NCBI RefSeq assembly: GCF_057098645.1 | Contig: NZ_CM169472.1 | DNA length: 64,000 bases | Reading direction: 5' to 3' (one strand) | Shown here: piece by piece, positions 1-64,000 of the stretch | Layout of the letters: each line of letters opens with the position of its first letter | Numbering within the stretch: position 1 is the first letter of the stretch | Notes under the pieces: generated by a model | What the model saw: only the letters and a program-made list of their open reading frames with translations | Told to the model about the DNA's origin: nothing | Database searches by the model: none | Translations under genes and position numbers: made by a program

Positions 1-15688: not shown

Positions 15689-15789
15689 TACCTGATAGTG
15701 CTAACGGGTGAGCTACTAAAATGGCTCACCCGAAATTTCATACTTCTGCCTTTAGCTCCGTCTCTATAATTTGGGAAAATTGTTTCTGA

Positions 15790-16905
15790 ATGTTCCCAAA
15801 AATAATGAATGATGAAAACTTTTTCAAAAAAGCGGCGGCGCACGGGGAGGAACCTCCTTTAACTCCTCAAAACGAACATCAGCGGTCCGGGCTGCGCTTC
15901 GCCCGTCGCGTCAGACTACCCCGTGCGGTTGGCCTGGCTGGCATGTTCTTACCGATTGCTTCAACGCTGGTTTCACACCCGCCGCCGGGCTGGTGGTGGC
16001 TGGTGTTGGTCGGCTGGGCGTTCGTCTGGCCGCATTTAGCCTGGCAGATAGCGAGCAGGGCCGTCGATCCGCTTAGCCGGGAAATTTACAACTTAAAAAC
16101 CGATGCAGTATTAGCGGGAATGTGGGTAGGCGTAATGGGCGTAAACGTGCTGCCTTCCACCGCGATGTTGATGATTATGTGTCTGAATTTGATGGGGGCA
16201 GGCGGCTCCCGTCTGTTTGTCGCGGGTCTGGTGTTGATGGTGGTTTCCTGCCTTGTCACCCTCGAGCTGACGGGCATTACCGTGTCGTTCAATAGCGCGC
16301 CGCTGGAATGGTGGCTCTCCCTTCCCATTATTGTCATTTATCCTCTGCTGTTTGGCTGGGTCAGCTACCAGACGGCAACCAAACTGGCGGAACATAAACG
16401 CAGGTTGCAGGTCATGAGTACCCGCGACGGCATGACGGGCGTGTATAACCGACGTCATTGGGAAACTATGTTACGCAATGAATTTGATAACTGTCGGCGG
16501 CATAATCGCGATGCAACGTTACTGATTATCGATATCGACCATTTCAAGAGCATCAACGATACCTGGGGCCATGATGTGGGCGATGAAGCGATTGTGGCGC
16601 TTACCCGACAGTTACAAATTACCCTGCGCGGTAGCGATGTGATTGGTCGGTTTGGCGGCGATGAGTTTGCGGTAATCATGTCCGGTACGCCAGCTGAGAG
16701 CGCCATTACCGCCATGTTACGGGTGCATGAAGGGCTAAACACGTTACGCTTGCCGAATACGCCACAGGTAACTTTACGGATTAGTGTGGGGGTTGCACCG
16801 CTGAACCCACAAATGAGTCACTATCGTGAGTGGTTGAAATCGGCAGATTTGGCGCTTTACAAAGCAAAGAAAGCCGGACGTAACCGCACCGAAGTGGCGG
16901 CCTGA
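15790..16905 (+). CDS. dgcC: Diguanylate cyclase DgcC (AdrA/YaiC), membrane MASE2 + GGDEF
   Basis: 371 aa; N-terminal membrane domain; C-terminal GGDEF domain with RFGGDEF motif visible. Confidence 0.9.
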   Translation: MFPKIMNDENFFKKAAAHGEEPPLTPQNEHQRSGLRFARRVRLPRAVGLAGMFLPIASTLVSHPPPGWWWLVLVGWAFVWPHLAWQIASRAVDPLSREIYNLKTDAVLAGMWVGVMGVNVLPSTAMLMIMCLNLMGAGGSRLFVAGLVLMVVSCLVTLELTGITVSFNSAPLEWWLSLPIIVIYPLLFGWVSYQTATKLAEHKRRLQVMSTRDGMTGVYNRRHWETMLRNEFDNCRRHNRDATLLIIDIDHFKSINDTWGHDVGDEAIVALTRQLQITLRGSDVIGRFGGDEFAVIMSGTPAESAITAMLRVHEGLNTLRLPNTPQVTLRISVGVAPLNPQMSHYREWLKSADLALYKAKKAGRNRTEVAA

Positions 16906-16921
16906 CGTCCGGCAAAAGTCA

Positions 16922-17731
16922 TCAGGATTTGCTGAGTTTTTCTGATTTTTCCATACACTTCGTCATCGCTTCGATCACTGCGGCACGGAAGCCTTTCTCT
17001 TCCAGTACGCGTACCGCTTCAATGGTGGTGCCTCCCGGTGAGCAGACCATATCTTTCAGTGCTCCCGGATGTTCTCCCGTTTCCAGCACCATTTTTGCGG
17101 AACCCATTACCGCCTGAGCGGCAAATTTATACGCCTGAGCGCGTGGCATCCCGCCCAGCACGGCGGCGTCGGCCATCGCTTCGATAAACATAAATACGTA
17201 GGCTGGCGAAGAACCGCTCACACCGACCACCGGGTGGATCATCGGCTCAGCAATCACTTCCGCTTCGCCAAAGCAGCGGAAAATATTCAGCACATCAGCG
17301 GTATCTTCTGGGGTTACCAGCGCGTTTGGCGTTACGGAGGTCATCCCGGCATTAACCAGCGCGGGAGTGTTCGGCATGGCGCGGATAATTTTCCGGTCAT
17401 GGCCCAGCGCGCGGGCAAGCTGGTCGAGTGTGATACCTGCAGCAATAGAAACGACCAGAGAGTCTTTATTCAGGCTGGAGGTGATTTCGCTAAGCACTTT
17501 AATCATGATGCCAGGTTTAACGGCGGCAAAAATGATGTCAGCGATTTGCGCCACTTCTTGCGCCGATTCTGCGGCGTTGATGCCGAACTGGTCATGCAGG
17601 GCGGCGACTTTATCCGGGGAGGGGGTGTATACCCAGATTTGCCCTGGAAGCACCTGACCGCTGGCAATCAGACCGCCGAGAATGGCTTTTCCCATATTGC
17701 CGCAGCCAATAAAACCGATTTTCTTTTCCAT
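16922..17731 (-). CDS. proC: Pyrroline-5-carboxylate reductase
   Basis: Start set at [20 protein letters not shown]... (269 aa); ORF-track 305 aa is over-extended. Confidence 0.92.
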
Positions 17732-17850
17732 TGCCTCACTCCTGCCGTGAAATTCATTGTTTTGATAATCGCTGGCAGAAGCATAAACAGAACTATGCCG
17801 GAAGGCAAAAGCGCGACACAATAGAGGATTACCCAACAAAGGATGACTTT

Positions 17851-18309
17851 ATGACAATTTGGGTGGATGCCGACGCGTGTCCCAATGTAATTAAAGAGAT
17901 TTTGTATCGCGCGGCGGAACGTATGCAGATGCCGCTGGTACTGGTAGCAAACCAGAGTTTACGCGTGCCGCCATCGCGATTTATTCGTACGCTGCGCGTC
18001 GCGGCAGGTTTCGACGTTGCCGATAACGAAATTGTCCGGCAGTGTGAAGCGGGCGATTTGGTGATCACCGCAGATATACCTTTGGCTGCTGAAGCCATCG
18101 AGAAAGGCGCTGCGGCGCTTAATCCGCGCGGTGAACGTTACACGCCAGCGACCATTCGTGAGCGCCTGACGATGCGCGATTTTATGGATACCTTACGTGC
18201 CAGTGGGATCCAGACCGGCGGACCAGATAGCCTTTCACAACGTGACCGCCAGGCCTTTGCCGCGGAGCTGGAGAAGTGGTGGCTGGAAGTGCAACGTAGT
18301 CGTGGCTAA
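17851..18309 (+). CDS. yaiI: UPF0178 family protein YaiI
   Basis: Start at [18 protein letters not shown]... (152 aa); divergent from proC. Confidence 0.85.
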
Positions 18310-18310
18310 A

Positions 18311-18328
18311 TGTAATTTATTATTTACA
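18311..18328 (+). promoter_or_regulatory. TyrR box upstream of aroL
   Basis: TGTAAT-N6-TTTACA matches the TyrR consensus TGTAAA-N6-TTTACA; a second weaker box (TGGAAT-N6-TTTACA) lies at 18387-18404. Confidence 0.6.
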
Positions 18329-18413
18329 CTTCATTCTTGAATATTTATTGGTATAGTAAGGGATGTATTGAGATTTTCACTTTAAGTGGAATTTTTTCTT
18401 TACAATCGAAATT

Positions 18414-18432
18414 GTACTAGTTTGATGGTATG
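18414..18432 (+). promoter_or_regulatory. TrpR operator-like sequence in the aroL promoter
   Basis: GTACTAGTTTGATGGTATG shares the GTACTAGTT half-site of the Trp repressor operator. Confidence 0.45.
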
Positions 18433-18491
18433 ATCGCTATTCTCATGACACCGGCTTTCGCCGCATTGCGACCTATTGGGGAAAACCCACG

Positions 18492-19016
18492 ATGACACAA
18501 CCTCTTTTTCTGATCGGGCCTCGGGGCTGTGGTAAAACAACGGTCGGAATGGCCCTTGCCGATTCGCTTAACCGTCGGTTTGTCGATACCGATCAGTGGT
18601 TGCAATCACAGCTCAATATGACGGTCGCGGAGATCGTCGAAAGGGAAGAGTGGGCGGGATTTCGCGCCAGAGAAACGGCGGCGCTGGAAGCGGTAACTGC
18701 GCCATCCACCGTTATCGCTACAGGCGGCGGCATTATTCTGACGGAATTTAATCGTCACTTCATGCAAAATAACGGGATCGTGGTTTATTTGTGTGCGCCA
18801 GTATCAGTCCTGGTTAACCGACTGCAAGCTGCGCCGGAAGAAGATTTACGGCCAACCTTAACGGGAAAACCGCTGAGCGAAGAAGTTCAGGAAGTGCTGG
18901 AAGAACGCGATGCGCTATATCGCGAAGTTGCGCATATTATCATCGACGCAACAAACGAACCCAGCCAGGTGATTTCTGAAATTCGCAGCGCCCTGGCACA
19001 GACGATCAATTGTTGA
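18492..19016 (+). CDS. aroL: Shikimate kinase II
   Basis: 174 aa, Walker [29 protein letters not shown]... Confidence 0.93.
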
Positions 19017-19056
19017 TTTTCGAGCGCCTATACTTAACGTTCATCCCGTGAAATAA

Positions 19057-19257
<201 letters not shown>

Positions 19258-19514
19258 CCGCATCAGACTGCTCGGAAGGGATTCTGAGTGCCACTACAAG
19301 GGATCTGCGTCACATTTTTCATAATTCATGTTTTTCTAATAATTAGAATATTAAACAATAACAATCCATTACTGGAATCATTTGGAATCTTTACATTATG
19401 CCGTGCACGTCTGCTGCTACGCTTTTTGTCATTTGTAGCACAAGTAAGTGTCAGCAGTGGTGCTTAACACTTGCCCGGTAATTAACGACGAAATAAAAGT
19501 AAGGTGGATGAACA

Positions 19515-20192
19515 ATGAGTGCGTCGTTGGCGATCCTGACCATCGGCATTGTACCTATGCAGGAAGTTTTGCCGCTCCTGACGGAATACATTGACGAAGA
19601 TAATATTTCCCATCATAGCCTGCTGGGGAAGTTAAGTCGTGAAGAAGTGATGGCGGAGTACGCGCCAGAAGCAGGCGAAGACACCATTCTCACATTATTA
19701 AATGACAACCAGCTGGCCCATGTTTCGCGTCGTAAAGTGGAGCGAGACCTGCAAGGTGTGGTTGAAGTGCTCGATAATCAGGGTTATGACGTCATTTTAT
19801 TAATGAGTACAGCAAACATTAGTAGTATGACTGCGCGTAATACGATCTTTCTTGAGCCGTCGCGAATATTGCCTCCACTGGTTTCCTCTATTGTTGAAGA
19901 TCATCAGGTGGGGGTTATCGTTCCGGTTGAGGAGATGCTGCCCGTTCAGGCGCAAAAATGGCAAATTTTGCAGAAATCGCCGGTATTTTCATTGGGTAAC
20001 CCCATTCATGATTCAGAACAAAAAATCATTGATGCCGGGAAAGAATTACTGGCAAAAGGGGCTGATGTCATCATGCTGGATTGTTTAGGATTTCACCAAC
20101 GTCATCGCGATTTACTGCAAAAACAGCTCGATGTTCCTGTCTTGCTGTCTAACGTATTGATTGCACGGCTAGCTGCGGAATTACTGGTGTAA
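19515..20192 (+). CDS. aroM: AroM protein
   Basis: 225-aa ORF in the aroL-yaiA-aroM arrangement. Confidence 0.88.
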
Positions 20193-20263
20193 TTTTGCGT
20201 GACAGCCAGCGCCTCTGGCCCCTATAGTGAAGTAGATGTTCAACTACCAGACAGGGCCAGTTT

Positions 20264-20548
20264 ATGCTTCAAAGTAATGAGTACTTTTCCGGCAAAGTGA
20301 AATCGATCGGCTTTTCCAGCAGCAGCACTGGTCGCGCCAGCGTGGGTGTTATGGTTGAAGGCGAATACACCTTCAGCACCGCTGAGCCGGAAGAAATGAC
20401 GGTAATCAGTGGCGCGCTGAATGTGTTACTGCCTGACGCGACCGACTGGCAAGTGTATGAAGCCGGTTCGGTGTTTAATGTTCCCGGTCACAGTGAGTTT
20501 CATCTGCAAGTTGCCGAACCCACCTCTTATCTGTGCCGCTATCTGTAA
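20264..20548 (+). CDS. ppnP: Pyrimidine/purine nucleoside phosphorylase PpnP (YaiE)
   Basis: 94 aa, [17 protein letters not shown]..., cupin-like. Confidence 0.9.
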
Positions 20549-20691
20549 TTCCTCGCCTTCCCCTTGAACGGGAGGGCATTTTTCTGAAATATCCTCTCTT
20601 TAACCCATAATAATATTTCCTTTGCTGCGATTTTTTCAATTTCCGATATATTCATAATTCATCAAGGTTGATATAAATATCATTGAAGATT

Positions 20692-22971
20692 ATGAATAGA
20701 ATTAATATATTGGTCATCTGTATGGTCGTATTTTTTATGACTGGCAATGCATGTGCCACAGAGTGGATCAGTAGCGAGGACCTTATCACCTCTGACTTTC
20801 ATCTTATGACGGCAGATGAGCGCAACGTGGTTAAAGCGGCAACCGACGATAGTATGGAAGCTGCTTATATGCTAAAAGATAATATCCGCTGGTATTATCA
20901 TAATGGTGACCTATCATTACCCGCTAACTTCAGCAATCAAAATAAACTGGTGGTGAACGGTAATTTAACGATTTCCGGCGATTATGATGATTATCTGTCA
21001 GGTAATGGTCATCTGATTGTATTAGGTAATGTTATTGTCGATAACTTTATTAATCATGATTTCGCGTATGTCAAAGGACAGATGACAGCGAAAGGTTTAG
21101 TTTATGCTGATTACAATGATCATAACTTTGAAGTGATGAAGGGAATTAGTGCGCGAGGCATTATTGTTTCCGATAAAGCAACGCAATTTGAAGTCATTAA
21201 AGCTGAATTTTATATCAATGAAGATGGAAGTGGTGAAGGATATAACTGGGATGAGAATATTCAAAAAGCCTATTCACTGGTGACTGCCGATCTTTATGAT
21301 CACACTGAAATCGAAACCGATAACATTTCCAATGCGTATCCTGACTATGATAGCGTCGCAGACAACATCGTTCAGGGTTTACCGCTTTTTCGAGATAAAG
21401 CCGCTCCTGAAATTAATGAGAAATTAAAATGGATTGAAACGGGGAAACTCGATAATTTCCCAGCGAATAAAATAAAGCATCAAGATCCACTGGTGGTACG
21501 TTTTTTGACTCATACAGAGAGTTTATCACCCGCCGTTATGCTGCAACTGTTACAGCACCCCGATGACCAGACGCGTGAATCGATGGCGCAGTCCTGGCCC
21601 GCTCAACAGATGCATTTGCTTACCGATGAATTAATTAAAGATGAGGCTGTTGCCAGAGGGCTGGTTAAAAACAGTAATATTTCCGCCGATGTGAATAAAA
21701 AATTAATGTCTGTACCCGTCGAGAGCGTACAGCTGGAGCAGGCCAGACAGGATAATCTTTCTCCAGATATTGTTGCGTCGTTAAGTCATAGCCCCTTTCT
21801 CAGTGTACGCAAGACATTACTCAGCCATTACGATTACGCCTGGCTGGTTCCGACTGCAGTGGCCGATGAGTTGATAAATAACGAAGACCCGGAGTTACGT
21901 GAAAGAATTACCGGAGCAGATTTAACCGCACAACAAGCAGTGATGTTGAGTAAAGATAAATCACTGAAAGTTCGTGAAGCATTAGCCCGGACGCTTACTG
22001 AATTAAAAATTACCCAACTGTCAGCAACCCTGCGTACAGAGGATATTGAACGTATCGCAGAACAAATGTATCTGGATAATAAAGAAAATAAAAATATCGT
22101 AAAAGCGTTATTGATAGCGTTGCCGGAGATGCGTCAACTGTCTCTGGCAAAAGAAGATGTGCACAATTTGCGCGAAGGTGCGCGTTATCTGACATCGAAG
22201 GACGTGATTAGTTATCTATTGACTCAGCATGATGTTCCCACCGTCTGGGATGAGCTGGCACGCGATAAATTATTGCCGCTGGAATATAAGAAACAGTTAT
22301 GGCAACGCACATTAAATTTAATGATGAGCAAACGGCAAGAAGATCAAGAGCAAGCCTACGAAGTACAGCTGGCGCTGATTGATAATGGTGTTGTTGACGA
22401 AGAGATGTTAAATAATGCCATTGATTTACTGGTTGATTTACCCGCTGAATACCGCTATCGAATGCGTAACCAATTATTTGATAATAAAGATTTACCTTCC
22501 GGAATTATCAACAAACTCGATCAACAGTATCGCTTCAACTCTGACTGGGCGCTGGCTGTTGTCAGTATGAAAAATAGCACCCGTAGGCAAAGTGAAAGAG
22601 GATTACACCGCTGGAACCATGAGGATAGCGATATTTTTGCGGAACTGGCGACGATAAAAGATAAATCAGATGATGAATGGTGGCGTGCATTGCTGCAAAG
22701 TCGCAATGATCATTTGCGCCAAACGGCATTACGCAACGCACATACCCCGGCGTCGTTGTTAACGACATTGACTGAGTCTCAGGATCGGTCGCTGGCTATT
22801 AATAATCCACAGCTGGCTGCCGATGTGAAAACGGTGTGGCTAAAAGAGGATCCATCATTGCTTTTATTTGTCGATCAACCCGATCTTTCGCAGTTACGGG
22901 ATTTAGTGAAAACCGGGGCAACGCGGAAAATTCGCAGTGAAGCGCGTCACCGGCTTGAGGAAAAACAATGA
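20692..22971 (+). CDS. Accessory secreted repeat protein (759 aa): Sec signal peptide, beta-rich N-domain, HEAT/LRV-like helical repeats
   Basis: ATG at 20692 gives MNRINILVICMVVFFMTGNACA|TEW (AxA cleavage site). N-terminal third has glycine-punctuated beta-strand-like repeats (LVVNGNLTISGDY, HLIVLGNVIVDNF, GLVYADY, GIIVSDK). C-terminal two-thirds has helical repeats (SPDIVASLSHSPFLSVRKTLL, EDPELRERITGADLTAQQAV). AT-rich codon usage by eye. Confidence 0.7.
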   Translation: MNRINILVICMVVFFMTGNACATEWISSEDLITSDFHLMTADERNVVKAATDDSMEAAYMLKDNIRWYYHNGDLSLPANFSNQNKLVVNGNLTISGDYDDYLSGNGHLIVLGNVIVDNFINHDFAYVKGQMTAKGLVYADYNDHNFEVMKGISARGIIVSDKATQFEVIKAEFYINEDGSGEGYNWDENIQKAYSLVTADLYDHTEIETDNISNAYPDYDSVADNIVQGLPLFRDKAAPEINEKLKWIETGKLDNFPANKIKHQDPLVVRFLTHTESLSPAVMLQLLQHPDDQTRESMAQSWPAQQMHLLTDELIKDEAVARGLVKNSNISADVNKKLMSVPVESVQLEQARQDNLSPDIVASLSHSPFLSVRKTLLSHYDYAWLVPTAVADELINNEDPELRERITGADLTAQQAVMLSKDKSLKVREALARTLTELKITQLSATLRTEDIERIAEQMYLDNKENKNIVKALLIALPEMRQLSLAKEDVHNLREGARYLTSKDVISYLLTQHDVPTVWDELARDKLLPLEYKKQLWQRTLNLMMSKRQEDQEQAYEVQLALIDNGVVDEEMLNNAIDLLVDLPAEYRYRMRNQLFDNKDLPSGIINKLDQQYRFNSDWALAVVSMKNSTRRQSERGLHRWNHEDSDIFAELATIKDKSDDEWWRALLQSRNDHLRQTALRNAHTPASLLTTLTESQDRSLAINNPQLAADVKTVWLKEDPSLLLFVDQPDLSQLRDLVKTGATRKIRSEARHRLEEKQ

Positions 22972-23423
22972 CACAACGCCCCTGGAGCAAGTTACAGCGG
23001 GAGAACTATGACTTACTGACGCCAACGATCAACCTGCACATTCACTGTACCCGTTATCCCATGCGCAGCCAAAATGGTGGAAGCACCGATTTACCGCGTT
23101 ATTGGATCACGTTGGATAAAAACGTGATCTGGGATTACCCGAAAGACTTTATTGCAGGTAACGGTGGAGTGCGTAATTTTCACGGTGAAACTTGCTGGTA
23201 TCCTTACCTGACGGATATTTGTCCAATTTCTGATTTATTGCGTGAATATATTGACACCCCAAAAGCGGAGCTGTTAACAAAACAATTTACCAGCGATAAA
23301 TGGGGGTTAGTGAATATTCTGCGTGCTGCTGACAGGCGAATAGGGATGAGACGATTCGATCAGTTACGGCGTAAAACGCATAATATTGCTGCGCTAAAAA
23401 TTATTGCCCGCCGTAGCGAATAA
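22968..23423 (+). CDS. Hypothetical protein (151 aa) translationally coupled to the upstream gene; may correspond to the K-12 ykiA locus
   Basis: ATGA start/stop overlap with the upstream ORF; basic, Trp/Tyr-rich; no family recognised. Confidence 0.55.
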   Translation: MTQRPWSKLQRENYDLLTPTINLHIHCTRYPMRSQNGGSTDLPRYWITLDKNVIWDYPKDFIAGNGGVRNFHGETCWYPYLTDICPISDLLREYIDTPKAELLTKQFTSDKWGLVNILRAADRRIGMRRFDQLRRKTHNIAALKIIARRSE

Positions 23424-23448
23424 TTATATGCCTGGTGTGGCTTCGTAC

Positions 23449-23481
23449 GCCGGATAAGACGCGGCAGGCGTCGCATCCGGC
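23449..23481. repeat. REP-like palindromic element between islet A and rdgC
   Basis: gccggataagacgcggcaggcgtcgcatccggc, typical REP core motifs. Confidence 0.6.
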
Positions 23482-23500
23482 ATTAAAGGAAAATCAGCAA

Positions 23501-24412
23501 TTAACGTTGTGCTTCACCACCTAATCCTTCAATCAGGTTTTGAATTAACGCTGCCAGTTCACCAGTCATCAGGATGAAATCGGCATCAAAACGCTGGGCG
23601 AAATCTTCACGGTCGATATCTTCGTTTTGATCGCGCAGCTCGTCGCAGAACTTCAGACGCTTGAGCGAACCATCGTCGCACATCACAAACTGAATGCGCT
23701 GCTGCCAGTCGAGCGCCAGTTTAGTCACCACTTTTCCGGCTTCAATGTGATTGGTGATCTCTTCGCTGGTCAGATCTTGTTTCTTCGCGCGGATCACTCC
23801 GCCATCTTCCAGCAACGATTTCAGCTCGGCTTCATCAAGCAGCTGGAAGCCCTGTGCCGCACTACCGGAACGTACCCATTCGGTCAGCGTCAGTTCAATC
23901 GGGTTTTCCATGCTCAATGGTACAACCGGTAACGACCCCAGGCTTTTACGCAGCAGTGCCAGCGTATCTTCCGCTTTTTTGGCACTGGCGCAGTCCACCA
24001 TAATCAAACCATTAACCGTGTCGATCCACATCATTGTCTGGCTAAAACGGCTGAAAGCACGCGGCAGCAGAGAGTGCAGCACTTCGTCTTTCAGCGAATC
24101 TTTTTCGGTTTTCTTCAGCTTACGCGCCTGTTCCGCTTCCAGTTTGGCGATTTTCGCTTCCAGCGCCTGTTTAATCACCGGAGACGGGAGGATTTTTTCT
24201 TCTTTGCGTGCGCAGATAACAATTTGACCATTGGCAACGTGCGTTAACGCATCGCTGTGCGATCCCATCGGAGGAACCCAGCCCATCTTCGCCATGTCCT
24301 GGCTGCCGCATGGGGTAAATGCCATCGAGGCTAGCTGTTTTTCCATCTCTTCTGCACGCAGCGAAATCTCGCGGCTAAGACGGTAAACCATTAAATTTTT
24401 GAACCACAGCAT
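23501..24412 (-). CDS. rdgC: Recombination-associated protein RdgC
   Basis: Start at [18 protein letters not shown]... (303 aa); ORF-track over-extended by 24 codons. Confidence 0.92.
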
Positions 24413-24536
24413 GATAATTTCCACGGCCTTGTCGTTAAATTTAGCGGGCATGATAACGAATTGTCGGCGGCCTTGCATTGCCAATCCGGTTGTCCGTCTC
24501 TACGCTATTGATATTGAAAAAAATAAGGAGAGTACC

Positions 24537-25445
24537 GTGCGTATAGGTATCGATTTAGGCGGCACCAAAACTGAAGTGATTGCACTGGGCGATGCAGGGG
24601 AGCAGTTGTACCGCCATCGTCTGCCCACGCCGCGTGATGATTACCTGCAGACTATTGAAACGATCGCCACGTTGGTTGATATGGCGGAGCAGGCGACAGG
24701 GCAGCGCGGAACGGTAGGTATGGGCATTCCTGGCTCAATTTCGCCTTACACCGGTGTGGTGAAGAATGCCAATTCAACCTGGCTCAACGGTCAGCCATTC
24801 GATAAAGACTTAAGCGCGCGGTTGCAGCGGGAAGTGCGGCTGGCAAATGACGCCAACTGTCTGGCGGTTTCAGAAGCAGTAGATGGCGCGGCAGCGGGAG
24901 CGCAGACGGTATTTGCCGTGATTATCGGCACGGGATGCGGCGCGGGCGTGGCATTCAATGGGCGGGCGCATATCGGCGGCAATGGCACGGCAGGTGAGTG
25001 GGGACACAATCCGCTACCGTGGATGGACGAAGACGAACTGCGTTATCGCGAGGAAGTCCCTTGTTATTGCGGTAAACAAGGTTGTATTGAAACCTTTATT
25101 TCGGGCACGGGATTCGCGACGGATTATCGTCGTTTGAGCGGACATGCGCTGAAAGGCAGTGAAATTATCCGCCTGGTTGAAGAAAGCGATCCGGTAGCGG
25201 AACTGGCATTGCGTCGCTACGAGCTGCGGCTGGCAAAATCGCTGGCACATGTCGTGAATATTCTCGATCCGGATGTGATTGTCCTGGGGGGCGGGATGAG
25301 CAATGTAGACCGTTTATATCAAACGGTTCCGCAGTTGATTAAACAATTTGTCTTCGGCGGCGAATGTGAAACGCCGGTGCGTAAGGCGAAGCACGGTGAT
25401 TCCAGCGGCGTACGCGGCGCTGCGTGGTTATGGCCACAAGAGTAA
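24537..25445 (+). CDS. mak: Fructokinase / manno(fructo)kinase Mak, ROK family
   Basis: GTG start preceded by [22 protein letters not shown]...; ROK-family Cys-rich motif ([10 protein letters not shown]). Confidence 0.9.
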
Positions 25446-25464
25446 AAAACGTAGGCAATTGGCG

Positions 25465-25565
25465 CATCATGCCTGATGCGACGCTTGCCGCGTCTTATCA
25501 GGCCTACAAAATGTGCCAGAACCGCGTAGGGCGGATAAGGCGTTCACGCCGCATCCGGCAATAAG
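25465..25565. repeat. REP cluster (two palindromic units, BIME-like)
   Basis: gcctgatgcgacgcttgccgcgtcttatcaggcctac and gtagggcggataaggcgttcacgccgcatccggca. Confidence 0.75.
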
Positions 25566-25587
25566 CAACGCGCTCCGTGACTGCAAT

Positions 25588-26772
25588 CTACCCCAGAGGT
25601 TTCGCCAGCACCGGAGTATCCGCCGCTTGCTGGCGCTTATAGCGACCATACAGCAGCAATGACGACATCGCAGCAAACGAAAGCAGGGCGGCAGGCAGCG
25701 CCACGTAATTATATGCCAGCCCCAGCGTCAGTATCATACCTCCGCAATATGCGCCGACGGCGCTACCGAGGTTAAACGCTATTTGCCCACCTGCGGCACC
25801 TAATAACTCTCCGCCTTTGGCATTTTGCAGTAACAATATTTGCAGAGGTGCTGAAAGGGCAAATAATCCCGCGCAACAAATAAAAGCAAAAATAAGCGAC
25901 GTTGTTTTCATGCCGCCGCAGAAAAAGAGCATCAGCAGTGCCAGTACAATGATAAAGTCAGTCACTGCTGCAATGCGCAGTGGTGAATAACGTCCTGAAA
26001 TCCTGCCACTTAGCATATTTCCCAGCACCATCCCTAGCCCAACTAACATCATAATAAAGGTCATCGCCGTTTCCGAAAAACCGGAAATAAACATCATGTA
26101 TGGCTTTACGTAGCTGAACCAGGCAAACACACCTGCGTTGCCAAACATGGTGGCGGCGAAAATTAACCACGGGGCCGGGCTGCGCAAAAAGTGAAATTGT
26201 TCGCGCAGCTTTCCTTTCGCCTCGTCGCGAATATCCGGCACCCAAAAATAGACCGATGCCATCACCGCAATATTAAAAACAGCGATCAATAAAAAGGTGT
26301 AACGCCAGCTAAATTCCTGACTTAAATACGTTCCCAGCGGAATGCCCAGCAAATTGGCGACTGTCATCCCGGAAACCATCCCCGCCACGGCGGCGGTGAC
26401 TTTTCCGGGTTTGATAATTTTCGATAACACGATCGCGCCGACGCCAAAAAATGCGCCATGCGGAAAGCCGGAAACCAGGCGACCAATGGCAAGCATCAGG
26501 TAAGACGAAGAGAGCGTGAACATGGCGTTACCAATGACGCACAACGCCACCAGAAACAACAAGATATGTTTGAGTGAGTAGCGGCTGGAAAAGAGTGCGA
26601 TGATTGGCGCACCGACCACCACCCCCAGCGCATAATACGAGATCATATGCCCGGCGGCAGGAATCGAAATTCCTACGTTATGCGCCAGCTCCGTGAGCAC
26701 GCCCATAATGCCAAATTCGGCCATCCCCAAACCAAACGTGCCCAGAGCCAAAGATAAAATGACTTTTTTCAT
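25588..26772 (-). CDS. araJ: MFS transporter AraJ
   Basis: Start at MKKVILSLALGTFGLGMAEFG... (394 aa), 12-TM MFS protein. Confidence 0.9.
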   Translation of the reverse strand: MKKVILSLALGTFGLGMAEFGIMGVLTELAHNVGISIPAAGHMISYYALGVVVGAPIIALFSSRYSLKHILLFLVALCVIGNAMFTLSSSYLMLAIGRLVSGFPHGAFFGVGAIVLSKIIKPGKVTAAVAGMVSGMTVANLLGIPLGTYLSQEFSWRYTFLLIAVFNIAVMASVYFWVPDIRDEAKGKLREQFHFLRSPAPWLIFAATMFGNAGVFAWFSYVKPYMMFISGFSETAMTFIMMLVGLGMVLGNMLSGRISGRYSPLRIAAVTDFIIVLALLMLFFCGGMKTTSLIFAFICCAGLFALSAPLQILLLQNAKGGELLGAAGGQIAFNLGSAVGAYCGGMILTLGLAYNYVALPAALLSFAAMSSLLLYGRYKRQQAADTPVLAKPLG

Positions 26773-26897
26773 ACCACCATCACAACCACCAGAACGGCTA
26801 CTAATCACCGTAGCCAATAAAGTGATAGCTTGCAGGATAACGACCAGCGAGGCCAAGAGATAATTCGCCCCTCTGTATTCATTATCCTGCTGAATAG

Positions 26898-29800
26898 TTA
26901 TTTCACTGCAAACGCACTTTCCAGTTCGCTGTAGCCCAGGCCGTTGATCTTTTTCACTTTGATCTGCACCGGAATACGCTCTTTCATCGCTTCTACGTGG
27001 CTAATCACACCGATGGTTTTGCCACTGGCGTTCAGGGCATCCAGCGCATCAAGGGCGGTATCCAGCGTTTCGCTATCCAGCGTGCCAAAACCTTCATCAA
27101 GGAACAGCGAGTCAATACGCGTTTTATGGCTGACCAGATCTGAAAGCGCCAGCGCCAGCGCCAGACTGACGAGGAAACTTTCGCCGCCAGAAAGGGTACG
27201 GGTGTCACGTACCGCATCTGCCTGCCAGGTATCAACAACCTCGACTTCCAGCGCTTCGCTGGCTTTGCGCTGTAACAGATAGCGCCCGTGCAGTCGGGTA
27301 AGTTGCTGATTAGCGAGATGGACTAAATTATCCAGCGTCAGCCCCTGGGCAAACTTGCGGAATTTATCGCCCTCTTTGGAACCTATTAGCGAATTCAGAT
27401 ATCCCCAGTCCTCAACCTGCTGCGTCATTTGAGCAATTTGCTGCATTAAGGTTTGTTGTTGCTGACGGTTATCTGCATCCTGCTTCAGCTGCTGGCGAAT
27501 CTCGCCTTGACTCGTGGTGTTTTCACGCAACTTTTGGTGAGTTTGCGCTAACTCTTGCTGAATCTGCTCCACCGTCACAGTGAGAGCCAACCCGTCAGGT
27601 CGGTGTTGCTGATGCTGTGCCAGCGTTTCTGCTGTCTGAGTGACCAGCGTTTGCGCCTGACGGCGCTGGTTTTCCAGATTCTGCTTGAGCTGTTCCAGCT
27701 GCGTTAGTGTTTGTTCATCCATTAGCGCCGCAAGGAACGCCTGCTGATCGTCAAAGACGCTGGCCTGTAGCGCGGTGTCAAACTGCGCCTGGGCTTTTTG
27801 CAGACTTTGCGCCGCCAGAACGTCCTGTTGCTGTAACGTCTGCTGCTGGCTGTGTAATGCGAGACATTGTTCATGTACCTGCCGCCAGTTTTCCAGTACC
27901 ACAGTTTCTTCGCAGTGCGGGAGTTCATCACTTTGCGGCAACGTTTCCAGAATCGGCGTCAGCTGCTGAATACGGTTTTGCAGCGCAGTTAATTCGTTCT
28001 GGCGATGCTGCCAGCTCTGCGCTTCTTGTTGACGTGTCGCCAACCAGCTCTCTTCTTCATCTTCCTGTGGCACTGTCAGTGCATAACCCGCCAATGCCGT
28101 TAAGAGTTGCTGCTGGCGTTGTTCAATTTGCTGTTGATACTGGATAATTTGCTGATTATGCGCGGCAATCTGCCCTTGTAATTCATGCCGTTGGCTGAGT
28201 AACCGCAGCTGGCGTTCGTGCTCATCTTGTGCATCCAGCCACGGTTGAATATCGTCCTGTGGCTGCAACGTGATATTGAGGCTGGCCGTGACGGCTTGCC
28301 ATTGTTGAGTAAGTGCTTGCTCATCTTGTCGGAGGCTTTGCGCTTCGTTTTCATCACGCTGAAGCTGCTTTGTTAAGGCGTCCAGTTGCCCACGTAGCGT
28401 CGCACCTTCTTCACCGAGCTTTTTAACTTCGTTTTCCAGCGCCAGTAATCGAGACTGATTAACACCAGGCTCCAGCGCCTGATACGCCTCGACCGCCGGG
28501 TGGCTGGTGGAACCACAAAGTGGGCAAGGCTGACCCGCCTGTAACTGTGCACGTTGAGCTTCCAGCGTTTTGATGCGCGCTTCCTGCTCGCAAATGGTTT
28601 TGACATCGGCAAGTTGCTGCGTCTTTTCTTTATAACGCTGGCGCATTTCGTTAAGTGCGGCATTACGTTGCGTCTGTTCCAGAGTGACATTCTGGATAGT
28701 GACCATTAACTGCGCCAGACGTTTTTGTTGGGGAACAATCTGCCCATGCAGCGCGACCAGGCGCTGACGCAGTGGGCGTTGCTCGGCATGTTGCGCCAGG
28801 GCGCTAGCAACTTCATCGGCGGTTAACGTCAACGTGATCGCCGCAAGCGTATTAAGTTTTTGCTCAGCATGGGTTAACTGTTGCTGCCATTGCCGCAGAT
28901 GCTCGCGATCGCTGGTTTGTTGGGAGAACTGCGCACGCCAACCCGCCAGTTCGTTGTTCCACTGACGGAAGCGGTCGTGTTCCTGTAACCAGGTATTCAG
29001 GCTTTGTTGCTGCTGCTGTAATTCTGCTGACTGCTTCGCCGCGTGGTGGCGAATGCTCGCGCGAAGCGCCATTGTGCTCTGTAAGCGAGTATTTACTTCT
29101 TCAATCTGCTGGCGAGTATGCGCCAGCGCCGCGCTGTGTTCTGCGATGCGTTCCCAGTGCGGACGAAGATTTCGTGCCGGTTGTGCCAGACTGAGCGCCG
29201 CCAGTTGAGGTTGCGCTTTTTCTTCTTCGGCTAACGCCTGTTGCAAGGCCTGCTGACGGCGGCTGGCTTCTTGCTGCAATTCGTCCAGACGCGTTAACCA
29301 GTTTAGTGATTGTTGTTCTTGCTGCTGCGCGGTAAGTAACAGTTTTTCTTCGTCAGTAAGTACCTGCAAACTCGCTGTCAGCGATTGCACTTGTTCTGGC
29401 GTGAGCAACGCGACGCCGCTGGCCTGTGCTTGCAGCTTCTCCAGCTCAGTGCGGGCCGATTTGTGCTGCTCAAAAACCATCGCCGAGATTTGCCCGTAGA
29501 TTTCAGTGCCAGTTAACTCCTCGAGCAATTCCGCGCGTTCTTTGGGTTTGGCATTCAGGAAGGCAGCAAATTGCCCCTGCGAAAGCAGCATCGAACGGGT
29601 GAAGCGCCCGTAATCCAGCCCGGTTAACGTCGCTGTCAGTTCCAGCTTATCTTTCACTTTGTCGGCGAGAATTTTGCCGTCGGCGCAGCGCGCCAGCTCT
29701 ACGCGTGGCACCTGCAAATTACCGTCGGGTTGGTTACGCGCCCGATTCTGGCTCCAGAACGCGCGATACGCTTCACCTTTCACTTCAAACTCCACCTCCG

Positions 29801-30041
29801 CCAGACATTCAGCGGTATCGCGGGTCATGAGATCATTTTGCGATTGTGAAACGTTAGAGAGACGCGGAGTTTCGTGATACAGCGCCAGACAAATGGCGTC
29901 CAGCAGGGTAGTTTTCCCCGCACCGGTTGGGCCGGTAATGGCAAACAGCCCGTTGCTGGCGAACGGCTCGCGGGTGAAATCAATCTTCCATTCGCCTTTT
30001 AATGAGTTCAGGTTTTTCAGGCGCAGGCTGAGAATTTTCAT
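26898..30041 (-). CDS. sbcC: SbcCD nuclease ATPase subunit SbcC (SMC-like)
   Basis: 1047 aa, N-terminal Walker A (GPTGAGKTT), long Q-rich coiled coil with CxxC zinc hook (CPLCGS), C-terminal signature/Walker B. Confidence 0.93.
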
Positions 30042-31240
30042 GCTTCGGATTCTCCGGCGAGGGTATGCAACGTCGTGGTGAAAAGATGCTGCAGACGTTG
30101 CTGCTGCGATTCCTCCAGTTCTTCCAGTGCCAGACGGCGATTGAACACCTCTTCGACGCTGAGTTCGCTGAGGGTTTCACGCTGTTGGCTGGCTAACACA
30201 CGCTCGCGCTGTTCACGACTCCGGCGTACCAGCAATACTTCAACAGGCAATGATTCGGTTAATGCCTGGATTTTGCGCTGAATATCATGCAGATACTCAT
30301 CAGTAGTGATTTCGATATCCAGCCAGACAGGCGGCTCCTGTGATACATCGCGCCACTGTTCCAGCTGTGCGGTAATCGACGCCAGATCGCCTTTCAGCAC
30401 CGCCATGGGTTGCGTTACCGGTACGTTCAGGTTTTCCACGCTCTCTAATTTGCCGTTTGAAAATGTCACCAGATGGACATATTTACTCTTTCCGCATTCA
30501 TCAAAACTCAGTGGAATGGGGGAGCCGCAATAGCGAACATGTTCCATGCCGCCAATAATCTGTGCGCGGTGAATATGCCCGAGCGCGATGTAGTCGGCTG
30601 GTGGAAAGTTTTGTGCCGGAAACGCGTCCAGCGTGCCAATATAAATGTCACGCACGGCGTCACTTTTACTGGCCCCCACGGTCGTTAAATGTCCCGTGGC
30701 GATGATGGGCAGAGGCTGATCGCCGCGCAGTTTGCAGGCATCGGCATAGTGTTGTTGGTAATAATCGGTAATCGCTGCCAGTAAATGCTGCTGTTTTTCA
30801 ATACCGTTAAGCCCCGCCTGGCTGGTAATAATGTCACGCGGACGTAAAAACGGAATGGGGCACAGCACGGCGCCTGGCGTCCCGTCGCGACGAGGCAAGA
30901 TTTGCGGCGCATGTCCGGCGCTGGCGACCACGGTAGTATTGAGGAACGCCATGATATCGCGCGATTCATTCAGCGTGGCGACCGAGTCATGGTTTCCTGC
31001 CAGTACCACCAGATGACAGCCAGTTTGCTGTAAATTGACAACAAAACGGTTGTATAACGTGCGGGCGTAACTGGGCGGCGAGCCGGTATCGAAAACATCA
31101 CCAGCAACAATAATCGCATCCACCTGATGGGTTTGTGCTGTTTCCAGCAGCCAGTCAAGAAAAGCCTGATGTTCAGCTTCGCGGCTTTTACTGTAGAAGT
31201 TCTGGCCGAGATGCCAGTCTGAGGTGTGAAGGATGCGCAT
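30038..31240 (-). CDS. sbcD: SbcCD nuclease subunit SbcD (Mre11-like phosphoesterase)
   Basis: Start at [12 protein letters not shown]... (400 aa); 4-bp overlap with sbcC. Confidence 0.93.
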
Positions 31241-31349
31241 AACGGTTCCCTGGCGAAAAAGCATGGGCGCGATTATACCCAAACAGATGTGCCATTTGCT
31301 TTTTTCTGCGCCACGGAAATCAATAACCTGAAGATATGTGCGACGAGCT

Positions 31350-31378
31350 TTTCATAAATCTGTCATAAATCTGACGCA
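31350..31378 (+). promoter_or_regulatory. Pho box region of the phoB promoter
   Basis: TTTTCATAAATCTGTCATAAATCTGACGC: tandem CTGTCAT-like heptads with AAAT spacers. Confidence 0.8.
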
Positions 31379-31429
31379 TAATGACGTCGCATTAATGATC
31401 GCAACCTATTTATTACAACAGGGCAAATC

Positions 31430-32119
31430 ATGGCGAGACGTATTCTGGTCGTAGAAGATGAAGCTCCAATTCGCGAAATGGTCTGCTTCGTGCTCGAACA
31501 AAATGGCTTTCAGCCGGTCGAAGCGGAAGATTATGACAGTGCTGTGAATCAACTGAATGAACCCTGGCCGGATTTAATTCTCCTTGACTGGATGTTACCT
31601 GGCGGCTCCGGTATCCAGTTCATCAAACACCTCAAGCGCGAGTCGATGACCCGGGATATTCCAGTGGTGATGTTGACCGCCAGAGGGGAAGAAGAAGATC
31701 GCGTGCGCGGCCTTGAAACCGGCGCGGATGACTATATCACCAAGCCGTTTTCGCCGAAGGAGCTGGTGGCGCGAATCAAAGCGGTAATGCGCCGTATTTC
31801 GCCAATGGCGGTGGAAGAGGTGATTGAGATGCAGGGATTAAGTCTCGACCCGACATCTCACCGGGTGATGGCGGGCGAAGAGCCGCTGGAGATGGGGCCG
31901 ACAGAATTTAAACTGCTGCACTTTTTTATGACGCATCCTGAACGCGTGTACAGCCGCGAGCAGCTGTTAAACCACGTCTGGGGAACTAACGTGTATGTGG
32001 AAGACCGCACGGTCGATGTCCACATTCGTCGCCTGCGTAAAGCACTGGAGCCCGGCGGGCATGACCGCATGGTGCAGACCGTGCGCGGTACAGGATATCG
32101 TTTTTCAACCCGCTTTTAA
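31430..32119 (+). CDS. phoB: Phosphate regulon response regulator
   Basis: 229 aa, [17 protein letters not shown]..., receiver plus winged-helix domains. Confidence 0.95.
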
Positions 32120-32176
32120 CGCCTTGCTCATCGGACGCAGAGCAGGGCTTATGATTTCTTAACTGGAGTATCTTAC

Positions 32177-33472
32177 GTGCTGGAACGGCTGTCGTGGAAA
32201 AGGCTGGTGCTGGAGCTGCTACTTTGCTGCCTCCCGGCTTTCATCCTGGGTGCATTTTTTGGTTACCTGCCCTGGTTTTTGCTGGCATCGGTAACGGGAC
32301 TGCTTATCTGGCATTTCTGGAATTTATTGCGCCTTTCATGGTGGCTGTGGGTGGATCGTAGTATGACCCCGCCACCGGGGCGTGGTAGCTGGGAACCGCT
32401 ACTATACGGCTTACACCAGATGCAGCTGCGAAATAAAAAACGCCGCCGTGAACTGGGCAATCTGATTAAACGCTTTCGTAGCGGCGCGGAGTCGCTGCCC
32501 GACGCAGTGGTGCTGACCACGGAAGAGGGCGGTATTTTCTGGTGTAACGGTCTGGCGCAACAGATTCTTGGTTTGCGCTGGCCGGAAGATAACGGGCAGA
32601 ACATCCTTAACCTGCTGCGTTACCCGGAGTTTACGCAATATCTGAAAACGCGTGATTTTTCTCGCCCGCTCAATCTGGTGCTCAACACCGGGCGGCATCT
32701 CGAAATTCGCGTCATGCCTTATACCCACAAACAGTTGCTGATGGTGGCGCGTGATGTCACGCAAATGCATCAACTGGAAGGCGCGCGGCGCAACTTTTTT
32801 GCCAACGTGAGCCATGAGTTACGTACGCCATTGACCGTGTTACAGGGTTACCTGGAGATGATGGATGAGCAGCCGCTGGAAGGCGCGGTACGCGAAAAAG
32901 CGTTGCACACCATGCGCGAGCAGACCCAGCGGATGGAAGGGTTGGTGAAGCAATTGCTGACGCTGTCGAAAATAGAAGCCGCACCGACGCATTTGCTCAA
33001 TGAAAAGGTTGATGTGCCGATGATGCTGCGCGTTGTTGAGCGTGAGGCTCAGACTCTGAGTCAGAAAAAACAGACATTTACCTTTGAGATAGATAACGGC
33101 CTCAAGGTGTCTGGCAACGAAGATCAGCTACGCAGTGCGATTTCGAACCTGGTCTATAACGCCGTGAATCATACTCCAGAAGGCACGCATATCACCGTAC
33201 GCTGGCAGCGAGTGCCGCACGGTGCCGAATTTAGCGTTGAAGATAACGGACCGGGCATTGCACCGGAGCATATTCCGCGCCTGACCGAGCGTTTTTATCG
33301 CGTTGATAAAGCGCGTTCCCGGCAAACCGGCGGTAGCGGATTAGGGTTAGCGATCGTGAAACATGCGGTGAATCATCACGAAAGTCGCCTGAATATTGAG
33401 AGTACAGTAGGAAAAGGAACACGTTTCAGTTTTGTTATCCCGGAACGTTTAATTGCCAAAAACAGCGATTAA
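32177..33472 (+). CDS. phoR: Phosphate regulon sensor histidine kinase
   Basis: 431 aa, membrane anchor, PAS, H-box (SHELRTPLT), ATPase domain. Confidence 0.95.
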
Positions 33473-33878
33473 TCCGCCTTTGTCATCTTTTATTGCCATA
33501 AGCCAGTCGATGCTGGCTTATTTTCTTTGCAGTCAAAATACGGGCGTTAGATTTTACAACGGTTGGTGATTTTTTGTTCGCATGATTAGCCATGTCTTTT
33601 TCACGGAAATAGTGTTTTATACTGGTTGGTGATTTCTTATCGCTATATACCTCTGGTTTTTAGATCCCTCCTTGCTTTAAAACGTTATAAGCGTTTAAAT
33701 TGCGCTTCAGGTGCTGTCATACTGACTGCATTAACGCGGTAAATCGAAAAACTATTCTTCGCCGCGCCTGGTTGGGAGTATTTCCCGCTAAAATTGTTTA
33801 AATATACCGCTGTATCATCCCCAGGGATTGGCACAAAAATTTAACGTTACAACACCACATCCACAGGCAGTATGATTT

Positions 33879-35198
33879 ATGACCCATCAATTAAGATCGC
33901 GCGATATCATCGCTCTGGGCTTTATGACATTTGCGTTGTTCGTCGGCGCAGGTAACATTATTTTTCCTCCAATGGTCGGCTTACAGGCAGGCGAACACGT
34001 CTGGACTGCGGCATTCGGCTTCCTCATTACTGCCGTTGGTCTGCCGGTATTAACGGTAGTGGCGCTGGCAAAAGTTGGCGGCGGTGTTGACAGCCTCAGC
34101 ACGCCAATCGGTAAAGTCGCTGGCGTACTGCTGGCAACGGTTTGTTACCTGGCGGTGGGGCCGCTTTTCGCTACGCCGCGTACAGCTACCGTTTCTTTTG
34201 AAGTGGGGATTGCGCCGCTGACGGGTGATTCCGCGCTGCCGCTGTTTATCTACAGCCTGGTCTATTTCGCTATCGTTATTCTGGTTTCGCTCTATCCGGG
34301 CAAGCTGCTGGATACCGTGGGCAACTTCCTTGCGCCGCTGAAAATTATCGCGCTGGTCATCCTGTCTGTTGCCGCGATTGTCTGGCCGGCGGGTTCTATC
34401 AGCACGGCGACTGAGGCTTATCAAAACGCTGCGTTTTCTAACGGCTTCGTTAACGGCTATCTGACCATGGATACGCTGGGCGCAATGGTGTTTGGTATCG
34501 TTATTGTTAACGCGGCGCGTTCTCGTGGCGTTACCGAAGCGCGTCTGCTGACCCGTTATACCGTCTGGGCTGGCCTGATGGCGGGTGTTGGTCTGACTCT
34601 GCTGTACCTGGCGCTGTTCCGTCTGGGTTCAGACAGCGCGTCGCTGGTCGATCAGTCTGCAAACGGCGCTGCTATTCTGCATGCTTACGTTCAGCACACC
34701 TTTGGCGGCGGCGGTAGCTTCCTGCTGGCGGCGTTAATCTTCATCGCCTGCCTGGTAACGGCAGTTGGCCTGACCTGTGCTTGTGCAGAATTCTTTGCCC
34801 AGTACGTACCGCTCTCTTATCGTACGCTGGTGTTTATCCTCGGCGGCTTCTCGATGGTGGTTTCTAACCTCGGCTTAAGCCAGCTGATTCAGATCTCCGT
34901 ACCGGTGCTGACCGCTATTTATCCGCCGTGTATCGCACTGGTTGTATTAAGTTTTACACGCTCATGGTGGCATAATTCGTCCCGCGTGATTGCTCCGCCG
35001 ATGTTTATCAGCCTGCTTTTTGGTATTCTCGACGGGATCAAAGCATCTGCATTCAGCGATATCTTACCGTCCTGGGCGCAGCGTTTACCGCTGGCCGAAC
35101 AAGGTCTGGCGTGGTTAATGCCAACAGTGGTGATGGTGGTTCTGGCCATTATCTGGGATCGCGCGGCAGGTCGTCAGGTGACCTCCAGCGCTCACTAA
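33879..35198 (+). CDS. brnQ: Branched-chain amino acid transporter (LIVCS family)
   Basis: 439 aa polytopic membrane protein, [21 protein letters not shown]... Confidence 0.92.
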
Positions 35199-35273
35199 AT
35201 CACTGAACATTTGTTTTAACCACGGGGCTGCGATGCCCCGTGGTTTTTTATTGTGTTGATGGGTTAGGAATTG

Positions 35274-36647
35274 ATGGAAAGTAAGAACAAGCTAAAGCGT
35301 GGGCTAAGTACCCGCCACATACGCTTTATGGCACTGGGTTCAGCAATTGGCACCGGGCTGTTTTACGGTTCGGCAGATGCCATCAAAATGGCCGGTCCGA
35401 GCGTGTTGTTGGCCTATATTATCGGTGGTATCGCGGCGTATATCATTATGCGTGCGCTGGGGGAAATGTCGGTACATAACCCGGCAGCCAGCTCTTTCTC
35501 GCGTTATGCGCAGGAAAACCTCGGACCGCTGGCAGGTTACATTACCGGCTGGACCTACTGCTTTGAAATCCTAATTGTCGCCATCGCCGATGTGACCGCT
35601 TTTGGTATCTATATGGGTGTCTGGTTCCCGACGGTGCCGCACTGGATTTGGGTACTGAGCGTGGTGCTGATCATTTGCGCCGTAAACCTGATGAGCGTGA
35701 AGGTCTTCGGGGAGCTGGAATTCTGGTTCTCGTTCTTTAAAGTCGCCACCATCATCATCATGATTGTCGCTGGTTTCGGCATCATCATCTGGGGGATTGG
35801 CAACGGCGGGCAACCGACCGGTATTCATAACCTGTGGAGCAACGGCGGCTTCTTCAGTAACGGCTGGCTTGGCATGGTAATGTCGTTGCAAATGGTGATG
35901 TTTGCTTACGGTGGGATCGAAATTATCGGGATTACCGCCGGTGAAGCGAAAGATCCTGAGAAATCGATACCGCGTGCGATTAACTCCGTGCCGATGCGTA
36001 TTCTGGTGTTCTACGTCGGTACGCTGTTCGTCATTATGTCTATCTACCCGTGGAATCAGGTTGGCACTGCCGGTAGCCCGTTCGTGCTGACGTTCCAGCA
36101 TATGGGCATTACCTTTGCCGCCAGCATTCTTAACTTTGTTGTGCTGACTGCTTCGCTGTCGGCAATTAACAGTGACGTATTTGGCGTAGGCCGTATGCTC
36201 CACGGTATGGCAGAGCAGGGCAGCGCGCCGAAAATTTTCAGCAAAACGTCGCGTCGCGGTATTCCGTGGGTTACGGTGCTGGTGATGACTACCGCGCTGC
36301 TGTTTGCGGTGTATCTGAACTACATCATGCCGGAAAACGTCTTCCTGGTGATCGCTTCGCTGGCAACCTTCGCCACGGTATGGGTGTGGATTATGATCCT
36401 GCTGTCGCAAATCGCCTTCCGTCGCCGTTTGCCGCCAGAAGAAGTTAAGGCGCTGAAATTTAAAGTGCCGGGTGGGGTAGCAACGACCATCGGCGGGCTG
36501 ATTTTCCTGCTCTTTATTATCGGGTTGATTGGTTATCACCCGGATACGCGTATCTCGCTGTATGTCGGTTTCGCGTGGATTGTTGTGCTGTTGATTGGCT
36601 GGATGTTTAAGCGTCGCCACGATCGTCAGCTGGCTGAAAACCAGTAA
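35274..36647 (+). CDS. proY: Proline-specific permease (APC family)
   Basis: Start at [32 protein letters not shown]... (457 aa). Confidence 0.92.
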
Positions 36648-36805
36648 TCCTTGCGTTCTGTAAGCCGGTTCAGGAGGAAATCCTGATCCGGCTATTCCGA
36701 AAGTTATCCGCCCCCGTCCTCCTCCCCCAAATATCCTTCAGATGATGAGTGATCCTGCATTAGGCTATGGCAAGGTGATCAGATTTTCATCACAGGGGAA
36801 TTATG

Positions 36806-38620
36806 ATGTTAAATGCATGGCACCTGCCGGTGCCCCCATTTGTTAAACAAAGCAAAGATCAACTGCTCATTACACTGTGGCTGACGGGCGAAGACCCACC
36901 GCAGCGCATTATGCTGCGTACAGAACACGATAACGAAGAAATGTCAGTACCGATGCATAAGCAGCGCAGTCAGCCGCAGCCTGGTGTCACCGCATGGCGG
37001 GCGGCGATCGATCTCTCCAGCGGACAACCCCGGCGGCGTTATAGTTTCAAATTGCTTTGGCACGATCGCCAGCGTTGGTTTACACCGCAAGGCTTCAGCC
37101 GAATGCCGCCGGCACGACTGGAGCAGTTTGCCATCGATGTACCGGATATCGGTTCACAATGGGCTGCGGATCAGATTTTTTATCAGATCTTCCCTGATCG
37201 TTTCGCCCGTAGTCTTCCTCGTGAAGCTGAACAGGATCATGTCTATTACCATCACGCAGCCGGACAAGAGATCATATTGCGTGACTGGGATGAACCGGTC
37301 ACGGCGCAGGCGGGCGGATCAACGTTCTATGGCGGCGATCTGGACGGGATAAGCGAAAAACTGCCGTATCTGAAAAAACTTGGCGTGACGGCGTTGTATC
37401 TCAATCCGGTGTTTAAAGCTCCCAGCGTACATAAATACGATACCGAGGATTATCGCCATGTCGATCCGCAGTTTGGCGGTGATGGGGCGTTGCTGCGTTT
37501 GCGACACAATACGCAGCAGCTGGGAATGCGGCTGGTGCTGGACGGCGTGTTTAACCACAGTGGCGATTCCCATGCCTGGTTTGACAGGCACAATCGTGGC
37601 ACGGGGGGAGCTTGTCACAACCCCGAATCGCCCTGGCGCGACTGGTACTCGTTTAGTGATGATGGCACGGCGCTCGACTGGCTTGGCTATGCCAGCTTGC
37701 CGAAGCTGGATTATCAGTCGGAAAGTCTGGTGAATGAAATTTATCGCGGGGAAGACAGTATTGTCCGCCACTGGCTGAAAGCGCCGTGGAATATGGACGG
37801 CTGGCGGCTGGATGTGGTGCATATGCTGGGGGAAGCGGGTGGGGCGCGCAATAATTTGCAGCACGTAGCCGGGATCACCGAAGCGGCGAAAGAAACCCAG
37901 CCGGAAGCGTATATAGTTGGAGAGCATTTTGGCGATGCACGGCAATGGTTACAGGCCGATGTGGAAGATGCCGCCATGAACTATCGCGGCTTCACATTCC
38001 CGTTGTGGGGATTTCTTGCCAATACCGACATCTCTTACGATCCGCAGCAAATTGACGCCCAAACCTGTATGGCCTGGATGGATAATTACCGCGCAGGGCT
38101 TTCTCATCAACAGCAACTGCGTATGTTTAATCAGCTCGACAGCCACGATACTGCGCGATTTAAAACGCTACTCGGTCGGGAGGTTGCGCGCCTGCCCCTG
38201 GCAGTGGTCTGGCTGTTCACCTGGCCTGGTGTACCGTGCATTTATTACGGTGATGAAGTGGGACTGGATGGCAAAAATGATCCGTTTTGCCGTAAGCCGT
38301 TCCCCTGGCAGGTGGAAAAACAGGATATGGCGTTATTCGCGTTGTACCAGCGAATGATTGCGCTGCGTAAGAAAAGTCAGGCGCTGCGTCGTGGCGGCTG
38401 TCAGGTGCTGTATGCGGAAGATAACGTGGTGGTATTTGTCCGCGTGCTGAATCAGCAGCGTGTACTGGTGGCAATTAACCGTGGCGAAGCCTGTGAAGTG
38501 GTGCTACCCGCGTCACCGTTTCTTAATGTCGTGCAATGGCAACGCAAAGAAGGCCATGGGCAACTGACAGACGGGATTCTGGCTTTGCCTGCCATTTCGG
38601 CTACGGTGTGGATGAACTAA
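36806..38620 (+). CDS. malZ: Maltodextrin glucosidase
   Basis: 604 aa from [12 protein letters not shown]...; GH13 alpha-amylase family; ORF-track start at 36803 is an equally possible adjacent ATG. Confidence 0.92.
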
Positions 38621-38653
38621 AGCATCTGTTTTATTTGTTACGTCGTTAGTCAC

Positions 38654-38701
38654 CAGCCCTGACACTACGCAGCGCAAAAAAGCTGCTCAATGTCAGGGCT
38701 G
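38654..38701 (+). terminator. Long stem-loop downstream of malZ (putative terminator / islet boundary)
   Basis: cagccctgaca ... tgtcagggctg 11-bp perfect stem with a structured 26-nt loop, followed by AT-rich sequence. Confidence 0.45.
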
Positions 38702-38807
38702 AATTTGTTAAATATTTGTCCCGATCGATATGAGCGATTTTTGGTATTGTTTGCCCATGATGTTATGTACAACATGCTCCAGGATAACCCTGTAGTGGAG
38801 CAAAGAT

Positions 38808-39866
38808 ATGACAATTTCAAATTCGAATTTATTAAAACCGTTTATTACTGGTTCTAAGTTGCTACCTTTTAAGGATGATGTCTTTTCTAAAACAGAAGAA
38901 CAATTTAAAAAAGCCCCCATGGCAAATCGCTTTTCATTTCCGGAAATGAAAACTTAGTAAACATTTCAGCGGAAAAAATCGATGAAATAAAAAATAGCAA
39001 AAATTTCTTTTCAAACATTGTAAATATAATAATTTTACTCATTAAGCATCCTGATAAAATTCTGCCTATTCTTCATGGTTGTCCTGCAGAGCCCATCGAA
39101 TTCATTAAGAATGCGAAACGAACGGGGCAATGGTCATATGAGATGACTGATAAGTACGGGCAGAGTATTGAAGTGTCCTATATTTTCACTGATACCATAG
39201 ATAATAAATCTGATGGAAAATTATGCTTAAAAATCTGTAACTCCTGCAACCAAAATGATTCTAGTACACATGAATATAAAATAGATCATCAACAGTTGAA
39301 AAATCACATAAAGCAACTTGAGGAGTGGGCTCTTCTTGAAAAGTTTTATGATAACAACGCTTATTATTCTAAACGTACAAAACAATTAGAGAAGAAAATT
39401 ACCGATGCGGGGTTTATAACAGGGAAGGTTAATGCCGAGAAGTTTAATGTAAAAGAGTTTAAAGACGATATAACCTCGATGCTTTGTGAACAGCCGCCCC
39501 TGCGTACACACCAGATTTCTTCATCCGGATACGTATCTGCAGATAAACTGCCCAAACTCTATGAGTTAAATTTGAAAGACGCGCAGAGAGATCTTAAAAC
39601 AACACCGGTTGACATCGATGGTGTCAGTTTAAAATTTAAAACTCGGGAAAGAATTGCAGAAGAAATTGCGAAAAAAACTGCGGGAAAAACTGCGGAAAAA
39701 AATTCGGAAATAATTGCGAAACAAAATGCGAATAGCATTGAGGAGAAGAATATTGAAAAAAAACAAGAAAGAAACAAATCCTGAAGATAATTTTGTCTTA
39801 AAATTCTCACAGGAAGAAATCAATGAGATGCTCCTGGATTACAGCGACGAAGAACAAAAAAATTAA
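38808..39866 (+). pseudogene. Accessory gene interrupted by two frameshifts at homopolymer tracts (would encode about 350 aa)
   Basis: ATG at 38808 with GGAG SD starts MTISNSNLLKPFITGSKLLPF... (frame 0). Reading continues without stop in frame 2 after the A6-G-C5 tract at 38907-38918, through the ORF-track 213-aa segment (39143-39784). It returns to frame 0 after the A8 tract at 39754-39761 and ends at 39866 (...FSQEEINEMLLDYSDEEQKN). Confidence 0.6.
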
Positions 39867-39898
39867 GACCTTTTTTCACTAGTGATCACATCTATTGT

Positions 39899-40276
39899 TT
39901 GTTCGATGCTTTTAGTCAGTGTTTGCATAATGTTGCTCGTGATGGCAGTCCACGGTATGCAGGTTTACTACAACAAATAGCATCCAAGTGTGCGATATTA
40001 CAAGATTTTGATCAACAATTGTTCTGGCGCACGTTTACAGGAGGGGGCCTCCATCGACATATCTCTGTGAAGAGCGAGCCAGAAAAGACAGATGTATGGC
40101 GATTCAGTACACAATTTGATTTTCCACATATAAATGAAAACGGAGAGTTGTCCAGAACGGTACTCATGTTCGAGGGGGTTGCTGAAAGCAACTTTAAAGA
40201 TATCGCCAATCATTCCAGCGAATGTTTTTCTTACCGTTGTTATGCCGCCCCGCTGGATGCGAATGCTAAAAAGTAA
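39899..40276 (+). CDS. Hypothetical protein (about 125 aa), start uncertain (TTG in ORF track)
   Basis: ORF with no ATG near its 5' end; AT-rich; no family recognised; may be a gene remnant. Confidence 0.3.
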   Translation: MFDAFSQCLHNVARDGSPRYAGLLQQIASKCAILQDFDQQLFWRTFTGGGLHRHISVKSEPEKTDVWRFSTQFDFPHINENGELSRTVLMFEGVAESNFKDIANHSSECFSYRCYAAPLDANAKK

Positions 40277-40296
40277 TGACGCCGGAGTTTGAAGTT

Positions 40297-40878
40297 TCAG
40301 AGCGCCTTGCGTGACGCCTGCGCCATCATCCGCGGATAAAACTGCCAGAAGCGGGTTTCGAGGGCGGCATAATGTGCGTTTAAATCGTACCAGGAGTCAC
40401 GCAGGGCATCCAGACGTGGGCGACGGCTTGCCATGCCGTTTAACACGTTCTGGATGAAATCCATATCGCGATAGCGCACCAGCCACTGCTCTGACCACAA
40501 GTAATTGTTCAGATTGATAAAACGTGGCGGTGAGTCCGGCAAAATCGTCATCACTTGCTCGCGGGCATAACAGACAAATTCCTGTAGCGGAAAGTCCGGC
40601 GACAGCTGCGACCAGTGGCGGGAAAGAAAGTGATCCCACATGACATCCAGGGTAATAGGCGCAACGCGGCGCGTTTCACTACGAAACCATTCCCGTGCTT
40701 CGCGGACTTCCGGCAGATTGTCAGTCAATACGTCGATACGTCGATGCATATGAATGCCAGCCACGACGTCGGGCGGAAAACTTTCTTCAGGATTTCCGCG
40801 TACGAAATCAGCCAGCAAATTGCCGGAAAGCGAGCTTTCCGCGAGATGGGCTAAATGCAGGTGAGCTAAAAAATTCAT
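40297..40878 (-). CDS. acpH: Acyl carrier protein phosphodiesterase
   Basis: 193 aa, [25 protein letters not shown]... Confidence 0.92.
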
Positions 40879-40970
40879 CGATTATATTCTATCCAAAGGG
40901 GGGTAAAGGTTGCAGGGAGAGCGCCCCGGCACTAGACTACCCGCCTCTTATTTTAGTCTGAGTCAGTGTC

Positions 40971-42041
40971 ATGCGCGTTACCGATTTCTCCTTTGAATTG
41001 CCCGAATCCCTGATTGCCCACTATCCGATGCCTGAACGCAGTAGCTGTCGTTTACTGTCGCTGGACGGGCCGACGGGCGCGCTGACGCACGGTACTTTCA
41101 CCGATTTACTCGATAAGCTCAACCCCGGCGATCTTCTGGTTTTTAATAATACCCGGGTGATCCCAGCGCGTCTGTTTGGGCGTAAAGCCAGTGGCGGCAA
41201 GATTGAAGTGCTGGTTGAGCGGATGCTCGACGACAAACGCATTCTTGCGCATATTCGCGCCTCGAAAGCGCCAAAACCTGGCGCAGAACTGCTGCTGGGC
41301 GATGACGAAAGTATTAACGCAACAATGACCGCGCGCCACGGCGCACTGTTTGAAGTCGAATTTAATGATGAACGCTCGGTACTGGATATTCTCAACAGCA
41401 TCGGCCATATGCCGCTGCCGCCGTATATCGACCGTCCGGACGAAGACGCTGACCGCGAACTTTATCAAACCGTTTATAGCGAAAAACCGGGCGCGGTTGC
41501 AGCCCCGACCGCTGGTCTGCATTTTGACGAACCTTTGCTGGAAAAATTACGCGCCAAAGGCGTGGAGATGGCGTTCGTCACCCTGCACGTTGGTGCGGGC
41601 ACCTTCCAGCCGGTGCGCGTCGACACCATTGAAGATCACATCATGCACTCGGAATACGCTGAAGTACCGCAGGATGTGGTAGACGCGGTACTGGCGGCGA
41701 AAGCGCGCGGTAACCGGGTGATTGCGGTTGGCACTACCTCAGTACGTTCGCTGGAAAGCGCGGCTCAGGCGGCGAAAAACGATCTCATCGAACCGTTCTT
41801 TGACGATACCCAAATCTTTATCTATCCGGGCTTCCAGTACAAAGTGGTCGATGCGCTGGTGACAAACTTCCACTTGCCAGAGTCGACGCTGATTATGCTG
41901 GTTTCGGCCTTTGCCGGTTATCAACACACCATGAACGCCTATAAAGCAGCGGTAGAAGAGAAATATCGCTTTTTTAGTTACGGTGATGCGATGTTTATCA
42001 CGTACAATCCGCAGGCAATTAATGAGCGCGTCGGGGAGTAA
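40971..42041 (+). CDS. queA: S-adenosylmethionine:tRNA ribosyltransferase-isomerase
   Basis: 356 aa, [19 protein letters not shown]... Confidence 0.95.
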
Positions 42042-42081
42042 TTCCGCGGCGCTGGTTTAAAACGTTGGACTGTTTTTCTGA

Positions 42082-43224
<1,143 letters not shown>

Positions 43225-43246
43225 TATTAATAATGAGGGAAATTTA

Positions 43247-43579
43247 ATGAGCTTTTTTATTTCTGATGCGGTAGCGGCAACGGGTGCACCGGCGCAAGGT
43301 AGCCCGATGTCTTTGATTTTGATGCTGGTGGTATTCGGTCTGATTTTCTATTTCATGATCCTGCGTCCACAGCAGAAGCGCACCAAAGAACACAAAAAGC
43401 TGATGGACTCCATTGCCAAAGGTGATGAAGTTCTGACGAACGGTGGCCTGGTCGGTCGCGTAACCAAAGTAGCGGAAAACGGCTACATTGCTATCGCGCT
43501 GAATGACACCACTGAAGTAGTTATTAAACGTGACTTCGTAGCTGCCGTCCTGCCGAAAGGCACCATGAAGGCGCTGTAA
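43247..43579 (+). CDS. yajC: Sec translocon accessory subunit YajC
   Basis: Start at MSFFISDAVAATGAPAQG... (110 aa). Confidence 0.93.
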   Translation: MSFFISDAVAATGAPAQGSPMSLILMLVVFGLIFYFMILRPQQKRTKEHKKLMDSIAKGDEVLTNGGLVGRVTKVAENGYIAIALNDTTEVVIKRDFVAAVLPKGTMKAL

Positions 43580-43606
43580 TTAAAATTTTTCCCTAAGGGA
43601 ATTGCC

Positions 43607-45454
43607 GTGTTAAACCGTTATCCTTTGTGGAAGTACGTCATGCTGATCGTGGTGATTGTCATCGGTCTGCTGTATGCGCTTCCCAACCTGTTTGGTGAGG
43701 ATCCGGCTGTTCAGATCACTGGTGCGCGCGGAGTCGCCGCCAGTGAGCAAACGCTGATCCAGGTCCAGAAAACGTTACAAGAAGAAAAAATAACTGCTAA
43801 GTCTGTGGCACTGGAAGAGGGCGCTATTCTTGCGCGCTTCGACTCCACTGACACCCAGCTGCGCGCTCGTGAAGCATTAATGGGCGTTATGGGTGACAAA
43901 TACGTCGTGGCGCTTAACCTTGCCCCGGCAACGCCGCGCTGGCTGGCAGCTATTCACGCTGAGCCGATGAAGCTCGGCCTTGACCTGCGTGGCGGCGTTC
44001 ACTTCCTGATGGAAGTGGATATGGACACCGCGCTTGGCAAACTCCAGGAACAAAATATCGATAGCCTGCGCAGCGACCTGCGCGAAAAAGGCATCCCGTA
44101 TACCACCGTTCGTAAAGAAAACAACTACGGCCTGAGCATCACTTTCCGCGATGCTAAAGCTCGTGATGAAGCCATTGCGTATCTGAGCAAGCGCCATCCG
44201 GACCTGGTGATTAGTAGCCAGGGCAGCAACCAGCTGCGTGCGGTAATGAGCGATGCTCGTCTGAGTGAAGCGCGTGAATATGCGGTGCAGCAGAACATCA
44301 ATATCCTGCGTAACCGTGTAAACCAACTTGGCGTGGCGGAGCCGGTGGTTCAGCGTCAGGGTGCTGACCGTATCGTTGTTGAACTGCCAGGTATTCAGGA
44401 CACTGCGCGTGCGAAAGAGATTCTGGGTGCGACGGCAACGCTGGAATTCCGTCTGGTAAACACCAACGTTGATCAGGCCGCTGCGGCATCCGGTCGCGTA
44501 CCGGGCGACTCTGAAGTGAAACAGACCCGCGAAGGTCAGCCGGTTGTGCTGTACAAACGCGTAATTCTGACCGGTGACCATATCACCGACTCCACTTCCA
44601 GCCAGGACGAATACAACCAGCCGCAGGTTAACATCTCGCTCGATAGCGCTGGTGGCAACATTATGTCTAACTTCACCAAGGACAACATCGGCAAACCGAT
44701 GGCAACCCTGTTTGTGGAGTACAAAGACAGCGGTAAGAAAGATGCAAATGGTCGTGCGGTTCTGGTGAAACAGGAAGAGGTGATTAACATCGCCAACATC
44801 CAGTCTCGTCTGGGTAACAGCTTCCGTATCACCGGCATCAACAACCCGAACGAAGCCCGTCAGCTGTCACTGCTGCTGCGTGCCGGTGCGTTGATCGCGC
44901 CGATTCAGATTGTTGAAGAACGTACAATTGGCCCGACCCTGGGTATGCAGAACATTGAGCAGGGGCTGGAGGCTTGCCTTGCCGGTCTGCTGGTTTCTAT
45001 TCTGTTCATGATCATCTTCTATAAGAAGTTTGGTCTGATTGCGACCAGTGCTCTGATTGCCAACTTGATCTTGATCGTCGGTATTATGTCGCTGTTGCCA
45101 GGCGCAACACTGAGTATGCCAGGTATCGCGGGTATCGTCTTAACCCTTGCGGTAGCGGTCGATGCGAACGTACTGATCAACGAACGTATTAAAGAAGAGT
45201 TGAGCAACGGACGTACTGTTCAACAGGCAATTGATGAAGGTTATCGTGGCGCATTCAGTTCTATCTTCGATGCGAACATCACCACGCTGATTAAAGTCAT
45301 CATCCTGTACGCAGTGGGTACCGGGGCAATTAAAGGGTTCGCGATTACTACCGGTATCGGTGTGGCGACGTCGATGTTTACCGCGATTGTCGGTACGCGT
45401 GCCATCGTAAACCTGCTATATGGCGGCAAGCGCGTCAAGAAGCTGTCAATCTGA
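43607..45454 (+). CDS. secD: Protein translocase subunit SecD
   Basis: GTG start, 615 aa, [33 protein letters not shown]... Confidence 0.95.
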
Positions 45455-45464
45455 GGAGTGCGAT

Positions 45465-46436
45465 GTGGCACAGGAATATACTGTTGAACAACTAAACCAC
45501 GGCCGTAAAGTCTATGACTTTATGCGCTGGGACTACTGGGCTTTCGGCATCTCTGGTCTGCTGTTAATCGCTGCTATCGTTATTATGGGCGTGCGCGGCT
45601 TTAACTGGGGGCTGGATTTCACCGGTGGTACGGTTATCGAAATTACGCTCGAAAAACCGGCTGAAATTGACGTAATGCGTGATGCATTGCAAAAAGCCGG
45701 TTTTGAAGAGCCGATGCTGCAAAACTTTGGTAGCAGCCACGACATCATGGTCCGTATGCCGCCTGCTGAAGGCGAAACCGGCGGTCAGGTGCTGGGCAGC
45801 CAGGTTCTGAAGGTGATTAATGAATCCACCAATCAGAATGCAGCAGTGAAGCGTATTGAGTTCGTCGGTCCGAGCGTGGGGGCAGACCTTGCGCAAACCG
45901 GTGCGATGGCGTTGATGGCAGCGCTGCTGTCTATCCTCGTGTACGTAGGTTTCCGCTTTGAGTGGCGACTGGCGGCAGGGGTGGTTATTGCGCTGGCGCA
46001 CGACGTTATCATTACGCTGGGTATTTTGTCGTTATTCCATATCGAGATTGACCTGACCATTGTGGCATCGTTGATGTCGGTTATCGGTTACTCGCTTAAC
46101 GACAGTATCGTGGTATCGGACCGTATTCGTGAAAACTTCCGCAAGATTCGTCGCGGTACGCCTTACGAAATCTTTAACGTGTCCTTGACCCAGACGCTGC
46201 ATCGTACCTTGATCACATCCGGTACTACCTTGATGGTTATCCTGATGCTGTACCTCTTCGGTGGTCCGGTACTGGAAGGCTTCTCGCTGACCATGCTTAT
46301 CGGTGTTTCCATCGGCACTGCATCTTCCATCTACGTAGCATCTGCGTTGGCTCTGAAACTGGGTATGAAGCGCGAACACATGTTGCAGCAGAAAGTGGAA
46401 AAAGAAGGGGCGGATCAGCCGTCAATTCTGCCTTAA
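45465..46436 (+). CDS. secF: Protein translocase subunit SecF
   Basis: GTG start giving (M)[27 protein letters not shown]... (323 aa); ORF-track start is 15 codons upstream inside secD. Confidence 0.93.
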
Positions 46437-46564
46437 TCAATTTCACGTTGATGTTGAAAATCCCGGTCAGAAGATCGGGATTTTTTTTGATGTATGGAGA
46501 TTGCGAAAATCCCCGCATCTTGGGAAACTGCGCGTAACCCTACATTTCATCCAGGTAACTTTTC

Positions 46565-46912
46565 ATGGCTATCATCCCAAAAAACTATGCGCGGTTAGAA
46601 AGCGGCTATCGCGAAAAAGCATTAAAAATATATCCGTGGGTCTGCGGTCGCTGTTCCCGCGAGTTTGTTTATTCCAACCTGCGTGAACTTACTGTTCACC
46701 ACATTGATCACGACCATACCAATAACCCGGAAGATGGCAGTAACTGGGAATTGCTTTGTCTCTATTGCCACGATCATGAGCATTCGAAATATACCGAAGC
46801 GGATCAGTATGGTACGACCGTTATCGCAGGGGAAGATGCGCAGAAAGATGTCGGTGAAGCGAAGTACAACCCATTCGCTGACCTGAAAGCGATGATGAAC
46901 AAGAAGAAGTGA
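46565..46912 (+). CDS. yajD: HNH nuclease family protein YajD
   Basis: 115 aa with Cys/His-rich HNH-like motif (HHIDHDHTNN...CLYCHDHEH). Confidence 0.88.
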   Translation: MAIIPKNYARLESGYREKALKIYPWVCGRCSREFVYSNLRELTVHHIDHDHTNNPEDGSNWELLCLYCHDHEHSKYTEADQYGTTVIAGEDAQKDVGEAKYNPFADLKAMMNKKK

Positions 46913-46924
46913 TTAAAACGTAAA

Positions 46925-47030
46925 ATTGCCTGATGCGCTACGCTTGTCAGGCCTACGTTATTTCAGCAATATATTGAATTTACGTGCTTTTGTGGGCCGG
47001 ACAAAGCGTTTACGCCGCATCCGGCATGAA
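46925..47030. repeat. REP cluster between convergent yajD and tsx
   Basis: gcctgatgcgctacgcttgtcaggcctac and gggccggacaaagcgtttacgccgcatccggca. Confidence 0.75.
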
Positions 47031-47088
47031 CAAAGCGCACGTTGTTAACAATCAGAAATGCCGGGAATAAATCCCGGCATTTTCATAA

Positions 47089-47973
47089 TCAGAAGTTGTA
47101 ACCTACTACCAGGTAACCACCCCAGCCGGTAGAGCGAACGTTGAAGTTGCCGTTGCCGAAGTTCAGTTCTGCATCGTCGTTCCACTGACCACCGTCGTGC
47201 CAGTAACGAGCTACGACAGAGTAGTGCCAGTGATCGTAGTTCAGAGCCAGAATATGGCTGGAAGCGATAGAGTTATTAGTACGGGTCTTAATACCGTTGA
47301 TTGCGTTACCGCTGTCATCCCCTAAATCGGAACCCCAGTCGAAGTTGGTGAAGCCGATGTAGCTCAGCTGACCGCCCCACAGATCGGTAATCGGCACAAA
47401 GTATTTAATTTTGAAACGGTAACCGTCCCACTCGTTTTCGTTCGCTGCGCCATAGTTCTGCCACTGGTATTTCGCATAGACGTTCATGGACAGGCTCATC
47501 GGCAGGCCAGTGTCGATATCGGTACCCAGACCCATGTACCAGGTGCTCTGGCGACCATCTTTATTACGACCCATGTCGTAAATGTAGTTGTTCGCGAAGT
47601 ACCACTCTTTGAACGGACCGAAGCTAAGGTCAGTATTGGTCAGCTTGTCGATGGAGAAACGTGGTTCGATTTCCATAAACAGCGGAGAACCGTGGTTCCA
47701 GATACCTTTTGCATCGGAGTTACCGCCGAAGAATACCGGCGCATCCGCATAACCATAGAAGTCGAACCAGTCTTTTTTAGCGAATGCTTCGTACTCAAGG
47801 TAGGTATCGTTGCGGATCTGCGGTCCGAAACGGGTGTGATAGCTTCCGACAACGTTAACGCTCTGGTGCCACCAGTCGGAAAGATACTGCGGTTTGTCGT
47901 TTTCAGCTGCGTTGACAGTAAAAGACGAAGAGAGCGCCAGTACCGCACCGGCTGCCAGTAATGTTTTTTTCAT
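47089..47973 (-). CDS. tsx: Nucleoside-specific outer-membrane channel Tsx
   Basis: Start at [22 protein letters not shown] (signal peptide), 294 aa, ends ...GYLVVGYNF. Confidence 0.93.
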
Positions 47974-48271
47974 ATGTATGCCACTGTTTGAAAATCCCTT
48001 GCGGGAGTGAAAAAGGCGCAAATTGCGTTTCTAAATATTTCGTATACAGAGGAGCCTATTATAAAAATCATTGCTCACAAAAATATGTTTCGTTTCACAG
48101 TTCTATCATTTACGTAATCGATTGCGTTCACGTTTACACACATTCGGGCAGGGATTGTACTGACTTTCACCCTTGTTGCAAACTTTTACTATCAATCTGG
48201 GTGATGTAAGCGGAGTAACAAAAAGACGGGGAAAGATGTTGCGGGACGCACAAAATCGCCCCGCTATACGT

Positions 48272-48811
48272 TTACTGCATAACAGGTTGAATGTCGTGGA
48301 TACGTACAAAGCCTAACTGATCCATAGAAATCCCCTTTAACTGTAACGGAATATCAACATCGCTGGGGGCGAGGACGCTGGCAGGGGCATTAATCAATTG
48401 ATTCTGTACATTGATTTCCTGAAAGTTGTCTATTGTTCCCTGAATTTGCCCATATTCAACAGTTCCGCTGAATGCGGGCAAGGGATCATTCGACTCACCC
48501 TGAATACGTAGTGTCAGGGTGGTGCCATCTGTATCAGGCGTAATATTCACCAGCGACATACGTAAAGTACCGATCTGGCTTTCCAGTCTTGCCGGTGTTT
48601 TCGCTCCAGGCAGAAGGTAAACCCCACTGCTGGATTTTGCATTCAGCCTGTTTTGCTGAGTGATTTTGACTGTTTCTTGATTGAGTTGCGTCATCTCCTG
48701 GTTCAGCGTGCTGACGCTGTGTTTCATCTGTCGCACTTCACTTTGCTGCACACAGGCGCTAAGGCTGAACAGGCTTCCCAGCAGGATCAGTCGAAAAACG
48801 TTAATATTCAT
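48272..48811 (-). CDS. yajI: Lipoprotein YajI
   Basis: Start at MNINVFRLILLGSLFSLSAC (lipobox LSAC), 179 aa. Confidence 0.88.
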   Translation of the reverse strand: MNINVFRLILLGSLFSLSACVQQSEVRQMKHSVSTLNQEMTQLNQETVKITQQNRLNAKSSSGVYLLPGAKTPARLESQIGTLRMSLVNITPDTDGTTLTLRIQGESNDPLPAFSGTVEYGQIQGTIDNFQEINVQNQLINAPASVLAPSDVDIPLQLKGISMDQLGFVRIHDIQPVMQ

Positions 48812-48925
48812 AGGTCGTCCCTTTCTCGTCGCAATTAGCCTAATGGTAGAGGGTAAAAGCAGCGAAAGCATCGATCCTTTATCTCAAAAGCGTTGCGCCT
48901 TTGTTGTATCGTCAGTTCAGGGTAA

Positions 48926-49411
<486 letters not shown>

Positions 49412-49414
49412 GCC

Positions 49415-50518
49415 GTGCAGGACGAGTATTACATGGCGCGGGCGCTAAAGCTGGCGCAACGAGGACGTTTTACCACCCACCCCAACCCGAATGTCGGGTG
49501 CGTCATTGTCAAAGATGGCGAAATTGTCGGTGAAGGTTACCACCAACGAGCGGGTGAACCACATGCCGAAGTACACGCGTTGCGTATGGCGGGTGAAAAA
49601 GCCAAAGGTGCGACCGCCTATGCCACACTCGAACCCTGTAGCCATCATGGTCGTACGCCACCGTGCTGTGACGCACTCATCGCCGCTGGCGTAGCGCGCG
49701 TGGTCGCTGCGATGCAAGATCCGAACCCGCAGGTCGCTGGGCGTGGACTTTACCGTCTGCAACAGGCTGGCATTGACGTCAGCCACGGCCTGATGATGAG
49801 TGAAGCCGAGCAATTGAATAAAGGCTTTCTCAAGCGGATGCGCACCGGCTTTCCTTATATTCAGTTAAAACTTGGCGCATCGCTTGATGGCCGCACGGCG
49901 ATGGCGAGCGGCGAAAGCCAGTGGATCACTTCGCCTCAGGCGCGGCGCGACGTACAACGACTGCGCGCACAAAGTCATGCCATTTTAACCAGCAGCGCCA
50001 CGGTGCTGGCGGATGATCCGGCCTTAACGGTGCGTTGGTCTGAACTGGATGAACAAACTCAGGCGCTCTATCCGCAACAAAATCTCCGTCAGCCGATACG
50101 TATTGTGATTGATAGCCAAAATCGCGTGACGCCGGAACATCGCATTGTGCAGCAGCCCGGCGAAACCTGGTTCGCGCGTACGCAGGAAGATTCTCGTGAG
50201 TGGCCGGAAACGGTACGTACCTTGTTGATTCCAGAGCATAAAGGTCATCTGGATCTGGTTGTACTAATGATGCAACTGGGTAAACAGCAGATTAACAGCA
50301 TCTGGGTGGAAGCGGGGCCAACGCTCGCTGGCGCATTGCTGCAGGCGGGTTTAGTCGATGAGCTGATTGTCTATATCGCACCTAAACTATTAGGCAGCGA
50401 CGCCCGTGGATTATGCACACTGCCAGGGCTTGAGAAATTAGCCGACGCCCCCCAATTTAAATTCAAAGAGATACGTCATGTAGGCCCGGATGTTTGCCTG
50501 CATTTAGTGGGTGCATGA
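49415..50518 (+). CDS. ribD: Riboflavin biosynthesis bifunctional deaminase/reductase
   Basis: GTG start, 367 aa, [17 protein letters not shown]..., deaminase motif HAEV...PCxxC. Confidence 0.95.
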
Positions 50519-50606
50519 TCTCCCGGCTCGAAAGGGAAGCAGCGCACGAAATATTATGCTAAAATCCGCCCCCCTGCGGGGCCATACTCGAACCCGAAGG
50601 AAGAAA

Positions 50607-51077
50607 ATGAACATTATTGAAGCTAACGTTGCTACCCCGGACGCTCGCGTCGCCATCACCATCGCGCGTTTCAACAACTTTATCAATGACAGCCTGCTGG
50701 AAGGTGCAATTGATGCACTGAAACGTATCGGTCAGGTAAAAGATGAAAACATTACCGTTGTTTGGGTGCCTGGTGCCTATGAGCTGCCGCTGGCGGCGGG
50801 TGCACTGGCTAAAACCGGTAAATACGACGCGGTGATTGCGCTGGGTACGGTTATTCGTGGTGGCACTGCCCATTTTGAATATGTCGCTGGTGGTGCAAGC
50901 AACGGCCTGGCGCATGTTGCCCAGGACAGCGAAATTCCGGTTGCTTTTGGGGTTCTGACCACTGAAAGCATTGAACAAGCGATCGAACGTGCTGGCACCA
51001 AAGCTGGCAACAAAGGTGCAGAAGCTGCACTGACCGCGCTTGAAATGATTAATGTATTGAAAGCCATCAAGGCCTGA
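50607..51077 (+). CDS. ribE: 6,7-dimethyl-8-ribityllumazine synthase
   Basis: Start at [23 protein letters not shown]... (156 aa); ORF-track over-extended upstream. Confidence 0.93.
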
Positions 51078-51096
51078 AATTAGTAAGGGGAAATCC

Positions 51097-51516
51097 GTGA
51101 AACCTGCTGCTCGTCGCCGCGCTCGTGAGTGTGCCGTCCAGGCGCTCTACTCCTGGCAGTTGTCCCAGAACGACATCGCTGATGTTGAATACCAGTTCCT
51201 GGCTGAACAGGATGTAAAAGACGTTGACGTCCTGTACTTCCGTGAGCTGCTGGCCGGGGTGGCGACTAATACCGCATACCTCGACGGACTGATGAAGCCA
51301 TACCTGTCCCGCCTGCTGGAAGAACTGGGACAGGTAGAAAAAGCAGTACTGCGCATTGCGCTGTACGAACTGTCTAAACGTAGCGATGTGCCATACAAAG
51401 TGGCCATTAACGAAGCGATCGAACTGGCGAAATCGTTCGGCGCAGAAGACAGCCATAAGTTCGTCAACGGCGTACTCGATAAAGCAGCACCTGTGATTCG
51501 CCCTAACAAAAAGTAA
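51097..51516 (+). CDS. nusB: Transcription antitermination factor NusB
   Basis: 139 aa, [23 protein letters not shown]... Confidence 0.95.
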
Positions 51517-51520
51517 TATC

Positions 51521-51574
51521 CAGGCCGGTAGATTCACGGAAGACTGTTCCGCGATCGCCGGCCTTTTCTTTTTT
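51521..51574 (+). terminator. Hairpin plus T-tract between nusB and thiL (putative partial terminator)
   Basis: ggccgg...gcgatcgccggcc palindromic segment followed by ttttcttttttt. Confidence 0.5.
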
Positions 51575-51593
51575 ACCTGCTGAGGCATAACGT

Positions 51594-52571
51594 ATGGCAT
51601 GTGGCGAGTTCTCCCTGATTGCCCGTTATTTTGACCGTGTAAGAAGTTCTCGTCTTGATGTCGAACTGGGCATCGGCGACGATTGCGCTCTTCTCAATAT
51701 CCCCGAGAAACAGACCTTGGCGATCAGCACTGATACGCTGGTGGCGGGCAACCATTTCCTCCCTGATATCGATCCTGCTGATCTGGCTTATAAAGCACTG
51801 GCGGTGAACCTAAGCGATCTGGCAGCGATGGGGGCCGATCCGGCCTGGCTGACGCTGGCATTAACCTTACCGGACGTAGACGAAGCGTGGCTTGAGTCCT
51901 TCAGCGACAGTTTGTTTGATCTTCTCAATTATTACGATATGCAACTCATTGGCGGCGATACCACGCGTGGGCCATTATCAATGACGTTGGGTATCCACGG
52001 CTTTGTTCCGATGGGACGAGCCTTAACGCGCTCTGGGGCGAAACCGGGTGACTGGATCTATGTGACCGGTACACCGGGCGATAGCGCCGCCGGGCTGGCG
52101 ATTTTGCAAAACCGTTTGCAGGTTGCCGATGCTAAAGATGCGGACTACTTGATCAAACGTCATCTCCGTCCATCGCCGCGTATTTTACAGGGGCAGGCAC
52201 TGCGCGATCTGGCAAATTCAGCTATCGATCTCTCTGACGGTCTGATTTCCGATCTCGGGCATATCGTGAAAGCCAGCGACTGCGGCGCACGTATTGACCT
52301 GGCATTGCTGCCGTTTTCTGATGCGCTTTCTCGCCATGTTGTACCGGAACAGGCGCTGCGCTGGGCGCTCTCTGGCGGTGAAGATTACGAGTTGTGTTTC
52401 ACTGTGCCGGAACTGAACCGTGGCGCGCTGGATGTGGCTCTCGGTCATCTGGGCGTACCGTTTACCTGTATCGGGCAAATGACCGCCGATATCGAAGGGC
52501 TTTGTTTTATTCGTGACGGCGAACCTGTCACGTTAGACTGGAAAGGATATGACCATTTTGCCACGCCATAA
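51594..52571 (+). CDS. thiL: Thiamine-monophosphate kinase
   Basis: 325 aa, [16 protein letters not shown]... Confidence 0.93.
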
Positions 52572-53064
52572 AGATGTCGCGAAAAGTCGCCTCAAGATGA
52601 GTAATCCGTGGCATCTGCTTGCTGTCGGATTCGGAAGTGGATTAAGCCCGATCGTTCCTGGGACGATGGGCTCGCTGGCAGCGATTCCGTTCTGGTATCT
52701 GATGACCTTTTTGCCCTGGCAGCTCTATTCGCTGGTGGTGATGCTGGGGATCTGTATCGGCGTCTATCTTTGTCATCAAACGGCGAAAGACATGGGCGTG
52801 CACGATCACGGCAGCATTGTCTGGGACGAATTTATTGGTATGTGGATCACGCTCATGGCGCTGCCGACCAATGACTGGCAGTGGGTCGCCGCCGGATTTG
52901 TGATTTTCCGTATCCTGGATATGTGGAAACCGTGGCCGATCCGCTGGTTTGATCGCAATGTACATGGTGGCATGGGGATCATGATCGATGATATTGTCGC
53001 CGGGGTGATTTCCGCAGGCATCCTGTATTTTATCGGTCATCACTGGCCGCTGGGTATTCTTTAA
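52549..53064 (+). CDS. pgpA: Phosphatidylglycerophosphatase A
   Basis: 171 aa membrane protein; 23-bp overlap with thiL. Confidence 0.92.
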
Positions 53065-53124
53065 ATGCCATTGACCGGGAGGTGTAGGCGATTCCAGACC
53101 ACCCGGTTTGATTTATAAATGAAC

Positions 53125-53146
53125 AGTGCCCCAATTTTGGGGCACT
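53125..53146. terminator. Hairpin between pgpA and the islet C gene (candidate bidirectional terminator)
   Basis: agtgcccc / ggggcact 8-bp stem, loop aatttt. Confidence 0.4.
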
Positions 53147-53241
53147 CTGTTAAAGTAAAACCCGACATCACCGAATATACTATGCGGCGATATTTCAAGG
53201 TGTATCTTTGTCACTCATAATTCAATGACACTGAAATATCG

Positions 53242-64000: not shown

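What the first reader, a model, noticed from the sequence alone, without database searches (positions are those of the whole stretch)
20549..23500. Islet A: coupled two-gene accessory module (secreted 759-aa repeat protein + 151-aa partner) at the ppnP-rdgC junction
Between ppnP and rdgC sits about 2.9 kb of AT-rich DNA with two tightly coupled ORFs, where K-12 (as I recall) has only the short orphan ykiA. ORF1 has a clear Sec signal peptide (AxA cleavage site), then a glycine-punctuated beta-strand repeat region suggestive of a beta-helix/solenoid, then HEAT/LRV-like alpha-helical repeats. I do not recognise that combination as any characterised E. coli protein. ORF2 overlaps ORF1 by ATGA, implying co-expression and possibly a functional pair (chaperone, immunity or cognate factor). 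No mobility gene is present and a REP element sits at the rdgC side. This is my best candidate for an undescribed periplasmic or secreted two-component system.
Basis: partly seen in the sequence, partly recalled or inferred. Interest (0 to 1): 0.7.

Follow-up and report, generated by a model that had tools for sequence, protein, structure and literature searches.

The report
Intact ykiA–ykiD locus: two unrelated genes
This islet is the undamaged version of a locus that survives in E. coli K-12 only as the fragments ykiA and ykiD; its two overlapping genes are real and catalogued but uncharacterised, and they behave as unrelated neighbours rather than a working pair.

Summary
Two ORFs overlapping by ATGA (759 aa and 151 aa) sit in AT-rich DNA between ppnP and rdgC.

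ORF1 is a Sec-exported protein. It has a short bactofilin-like beta-helix followed by about 570 aa of LRV/HEAT alpha-solenoid. RefSeq calls it "DUF2773 domain-containing protein".

ORF2 is a basic cytoplasmic "SF0329 family protein". It has a confident predicted fold with no match among solved structures.

K-12's ykiA and the validated small protein YkiD are deletion remnants of these two genes. The intact pair is present in about 8% of complete E. coli genomes.

The "coupled two-component module" reading is not supported:
- ORF1 relatives elsewhere never have an SF0329 neighbour.
- SF0329 relatives in about 80 named genomes across many phyla never have an ORF1 neighbour. They often sit in arrays of orphan immunity genes.
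- Within Escherichia each gene survives intact after the other is destroyed (E4930 versus Shigella flexneri and E. albertii).

Both genes are under purifying selection.

Best reading: a chance-fused bicistron. It probably uses the BglJ–RcsB-activated ykiA promoter and encodes a periplasmic binding scaffold plus an orphan immunity-like cassette protein. Functions remain inferred. Interest is low to moderate.

The parts
20555..20577 (+). Intrinsic-terminator-like hairpin plus T-run ending ppnP. It means the islet needs its own promoter.
   Evidence: 8-bp stem, 6 GC pairs, followed by ATTTTTCTGA; sequence.
20581..20588 (+). Candidate BglJ-RcsB box TTTTCTGA (matches wwTTCykA). It lies about 79 bp upstream of the start predicted from the CATAAT -10 at 20653-20658. 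This is inference only.
   Evidence: The intergenic region 20264-20690 is 98.4% identical to K-12-type genomes. The K-12 ykiA promoter, cloned as this intergenic region, is BglJ-RcsB activated, with its site centred 79 bp upstream of the TSS (PMC3950696). The motif position was read by eye.
20692..22971 (+). ORF1, 759 aa: exported beta-helix plus LRV/HEAT solenoid protein (RefSeq: DUF2773 domain-containing protein; Sakai ECs_0442).
20692..20757 (+). Sec-type signal peptide, aa 1-22 (MNRINILVICMVVFFMTGNACA|TEW).
   Evidence: hydrophobic core, A-x-A motif, conserved in 30 of 43 homologues. SignalP was not run.
20881..21231 (+). Short beta-helix domain, aa ~64-180. It has a conserved GDL...G.L.I.G.YDDY...VLG...YND..FEV pattern and no Pfam model.
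21247..22965 (+). Alpha-solenoid of LRV/HEAT-like helix pairs, aa 186-758. Its last 81 aa are what Pfam calls DUF2773 (nt 22726-22968).
20691..22629 (+). Segment lost in deletion 1, replaced by CTCCA. This junction is shared by the K-12, NN5, Shigella flexneri and MOD1-EC7003 alleles. What remains of ORF1 is ykiA.
22957..22961 (+). Shine-Dalgarno-like GAGGA, 6 nt before the ORF2 ATG, inside the end of ORF1.
   Evidence: Sequence.
22968..23423 (+). ORF2, 151 aa: basic (pI 9.6) cytoplasmic SF0329 family protein (Sakai ECs_0443).
22990..22999 (+). Left copy (AGTTACAGCG) of the 9/10 microhomology at which K-12 lost 372 bp in frame, producing ykiD.
   Evidence: YkiD sequence in PMC6001520.
23362..23371 (+). 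Right copy (AGTTACGGCG) of that microhomology. It is also the right end of the independent ORF2 deletion in Escherichia sp. E4930.
23442..23483 (.). REP element between the convergent ends of ORF2 and rdgC.
   Evidence: searches (inverted copies elsewhere; naRNA4 27.8 bits, below gathering threshold), sequence.

Best explanation
This is the intact ancestral form of the K-12 ykiA-ykiD pseudogene locus. It is a bicistron of two evolutionarily unrelated accessory genes that became juxtaposed with an ATGA overlap in an ancestor of Escherichia. Each gene works on its own.

ORF1
- It is made with a Sec signal peptide and exported. The mature protein is about 84 kDa, acidic and cysteine-free.
- It consists of a short bactofilin-like beta-helix followed by a roughly 570-aa LRV/HEAT alpha-solenoid, and no catalytic domain was detected.
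- It most likely acts as a periplasmic or envelope binding scaffold for a protein or glycan ligand. This is inferred from the fold only.

ORF2
- It is a small, basic cytoplasmic protein of the SF0329 family.
- The family is very conserved and horizontally spread. In other bacteria it usually sits as one cassette in arrays of orphan immunity genes.
- It most likely neutralises or counteracts an incoming toxin, independently of ORF1. This is inferred from gene neighbourhood only.

Transcription and history
- Transcription probably starts at the BglJ-RcsB-activated ykiA promoter in the conserved ppnP-ORF1 spacer. This is shown in K-12 and inferred here.
- The locus is being lost. Most E. coli carry deletion remnants.
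For: Shown: identity of the remnants.
- K-12-type genomes align to the window at 20264-20690, 22630-22999 and 23362 onward.
- YkiD (MTQRPWSKLQR|KTHNIAALKIIARRSE) equals the first 11 plus the last 16 residues of ORF2.

Shown: allele counts in 5,426 complete E. coli genomes.
- The full locus is present in 443.
- The ORF1 body is present in 446.
- The ORF2 body is present in 920.
- An ORF1-less allele with a +1 frameshift in ORF2 is present in 420.

Shown: independence of the two genes.
- Escherichia sp. E4930 keeps ORF1 (74% aa identity, dN/dS 0.12) while ORF2 is cut to 21 codons.
- Shigella flexneri, MOD1-EC7003 and E. albertii keep an intact ORF2 without ORF1. ORF2 dN/dS against E. albertii is 0.076.
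- Five distant ORF1 homologues at four non-syntenic loci lack SF0329.
- The 80 SF0329 loci from named genomes lack ORF1 relatives outside Escherichia.

Shown: ORF1 structure.
- The AF2 model has pLDDT 91.6.
- Family members hit LRV/HEAT Pfam models.
- The signal peptide is conserved in the family.

Shown: ORF2.
- It scores 87.5 bits against an NF049912 cutoff of 60.
- 25 columns are invariant across phyla.
- It has pI 9.6 and no hydrophobic segment.

Shown: SF0329 neighbours elsewhere.
- They include Imm10, Imm51, SUKH-1, SUKH-3, SUKH_6, DUF4240 and Macro.
- There are 13-19-gene co-directional arrays behind a tyrosine recombinase, at 34% GC. These match the rAID-1 description in bioRxiv 10.1101/471110.

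Shown: promoter. The ykiA promoter is BglJ-RcsB activated in K-12 (PMC3950696).
Against: - No experiment bears on either protein's function.
- No cognate toxin was found next to any SF0329 gene.
- The high conservation of SF0329 is unusual for immunity proteins.
- Many SF0329 loci are singletons rather than arrays: 18 of 83 have a run length of 1.
- ORF1 localisation (periplasm, surface or medium) is unknown, and SignalP was not run.
- The ATGA overlap and the internal Shine-Dalgarno sequence do imply co-expression in this lineage, so a lineage-specific functional link cannot be excluded.
- Most genomes with an intact ORF1 in E. coli also carry ORF2.
- The ORF2 copies in EHEC look slightly degraded. 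O157 has a 7-bp 3' deletion, and this window has H24 where at least 90% of the family has Q.
Confidence: 0.6

Rival explanations
1. Toxin/effector-immunity pair. ORF1 is an exported toxin or effector, and ORF2 is its cognate cytoplasmic immunity protein.
For: - A small gene lies directly downstream and overlaps.
- The SF0329 family lives in polyimmunity-like arrays.
- ORF1 was lost first with ORF2 retained in Shigella and E. albertii, which resembles orphan immunity.
- BglJ-RcsB is also predicted to target rhs loci (PMC3950696).
Against: - ORF1 has no toxin domain. Its C-terminus is solenoid and is conserved family-wide rather than polymorphic.
- E4930 keeps ORF1 under purifying selection with ORF2 destroyed.
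- ORF1 homologues have no downstream immunity-like gene.
- There are no PADLOC hits.
- A Sec-only protein has no evident route into a neighbour's cytoplasm.
Confidence: 0.06
2. Chaperone or cognate-factor pair. ORF2 binds nascent ORF1 in the cytoplasm and aids its export or folding.
For: Translational coupling by ATGA with an internal Shine-Dalgarno sequence. ORF2 is small and cytoplasmic.
Against: - Each gene survives without the other in both directions.
- SF0329 is about 60% identical in Bacillota, Bacteroidota, Spirochaetes and Campylobacter genomes that lack any ORF1 relative.
- ORF2 remains under purifying selection in E. albertii without ORF1.
Confidence: 0.04
3. ORF2 is not an immunity protein. 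It is instead a nucleic-acid-binding or enzymatic accessory factor, for example stress- or defence-related, that merely travels in cassette arrays.
For: - It is basic (pI 9.6) with an Arg-rich conserved C-terminal helix region, ILRAADRRIG.RRL..L.RKTHN.
- Its 25 invariant residues across phyla resemble an active or binding site more than a fast-evolving immunity interface.
- Some copies lie next to defence genes (TerB/BrxC/helicase), a prophage recombination module or a serine recombinase.
Against: - There are no PADLOC hits and no significant PHROG hits.
- It is absent from 50,697 phage records.
- Recurrent neighbours are immunity-type families.
Confidence: 0.2
4. ORF1 is a surface or secreted adhesin or matrix protein rather than a periplasmic scaffold.
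Against: - There is no beta-barrel translocator, TpsB partner, sortase or lipobox signal, and no secretion-system genes nearby.
- The beta-helix is only about 110 aa.
- Most of the protein is alpha-solenoid.
Confidence: 0.15
5. Both genes are functionless relics in this strain.
For: - The locus is deleted or frameshifted in about 92% of E. coli.
- There are IS1 insertions and frameshifts in some 'full' alleles.
- ORF2 shows deviations in O145 and O157.
Against: - Both ORFs are intact here.
- dN/dS is 0.12-0.19 between diverged alleles.
- ORF1 has been maintained since before the E. coli / E4930 split.
Confidence: 0.1

Closest known systems
E. coli K-12 ykiA (b0392) pseudogene and the small protein YkiD
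   Same: Same locus, same promoter region and same reading frames. ykiA is the last ~114 codons of ORF1. YkiD is the first 11 plus the last 16 codons of ORF2.
   Different: The window carries the undeleted genes, 759 and 151 aa. The K-12 products lack the signal peptide, the beta-helix, most of the solenoid and the whole conserved core of SF0329.
LRV / HEAT-like alpha-solenoid repeat proteins (Pfam LRV PF01816, LRV_2 PF25591, HEAT_2 PF13646; alphaRep, importins, MMS19 as structural matches)
   Different: ORF1 is exported by a Sec signal and carries an N-terminal beta-helix. The query itself hits HEAT only at E=8.5. No ligand is known.
Bactofilins (BacA, PDB 2n3d) and other short beta-helix domains (tapirins, autotransporter passenger domains)
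   Different: There is no Bactofilin Pfam hit. The protein is exported rather than cytoplasmic. It has no autotransporter barrel and no evidence of polymerisation.
Orphan immunity genes in polyimmunity / rAID-1 arrays of Bacteroidales (Ross et al., bioRxiv 10.1101/471110)
   Same: SF0329 relatives sit in co-directional, low-GC arrays of small genes behind a tyrosine recombinase. Their neighbours include Imm10, Imm51, SUKH and DUF4240 genes.
   Different: The E. coli copy is a single gene with no recombinase or array. No toxin is known for the family. Protection has never been tested. Conservation across phyla (50-66% identity) is much higher than is typical for immunity genes.

Membership tests
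DUF2773 (Pfam PF10971) | Match to the 81-residue profile | tested here: met
   E 2.1e-40 at aa 679-759, covering model positions 1-81 of 81. The 'domain' is simply the last LRV-like repeats of the solenoid.
LRV/HEAT repeat proteins | Sequence match to the repeat profiles | tested here: inconclusive
   The query hits only HEAT, at E 8.5. Among the 43 homologues, 7 hit LRV_2, 4 hit LRV and 2 hit HEAT_2 at E<=0.001.
LRV/HEAT repeat proteins | Alpha-solenoid of stacked helix pairs | tested here: met
Bactofilin (PF04519) | Profile match | tested here: not met
Bactofilin (PF04519) | Cytoplasmic location and polymer formation | tested here: not met
   The location criterion fails: ORF1 carries a signal peptide. 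Polymerisation cannot be tested with these tools.
Autotransporter / two-partner-secretion adhesins | C-terminal beta-barrel translocator, or an adjacent TpsB transporter | tested here: not met
   The C-terminus is alpha-solenoid. The neighbours are ppnP, ORF2 and rdgC.
Sec-exported proteins | An N-terminal n-h-c signal peptide with a small-x-small cleavage motif | tested here: met
   MNR / INILVICMVVFFMTG / NACA|TEW. KD19 is 2.09 at aa 4-22. The feature is conserved in 30 of 43 homologues. SignalP and experimental tests were not done.
SF0329 family (Pfam PF25753; NCBIfam NF049912) | Score above the curated cutoff | tested here: met
   87.5 bits against a cutoff of 60 over aa 6-148. Pfam E is 1.4e-19. 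All 45 aligned homologues hit PF25753.
Polymorphic toxin-immunity pair | The upstream protein ends in a variable toxin domain | tested here: not met
   No toxin domain was found. The C-terminus is conserved across the family and is helical repeat.
Polymorphic toxin-immunity pair | Toxin and immunity genes co-occur across genomes | tested here: not met
   There is no co-occurrence outside Escherichia. Within the genus, each gene has been lost independently of the other.
Polymorphic toxin-immunity pair | The immunity protein neutralises the toxin | not testable with these tools
   This needs co-expression or competition assays.
rAID-1 / polyimmunity array (applies to SF0329 relatives) | [quoted passage not shown] | tested here: met
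   L006 and L007 have a 379-aa Phage_integrase followed by 13-19 co-directional small genes, including Imm10 and SF0329, at 34% GC. Identity above 44% to the B. fragilis recombinase was not tested.
rAID-1 / polyimmunity array (applies to the window locus) | The same features at the E. coli locus | tested here: not met
   There is no recombinase and no array. A single SF0329 gene lies between ORF1 and rdgC.
Known anti-phage defence systems (PADLOC) | A match to any PADLOC model | tested here: not met
   Zero families for either protein at E<=1.

The most novel reading that the evidence does not exclude
SF0329 proteins are a structurally unprecedented, unusually conserved class of orphan immunity (toxin-neutralising) proteins. 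On this reading the Escherichia islet is a miniature acquired interbacterial-defence locus. ORF1 would be a periplasmic toxin-binding solenoid and ORF2 a cytoplasmic one, switched on together with the rhs loci by BglJ-RcsB.
Probability: 0.15. Interest if true: 0.6.

Novelty: new member of a known kind. Interest (0 to 1): 0.3.

Why it matters
1. Two K-12 annotations are clarified. ykiA and the experimentally detected 'new small protein' YkiD are deletion scars of a 759-aa exported protein and a 151-aa SF0329 protein. They are not genes in their own right.

2. The work documents a stepwise decay series at one locus, with shared and independent deletions. This series is useful as a phylogenetic marker in Escherichia and Shigella.

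3. SF0329 is flagged as a very conserved, widely transferred protein. Its fold is confidently predicted but has no match among solved structures. It rides in immunity-gene arrays, which makes it a reasonable target for toxin-immunity screens or structure determination.

4. The result removes a false lead: the overlap of the two genes does not mark a conserved two-component system.

Tried and rejected
- PDB sequence searches for both proteins gave nothing below E 0.5.
- PADLOC gave nothing.
- PHROGs gave only weak partial hits, E 0.0036 and 0.067.
- NCBIfam gave nothing meaningful for ORF1.
ORF1 contexts therefore came from single look-ups.
- SF0329 in mobile elements: 0 of 50,697 phage records and 2 of 72,556 plasmid records, one of which is a 1.2-Mb 'plasmid'.
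- A cognate toxin was sought among large genes flanking SF0329 in other genomes. Those genes turned out to be PurL, a serine recombinase, a membrane protein, a dockerin-type beta-helix protein and a TPR giant. None is a toxin.
- The AFDB neighbours labelled DUF4304 were not confirmed by sequence: 0 of 45 family members hit DUF4304.
- The ORF1 N-domain profile search found only unannotated ~200-aa proteins with no Pfam domains. Other architectures fuse the domain to TPR or PARCEL repeats. Neither result is informative on function.
- No direct or inverted repeats bound the islet.
- Rfam gave only a sub-threshold REP-derived hit.
- I first noted the ykiA promoter as H-NS repressed. On re-reading, H-NS was not tested for ykiA, so that claim is withdrawn.
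Full report
**What is there**

The window holds two same-strand ORFs between ppnP (20264-20548) and the convergent rdgC (23501-24412). ORF1 is 20692-22971 (759 aa from ATG). ORF2 is 22968-23423 (151 aa). The stop of ORF1 and the start of ORF2 overlap as ATGA, and a GAGGA lies 6 nt upstream of the ORF2 start.

The stretch is AT-rich: ORF1 is 42.5% GC and ORF2 45.2%, against about 51% for the flanking genes. ppnP ends in a terminator-like hairpin at 20555-20577. A REP element lies at 23442-23483. No mobility gene and no bounding repeats are present.

**What the databases already call it**

A 99.9% identical O145 genome annotates the pair as 'DUF2773 domain-containing protein' (WP_122986368.1) and 'SF0329 family protein' (WP_000194201.1). 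In O157:H7 Sakai they are ECs_0442 and ECs_0443.
- Pfam finds DUF2773 only on the last 81 residues of ORF1.
- Pfam finds SF0329 (PF25753) on ORF2.
- NCBIfam NF049912 scores ORF2 at 87.5 bits against a cutoff of 60.
- Nothing was found in PDB sequences, PADLOC or PHROGs.
- No paper mentions these loci.

**ORF1**

An exhaustive HMMER search of 1.8 billion representative proteins found 171 relatives. About 35 are full-length proteins of 750-800 aa at 25-35% identity. A 43-sequence alignment gave an AlphaFold2 model with pLDDT 91.6 and pTM 0.83. The model shows three parts:
- an N-terminal helix, which is the signal peptide;
- a compact beta-helix (strands at aa 68-176);
- an uninterrupted alpha-solenoid (aa 186-758).

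The only hydrophobic segment is aa 4-22, followed by ACA|TEW. The mature protein is acidic (pI 5.0) and has no cysteine. A signal-peptide-like N-terminus is present in 30 of 43 homologues.

The beta-helix domain has no Pfam model. It also occurs alone, as ~200-aa proteins in Streptomyces and Myxococcota, and fused to TPR or PARCEL repeats. No catalytic or toxin domain is detectable.

**ORF2**

The word-indexed search found 522 relatives in Proteobacteria, Bacillota, Bacteroidota, Spirochaetes, Campylobacterota and others, at 50-66% identity. 25 columns are invariant in a 45-sequence alignment. Conserved motifs include WSKLQ, QIHC, LPRYWITL, DYP, YPY, IREYIDTP and WGL.NILRAADRRIG.

The protein is basic (pI 9.6) and has no hydrophobic segment. 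It is absent from 50,697 phage records and essentially absent from plasmids.

**Are the two genes a module? No.**

(a) Outside Escherichia the families never meet.
- A profile HMM of the ORF1 family found no relative in any of the 80 SF0329 loci from named genomes, apart from the Escherichia ones.
- Distant ORF1 homologues sit at unrelated loci with no SF0329 gene. These loci are: between sprT and an MFS transporter gene; next to a Sel1 protein; next to cytochrome c; and as tandem paralogues in a Pseudomonas MAG.

(b) Inside Escherichia each gene survives without the other.
- Escherichia sp. E4930 has ppnP-ORF1-rdgC. Its ORF1 is intact (74% aa identity, dN/dS 0.12). Its ORF2 is reduced to ATG plus 20 codons.
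- Shigella flexneri (the source of the name SF0329) and Escherichia sp. MOD1-EC7003 have lost the body of ORF1 but keep an intact 151-aa ORF2.
- E. albertii lost ORF1 by an independent deletion. It keeps ATGAATAG and the last ~130 bp. Its ORF2 is intact, with dN/dS 0.076 relative to the window.

(c) ORF1 is exported and ORF2 is not.

The converse case argues against a toxin-immunity or addiction pair.

**Decay series in E. coli**

The counts below are out of 5,426 complete genomes.
- 443 carry the full locus, mostly O157:H7, O145:H28 and scattered others.
- Deletion 1 removes 20691-22629 and leaves CTCCA. This junction is shared by all the derived E. coli and Shigella alleles, so it was a single event.
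- On that background most genomes (about 4,500) also carry deletion 2. This is a 372-bp in-frame loss between AGTTACAGCG (22990) and AGTTACGGCG (23362). It gives ykiA plus the 27-aa YkiD, whose published sequence is exactly the fused ends of ORF2.
- 420 genomes instead lost the ykiA remnant and carry a +1 C frameshift at codon 5 of ORF2. 398 of them are identical across the 60-bp junction.
- By subtraction, about 54 have deletion 1 with an undeleted ORF2.
- Among 'full' alleles, a few have IS1 insertions or frameshifts.
- O157 ORF2 has a 7-bp 3' deletion that replaces the last residues.
- Between diverged intact alleles, dN/dS is 0.15-0.16 for ORF1 and 0.18-0.19 for ORF2. Both genes have therefore been functional where they were kept.

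**What the SF0329 neighbourhood suggests**

- In Bacteroidales and some metagenome contigs, SF0329 is one cassette in long co-directional arrays of small genes.
- L006 and L007 have 13-19 such genes at 34% GC behind a 379-aa tyrosine recombinase, and the arrays include Imm10 and Macro.
- In Parabacteroides distasonis (L021), SF0329 lies between DUF4240 and SUKH-1 genes, with Imm51 and DUF4274 nearby.
- Paenibacillus and Leminorella loci include SUKH-3, DUF2314 and WGR/DUF4240.
- Other neighbours are SUKH_6, DUF5071, DUF6985 and DUF7716.

This matches the published description of recombinase-associated polyimmunity (rAID-1) clusters (bioRxiv 10.1101/471110). It is guilt by association only. No adjacent toxin was found, many loci are singletons, and the family is far more conserved than typical immunity genes. 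A nucleic-acid-binding or enzymatic role remains a serious rival.

**Regulation**

The 427 bp from ppnP to the base before the ORF1 ATG are 98.4% identical to K-12-type genomes. [quoted passage not shown] H-NS repression was not tested for ykiA in that paper.

In the window, a TTTTCTGA (20581-20588) matches the wwTTCykA core about 79 bp upstream of the start expected from a CATAAT at 20653-20658. This mapping is my inference. Co-transcription of ORF1 and ORF2 is inferred from the overlap and from the lack of any terminator between them.

**Most likely mechanism (inferred steps marked)**

1. Under BglJ-RcsB-activating conditions (shown for K-12, inferred here), one mRNA is made.
2. ORF1 is exported by Sec (inferred from sequence). 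It acts as a non-enzymatic binding scaffold in the envelope (inferred from fold).
3. ORF2 stays in the cytoplasm and acts on its own. Most plausibly it is an orphan immunity-like factor (inferred from neighbourhoods elsewhere).
4. The ATGA coupling is a lineage-specific accident of juxtaposition. It is not a conserved functional link (shown by distribution).

**Verdict**

This is a real, intact accessory locus, and the structural reading was accurate. However, the two genes belong to catalogued uncharacterised families and are not a conserved pair.

Interest is low to moderate. The useful outcomes are the reinterpretation of ykiA and YkiD as deletion scars, the documented decay series, and the flagging of SF0329 as a conserved family with a fold not seen in solved structures, sitting in immunity-type arrays.

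Noticed in passing
window 22968-23423 versus K-12-type L002 3486-3569: YkiD was reported as a validated new small protein of K-12 (PMC6001520). It is an in-frame fusion of the first 11 and last 16 codons of the 151-aa SF0329 gene. RefSeq still annotates it as 'protein YkiD' rather than as a pseudogene.
   Followed up: yes
window 23362-23371; L103 5278-5300: The independent ORF2 deletion in Escherichia sp. E4930 ends at the same GTTACGGCG as the K-12 deletion 2. This suggests a recurrent breakpoint, or a recombination hotspot, at this 10-mer.
   Followed up: partly
L098 (O157:H7 Sakai) 5662-6111: O157:H7 ORF2 (ECs_0443) has a 7-bp deletion near its 3' end. This gives 149 aa ending ...ALKNYCPP and removes the family-invariant R149. 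RefSeq does not flag it as a pseudogene.
   Followed up: partly
window 23037-23039 (ORF2 codon 24): The window's ORF2 allele has His at position 24, where at least 90% of the family, and other Escherichia alleles, have Gln. It also has I13N and L130F relative to other Escherichia copies. This may reflect relaxed constraint in the O145 lineage.
   Followed up: no
L103 versus window, both sides of the islet: Against Escherichia sp. E4930, rdgC has dS 0.18. On the other side, ppnP and aroM have dS 0.63-0.75, and ORF1 has dS 1.3. The islet therefore sits at a recombination boundary.
   Followed up: partly
L006 8486-8938: A 150-aa ORF inside the rAID-like array weakly matches the ORF1-family HMM (E 2e-7), presumably through LRV repeats. 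Small LRV-repeat proteins therefore also occur as cassettes in polyimmunity-type arrays.
   Followed up: no
window 20881-21231 (ORF1 aa ~64-180): The beta-helix domain has no Pfam model. It occurs as stand-alone ~200-aa proteins in Streptomyces, Nocardia and Myxococcota, and fused to TPR or PARCEL repeats. It is an uncatalogued domain family.
   Followed up: partly
L036-L089 (about 30 uncultured Campylobacter MAGs): SF0329 occupies a conserved slot after 227-aa and 177-aa ORFs. This slot is downstream of an RseP-like protease gene (371 aa) and a YggS-like gene (212 aa), with variable genes after it.
   Followed up: no
H34 (NZ_CP135595.1) and H70 (NZ_CP182139.1): IS1 insertions interrupt ORF1 in a few otherwise 'full' E. 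coli alleles.
   Followed up: no
window 3001-4000, 39001-40000, 53001-55000: Three other AT-rich patches exist. One has GC 0.39, with a 962-aa ORF at 3617-6505. One has GC 0.36, with a 213-aa ORF at 39143-39784. One has GC 0.34-0.35, with a 520-aa ORF at 53242-54804 on the minus strand. They may be further accessory islets.
   Followed up: no

Follow-up and report, generated by a model that had tools for sequence, protein, structure and literature searches.

An ATGA stop/start overlap in Escherichia coli as a probable junction of a decaying two-gene operon between ppnP and rdgC

Introduction

Does an overlap between the stop codon of one gene and the start codon of the next identify two products that are made in a fixed ratio and act together? 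This question is raised by a 64,000-nt stretch of Escherichia coli DNA (the window; closest named strain O145 RM9872, 99.9% identical), in which a 759-aa gene and a 151-aa gene meet at such an overlap. The original prediction, made from the letters of the window, had read it as a hallmark of stoichiometric co-expression, as seen for toxin/immunity, enzyme/chaperone or two-partner pairs.

A genuine but commonplace overlap

Direct reading of the window placed ATGA at 22968-22971 on the + strand (context ...cttGAGGaaaaacaATGAcacaacgc...), where the ATG of the downstream gene (22968-22970) overlaps the TGA of the 759-aa gene (22969-22971). The 99.9% identical RefSeq genome NZ_CP028379 gives both CDSs identical boundaries, 4-nt overlap included, and the predicted overlap is thereby confirmed by both sequence and RefSeq boundaries; it was also already known, as both genes and their boundaries are annotated in RefSeq. 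The junction has the stop/start overlap expected of a same-strand coupled pair. According to the annotation of the near-identical genome (61 CDSs; 13 mismatches over the first 32 kb), 4 of the 37 same-strand neighbour pairs in the window overlap by exactly ATGA, namely tauB/tauC, tauC/tauD, sbcD/sbcC and the pair studied here. An ATGA overlap is not rarer than expected, and this one, real but textbook, annotated and occurring four times in the window, matters little as such.

The downstream gene has an unambiguous start, since the frame is closed by a TGA at 22956-22958, three codons 5' of the ATG, no candidate other than ATG 22968 occurs within 30 nt past that in-frame TGA, and an invariant W-S-K-L-Q motif begins at codon 6. 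Across about 80 homologous loci the start sits, with few exceptions, 2-4 codons ahead of WSKLQ. For the upstream ORF there are two start options, TTG at 20683 (762 aa) and ATG at 20692 (759 aa), the latter being the RefSeq choice.

The two proteins

The downstream gene (22968-23423, + strand) encodes a 151-aa SF0329-family protein, the full-length form of K-12 ykiD, which scores 73.8 bits against PF25753 (Pfam cut-off 27) and 87.5 bits against NF049912 (NCBIfam cut-off 60). A dN/dS of 0.08 indicates purifying selection, and a search at E <= 1e-3 gave 522 homologues, whose N-terminus is conserved; identity across phyla is 50-66%. The fold was predicted with a pLDDT of 84.8 and has no match among solved folds. 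No hydrophobic stretch was found at the N-terminus, and by its sequence the protein appears to be cytoplasmic. SF0329 stands out as unusually conserved for a protein of such scattered occurrence, and it has neither an assigned function nor a relative of solved structure.

The upstream gene (20692-22971, + strand), the full-length form of K-12 ykiA', is annotated as a 'DUF2773 domain-containing protein'. Pfam matched DUF2773 alone (PF10971; 137.5 bits, cut-off 25), over the last 81 residues (679-759). This gene is also under purifying selection (dN/dS 0.12), and because both proteins score above curated Pfam/NCBIfam cut-offs and both genes are under purifying selection, the two ORFs can be regarded as real genes. 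Residues 1-22 of the large protein are signal-peptide-like (...NACA|TEW), as are 24 of 36 N-termini in its family, and the protein is predicted to be exported; the signal-peptide and compartment calls use hydrophobicity and the A-x-A motif and nothing further. Its AF2 model has a pLDDT of 91.7, and fold matches indicate a beta-helix at residues ~68-176 followed by an LRV/HEAT alpha-solenoid at residues ~240-759, LRV/HEAT being seen in homologues as well. The C-terminal DUF2773 is itself a helical repeat. Fold searches returned beta-helix and solenoid matches and nothing else, and no toxin or catalytic domain was found with Pfam, NCBIfam, PADLOC and PHROGs, which gave just DUF2773 and weak HEAT. 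Neither protein matched any PADLOC defence-system model, and PHROGs gave one marginal match (E 0.0036).

The operon and its locus

The gene pair lies between ppnP and the convergent rdgC, with a G+C content of 35-48% in the large gene compared with about 50-58% in the flanks. A terminator-like hairpin with a T-run after ppnP (20555-20577, + strand), identified by pattern scan of the sequence, is predicted to separate the islet operon from ppnP. The same in silico scan detected neither a + strand terminator-like site between the genes of the pair nor a + strand promoter-like site 3' of 21300. A REP-like palindrome (GCCGGATAAGACGCGGCAGGCGTCGCATCCGGC, 23450-23482) is found where SF0329 and rdgC converge, between the two genes. 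With no internal terminator- or promoter-like site, the hairpin upstream and the palindrome downstream, the pair has the appearance of a single operon. The palindrome, which we take to be a REP element by its resemblance to E. coli REP sequences, is also kept in K-12 and other Escherichia.

The AT-rich region 5' of the large gene (20578-20691, + strand) is near-identical to the K-12 sequence 5' of ykiA, with a few mismatches in the first ~150 columns of an alignment of the ~150 nt upstream. The K-12 ykiA promoter has been mapped and is activated by BglJ-RcsB (PMC3950696), and by analogy a BglJ-RcsB-activated promoter would be present in this strain too. No secretion-system genes are annotated flanking the pair. 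Other accessory genes in the window, as annotated in the 99.9% identical genome, include an autotransporter gene (3617-6505, + strand), a frameshifted hypothetical gene (38808-40278, + strand) and the T3SS effector gene espY3, which encodes a pentapeptide-repeat protein (53244-54806, - strand).

Remnants of the pair in K-12 and other E. coli

Sequence alignment identifies the window pair as the intact form of K-12 ykiA'/ykiD, the K-12 genes being fossils left by deletions in a two-gene operon. In the K-12 large gene, one complex deletion of ~650 codons leaves ykiA', and in SF0329 a 372-bp deletion joins codons 1-10 in frame to the final 17 to give the 27-aa ykiD (K-12 locus L002, 1075-1158; MTQRPWSKLQ|RKTHNIAALKIIARRSE). 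The ends of the latter deletion are imperfect 10-bp direct repeats, AGTTAC(A/G)GCG, whose proximal copy AGTTACAGCG (22990-22999, + strand) and distal copy AGTTACGGCG (23362-23371, + strand) were located by alignment with K-12. YkiD has been detected in K-12 by means of a chromosomal SPA tag (PMC6001520), and this small protein is an in-frame remnant of the 151-aa protein. An independent SF0329 fossil, in frame and 21 codons long (MRLRRKTHNIAALKIIIRRSE), is present in Escherichia sp. E4930.

The pair is intact in 443 of 5,426 complete E. coli genomes (8%, O145 strains among them), counted as those that keep at least 80% of the islet. The locus has some value as context, with K-12 ykiA'/ykiD as fossils of an operon that still exists in the species. 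In the SW07164/B7A-type allele, the large gene and the Shine-Dalgarno (SD) sequence of SF0329 are deleted and SF0329 is frameshifted. In E. coli STO_Bone1B (L004, 748-1445), IS1 stands in place of the whole ppnP-rdgC islet.

The junction in related loci

The 30 nt ahead of the ATGA are identical in every E. coli allele retaining them, and the overlap is kept in all Escherichia locus variants examined that still have the junction. These variants differ in what surrounds it: Escherichia sp. E4930 has an intact large gene (759 aa, 74% identity, dN/dS 0.12) followed by the ATGA and only 21 codons of SF0329, E. albertii has GGAGG, ATGA and an intact 151-aa SF0329 (dN/dS 0.076, dS 0.91) preceded by zero open upstream codons, and Escherichia sp. 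MOD1-EC7003 has an intact SF0329 with a K-12-type upstream remnant.

Species-representative genomes, in which none of ~77 SF0329 loci outside Escherichia has a large-protein homologue, had suggested that the pairing is confined to Escherichia. This was overturned by the pair in three other enterobacterial genera, recovered from assemblies of public sequencing runs, in which the same families are adjacent at orthologous ppnP...rdgC loci (79-82% nucleotide identity in ppnP), separated by 2, 66 or 89 nt. The first of these loci (L101) encodes a large protein of subtype A (72% identity) whose TAA is followed by ac and the ATG of SF0329 (83%; SD GAGGG). The second (L102) has subtype A (49%) and then subtype B (30%), a 66-nt spacer and SF0329 (68%; SD AAGGA), and the third (L099) has subtype B (28%, no signal peptide), an 89-nt spacer and SF0329 (77%; SD AAGGAG). 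Outside Escherichia, adjacency is conserved and the overlap is not; conservation in orthologous loci, which had been proposed as a check on the overlap, holds in the Escherichia forms that still have the junction and fails in these three genera.

The two subtypes of the ~750-aa solenoid protein are old paralogues, ~29% identical, A with and B without a signal peptide. They stand in tandem 5' of SF0329 in L102 (323-2575 and 2665-4929), L099 has B only (532-2799), and E. coli and L101 retain only the A type.

Comparison of the junction codons, CTT GAG GAA AAA CAA TGA in E. coli, ...TTA AAA TGA in E4930, TTG GAG GAA AGA TAA TGA in E. albertii and CTG AGG GAC TAA ACA TGA in L101, shows a labile junction whose states differ just in the position of the first in-frame stop. 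The overlap looks like an Escherichia-specific compaction, the nearest other genus having TAA-ac-ATG at the homologous codons, and the out-of-frame TGA within the ATGA acts as a back-stop.

Translation initiation at SF0329

The SD core of SF0329, GAGG (22957-22960, + strand), lies 7 nt before the ATG, within the last codons of the upstream gene, and is identical in all E. coli variants and present as GGAGG in E. albertii. Predicted folding of the 121-nt junction is no stronger than that of shuffled sequence (z +0.43), and the mean unpaired probability from -15 to +5 of the SF0329 start, 0.69, is the highest of 29 annotated window starts tested. The gene has its own SD in weakly structured mRNA.

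In the K-12 upstream remnant, ATG is absent and the candidate start codons are TTG and GTG triplets, none of which follows an SD; low-level translation from one of them is possible. Taking together the SD, the open mRNA, the production of YkiD in K-12 and the E. albertii gene without an upstream ORF, we infer that de novo initiation is sufficient for SF0329 and that coupling would be possible, not required. Re-initiation could still be the source of most SF0329 translation. The sole allele that lacks both the SD and the upstream ORF, the SW07164/B7A type, is the one with a frameshifted SF0329.

The two families beyond this locus

In the loci examined, the families co-occur solely at the enterobacterial ppnP-rdgC locus and not outside Enterobacteriaceae, and all four solenoid homologues examined at other chromosomal positions are without SF0329. 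No recurrent partner family emerged among 150 ORFs that neighbour SF0329 at 50 loci. Most neighbours are housekeeping genes, with DUF4240 in 3 and SUKH_6 in 2 of the 150 ORFs, SUKH_6 being found in Bacteroides/Mediterranea loci. An SF0329 gene (75%) also lies beside an invasin-like gene at another chromosomal position.

In Leminorella (L096, 2238-6331), SF0329 lies among same-strand small orphan genes that include WGR+DUF4240, and in Paenibacillus elgii (L097, 2683-6252) among small same-strand orphan genes that include DUF2314 and a weak SUKH-3; DUF4177 is also counted in these gene runs. By analogy, both settings resemble orphan immunity-gene arrays, and the SUKH, DUF4240 and DUF2314 neighbours hint at immunity-island settings for SF0329 in a few loci. 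In Ruminococcus/Oscillospiraceae loci (L013, L029, L075, L082, ~5992), SF0329 overlaps an unrelated upstream VanZ-family membrane-protein gene by ATGA, which means that the overlap is not partner-specific. A mobile-element cause of the patchy spread of SF0329 was considered and is unsupported, with SF0329 in 0 of 50,697 phage records and in 2 plasmid records.

What the overlap means

We consider it likely that the islet between ppnP and rdgC is an old enterobacterial one in decay and holds a two-gene operon of which the ATGA is the junction, that coupling there is optional, and that the overlap is no evidence of a toxin/immunity or chaperone pair. Ribosomes would load de novo at the SF0329 AUG, and those that end at the overlapping UGA may re-initiate, making coupling an optional contribution.

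A stricter reading, in which obligatory coupling of translation holds the two proteins, working as partners or in a complex, at a fixed ratio, draws on the conservation of the overlap in every Escherichia form examined that still has the junction, on the solenoid gene kept beside SF0329 in three other genera, and on tauB/C, tauC/D and sbcD/C, which share the ATGA in this window and are true partners. A functional partnership, which may exist, would also predict adjacency kept, as here, in four genus-level lineages despite divergence of the solenoid to 28-72% identity. We nevertheless regard obligatory coupling as unlikely, since the other genera have spacers of 2, 66 or 89 nt, each with its own SD, SF0329 has a strong SD and an open initiation region, and K-12 makes YkiD without a credible upstream ORF. 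Each gene has moreover outlasted the other, SF0329 being intact and under purifying selection in E. albertii, where its partner is gone, and the large gene being intact in E4930, where SF0329 is down to 21 codons. The predicted compartments differ, exported for one and cytoplasmic for the other, and the families part company elsewhere (solenoid homologues in 0 of ~77 non-Escherichia SF0329 loci, and no SF0329 with 4 of 4 displaced solenoid homologues). Of the predicted hallmark of stoichiometric co-expression, an operon with possible coupling is retained, and the mark of a stoichiometric partner pair is not.

A toxin/immunity or effector/immunity pair, the exported large protein being the effector and SF0329 the immunity-type protein, is a still weaker candidate that we find highly improbable. 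The order of a large secreted protein before a small one resembles effector/immunity pairs, and SF0329 elsewhere sometimes lies amid orphan genes (SUKH_6, DUF4240, WGR+DUF4240, DUF2314, weak SUKH-3), but the large protein consists of a beta-helix and LRV/HEAT repeats with no toxin or catalytic domain, PADLOC models match neither protein, secretion-system genes do not flank the pair, and SF0329 neighbours are mostly housekeeping. Immunity proteins evolve fast; SF0329 is 50-66% identical across phyla. In E4930, the large gene survives without an intact SF0329, which a toxin gene should not tolerate, and co-occurrence of the families across genomes fails beyond the ppnP-rdgC locus. The suggested toxin/immunity or enzyme/chaperone pair is therefore not upheld, given the lack of a catalytic or toxin domain, the differing predicted compartments and the lack of a defence-model match. 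As to whether the second ORF or its start is an annotation artefact, the idea arises just from the very short annotated K-12 remnants and found no support; the 522 homologues with their conserved N-terminus, scores above curated cut-offs, the confidently predicted fold (pLDDT 84.8), a dN/dS of 0.08 and the K-12 product detected from the same start codon refute it, and we give it practically no weight.

Returning to the decaying operon, a broader reading is conceivable, if on balance rather doubtful, in which A-type exported solenoids, B-type solenoids without signal peptide and SF0329 form an undescribed enterobacterial module, probably under BglJ-RcsB control, with SF0329 as a cytoplasmic protein of new fold, spread across phyla, that acts with or on the solenoids. 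If that were true, the Escherichia ATGA would tune the solenoid/SF0329 ratio, and the still-translated 27-aa YkiD fossil of most E. coli might keep partial activity.

Comparison with known systems

The closest relatives of the pair are K-12 ykiA' (a DUF2773 pseudogene) and ykiD, which occupy the same ppnP-rdgC locus with the same promoter-proximal sequence as the window. The 30 nt before the ATGA and the ATGA itself are identical in both, and YkiD starts at that ATG; the difference lies in K-12, where the large gene is shorter by ~650 codons and SF0329 by 124. In terms of folds, the large protein matches LRV (PDB 1lrv)/HEAT solenoids and bactofilin-like beta-helices, but its combination of a signal peptide, a beta-helix and a ~500-residue solenoid in ~750 aa has no characterised counterpart among the matches.

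Polymorphic-toxin and effector-immunity pairs share the order seen here, in which the gene for a large, presumably exported product comes directly before that for a small cytoplasmic one, and SUKH and DUF4240 are occasional neighbours of SF0329 elsewhere. Unlike such pairs, the present one has no toxin domain and no secretion apparatus nearby, its small protein is extremely conserved, and its large gene is tolerated alone.

Translational coupling is described for the trp operon, and the nearest parallels to this junction are sbcD-sbcC and tauB-tauC-tauD, which have the same overlap on the same strand, lack a terminator at the junction, and carry an SD inside the end of the upstream gene, as here. 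We take the products of those genes to be subunits or steps of a single machine and the genes to co-occur widely, whereas the solenoid and SF0329 families co-occur at one enterobacterial locus only and each survives alone.

Follow-up and report, generated by a model that had tools for sequence, protein, structure and literature searches.

In the contingency genes of Haemophilus, Neisseria and Campylobacter, the reading frame changes when mononucleotide runs within the coding sequence slip. Non-LEE effectors, in turn, have a profile of orphan genes in AT-rich single-gene islets, with high dN/dS, repeated pseudogenisation and a charged linker whose repeats vary in length. Within this second group, EspY3 (OI-26, z0521/ECs0472) is a validated non-LEE type III (T3SS) effector that has a WEX5F N-domain like that of SopD, carries pentapeptide repeats and has been localised experimentally to actin pedestals (PMC6313403; PMC8565820), and most of the 1387 O-island genes in EHEC are uncharacterised (PMC8565820). 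The closest relative of the gene described here is ECs_0454 (NP_308481.1; WP_000155944.1), a hypothetical protein of O157:H7 Sakai, which is the same gene at the same malZ–acpH locus as in our window (the whole 64-kb stretch of DNA that was analysed). The locus is already known in RefSeq, both as this hypothetical protein and, in O145, as a pseudogene, where PGAP gives the ortholog the label 'frameshifted'; the PGAP-annotated ortholog in O145 RM12275-C1 is WP_112865097.1. Comparison of these alleles with the window leads us to a reading that we hold with high confidence: the locus is an old, chromosomally inherited, E. coli-only accessory gene of the ECs_0454 family, dead in the window strain through stepwise decay at poly-A tracts.

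The gene lies in a single-gene, AT-rich islet at window positions 38621–40296, bounded exactly by the stop codons of malZ (38620) and acpH (40297). GC content is 0.31–0.41 in the islet (measured over 38650–40150) compared with 0.51–0.58, around 53%, in the flanks, as an earlier note on this DNA had judged by eye. That note had also described malZ and acpH as nearly adjacent in K-12, and indeed the two convergent genes are 4 bp apart there, with a likewise 4-bp gap at this site in CFT073. Because of this spacing in K-12, all 1676 bp are accessory, and the opposite possibility raised in the note, a conserved segment shared with K-12, is contradicted by the absence of the region from that strain. 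Across complete E. coli genomes, the islet segment was present in 1127 of 5426, with one copy per carrier genome and always on the chromosome. No direct repeats were found at its junctions, and a tblastn search against phages revealed no copies of the islet gene. Apparent 'plasmid' matches in tblastn were mislabelled 4.9-Mb chromosomes and included no true plasmid copy. The islet therefore shows none of the marks of mobile-element cargo (mobile copies, flanking repeats or an integrase). A short way 3′ of the malZ stop, folding revealed a strong plus-strand hairpin (38654–38701) with an 11-bp outer and a 5-bp inner stem (MFE −31.4 kcal/mol; z = −5.1; 0 of 200 shuffles as stable), followed by a weak T-run. 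The hairpin is near-identical in five aligned alleles (one G>A, and one C>T in RM12581) and is found at one place per genome, with no second copy in any genome; an Rfam scan of the islet gave no match. It is probably a malZ terminator or 3′-end stabiliser contributed by the islet, the terminator role being putative.

The islet holds one gene, not two. Alignment to intact alleles revealed a plus-strand pseudogene of the ECs_0454-family orphan (38808–40276) that is broken into four frame segments. As the earlier note had it, the ORF begins with MTISNSNLLKPFITGSKLLPF, starting at 38808; it lies behind a GGAG ribosome-binding site (38797–38800) and a 7-nt spacer, with the ATG at 38808–38810 on the plus strand. 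The same start codon is used in the PGAP-annotated intact orthologs, and no sigma-70-like promoter was detected upstream of it at our scan thresholds. In-silico repair of three poly-A tracts yielded a 489-aa ORF, well beyond the roughly 350 aa first proposed, whose product differs from that of intact O145 RM12275-C1 at S96P and V414G only. The Lys/Glu-rich region expected from the first reading corresponds to residues 276–345 of the repaired product (19% E, 17% K). In the window itself, all four fragments are on the plus strand. The first (38808–38957) is 49 aa long, of which around 35 residues are native N-terminal sequence, and is the sole product possible from the intact start. The second is a 213-aa mechanical ORF from internal Met113 (39143–39784), and its native frame runs from 38913 to a premature stop past the second lesion (ending QERNKS). 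The third is a 50-aa mechanical ORF (39714–39866), with a native frame that extends from 39764 to the stop made by the third lesion; it was also found in other samples (as P0136). The fourth (39899–40276; native frame from 39863) is a C-terminal alpha/beta domain of 125 aa, collinear with residues ~365–489 of intact alleles. What had been taken for a separate second ORF of 125 aa that lacked a convincing start is this domain, severed by the third frameshift. Upstream of it, an imperfect 12-nt tandem array on the plus strand (39638–39732; TRF: period 12, 5–6 copies, 71–77% matches) encodes Lys/Glu/Ala-rich tetrapeptide repeats. The array is an in-frame VNTR that explains allele lengths of 466–493 aa in steps of 4 aa, and length variation always comes in multiples of 12 nt.

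Alleles with an open frame are common. Intact alleles are single ORFs of 481–493 aa, and intact orthologs occupy the same locus in O157:H7, TR026, strain 1428, E686, NMBU-W13E19, AR Bank #0349, strain 26a and O145 RM12275-C1. Of 30 carriers sampled evenly, 28 have an intact gene according to their span class, and for seven of these classes the annotation was compared as well. A second, flank-anchored spread sample, which was diluted by acpH-only matches to 16 informative rows, contained a net in-frame gene in 13 of these. All 12 sampled O157/O55 genomes carried the same in-frame length. The search for intact alleles across E. coli that the earlier note had proposed thus finds them in O157:H7 and many other lineages, in line with its description of an accessory islet carrying a decayed gene. 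At the DNA level, the window copy is around 95% identical to the allele of O157 and 99.8% identical to O145-type alleles, including that of RM12275-C1. It has three frameshifts and two nonsynonymous SNPs, its repeat array is 24 nt longer than in O157, and it belongs, as a pseudogene, to a known ortholog group.

The three frameshifts all lie in poly-A tracts on the plus strand; the first reading was right to place the damage in homopolymers and counted two lesions. Lesion 1, at codon ~35, is an A6 run (38907–38912) that is A7 in intact alleles (−1). At codon ~317, lesion 2 is an A8 run (39756–39763) in place of A7 (+1), and at codon ~350, lesion 3 is an A7 run (39856–39862) in place of A8 (−1). 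Lesion 2 is the oldest: it is common to 24 allele-identical genomes (span 1678), mostly labelled O145 or O145:H28, and was confirmed at the sequence level in RM9872 and RM12581. Because the A7-to-A8 change is common to the whole lineage, it came first; lesions 1 and 3 are private to the window's sublineage. The O145 strain RM12275-C1 has A7 at the second tract and an intact ORF, with an islet that is otherwise identical, so that the gene is ON in 1 and OFF in 24 of the 25 genomes that carry an O145-type allele. Over the 64 kb, the window is nearly identical to genomes labelled O145:H28, with 18 SNPs and 2 indels against O145 RM9872. Both indels fall in the islet gene, as do 2 of the 18 SNPs, both nonsynonymous; the gene thus accounts for 2.3% of the length but 4 of all 20 differences (Poisson P = 0.0013). 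In other strains the gene has been hit independently, at A7, A6, C6, T6 and G5 runs, by deletions, and by IS1 insertions at a minimum of two sites. These scattered lesions, IS1 included, fit decay and not a programmed switch.

The family is a taxonomically restricted orphan, confined to E. coli. Searches of the intact protein against Pfam, NCBIfam, PADLOC, PHROGs and, by sequence as well as by profile, PDB gave nothing at E < 0.01. HMMER, run exhaustively against 1.84 billion representatives, returned one full-length cluster and its own fragments only. The single outside match (P0140; E = 8e-4) was a repetitive Ser/Asn-rich protein and was rejected as compositional. A degenerate-pattern scan with an invariant 12-aa peptide gave 0 matches in 100,044 species-representative genomes, and in a word-indexed search, all 120 listed of 379 matches were Escherichia sequences with at least 88% identity. 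AlphaFold2 models had a pLDDT of 37.5 at full length and 47.1 for the C-terminal domain, both unusable and too poor for a fold search. The literature that we searched makes no mention of ECs0454 or of the candidate tags z0502–z0504 in an E. coli context, and the island is absent from a 2021 review of virulence-related O-islands and its supplement. The intact product is a predicted soluble protein of ~55 kDa without a recognisable domain. Selection on the gene is weak, yet the ORF is kept open: dN/dS is 0.49–1.09 compared with 0.02–0.07 in flanking malZ, at a dS of the same order, and the frame remains open across alleles that are 24–72 substitutions apart, for which the probability of no nonsense change under neutrality is 3–14% per allele pair. 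The values near 1, in two allele pairs, would also fit neutral evolution of the gene in some lineages.

Several other explanations have to be weighed against decay of a real gene. The two private changes each remove one base from an A7/A8 run, as base-calling errors classically do, and could in principle be artefacts in a strain that really has the single-frameshift O145 allele; if two random errors struck among the ~14 runs of at least 7 bases in the window, both would hit the gene with P ~0.11. Against this, no other homopolymer across the 64 kb differs from RM9872, and lesion 1 recurs in four independent assemblies (L014, L015, L017 and L018). Over 5150 bp, with all three lesions included, the window is matched at 100% identity by an independent contig derived from SRA data, a second independent contig is identical across the whole islet, and two NCBI assemblies carry all three lesions. 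The exact 49-aa truncated product, moreover, is indexed in 53 blocks of the collection and occurs on 24 or more contigs that come from independent samples. Lesions 1 and 3 are real, given the 100% identity of independent assemblies, and an artefact is effectively refuted; we regard it as the least probable of all the explanations. It is hardly more plausible that the islet is a non-coding AT-rich spacer in which a long ORF arises by chance in some strains. The lack of a known domain, a usable structure prediction or a detected promoter, and a dN/dS of up to ~1, would suit such a spacer. By contrast, the 481-codon frame at 37% GC contains 0 internal stops where shuffled sequences contain a mean of 35.5 and a minimum of 18, it is open across diverged alleles and in around 90% of sampled carriers, a canonical GGAG ribosome-binding site precedes the ATG, and length changes keep to the 12-nt step. 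A third explanation treats the poly-A tracts as evolved on/off switches, operated by slipped-strand mispairing, with the window in the OFF state. The 5′ coding region does contain a hypermutable simple-sequence tract, an A7 run that has become A6 in the window; its position so close to the 5′ end (codon ~35) is typical of switches, and an A7 and an A8 tract lie downstream. All indels within the O145-type allele group fall in poly-A tracts, and the first and second tracts have changed independently elsewhere (+1 in the strain of P0134; −2 in another allele type, P0128). The A7 of RM12275-C1 could be a reversion, which would lend some colour to reversible switching. Yet the window has three non-compensating frameshifts and no single-step reversible switch: the three tracts are out of frame together, and restoring the ORF would take three simultaneous events. 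The triple lesion is fixed in those 24 or more contigs from independent samples and the A8 in 24 complete genomes, and the O157/O55 genomes show one in-frame length. Inactivation elsewhere, through C6, G5, T6 and A6 runs, IS1 and deletions, involves no dedicated tract. The tracts are merely 7–8 nt, which is short for contingency loci in mismatch-repair-proficient species. The suggestion that the gene might be phase-variable is therefore weakly supported at best, and we consider it improbable.

The first reading had also seen an effector-like gene, and the intact protein could be imagined as a LEE or ETT2 substrate, part of a non-LEE repertoire like espY3, that has since decayed. Several properties agree with this idea. 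Ser, Thr, Asn, Pro and Gln make up 0.38–0.42 of the N-terminal 25 aa, among the highest values of 60 window proteins; no signal peptide or transmembrane segment is seen by eye; and the gene is an orphan in an AT-rich single-gene islet, with high dN/dS, recurrent pseudogenisation and a length-variable charged repeat linker. Its distribution resembles that of validated espY3 (1127 and 934 of 5426 genomes), both exceeding escN (696). On the other side, the protein has no similarity, by sequence or profile, to any effector family, domain or PDB structure. The N-terminal polar score is tied, or nearly so, by the ordinary cytoplasmic proteins ppnP, yaiY and yaiA, and is lower in the real effector EspY3 (0.33), so that as a sequence criterion N-terminal composition appears not to be discriminating. 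The absence of acidic residues from the first 20 aa, to which the earlier note had pointed, is true of the window allele, but in most alleles position 17 is acidic (E17). At least 431 carriers are without LEE escN, the islet is absent from LEE-positive O111 strains, no chaperone gene is adjacent, and neither the literature searched (for ECs0454 or candidate z0502–z0504) nor the 2021 O-island review names the gene. Co-occurrence with the LEE cannot decide the matter, because espY3, a real effector, also occurs without the LEE and, as a control, is equally LEE-independent. There is no positive support for a T3SS effector, and we think this origin unlikely. In a broader version, the intact protein would be secreted or would act on the host, perhaps as a T3SS substrate of novel fold, the poly-A tracts would offer lineages a cheap and occasionally reversible way of shedding it when it is costly, and RM12275-C1 would be a revertant; this, too, we judge doubtful. 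With regard to the strain as a whole, O145:H28 is an EHEC serotype, and the proposal of a T3SS effector repertoire is right, on the strength of the likeness to genomes labelled O145:H28 and of espY3, which is intact in the window (the islet that the note had called C) 13 kb from the islet gene; the malZ–acpH islet adds nothing to it. Nothing links the gene to type III secretion, and it is therefore best seen as an ordinary decaying accessory gene.

For stepwise decay, we propose the following course. The gene is chromosomally inherited in a subset of E. coli, and replication slippage, as the presumed mechanism, introduced a one-base change in each of the three poly-A tracts. The first step was A7 to A8 at codon ~317; later, in the window's sublineage, when the gene was already broken, A7 to A6 at codon ~35 and A8 to A7 at codon ~350 followed. 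At present, translation from the intact ribosome-binding site and ATG ends after 49 codons. Such a history amounts to progressive pseudogene decay, probably under relaxed selection, with no programmed switch. In the ~90% of sampled carriers that keep the frame open, we infer that the intact protein is useful. Our best guess is a rapidly evolving factor that interacts with the niche or the host; that it is a T3SS substrate is a minority option. The result has little weight for biology at large, and nothing makes the ECs_0454 family a priority, a family that roughly one in five complete E. coli genomes carries and that is kept open in, among others, all sampled O157:H7. Compared with the first reading, the gain is one gene instead of two, three lesions instead of two, and no evidence of type III secretion. 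The locus shows neatly how a pseudogene has decayed step by step at its homopolymers, and its lesions could mark sublineages among strains with the O145-type allele.

Set beside the known systems, the islet gene shares some traits with each. Like the contingency genes of Haemophilus, Neisseria and Campylobacter, it undergoes frame changes in mononucleotide runs, one of them near the 5′ end. Unlike those genes, which have one long tract, it has several tracts of 6–8 nt; its OFF state is fixed across a lineage, it has several lesions that do not compensate for one another, and the damage in other lineages is unrelated. EspY3 and the islet gene each make up a single-gene islet inserted among the core genes of this 64-kb stretch, and both also occur in LEE-negative genomes. 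They differ in that EspY3 has recognisable domains and an experimental record and is intact in the window, where the islet gene is broken. The islet gene also resembles the ORFan/O-island genes of EHEC, which are likewise absent from K-12, AT-rich, without homologs outside the species and under weak purifying selection. From these it shows no difference in kind, and it is a typical example of them.

The strongly AT-rich block that the earlier note described between malZ and acpH is real: in 300-nt windows, GC content was 0.31-0.41 across 38621-40296 (Islet B) against 0.51-0.58 on both sides. The islet starts one base past the stop codon of malZ (36803-38620, + strand), and its last base lies just before the stop of acpH (40297-40878, - strand). 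The near-adjacency of these genes in K-12, as given in the earlier note, was correct. They are convergent and 4 bp apart in MG1655, and the gap in CFT073 is likewise 4 bp, so the entire 1676 bp of the islet is accessory. No direct repeats were found at the islet junctions. Directly after the malZ stop, a strong two-tier hairpin (38654-38701, + strand; -31.4 kcal/mol, z = -5.1) is nearly invariant among aligned alleles; because it is part of the islet, it is absent from K-12, and it is probably the malZ terminator in islet-bearing strains. Megablast placed the islet segment in 1127 of 5426 complete E. coli genomes, always chromosomal and in single copy, and no phage copies or true plasmid copies of its gene were found. 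Two PLSDB records (NZ_CP134663.1 and NZ_CP141089.1) are 4.9-Mb E. coli chromosomes recorded as plasmids, which yield spurious 'plasmid' matches for chromosomal genes.

Further accessory loci were observed in the same region. According to the annotation of O145 strain RM9872, a near-identical relative of the window, a 962-aa autotransporter gene lies at ~3617-6505 (+ strand) between hemB and iprA (CFT073 has it too), and a two-gene islet in the ppnP-rdgC interval (~20692-23423, + strand) encodes a 759-aa DUF2773 protein and an SF0329-family protein. CFT073 retains only a truncated remnant of the latter islet, which holds 2 of the 18 single-nucleotide polymorphisms (SNPs) that separate the window from RM9872 (21497 and 22860). 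O157:H7 Sakai has an additional two-gene islet in the secF-yajD interval (16258-16774 of Sakai sequence L010, corresponding to window ~46.4-46.6 kb), encoding a transcriptional regulator (ECs_0461) and a 'plasmid stabilization system protein' (ECs_0462); RM9872 is without it.

Alignment of the window to four alleles plus O145 genomes revealed that the homopolymer frameshifts suspected in the islet gene are present and number three, not two. Each is a 1-bp indel in a poly-A tract: lesion 1 (38907-38912; A6 versus intact A7, -1, codon ~35), lesion 2 (39756-39763; A8 versus A7, +1, codon ~317) and lesion 3 (39856-39862; A7 versus A8, -1, codon ~350). The reading frame consequently runs 0, 2, 0, 2 along the gene, giving four mechanical ORFs of 49, 213, 50 and 125 aa. 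In-silico repair of the three tracts produced a 489-aa ORF that differs from the intact protein of O145 RM12275-C1 only by S96P and V414G; the 125-aa 'second ORF' without a convincing start is therefore no second gene, but the C-terminus of the same one. Intact alleles exist elsewhere: PGAP annotates a single ORF of 481-489 aa spanning the islet in O157:H7 (ECs_0454 / NP_308481.1 in Sakai) and many further strains, and labels the ortholog 'frameshifted' in O145 RM9872 and RM12581. Allele lengths range from 466 to 493 aa in 4-aa steps because of an imperfect 12-nt tandem array (39638-39732) that encodes Lys/Glu/Ala-rich tetrapeptides. A GGAG motif lies 7 nt before the ATG, and a promoter scan found no sigma-70-like promoter upstream of it.

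Several observations bear on the status of the intact gene. The O157 allele (37% GC) has 0 internal stops in its coding frame versus 19-56 in the other frames, and shuffles of it had a mean of 35.5 stops (minimum 18). Allele pairs are 24-72 substitutions apart and each random substitution would have a 3.5-4.9% chance of being nonsense, so under neutrality the frame would stay open in only 3-14% of cases for each divergent pair. Of 30 evenly sampled carriers, 28 fell into intact span classes (7 of 9 classes were checked against annotation), the remaining two being the O145 frameshift and a large deletion; a second sample gave a net in-frame result for 13 of 16. Selective constraint is nevertheless weak, with dN/dS of 0.49-1.09 versus 0.02-0.07 in malZ for the same strain pairs. 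Synonymous divergence is of the same order of magnitude as in malZ (dS 0.03-0.08 versus 0.07-0.15), which speaks for a gene long resident here and vertically inherited, rather than one repeatedly transferred in recent times. The allele of NZ_CP033605.1 ('O157:H7 strain TR01') is 98.6% identical to that of the window, whereas the usual O157 allele is ~95% identical, suggesting recombination at malZ-acpH or an atypical O157 background.

The protein is an orphan. Sequence or profile searches of Pfam, NCBIfam, PADLOC, PHROGs and PDB gave no match at E < 0.01, and an exhaustive search of 1.84 billion representatives returned one full-length cluster and its own fragments; a single outside match was rejected as compositional. 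The best 120 of 379 matches in a word-indexed search were all from Escherichia, with at least 88% identity, and the invariant peptide MFEGVAESNFKD is encoded in no species-representative genome. AlphaFold2 models were poor (pLDDT 37.5 at full length, 47.1 for the C-terminal domain). We found no mention of ECs0454 in the literature searched, and a 2021 review of virulence-related O-islands left out the island that contains it.

Comparison of the whole 64-kb window with RM9872 revealed 18 SNPs and 2 indels. The orphan gene makes up 2.3% of that length and accounts for 4 of the 20 differences, namely both indels and 2 of the SNPs (Poisson P = 0.0013). Lesion 2 is common to 24 allele-identical genomes, most of which bear the label O145 or O145:H28 (grouped by equal 1678-bp span and score, two confirmed by sequence), and is therefore the older one, at the level of the lineage. 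Those genomes lack lesions 1 and 3. We rejected sequencing error as their origin because they recur in independent contigs and two NCBI assemblies: the assemblies have the complete set of three lesions, the 49-aa truncated product is called in exactly this form on 24 contigs or more (53 index blocks), one contig derived independently from SRA data matches the window with 100% identity across 5150 bp, and a further contig is identical across the entire islet. By contrast, a contig from a related strain (L016; ENA ERZ1714338 contig_1580) is truly error-prone, with 34 gap openings over 5 kb, listed differences that are mostly single-base homopolymer deletions, and malZ, acpH and queA broken into fragments. 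A metagenome contig (L019; ENA ERZ27263663 k141_66803, 1-580) matches window 39693-39903 exactly, including A8 at tract 2 and A7 at tract 3. From 39904 to 40235 it shows 21 mismatches, and it represents either a recombinant allele or a chimeric assembly.

The earlier note had left decay and phase variation side by side. Three frameshifts relative to intact orthologs bear out decay; the tracts are unlikely to form a dedicated switch, because the lesions do not compensate one another and are fixed together across many isolates, which precludes one-step reversal. The sole observation favouring switching is RM12275-C1 (L008, NZ_CP031341.1, 488-1957), the only intact ORF among 25 genomes with the O145-type allele: its islet is otherwise the same as that of RM9872, and A7 at tract 2 could be a reversion, a retained ancestral state or a difference in assembly. 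All 12 O157/O55 genomes sampled have a single in-frame length. Truncated products of other strains carry independent lesions at scattered sites, not in one tract: +1 in tract 1 (P0134), -2 in tract 2 (P0128), an A6 run at codon ~62 (P0127), a C6 run at ~230 (P0122), a T6 run at ~348 (P0131), a G5 run at ~449 (P0123) and IS1 insertions at two positions, where read-through adds the tail GDAANLLI (P0121 and P0125). More IS1 insertions and deletions occur in complete genomes. Such scatter is typical of a gene that is repeatedly inactivated in the ordinary way, homopolymers being its mutational hotspots, and in the window three slippage events in poly-A tracts would have killed it step by step. The first observation was largely right; the locus holds a lineage-restricted orphan gene, already annotated and dead in this strain, and is of little wider consequence.

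[quoted passage not shown] The N-terminus is indeed polar (residues 2-25 have a polar fraction of 0.38-0.42, heading the window's 60 annotated proteins), but the acid-free first 20 aa are allele-specific, and the score is tied by ppnP, yaiY and yaiA and exceeds that of a real effector, EspY3 (0.33), leaving the 'effector-like' label unsupported. The strain does carry a T3SS effector repertoire, which the earlier note suggested from Islets B and C together, but Islet C and not Islet B attests to it: Islet C is presumably the espY3 locus, which is intact (53242-54804, - strand, pgpA-yajO interval) and encodes a 520-aa pentapeptide-repeat protein (z0521/ECs0472). The LEE ATPase gene escN is present in 696 genomes, so at least 431 of the 1127 islet carriers are without LEE, and LEE-positive O111 strains are without the islet. 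We did not count this independence against effector status, because espY3, a validated non-LEE T3SS effector gene (PMC6313403) located in OI-26 (PMC8565820), is equally LEE-independent: it occurs in 934 of 5426 genomes, more than escN, and is kept by many LEE-negative strains.

Follow-up and report, generated by a model that had tools for sequence, protein, structure and literature searches.

An inherited one-base deletion in a poly-A run most probably marks a decaying pseudogene between malZ and acpH in a relative of Escherichia coli O145:H28

The window analysed in this study is a stretch of 64,000 nucleotides of E. coli DNA, in which a small accessory islet is located between malZ (36803-38620, + strand, identified by Pfam and annotation) and acpH (40297-40878, - strand). 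The islet is 1.7 kb long and has a GC content of 0.34-0.40, compared with approximately 0.53 in its flanks. Of 5426 complete E. coli genomes, 1127 carry it, in every case on the chromosome and flanked by these two neighbours. An inverted repeat (I2, 38654-38701, + strand) directly past the malZ stop codon is taken as the rough left boundary of the islet region; its 20-nt arms are 85% complementary, and it possibly acts as the malZ terminator. A search of the literature on the malZ-acpH islet found nothing relevant. The window holds a second accessory gene, espY3, which encodes a T3SS effector with pentapeptide repeats and was placed between pgpA and yajO (approximately 53244-54806, - strand) by correspondence with the annotation of O145 strain RM9872. 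Among the other loci, L004 carries a 759-aa DUF2773 protein together with an SF0329-family gene (21657-23936).

The accessory gene opens at ATG 38808, and a Shine-Dalgarno sequence, GGAG, is located 7 nt upstream (38797-38800, + strand), identical in all four aligned alleles. The original prediction of a frame with a good Shine-Dalgarno sequence that stops at 38955-38957 was confirmed; the ATG opens an ORF of 49 codons, and the premature TAG at this position (+ strand) closes the 49-aa product of the shifted frame. Direct reading of the window gave AAAAAA at 38907-38912 (tract 1, + strand), G at 38913 and CCCCC at 38914-38918 (+ strand). The -1 frame contains a TAA at 38906-38908 and opens at 38909 (KSPHGKSLF...), which coincides with AAAAAAGCCCCC. 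This frame had been described as open from 38909 onward, which holds up to a stop at 39782-39784 but not to the end of the gene, with two more frameshifts lying downstream.

The gene was aligned with its counterpart in O145 RM9872 and with the intact ones of EC1515 (489 aa) and O157:H7 (481 aa). The sole difference at tract 1 was one absent A, the window having six A residues and O145 RM9872, EC1515 and O157 having seven, and its loss moves the reading frame from 0 to -1 after codon 35, between FKK and SPHG. The adjoining C run was unchanged relative to the closest intact alleles, with GCCCCC in the window, O145 RM9872 and EC1515, and the deletion therefore sits in the A run. The original prediction, that one nucleotide had been deleted from either run, is thus supported and can be narrowed to an A7 to A6 change. 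Given the fact that the A run is one base short of the aligned orthologues, the switch of frame at this point is not a chance coincidence.

The proposed comparison of tract length with related strains gave a consistent picture. All intact orthologues examined had A7 at tract 1 (FKKSPHG), and the residues F33-K34-K35-S36 were invariant across the family alignment. Seven A residues were also present in all 14 loci that were read directly from the O145 clade or elsewhere, and six in all five loci examined from the window's lineage. None of 1126 complete genomes matched the A6 version of the tract, the best matches being one position off.

Other indels at the A7GC5 site were seen in four N-terminal protein fragments in the public databases (P0136, P0142, P0143 and P0145), on other allele backgrounds and apparently of independent origin. 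P0136 corresponds to A8 (FKKKPPW...), P0143 to A7GC4 (FKKSPMANRF) and P0145 to a deletion in the adjoining C run of an FKKST allele. Each of the four variants was present on one or two contigs, some of which were noisy, and some of the variants may be assembly errors.

The alignment further revealed two poly-A frameshifts that the original prediction did not contain. Tract 2 (39756-39763, + strand) is A8 in place of A7, with one A gained, and is common to the O145:H28 clade. Tract 3 (39856-39862, + strand) is A7 in place of A8, with one A lost, and is private to the window's lineage. According to the alignment with intact orthologues, the whole pseudogene extends from 38808 to 40276 (+ strand) and is divided by the three poly-A indels into four frame segments, the last of which ends at the ancestral stop TAA (40274-40276, + strand), the true gene end. 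Restoring the tracts in silico to A7/A7/A8 gave a stop-free ORF of 489 aa, which demonstrates that the three tract lesions are the only disabling ones. The A8 version of tract 2 was present in 25 complete genomes that were 100% identical over an 86-nt query, all of them named O145 or grouping with O145 genomes; it cuts the O145-clade protein to 325 aa, and the RM9872 copy is marked 'frameshifted' in the PGAP annotation. The window's version of tract 3 matched none of 1070 complete genomes, and all other aligned alleles were A8.

One O145 genome, RM12275-C1 (NZ_CP031341.1; L014, 593-2062), carried an intact 489-aa gene with A7 at tract 2, and this tract was its only difference from RM9872 over 3085 nt. 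The A7 is either an exact reversion, such that the tracts can change back, or a homopolymer error in that assembly.

The gene is the orthologue of an uncharacterised protein of 481-489 aa that is present in approximately 21% of complete E. coli genomes. All eight of the non-O145 complete genomes sampled had an intact ORF of this length, in which tract 1 is A7 and tract 3 is A8. Differences in hit length had raised the suspicion of widespread frameshifts; the five genomes checked were all intact (1446, 1458 or 1470 nt), and the odd hit lengths among the complete genomes were explained by intergenic indels rather than by frameshifts in the gene. An apparent gap in a further locus (L007) was a scaffold run of N's rather than a lesion. 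Inside the gene, a tandem array of a 12-nt repeat (family D1, 39638-39745, + strand) encodes KTAE/IAEE-type repeats, and the protein alignment showed that in-frame variation in its copy number accounts for the alleles of 473, 481, 485, 489 and 493 aa.

Searches of Pfam, NCBIfam and PADLOC with the intact protein returned no significant family. An exhaustive phmmer search of 1.84e9 representative proteins recovered only the same Escherichia protein, full-length or as fragments, and a word-indexed protein search recovered only Escherichia/Shigella entries named 'hypothetical protein'. The AlphaFold2 model, built from an alignment of 10 sequences, had a mean pLDDT of 37.7 and a pTM of 0.27, with no confident fold. 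A promoter scan of the + strand upstream of the gene identified no sigma-70-like site. The dN/dS value between the EC1515 and O157 alleles was 0.56, which indicates weak purifying selection. The parent gene is an Escherichia-restricted orphan that is kept intact in most of the strains carrying it.

The intact allele (L002, 1709-3178) contains five A runs of at least seven bases, more than expected: shuffling its nucleotides gave 0.76 such runs (P=0.0005), and shuffling its codons gave 1.78 (P=0.024). The islet gene also contains a perfect palindrome of 22 nt, TTTTCATTTCCGGAAATGAAAA, at 38931-38952, starting 18 nt past the A run of tract 1. No other perfect palindrome in the 64-kb window has arms of at least 9 nt, arms of at least 11 nt arose in only 2 of 200 composition-preserving shuffles, and the palindrome was identical in all four aligned alleles. 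The palindrome is a possible protein-binding site.

To place the window, its full 64 kb was compared with O145 RM9872. The two were 99.969% identical, differing by 18 SNPs (16 of them transitions, a spectrum that looks natural) and only two indels, and both indels were located inside the islet gene, at tracts 1 and 3. Approximately 26 genomes named O145 or grouping with O145 were roughly equidistant from the window, and the next-nearest genomes reached at most 98.8% identity. This near-equal distance indicates that the window belongs to a lineage that is sister to the sequenced E. coli O145:H28 clade. The gene makes up 2.3% of the window, yet holds 4 of its 20 differences from RM9872 (binomial P=0.001). 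Both of the SNPs in the gene are non-synonymous, and one of them, S96P, alters a position at which the family alignment shows no variation. The excess of differences and the S96P change fit a relaxed constraint that would have acted on an already dead gene.

The exact 49-aa product, which is encoded only by the A6 allele, was found in 53 blocks of public assemblies on 28 contigs, under four separate NCBI protein accessions; EHW7699897.1, EIW6475927.1, EJN8623095.1 and EJU2444945.1 are among the entries that carry it. The complete A6/A8/A7 haplotype, together with the gene's two SNPs C39092 and G40047, was identified in Logan SRR32768194, GCA_015672775.1, GCA_024357405.1 and ENA ERZ1714338. At least four assemblies other than the window therefore carry the haplotype, three of them clean; the ENA contig, which is noisy along its whole length, carries less weight. 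Each of the four differs from the window elsewhere, by one or two SNPs or by other changes: one carrier has a SNP at 36119, two have SNPs at 36620 and 39402, and in one of these two acpH has additionally lost 8 bp. The presence of the same haplotype in assemblies that have diverged by SNPs shows that it has been passed down within a lineage whose members have gone on to diverge, and that it is the outcome neither of a sequencing error nor of rapid switching.

A separate change was observed in acpH of GCA_024357405.1 (L013 position 4921, corresponding to 40728-40735 of the window), where one copy of the tandem 8-mer ATACGTCG-ATACGTCG has been lost. Judged from the sequence, this loss should frameshift acpH, and the gene was not called in that assembly.

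We consider, with a probability of roughly 0.9, that the A6 run reflects an inherited A7 to A6 deletion in a pseudogene already inactivated in an ancestor shared with O145:H28, and that no recoding is involved. The order of the lesions was derived by parsimony. The first event would have been the A7 to A8 change at 39756-39763, which would make tract 2 the oldest lesion and would have killed the accessory gene before the window's lineage and the O145:H28 clade separated. Neutral contractions at 38907 (A7 to A6) and 39856 (A8 to A7) would have been added subsequently on the branch that leads to the window, along with the two non-synonymous SNPs. Replication slippage is the likely mechanism of the A7 to A6 change, and translation from ATG 38808 would now yield only the 49-aa peptide. 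Set against rough wild-type E. coli rates of indels in such runs, two extra run indels on so short a branch are somewhat above expectation. Homopolymer run length governs the indel rate, with longer runs having higher rates (PMC8510543).

The features expected of a frameshift pseudogene were all found at this locus. Intact in-frame orthologues differ from the window's copy by an indel, the allele is inherited within a lineage, and the copy carries extra lesions and signs of relaxed constraint. The original prediction had named a fixed pseudogene, with all orthologues equally disrupted, as the outcome that would speak against it; this is what was observed within the window's lineage, but the orthologues elsewhere are intact. 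Frameshift pseudogenes that arise from indels in mononucleotide runs, reported as 'frameshifted' in PGAP, are common in Shigella, host-restricted Salmonella and EHEC lineages. The window's copy shares with them the one-nucleotide change in a coding homopolymer, the inherited and lineage-confined derived state, the intact orthologues elsewhere, and the accumulation of disabling lesions and non-synonymous changes. Nothing material sets it apart from the usual cases; all three of its lesions happen to be in poly-A (-1, +1 and -1), and the gene is unusually rich in A7-A8 runs. The frameshift is a commonplace loss of a single base in a decaying pseudogene, and it has become fixed in one lineage.

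Another reading of the same tracts, slipped-strand phase variation, would make them a reversible ON/OFF switch of the kind found in contingency loci. Simple-sequence contingency loci are represented by poly-G, poly-C and poly-A tracts in surface genes of Haemophilus, Neisseria, Campylobacter and Helicobacter, and the window's gene resembles them in having coding homopolymers that set the reading frame. The enrichment of the intact gene in A runs of at least seven bases points in this direction, as do the apparently exact A8 to A7 reversion at tract 2 of RM12275-C1, within the O145 clade, and the indels at the A7GC5 site in other backgrounds (P0136 with A8, P0143 with C4, and P0145). However, two of the A7 runs lie inside the tandem repeat, which partly explains the enrichment, and some of the rare A7GC5 variants derive from noisy contigs. 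Tract length at a contingency locus varies among close isolates, whereas tract 1 was stable, being A6 in every locus examined from the window's lineage, although these loci had diverged by SNPs, and A7 in each of the 14 further loci read directly; the sole exception to such stability was tract 2 in RM12275-C1. A single slip should also restore the ON state, but the window's copy carries three independent lesions, all of which would have to be reversed. Moreover, tracts of six to eight bases are short for frequent switching where bacterial mismatch repair is functional, and the alleles were stable across many genomes. The phase variation raised by the original prediction is consequently improbable for this tract.

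A gentler version of the idea, in which the orphan gene is mutationally fragile and its excess of A7-A8 runs amounts to a slow reversible ON/OFF switch, is only slightly more plausible. If it were true, the gene would have been turned OFF at tract 2 in the O145:H28 ancestor and exactly reverted in RM12275-C1, with the A7GC5 site struck independently elsewhere. The triple-lesion copy of the window would then be a terminal, locked-OFF state, and E. coli, although proficient in mismatch repair, would possess an unusual contingency gene based on homopolymers.

Programmed recoding would restore the ancestral frame and give a trans-frame product, either by a -1 shift of the ribosome on the A run or by the transcription of an extra A, and we regard it as very improbable. 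Lys AAA codons are slippery, a 22-nt perfect palindrome lies downstream (38931-38952), and FKKSPHG, the exact ancestral sequence, would be recreated if the ribosome slipped by -1, or the mRNA gained one A, at any point of the run; this last point is, however, a trivial consequence of a deletion inside the run. The codons of the 0 frame are TTT AAA AAA GCC, which give T_AAA_AAA and contain no in-phase X_XXY_YYZ heptamer. The palindrome, the sole downstream element with the capacity to form a hairpin, is AU-rich and starts 18 nt past the run, so that no stimulator occurs at approximately 5-9 nt, and the RNA fold of 38913-38990 was unremarkable (-15.2 kcal/mol, z=-1.8). The two-frame arrangement was not conserved, the intact orthologues being single in-frame ORFs with A7. 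A rescued product would still stop at 39782-39784 and then meet the third shift at 39856. An in-phase heptamer, a stimulatory structure and conservation, the three marks of -1 frameshifting, are thus all absent, and the programmed slippage considered in the original prediction finds no place at this junction. The comparison with the -1 frameshift of E. coli dnaX (A AAA AAG heptamer, upstream internal Shine-Dalgarno sequence and downstream hairpin) illustrates this. Both have an A run decoded by tRNA-Lys, and a -1 slip in the window's gene would give the ancestral protein sequence, but the heptamer of the window (T AAA AAA G) does not fall in phase, the interval 5-9 nt downstream lacks a stimulatory structure, the orthologues do not share the shift, and it is followed by two others.

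Transcriptional slippage meets a similar difficulty. It is evident mainly at runs of approximately nine A or T residues, with a lower bound of eight (PMC1088944), and the run in the window, at only A6, is below this length. The systems in which it operates (Shigella mxiE with T9, Thermus dnaX with A9, and IS elements with A9 or A8; PMC1088944) likewise have such a run at a two-frame junction, whereas the junction in the window lies in a run of 6 nt, is recent and derived, and corresponds to a single ORF in the orthologues.

An under-called homopolymer in the assembly of an isolate that really has A7 is an equally faint prospect: both window-specific indels are one-nucleotide deletions in A runs of at least seven bases, the kind of error typically made in such runs, the window's versions of tracts 1 and 3 have no match among the complete RefSeq genomes, and random errors in runs of at least seven would both fall inside this gene approximately 11% of the time because it contains 5 of the region's 14 such runs, but the haplotype recurs in the SNP-diverged assemblies from separate sources (Logan, NCBI twice and ENA) described above, the A6-specific product is on 28 contigs, and over the 64 kb compared with RM9872 the other 11 runs of at least seven, and all runs of six except tract 1 (A7 in RM9872), are unchanged, with no other indels. 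An artefact would be confined to one assembly and accompanied by further homopolymer errors, and the original suggestion of a sequencing or assembly error is contradicted by the several independent assemblies, three of them clean.

The parent gene is an orphan of mild interest that has no domain, and its homologues among 1.84 billion representative proteins were confined to Escherichia/Shigella. The significance of the lesion is small beyond correct annotation, which here is one pseudogene at 38808-40276 with three frameshifts, rather than separate hypothetical proteins of 49, 213 and 125 aa or a recoding site. The tract lengths can further be used as a lineage marker, with A6/A8/A7 denoting the window's lineage, A7/A8/A8 the O145:H28 clade and A7/A7/A8 the strains with an intact gene.

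Follow-up and report, generated by a model that had tools for sequence, protein, structure and literature searches.

Between malZ and acpH of an Escherichia coli chromosome there is a gene whose reading frame falls apart into four small pieces, and one of the breaks coincides with a run of eight adenines. Is such a break the mark of a gene in decay, of a reversible switch, of an error in the assembly, or of a frameshift that is bypassed in expression? The DNA on which this question was studied, a stretch of 64,000 bases referred to here as the window, comes from an E. coli chromosome of the O145:H28 type and is collinear with the tauB-cyoE region of O145 strain RM9872. The answer that we consider very probable is decay into a pseudogene, step by step, through replication slippage in poly-A tracts.

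The gene occupies positions 38808–40276 on the plus strand. It is an orphan "hypothetical protein" gene, treated as a single CDS by RefSeq, and in the window it is a pseudogene with three poly-A frameshifts. It lies in a low-GC islet of 1.68 kb flanked by malZ upstream (36803–38620, plus strand) and by acpH downstream (40297–40878, minus strand), and both of these genes are intact. The GC content of the islet, taken over segments of 300 bp, is 30–41% versus ~54% in the flanks and 50% in the entire window, and the orphan gene itself is composed of 36% GC and 36% A. The islet was found in 1127 of 5426 complete E. coli genomes, at the same site every time, so that about one fifth of the complete genomes carry the gene. 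In most carriers the allele is intact, with 481–497 codons. Across the alleles, the protein length ranges from 473 to 497 aa owing to the copy number of an A-rich in-frame tandem repeat of 12 bp (4 aa: AEEI/AKKT/AGKT/AEKN...), which is located at 39638–39732 on the plus strand (Tandem Repeats Finder, period 12/24/48); the repeat region varies by allele by −48, −36, −24, −12 or +24 bp.

Searches of the orphan protein against Pfam, NCBIfam, PADLOC, PHROGs and PDB sequences gave no significant match. An exhaustive HMMER scan of 1.84 billion representatives retrieved a single full-length cluster; the 19 other hits were short sequences at least 66% identical where they matched, and the scan brought up no distant homologue. 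All the hits bearing an organism name come from Escherichia or Shigella and, judged by these sequence matches, the gene is restricted to Escherichia/Shigella. Identity among 17 aligned intact proteins is 89–98%, and an AlphaFold2 model obtained from a 17-sequence alignment was too poor for use (mean pLDDT 38, pTM 0.30). Pairwise dN/dS values between alleles are mostly 0.5–0.8 (range 0.36–1.75), which argues for weak constraint on the gene; nevertheless, its frame of 1.47 kb has been kept open in 36%-GC DNA across many lineages. A scan of the islet for promoters and terminators was uninformative, with one promoter-like site versus 4.5 expected, and a literature search on the locus tags and accessions of the orphan gene and on pseudogenes of O145 H28 found nothing relevant.

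The tract lengths were compared by aligning the window with 12 other genomes, nine of which carry intact alleles. The frame-breaking differences of the window in this alignment are exactly three, and each of them falls in a poly-A tract. The run of eight adenines, designated site 2, had already been noticed in the initial annotation; it exists as claimed, at 39756–39763 on the plus strand, the coordinates given there (39754–39761) being two positions too low. It is an A8 that results from the gain of one base (+1) over A7 at codon 317, and it leads to a TGA stop at 39782–39784. A7 is present at this site in all nine intact alleles, and A8 occurs in the alignment only in the window, RM9872, RM13514 and UTME-3. 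The alignment places the change from A7 to A8 precisely where the frame had been proposed to switch, and the frame assignment also holds, since the orthologues that encode a continuous protein carry A7 and not A8. Deleting one A at site 2 brings the translation into agreement with the intact proteins (...IEKNKKETNPEDNF...).

Besides this break, the initial annotation had counted one more frameshift in the gene. Both are real, and a third had been missed. Site 1, at 38907–38912 on the plus strand, is an A6 that has lost one base (−1) relative to the A7 of all 12 compared genomes; it affects codon 34 and is followed by a stop at 38955–38957. Site 3, the one missed, is located at 39856–39862 on the plus strand, where the window has A7, also −1, instead of the A8 of the 12 compared genomes; it affects codon 350 and is followed by a TAA stop at 39864–39866. 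At sites 1, 2 and 3, in this order, all the intact alleles have A7/A7/A8, O145:H28 has A7/A8/A8, and the window has A6/A8/A7. Each change affects a mononucleotide run by a number of bases that is not a multiple of three, and each has its own premature stop; because of the stops at 38955, 39782 and 39864 the lesions do not compensate one another. Three repairs, that is, adding one A at site 1, removing one A at site 2 and adding one A at site 3, restore an ORF of 1470 bp coding for 489 aa, and S96P and V414G are the only differences between the repaired protein and its intact O145-type counterpart.

The pieces of the gene appear as four ORFs on the plus strand. The first one, of 49 aa (38808–38957), consists of 33–34 authentic N-terminal codons followed by an out-of-frame tail. 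The authentic frame is taken up again from ~38913 and contains the second ORF, of 213 aa (39143–39784), which is present as initially described and ends at the stop created by the A8. The third ORF, of 50 aa (39714–39866), is authentic only from 39764 to ~39855 (...NKKETNPEDNF...EEQK) and ends in ...FSQEEINEMLLDYSDEEQKN (...DYSDEEQKN). The initial annotation was right in taking it for the authentic frame downstream of the A8, open to 39866, and mistaken in reading it as an acidic C-terminus: the segment is internal, because site 3 breaks the frame and ~139 homologous codons follow beyond it, to 40276. The A8 does not lie near the 3′ end of the gene either, as had been thought, being at codon 317 of 489. 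The fourth ORF, of 125 aa (39899–40276), represents the authentic C-terminal part, with the authentic frame starting from ~39863.

The same A8 lesion is found in the pseudogenes I3Y_RS02000 of O145 RM9872, ECRM13514_RS02200 of O145:H28 RM13514 and ACET1N_RS21045 of UTME-3, all flagged as "frameshifted" by RefSeq/PGAP. They share with the window the malZ-acpH locus, an allele 99.7–99.8% identical and the +1 frameshift at A8, which shortens the product from 489 to 325 aa; the GenBank product of the RM13514 copy, ECRM13514_0442, has this length. The A8 frameshift is specific to a lineage and already annotated, and it represents ordinary gene decay. What the window has in addition to those pseudogenes are the two −1 deletions at sites 1 and 3 and the substitutions S96P and V414G, none of which is found in any complete RefSeq genome. 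The intact orthologues WP_021577076.1 (EC1515, 489 aa), WP_000155944.1 (O157:H7, 481 aa, the length also annotated in strain F8797), WP_096098488.1 (ETEC4075, 497 aa) and WP_112865097.1 (RM12275-C1, 489 aa) are the same gene at the same position. Unlike the window they have a single continuous frame, tract states A7/A7/A8 and differing numbers of the 4-aa repeat; continuous frames are also present in AR_0067, WP7-S17, AR0349, CUVET20-416 and 23a. In its one-base changes confined to A runs of at least seven, in the premature stop just downstream and in the accumulation of more lesions after the first one, the window's copy resembles homopolymer-slippage pseudogenes in general, and there is nothing distinctive about it.

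In a gene with 36% A, base composition alone could well produce one A8 (shuffles, P = 0.24). Runs of at least A7 are enriched in the orphan gene, with 4 observed versus 0.76 expected (shuffles, P = 0.006). The evidence for the frameshift is the comparison with the intact alleles; the presence of the tract does not supply it. Only two homopolymers of at least eight bases exist in the window, the A8 and a T8 at 46481–46488, in the secF-yajD intergenic region. At the spot of this T8, O157:H7 F8797 and contig L027 bear an inserted toxin-antitoxin pair of the ParD/ParE type, and the window is without it.

We think that these differences can be ordered in the following way. A slippage from A7 to A8 (+1) at 39756–39763 would have arisen in the O145:H28 lineage, in which A8 is essentially fixed; it shifts the frame at codon 317 and cuts the orphan protein from 489 to 325 aa. 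In the sub-lineage of the window, the gene, already inactivated, would have taken the changes from A7 to A6 at 38907–38912 and from A8 to A7 at 39856–39862, and would also have acquired the two substitutions. Site 2 is A7 in every divergent allele and still A7 in backgrounds L028–L031, which are at least 99.96% identical to the window over ~21 kb; therefore, A8 is the derived state and a recent one. Moreover, A8 is much commoner than the A6 of site 1 and the A7 of site 3, and the examined carriers of these two states on an O145-type allele (L015, L016 and L018) all have A8 as well. Because of this wider spread, and because every examined carrier of the deletions has A8, the simplest order is A8 first and then both deletions. 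That A8 was the first event is thus suggested solely by how widely each state is distributed. Replication slippage is the probable mechanism, and the orphan gene is presumably non-functional in the strains with A8. The population comparison of tract lengths that had been recommended at the outset gives A7 in the intact alleles and, among complete genomes, A8 confined to the O145:H28 clade. Ongoing decay via slipped-strand mispairing, one of the two explanations offered then, is the best one.

Over the 64,000 bases, 18 SNPs and two single-base indels separate the window from RM9872, and both indels are in the orphan gene. The gene holds two of the 18 SNPs, versus 0.41 expected (Poisson P ~0.06), which fits with relaxed constraint. 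Fifteen SNPs of the window are shared with none of the seven O145-clade complete genomes compared, with 13 sites in 3230–27255 and the other two at 39092 and 40047. The window has at 40047 a G shared with O157, which first suggested a basal position for the window, an idea that was overturned with more taxa; this G is more likely a mutation of the window's own lineage, because all others, including the divergent backgrounds, have T. No complete RefSeq genome has the triple frameshift of the window either, so that its O145:H28 sub-lineage is represented by drafts only. One draft of this sub-lineage, GCA_024357405.1 (L018), has an 8-bp deletion in acpH, at the equivalent of window positions 40728–40735 and at the direct repeat ATACGTCG/ATACGTCG; the acpH gene is not called there.

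An alternative to decay is that the poly-A tracts are reversible on/off switches, operated by high-frequency slipped-strand mispairing as in a contingency locus. The several A7–A8 tracts, enriched as indicated above, the in-frame 12-bp repeat, whose copy number varies, and the fact that all three lesions are changes of tract length speak for it, and still we think it very unlikely. The tracts are stable: A8 is present in 24 of the 25 genomes of the clade, where a contingency locus would be expected to show heterogeneity of tract length among very close relatives, and A7/A7/A8 is kept in all nine diverse intact alleles. The 91-mer with the A6 of site 1 of the window has an exact match in 0 of 1126 complete genomes, and its site-3 sequence with A7 in 0 of 1070. 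Tracts of A7–A8 are short for poly-A phase variation, and with three lesions no single event could switch the copy of the window back on. A possible reversion is offered by RM12275-C1, annotated as intact, which has A7 and groups by derived SNPs at 16348 and 18430 with its nearest relative RM8995-C1, which has A8 like the rest of that SNP group. This A7 reflects either a true reversion or a fault of the assembly. The RM12275-C1 genome, itself assembled from PacBio data, shows one more homopolymer deletion of the singleton kind at 2035, and we rejected it as proof of reversion because deletions of this kind break housekeeping genes in its sister PacBio assemblies. A version in which the malZ-acpH orphan is a switch gene driven by slippage of low frequency, with O145:H28 caught in the OFF state and the sub-lineage of the window locked in it, has likewise a slim chance of being correct. 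If it were, the conserved A7/A7/A8 tracts would allow lineages to turn the gene off and on, the 12-bp in-frame repeat would vary the length of the protein, and the change from A8 to A7 in RM12275-C1 might illustrate the switching.

The other explanation offered in the initial annotation, homopolymer-prone sequencing error, competes with stepwise decay in a different manner, as it would attribute all the tract lengths, the A8 included, to homopolymer miscalls in the assembly of the window. We regard it as extremely improbable, and it is already largely refuted. The exact 96-mer with A8 is present in 25 of 5426 complete genomes, every one of them of the O145:H28 clade and obtained by several laboratories on different platforms, and its A7 version is present in many other lineages; exact copies of the 325-aa protein that the A8 allele encodes are recorded on 937 contigs. 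An identical error in 25 independently sequenced complete genomes, with the product on so many contigs, is not what the A8 can be. The A6 and A7 states of the window do occur in no complete genome, as miscalls might, and an error-rich metagenome contig (L017) reads A6 by error. However, three independent draft assemblies (L015, L016 and L018) have A6 at site 1 and A7 at site 3 in addition to A8, and since the two extra deletions recur alongside A8 in independent drafts we take them as real. The combination A6/A8/A7 is seen exactly in GCA_015672775.1, in GCA_024357405.1 (L018) and in the Logan assembly SRR32768194, which is 100% identical to the window across 5150 bp. The truncated products are recorded too: the 49-aa one on 28 contigs, the exact 213-aa one on 21 contigs, with annotation in O145:H28 strains EC142526 and EC151747, and the exact 125-aa one on 2 contigs. 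The 49-aa and 213-aa products arise only from the A6 and A7 states of the window, and annotated O145:H28 isolates from Japan are among their carriers. An artefact would be expected in a single assembly only, next to further homopolymer indels scattered at random; here the states are reproducible across assemblies, the window has no further indel versus RM9872 in 64 kb, and its nine other runs of at least seven bases are unchanged relative to that strain. As the same states appear in independent assemblies and no other indel of the window is found versus RM9872, all three tract changes are inherited mutations. The case shows as well that looking for exact truncated products in independent assemblies separates homopolymer frameshifts from sequencing errors when reads are not at hand.

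Two other lines were set aside as arguments. The clustering of both indels in the orphan gene does not discriminate against sequencing error, as the gene holds five of the 14 ancestral runs of at least seven bases in the window and the corresponding probability, (5/14)², is ~0.13. Truncated forms from other lineages (P0132, P0157, P0173, P0174 and P0178) hint at other frameshifts, and they were excluded as evidence since each is found on very few contigs, P0132 on one and P0157 on two.

Homopolymer miscalls do exist in the PacBio assemblies of the clade. Singleton one-base deletions were seen at the equivalents of window positions 17621, 25286, 26622 and 48010 in RM8995-C1, at 17621 in RM12522-C8, and in a C5 run, the one at 2035 mentioned above, in RM12275-C1. 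These O145 assemblies are listed as "complete" in RefSeq; the deletions fall in G5, C5 and A5 runs, and PGAP calls frameshifted proC, mak and araJ in them (RM8995-C1 and RM12522-C8). They are probably assembly errors, and O145 PacBio genomes should be used with caution as references for homopolymer states.

That the A8 is bypassed in expression by transcriptional slippage or ribosomal frameshifting, with some full-length protein being made, has hardly any probability, and programmed recoding is not supported. Long A runs are known sites of RNA-polymerase slippage, which can rescue frameshifted genes (PMC1088944; see also PMC5009743), and transcriptional-slippage sites such as 9A/9T in IS elements and T. 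thermophilus dnaX likewise have a poly-A run at the frame junction (PMC1088944). In contrast to those sites, the run of the window is shorter, with 8 bases, and thus below the ~9 nt at which selection against slippage-prone runs becomes evident in many genomes (PMC1088944); its state is derived and its junction is not conserved, being limited to one clade, whereas the intact orthologues pass through A7 in one frame. Rescue would require a ribosomal shift of +1 (or −2) or the loss of one A from the RNA, a direction for which the slippery sequence is not of adequate type and length, as the common −1 shift on A-AAA-AAA fails to restore the frame. Besides, the A6 and A7 frameshifts of the window would each need a separate rescue, making three in all.

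With stepwise decay as the reading of the locus, it should be annotated as one pseudogene at 38808–40276 with three frameshifts rather than split into four short ORFs. As markers, A8 of the O145:H28 lineage and A6/A8/A7 of one of its sub-lineages, the tract states could serve for typing. That a major Shiga-toxin-producing lineage has lost the orphan gene hints only weakly that the gene is dispensable, and in our opinion the significance beyond annotation is little.

Two minor observations concern other parts of the window. At ~53240–54800 on the minus strand, between pgpA and yajO, there is a gene to which the RM9872 annotation gives the name EspY3 (type III secretion effector, pentapeptide-repeat protein) and which constitutes another accessory islet within an otherwise core region. 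The autotransporter gene ehaB, adjoining hemB, is intact in the O145 genomes (window ~3650–6540) and "frameshifted" in O157:H7 F8797 (L022 43317–46245).

Follow-up and report, generated by a model that had tools for sequence, protein, structure and literature searches.

The tandem array at about 39636-39755 of the 64-kb window (that is, the whole stretch of DNA that was analyzed) is very probably an in-frame coding minisatellite, which would specify a charged, predicted-helical spacer in the middle of an Escherichia-restricted orphan protein, ECs0454, encoded in a small islet between malZ and acpH. The locus combines tandem repetition, a localized copy-number polymorphism and a unit length that is a multiple of three, and is in these respects a coding VNTR or minisatellite. 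The host gene is dead in the window, where it is a pseudogene, and its intact orthologs are found in other Escherichia coli genomes. The phenomenon as such is ordinary, coding minisatellites and homopolymer frameshifts being already well known; only the host gene is somewhat out of the ordinary, being a long and fairly widespread E. coli orphan that has no homolog.

Repeat array and its length variants

The array and its variable part are described by two features.

About 39636-39755, plus strand: tandem array of ~10 degenerate 12-bp units with the consensus RAARAAAHTGCG, supported by TRF, by lag-12 self-match with shuffles and by unit parsing.
39646-39726, plus strand: polymorphic core of the array, the site of every allelic copy-number difference.

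In-frame parsing of the array gives a 12-bp unit that encodes [E/K][E/K][I/T/N]A, and the successive units read ERIA EEIA KKTA GKTA EKNS EIIA KQNA NSIE EKNI EK... in the translation. The initial annotation had described successive near-copies between 39640 and 39784 as imperfect tandem repeats. These repeats are real: the tandem-repeat finder TRF returned overlapping arrays with periods of 12, 24, and 48 at 39638-39732 (scores 48-121), the units of which are 71-80% alike, and the self-match of the sequence is 0.72, 0.70, 0.71, and 0.74 at lags of 12, 24, 36, and 48, respectively, while values as low as 0.1-0.3 occur away from these peaks, at other than multiples of 12. As to the extent, the periodic part covers about 39636-39755, and the remainder of the annotated segment up to 39784 is not periodic. 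The 12-bp array is the sole sizeable tandem repeat of the window; the other repeat with a TRF score >50 is a 15-bp unit present in 1.9 copies at 54144-54172 (AATTCGCATTTGTAC).

Look-alike copies could in principle arise by chance from AT-rich Lys/Glu codon usage, in which case there would be no true repeat. The composition of the tract (22% Lys and 18% Glu, mostly AAA and GAA codons) and the limited similarity of the units (only 71-80%) agree with such an origin; however, in 20,000 shuffles of its codon order the observed self-match at lag 12, 24, or 48 was never attained, and the allelic indels come in exact 12-bp steps. Codon bias, which the initial annotation had itself named as the possible source of an artifact, does not account for the periodicity, so that a composition artifact as the source of the repeat is excluded and the probability of this explanation is negligible.

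The length of the tract was measured between the fixed anchors DIDGVSLK and NFVLKF in 118 distinct protein alleles. The observed lengths are 31, 35, 39, 43, 47, 51, 55, and 63 aa, i.e., they are always 3 modulo 4 and change in 4-aa steps. At the DNA level, 12 aligned alleles have length differences of -48, -24, -12, 0, and +24 bp, all of them inside 39646-39726, and all coding indels in this alignment are multiples of 12 bp, except for the three A-run frameshifts of the window that are described in the following section. Between intact alleles the difference is in every case a multiple of 12 bp, and the frame is kept. The comparison of copy number among strains thus bears out the variable-number locus proposed in the initial annotation, since the lengths differ between E. 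coli strains unit by unit. Certain allele pairs agree at every one of the other ~438 residues and yet are exactly one unit apart, for example, AKKTAEKTAKKN vs AKKTAEKTAEKTAKKN; because such otherwise identical alleles differ by one unit, the gain and loss of units is recent and recurrent within haplogroups. At the same time, the O157:H7 genomes that were sampled do not differ in length from one another, and the 25 O145 genomes have a single tract length. The tract is stable within clones and does not appear to be hypervariable on epidemiological time scales. No mention of the malZ-acpH repeat locus was found in the searchable MLVA literature.

Units are gained or lost singly or a few at a time, probably via slipped-strand mispairing or unequal recombination between units, and this yields protein alleles of 466-501 aa (the range among the matches listed in the protein database) that differ in the tract only by multiples of four residues. 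As the unit comprises 12 bp, the reading frame is kept automatically, and its preservation is therefore no evidence of protein-level selection. The array shares with bacterial in-frame coding VNTRs, such as those known from MLVA and from repeat surface proteins, the head-to-tail arrangement of units, a unit length that is a multiple of three, polymorphism among strains, single-unit steps, and the preserved reading frame. What sets it apart from these systems is that the units are both short and degenerate, matching at 71-80%, that the host protein lacks a signal peptide, an anchor, and any known family, and that the tract is stable within the clonal serotypes O157:H7 and O145.

Gene model and frameshifts in the window

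The pseudogene that contains the array, its translation start, and its lesions are located as follows.

38797-38800, plus strand: Shine-Dalgarno sequence GGAG, 7 nt 5' of the ATG at 38808.
38808-40276, plus strand: ECs0454-family orphan pseudogene, 489 aa with three frameshifts corrected; the orthologous CDS is intact elsewhere.
38907-38912, plus strand: A-run with a private 1-base deletion (A7→A6, at 38906), the first frameshift; the 11 other aligned alleles all have A7.
39756-39763, plus strand: A8 run, A7 in intact alleles, a +1 frameshift by allele alignment.
39782-39784, plus strand: premature TGA resulting from the frameshift at 39756, the end of ORF 39143-39784.
39856-39862, plus strand: A-run with a private 1-base deletion (A8→A7, at 39855), the third frameshift by allele alignment.

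Intact orthologs of this gene encode proteins of 481-497 aa that are annotated as 'hypothetical protein', including ECs_0454 in O157:H7 Sakai, and in O145 strain RM9872 the CDS is annotated as 'frameshifted'. Z0502 may be the tag of the same gene in EDL933. Based on the alignment of 12 alleles, all three frameshifts of the window are situated in poly-A runs, and the first of them already leads to a stop at 38955-38957 (ORF 38808-38957). In the 489-aa corrected protein, the repeat tract corresponds to about residues 277-320 and is internal, being preceded by an N-terminal region of ~276 aa and followed by a C-terminal domain of ~162 aa; after the tract the frame continues with EKNKKETNPEDNFVLKFS and extends by ~170 more residues to position 40276.

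The initial annotation had assigned the tract to the C-terminus of the protein. The translation that it quoted is the exact end of ORF 39143-39784; however, this C-terminus exists only in the pseudogene fragment, as the intact protein reaches beyond it to 40276. The tract looked C-terminal because the A7→A8 slip at 39756, which is near-fixed in the O145:H28 lineage, truncates the gene just past the repeat, and the final KQERNKS of the ORF is made of out-of-frame residues. With the gene model corrected, the apparent C-terminal tail is a frameshift artifact in a pseudogene.

The A8 run at 39756 is common to 24 complete O145:H28 genomes. O145 strain RM12275-C1 has A7 at this site and an intact 489-aa gene, and this is its sole difference from its siblings over 2.1 kb; the difference could reflect ON/OFF switching by slippage, retention of the ancestral state, or a homopolymer polishing error. 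The window is E. coli chromosome of an O145:H28-like strain: over 49.9 kb it shares 99.96% identity with strain RM9872 (O145:H28), from which it differs by 16 SNPs and 2 indels, the only two indels being the private deletions at 38906 and 39855. Four of these 18 differences (38906, 39092, 39855, and 40047) fall into the 1.47-kb gene, where its length alone would predict ~0.5. Errors of sequencing or assembly could account for the two private A-run deletions; the G at 40047 is not simply an error, since it matches the state of other lineages (GGGL). Two further lesions were observed outside of the O145 group, namely a deletion in O55:H7 strain USDA5905 that fuses the orphan gene's final third to the 3' portion of malZ, and an IS1 insertion within the orphan gene in strain GDSC2227PM. 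These are two independent inactivations of the gene in other lineages.

The malZ-acpH islet and its orphan protein

The genomic context of the orphan gene comprises the following features.

36803-38620, plus strand: malZ.
38621-40293, no strand assigned: AT-rich single-gene islet of 1.67 kb between the convergent malZ and acpH stops.
38654-38701, plus strand: hairpin with U-rich AAUUUGUU after it, a probable terminator directly 3' of the malZ stop, found by RNA folding.
40297-40878, minus strand: acpH, convergent to malZ.

The GC content of the islet is 29-44%, as compared with ~52-60% in the flanks. The K-12 genome has an empty site in which only 4 nt separate the malZ and acpH stops, a distance that leaves no space for an intergenic terminator. 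The islet is present in 1,127 of 5,426 complete E. coli genomes (~21%), in a single chromosomal copy in every carrier, and 4,295 of the 5,426 have the empty malZ-acpH junction; the site is essentially binary. Its site-specific presence or absence, together with the length polymorphism, could serve as an E. coli lineage marker. The hairpin at 38654-38701 has a predicted folding energy of -33.6 kcal/mol (z = -4.7), which was equaled by none of 200 shuffles; it is carried by the islet and does not occur at the K-12 junction, and is a probable islet-borne terminator. Searches of Rfam gave no credible match on the islet or on the whole 64-kb window, and a promoter scan detected no plus-strand sigma-70 consensus 5' of the orphan gene.

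The ECs0454 family is an Escherichia-restricted orphan with no relative outside Escherichia/Shigella among the databases searched. When 1.84 billion representative proteins were searched exhaustively with phmmer, 21 matches were obtained, full-length or fragments, all of them from Escherichia and at least 66% identical; in another protein search, the 120 matches listed were all at least 87% identical, and the named ones belong to E. coli, Shigella, or Escherichia sp. The full protein had only sub-threshold matches in Pfam, NCBIfam, PADLOC, and PHROGs, located on the low-complexity tract or on short stretches, and Pfam searches with each of the two flanking domains separately gave no match. Among models of defense proteins, the best PADLOC match (E = 0.097) is again on the low-complexity tract. 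No relative was found in the PDB by sequence or profile search. A relation to dynein roadblock proteins (E at least 0.03 in PDB single-sequence and profile searches) was rejected as a composition effect, as the match extends over the K/E tract. By tblastn, no copy of the orphan gene was found in 50,697 phage records, and two degenerate motifs, both validated by their match to the window, had no match in 100,044 species representative genomes or in IMG/VR contigs. Plasmid copies were likewise dismissed: the plasmid collection yielded only two matches, both to records of 4.9 Mb that are apparently mislabeled chromosomes.

Structure prediction did not yield a usable fold. The AlphaFold2 model of the full-length protein has a mean pLDDT of 35 (~50 in the tract), and that of the C-terminal domain alone has a pLDDT of 50 and a pTM of 0.35; neither is usable, and a Foldseek comparison of the C-terminal model with the PDB (best E 0.5, TM at most 0.24) gave noise. 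A literature search on ECs0454, including its RefSeq accessions, found nothing relevant. Two local features of the protein were noted. The N-terminal region contains an invariant CX3CX2C motif (KLCLKICNSCNQ, window 39224-39247, residues C140, C144, and C147), whose spacing is of the radical-SAM/Fe-S type; no such family matches, and the only match is a chance-level one to ArrB (E = 0.08). A mosaic hypervariable block at ~39956-40015 (residues ~384-403) reads YAGLLQQIASKCAILQDFDQ in most alleles and YIDLCSSTATKLQGLQDIEQ in alleles P0106 and P0115, and its near-invariant flanks point to local diversifying selection or to recombinational exchange between diverged alleles.

The ORFans of E. coli are AT-rich, have elevated nonsynonymous diversity, and average ~200 codons (Yu and Stoltzfus, 2012; PMC3514957). 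The ECs0454 gene resembles them in being AT-rich, in having no homolog beyond the species, and in its patchy distribution, as well as in its raised nonsynonymous diversity and apparently weak purifying selection. However, it has ~485 codons, which is over twice their average, it occurs in ~21% of genomes instead of one genome, and it is always found at one chromosomal site, without mobility genes. A ~485-aa orphan of this prevalence, without a homolog, predicted fold, or literature, is a candidate for the study of ORFan origin and function.

Spacer model and alternative explanations

We suggest that the tract serves as a charged α-helical spacer, which would join the ~276-aa N-terminal region to the ~162-aa C-terminal domain, and the length of which would be altered by roughly one helical turn with each unit. 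This putative role is drawn from the composition of the tract and from a very low-confidence AlphaFold2 model, in which residues 277-309 form a continuous helix, where the local pLDDT reaches its maximum (only ~50). The flexible charged linker envisaged in the initial annotation is plausible in this form, as a charged and predicted-helical linker, although it is internal and not terminal. The fraction of Glu, Lys, and Arg in the tract is 0.44-0.57, and opposite-charge pairs at i+3/i+4, which could form salt bridges, are not significantly enriched in comparison with shuffles (p 0.07-0.19). The hydrophobic moment is 0.24 at 100 degrees and 0.14 at 105 degrees, with a peak of 1.09 at 90 degrees; at 100 degrees per residue, a period of 4.0 residues does not keep the helix amphipathic along one face.

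Two known types of helix were considered and rejected for the tract. A canonical coiled coil does not agree with the period of 4.0 residues (heptads and hendecads have ~3.5-3.67) and the moment peak at 90 degrees. The tract has in common with the spacers of ER/K single α-helix domains that it is Glu/Lys-rich, predicted helical, and placed between two domains, so that its length would set their spacing; however, its content of Glu, Lys, and Arg is only 0.44-0.57, the charge pairs are not enriched (p = 0.07-0.19), and it has Ile, Thr, Asn, and Ala regularly every four residues.

Several other explanations concern the protein and its DNA more widely. A serious alternative to a functional gene is neutral decay, in which the ORF as a whole would be a remnant of horizontal acquisition that is functionless or in decay, with the repeat drifting neutrally; we regard this as unlikely, if by no means far-fetched. 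Pairwise dN/dS values are mostly 0.5-0.8 (range 0.47-1.7), which indicates apparently weak purifying selection, and values near 0.6 with some pairs >1 are compatible with weak constraint or with decay. The gene is absent in 79% of genomes, it has been knocked out independently through a frameshift in O145, a deletion in O55:H7, and an IS1 insertion, and it accumulates four of the 18 differences from RM9872 in 1.47 kb of the 49.9 kb compared, all of which would suit a remnant. On the other hand, in 28 of 30 genomes, taken at even intervals along the ranking, the ~485-codon ORF has stayed open, despite up to ~12% amino-acid divergence and a GC content of ~35%; at an estimated ~0.07 stops per codon, the likelihood of such an open frame by chance is vanishingly small, and most pairwise dN/dS values are <1. 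The GGAG Shine-Dalgarno sequence, the open ~485-codon frame, and the dN/dS values suggest that the ECs0454-family gene is probably real. A related question is whether the gene is a contingency locus, phase-variable by A7/A8 slippage, with the window representing its OFF state. Like the homopolymer contingency loci of Neisseria, Haemophilus, and Campylobacter, the gene has poly-A frameshifts in its ORF, which include all three frameshifts of the window, and a single-run difference within a clonal group, as one O145 genome is ON (RM12275-C1) vs 24 that are OFF, with A7 vs A8 as the only difference; of the 13 A/T runs of at least 7 in the window, 4 lie in this gene. However, the runs are short (7-8) for efficient switching, and their lengths of 7/7/8 are identical in 10 of 10 intact alleles from diverse lineages. 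Moreover, 28 of the 30 sampled genomes are ON, A8 is stable in 24 O145 genomes, where OFF is near-fixed, and the three non-compensating lesions of the window (net -1) resemble decay and not a switch; homopolymer polishing errors could also contribute. Phase variation is accordingly an improbable account of the locus.

Variable-number charged repeat linkers are common in surface proteins, and the initial annotation had placed the tract in a surface or secreted protein, as a charged flexible C-terminal tail or linker. The Ser/Thr/Asn-rich N-terminus (MTISNSNLLKPF...) would be compatible with type III secretion. In simple sequence tests, however, the N-terminus has no hydrophobic h-region and the protein has neither a Sec-type signal peptide nor a transmembrane segment (the maximum over 19-residue Kyte-Doolittle windows is 1.56, in a window with K, H, P, D, and K among its residues); there is no match to an autotransporter, adhesin, or effector family, the tract is internal, and the gene also occurs in human urine/UTI strains, so it is not restricted to Shiga-toxin-producing serotypes. 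The assignment to the cell surface is not borne out by these results, and a surface or secreted protein seems a rather remote prospect. Slightly less probable still is a DNA-level role, in which A-tracts spaced by 12 bp would curve the AT-rich DNA and nucleate silencing by H-NS, the peptide being incidental. The array does have A5-A7 tracts every 12 bp, the islet is AT-rich like H-NS targets, and the automatic frame preservation with a 12-bp unit makes no case for selection at the protein level. Against this role, a 12-bp spacing does not keep phase with the ~10.5-bp helical repeat that is needed for planar bending, the remaining islet is equally AT-rich without periodicity, and the copy number ranges five-fold with no apparent constraint. 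The internal charged spacer encoded by an in-frame minisatellite remains our preferred reading of the array.

A more far-reaching version of the spacer model would make ECs0454 an Escherichia-born two-domain protein with a spacer tuned by slippage, under diversifying selection in an arms race related to phage defense or host interaction. The helical spacer would then be adjusted by slippage of the 12-bp unit between 2 and 10 units, with a span of ~48 Å, and the repeat would be a length 'ruler' under diversifying selection instead of a product of neutral slippage. This version draws on the mosaic alleles, the raised dN/dS, and the possible ON/OFF switching at the A-runs, and we consider it speculative and of low probability.

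Elsewhere in the window, the collinear annotation of RM9872 places poorly characterized genes at 20692-23423, 3617-6505, and 13088-13291. The genes so annotated include a DUF2773 protein with an SF0329-family protein, an autotransporter, and a 67-aa hypothetical protein that adjoins ddlA/iraP.
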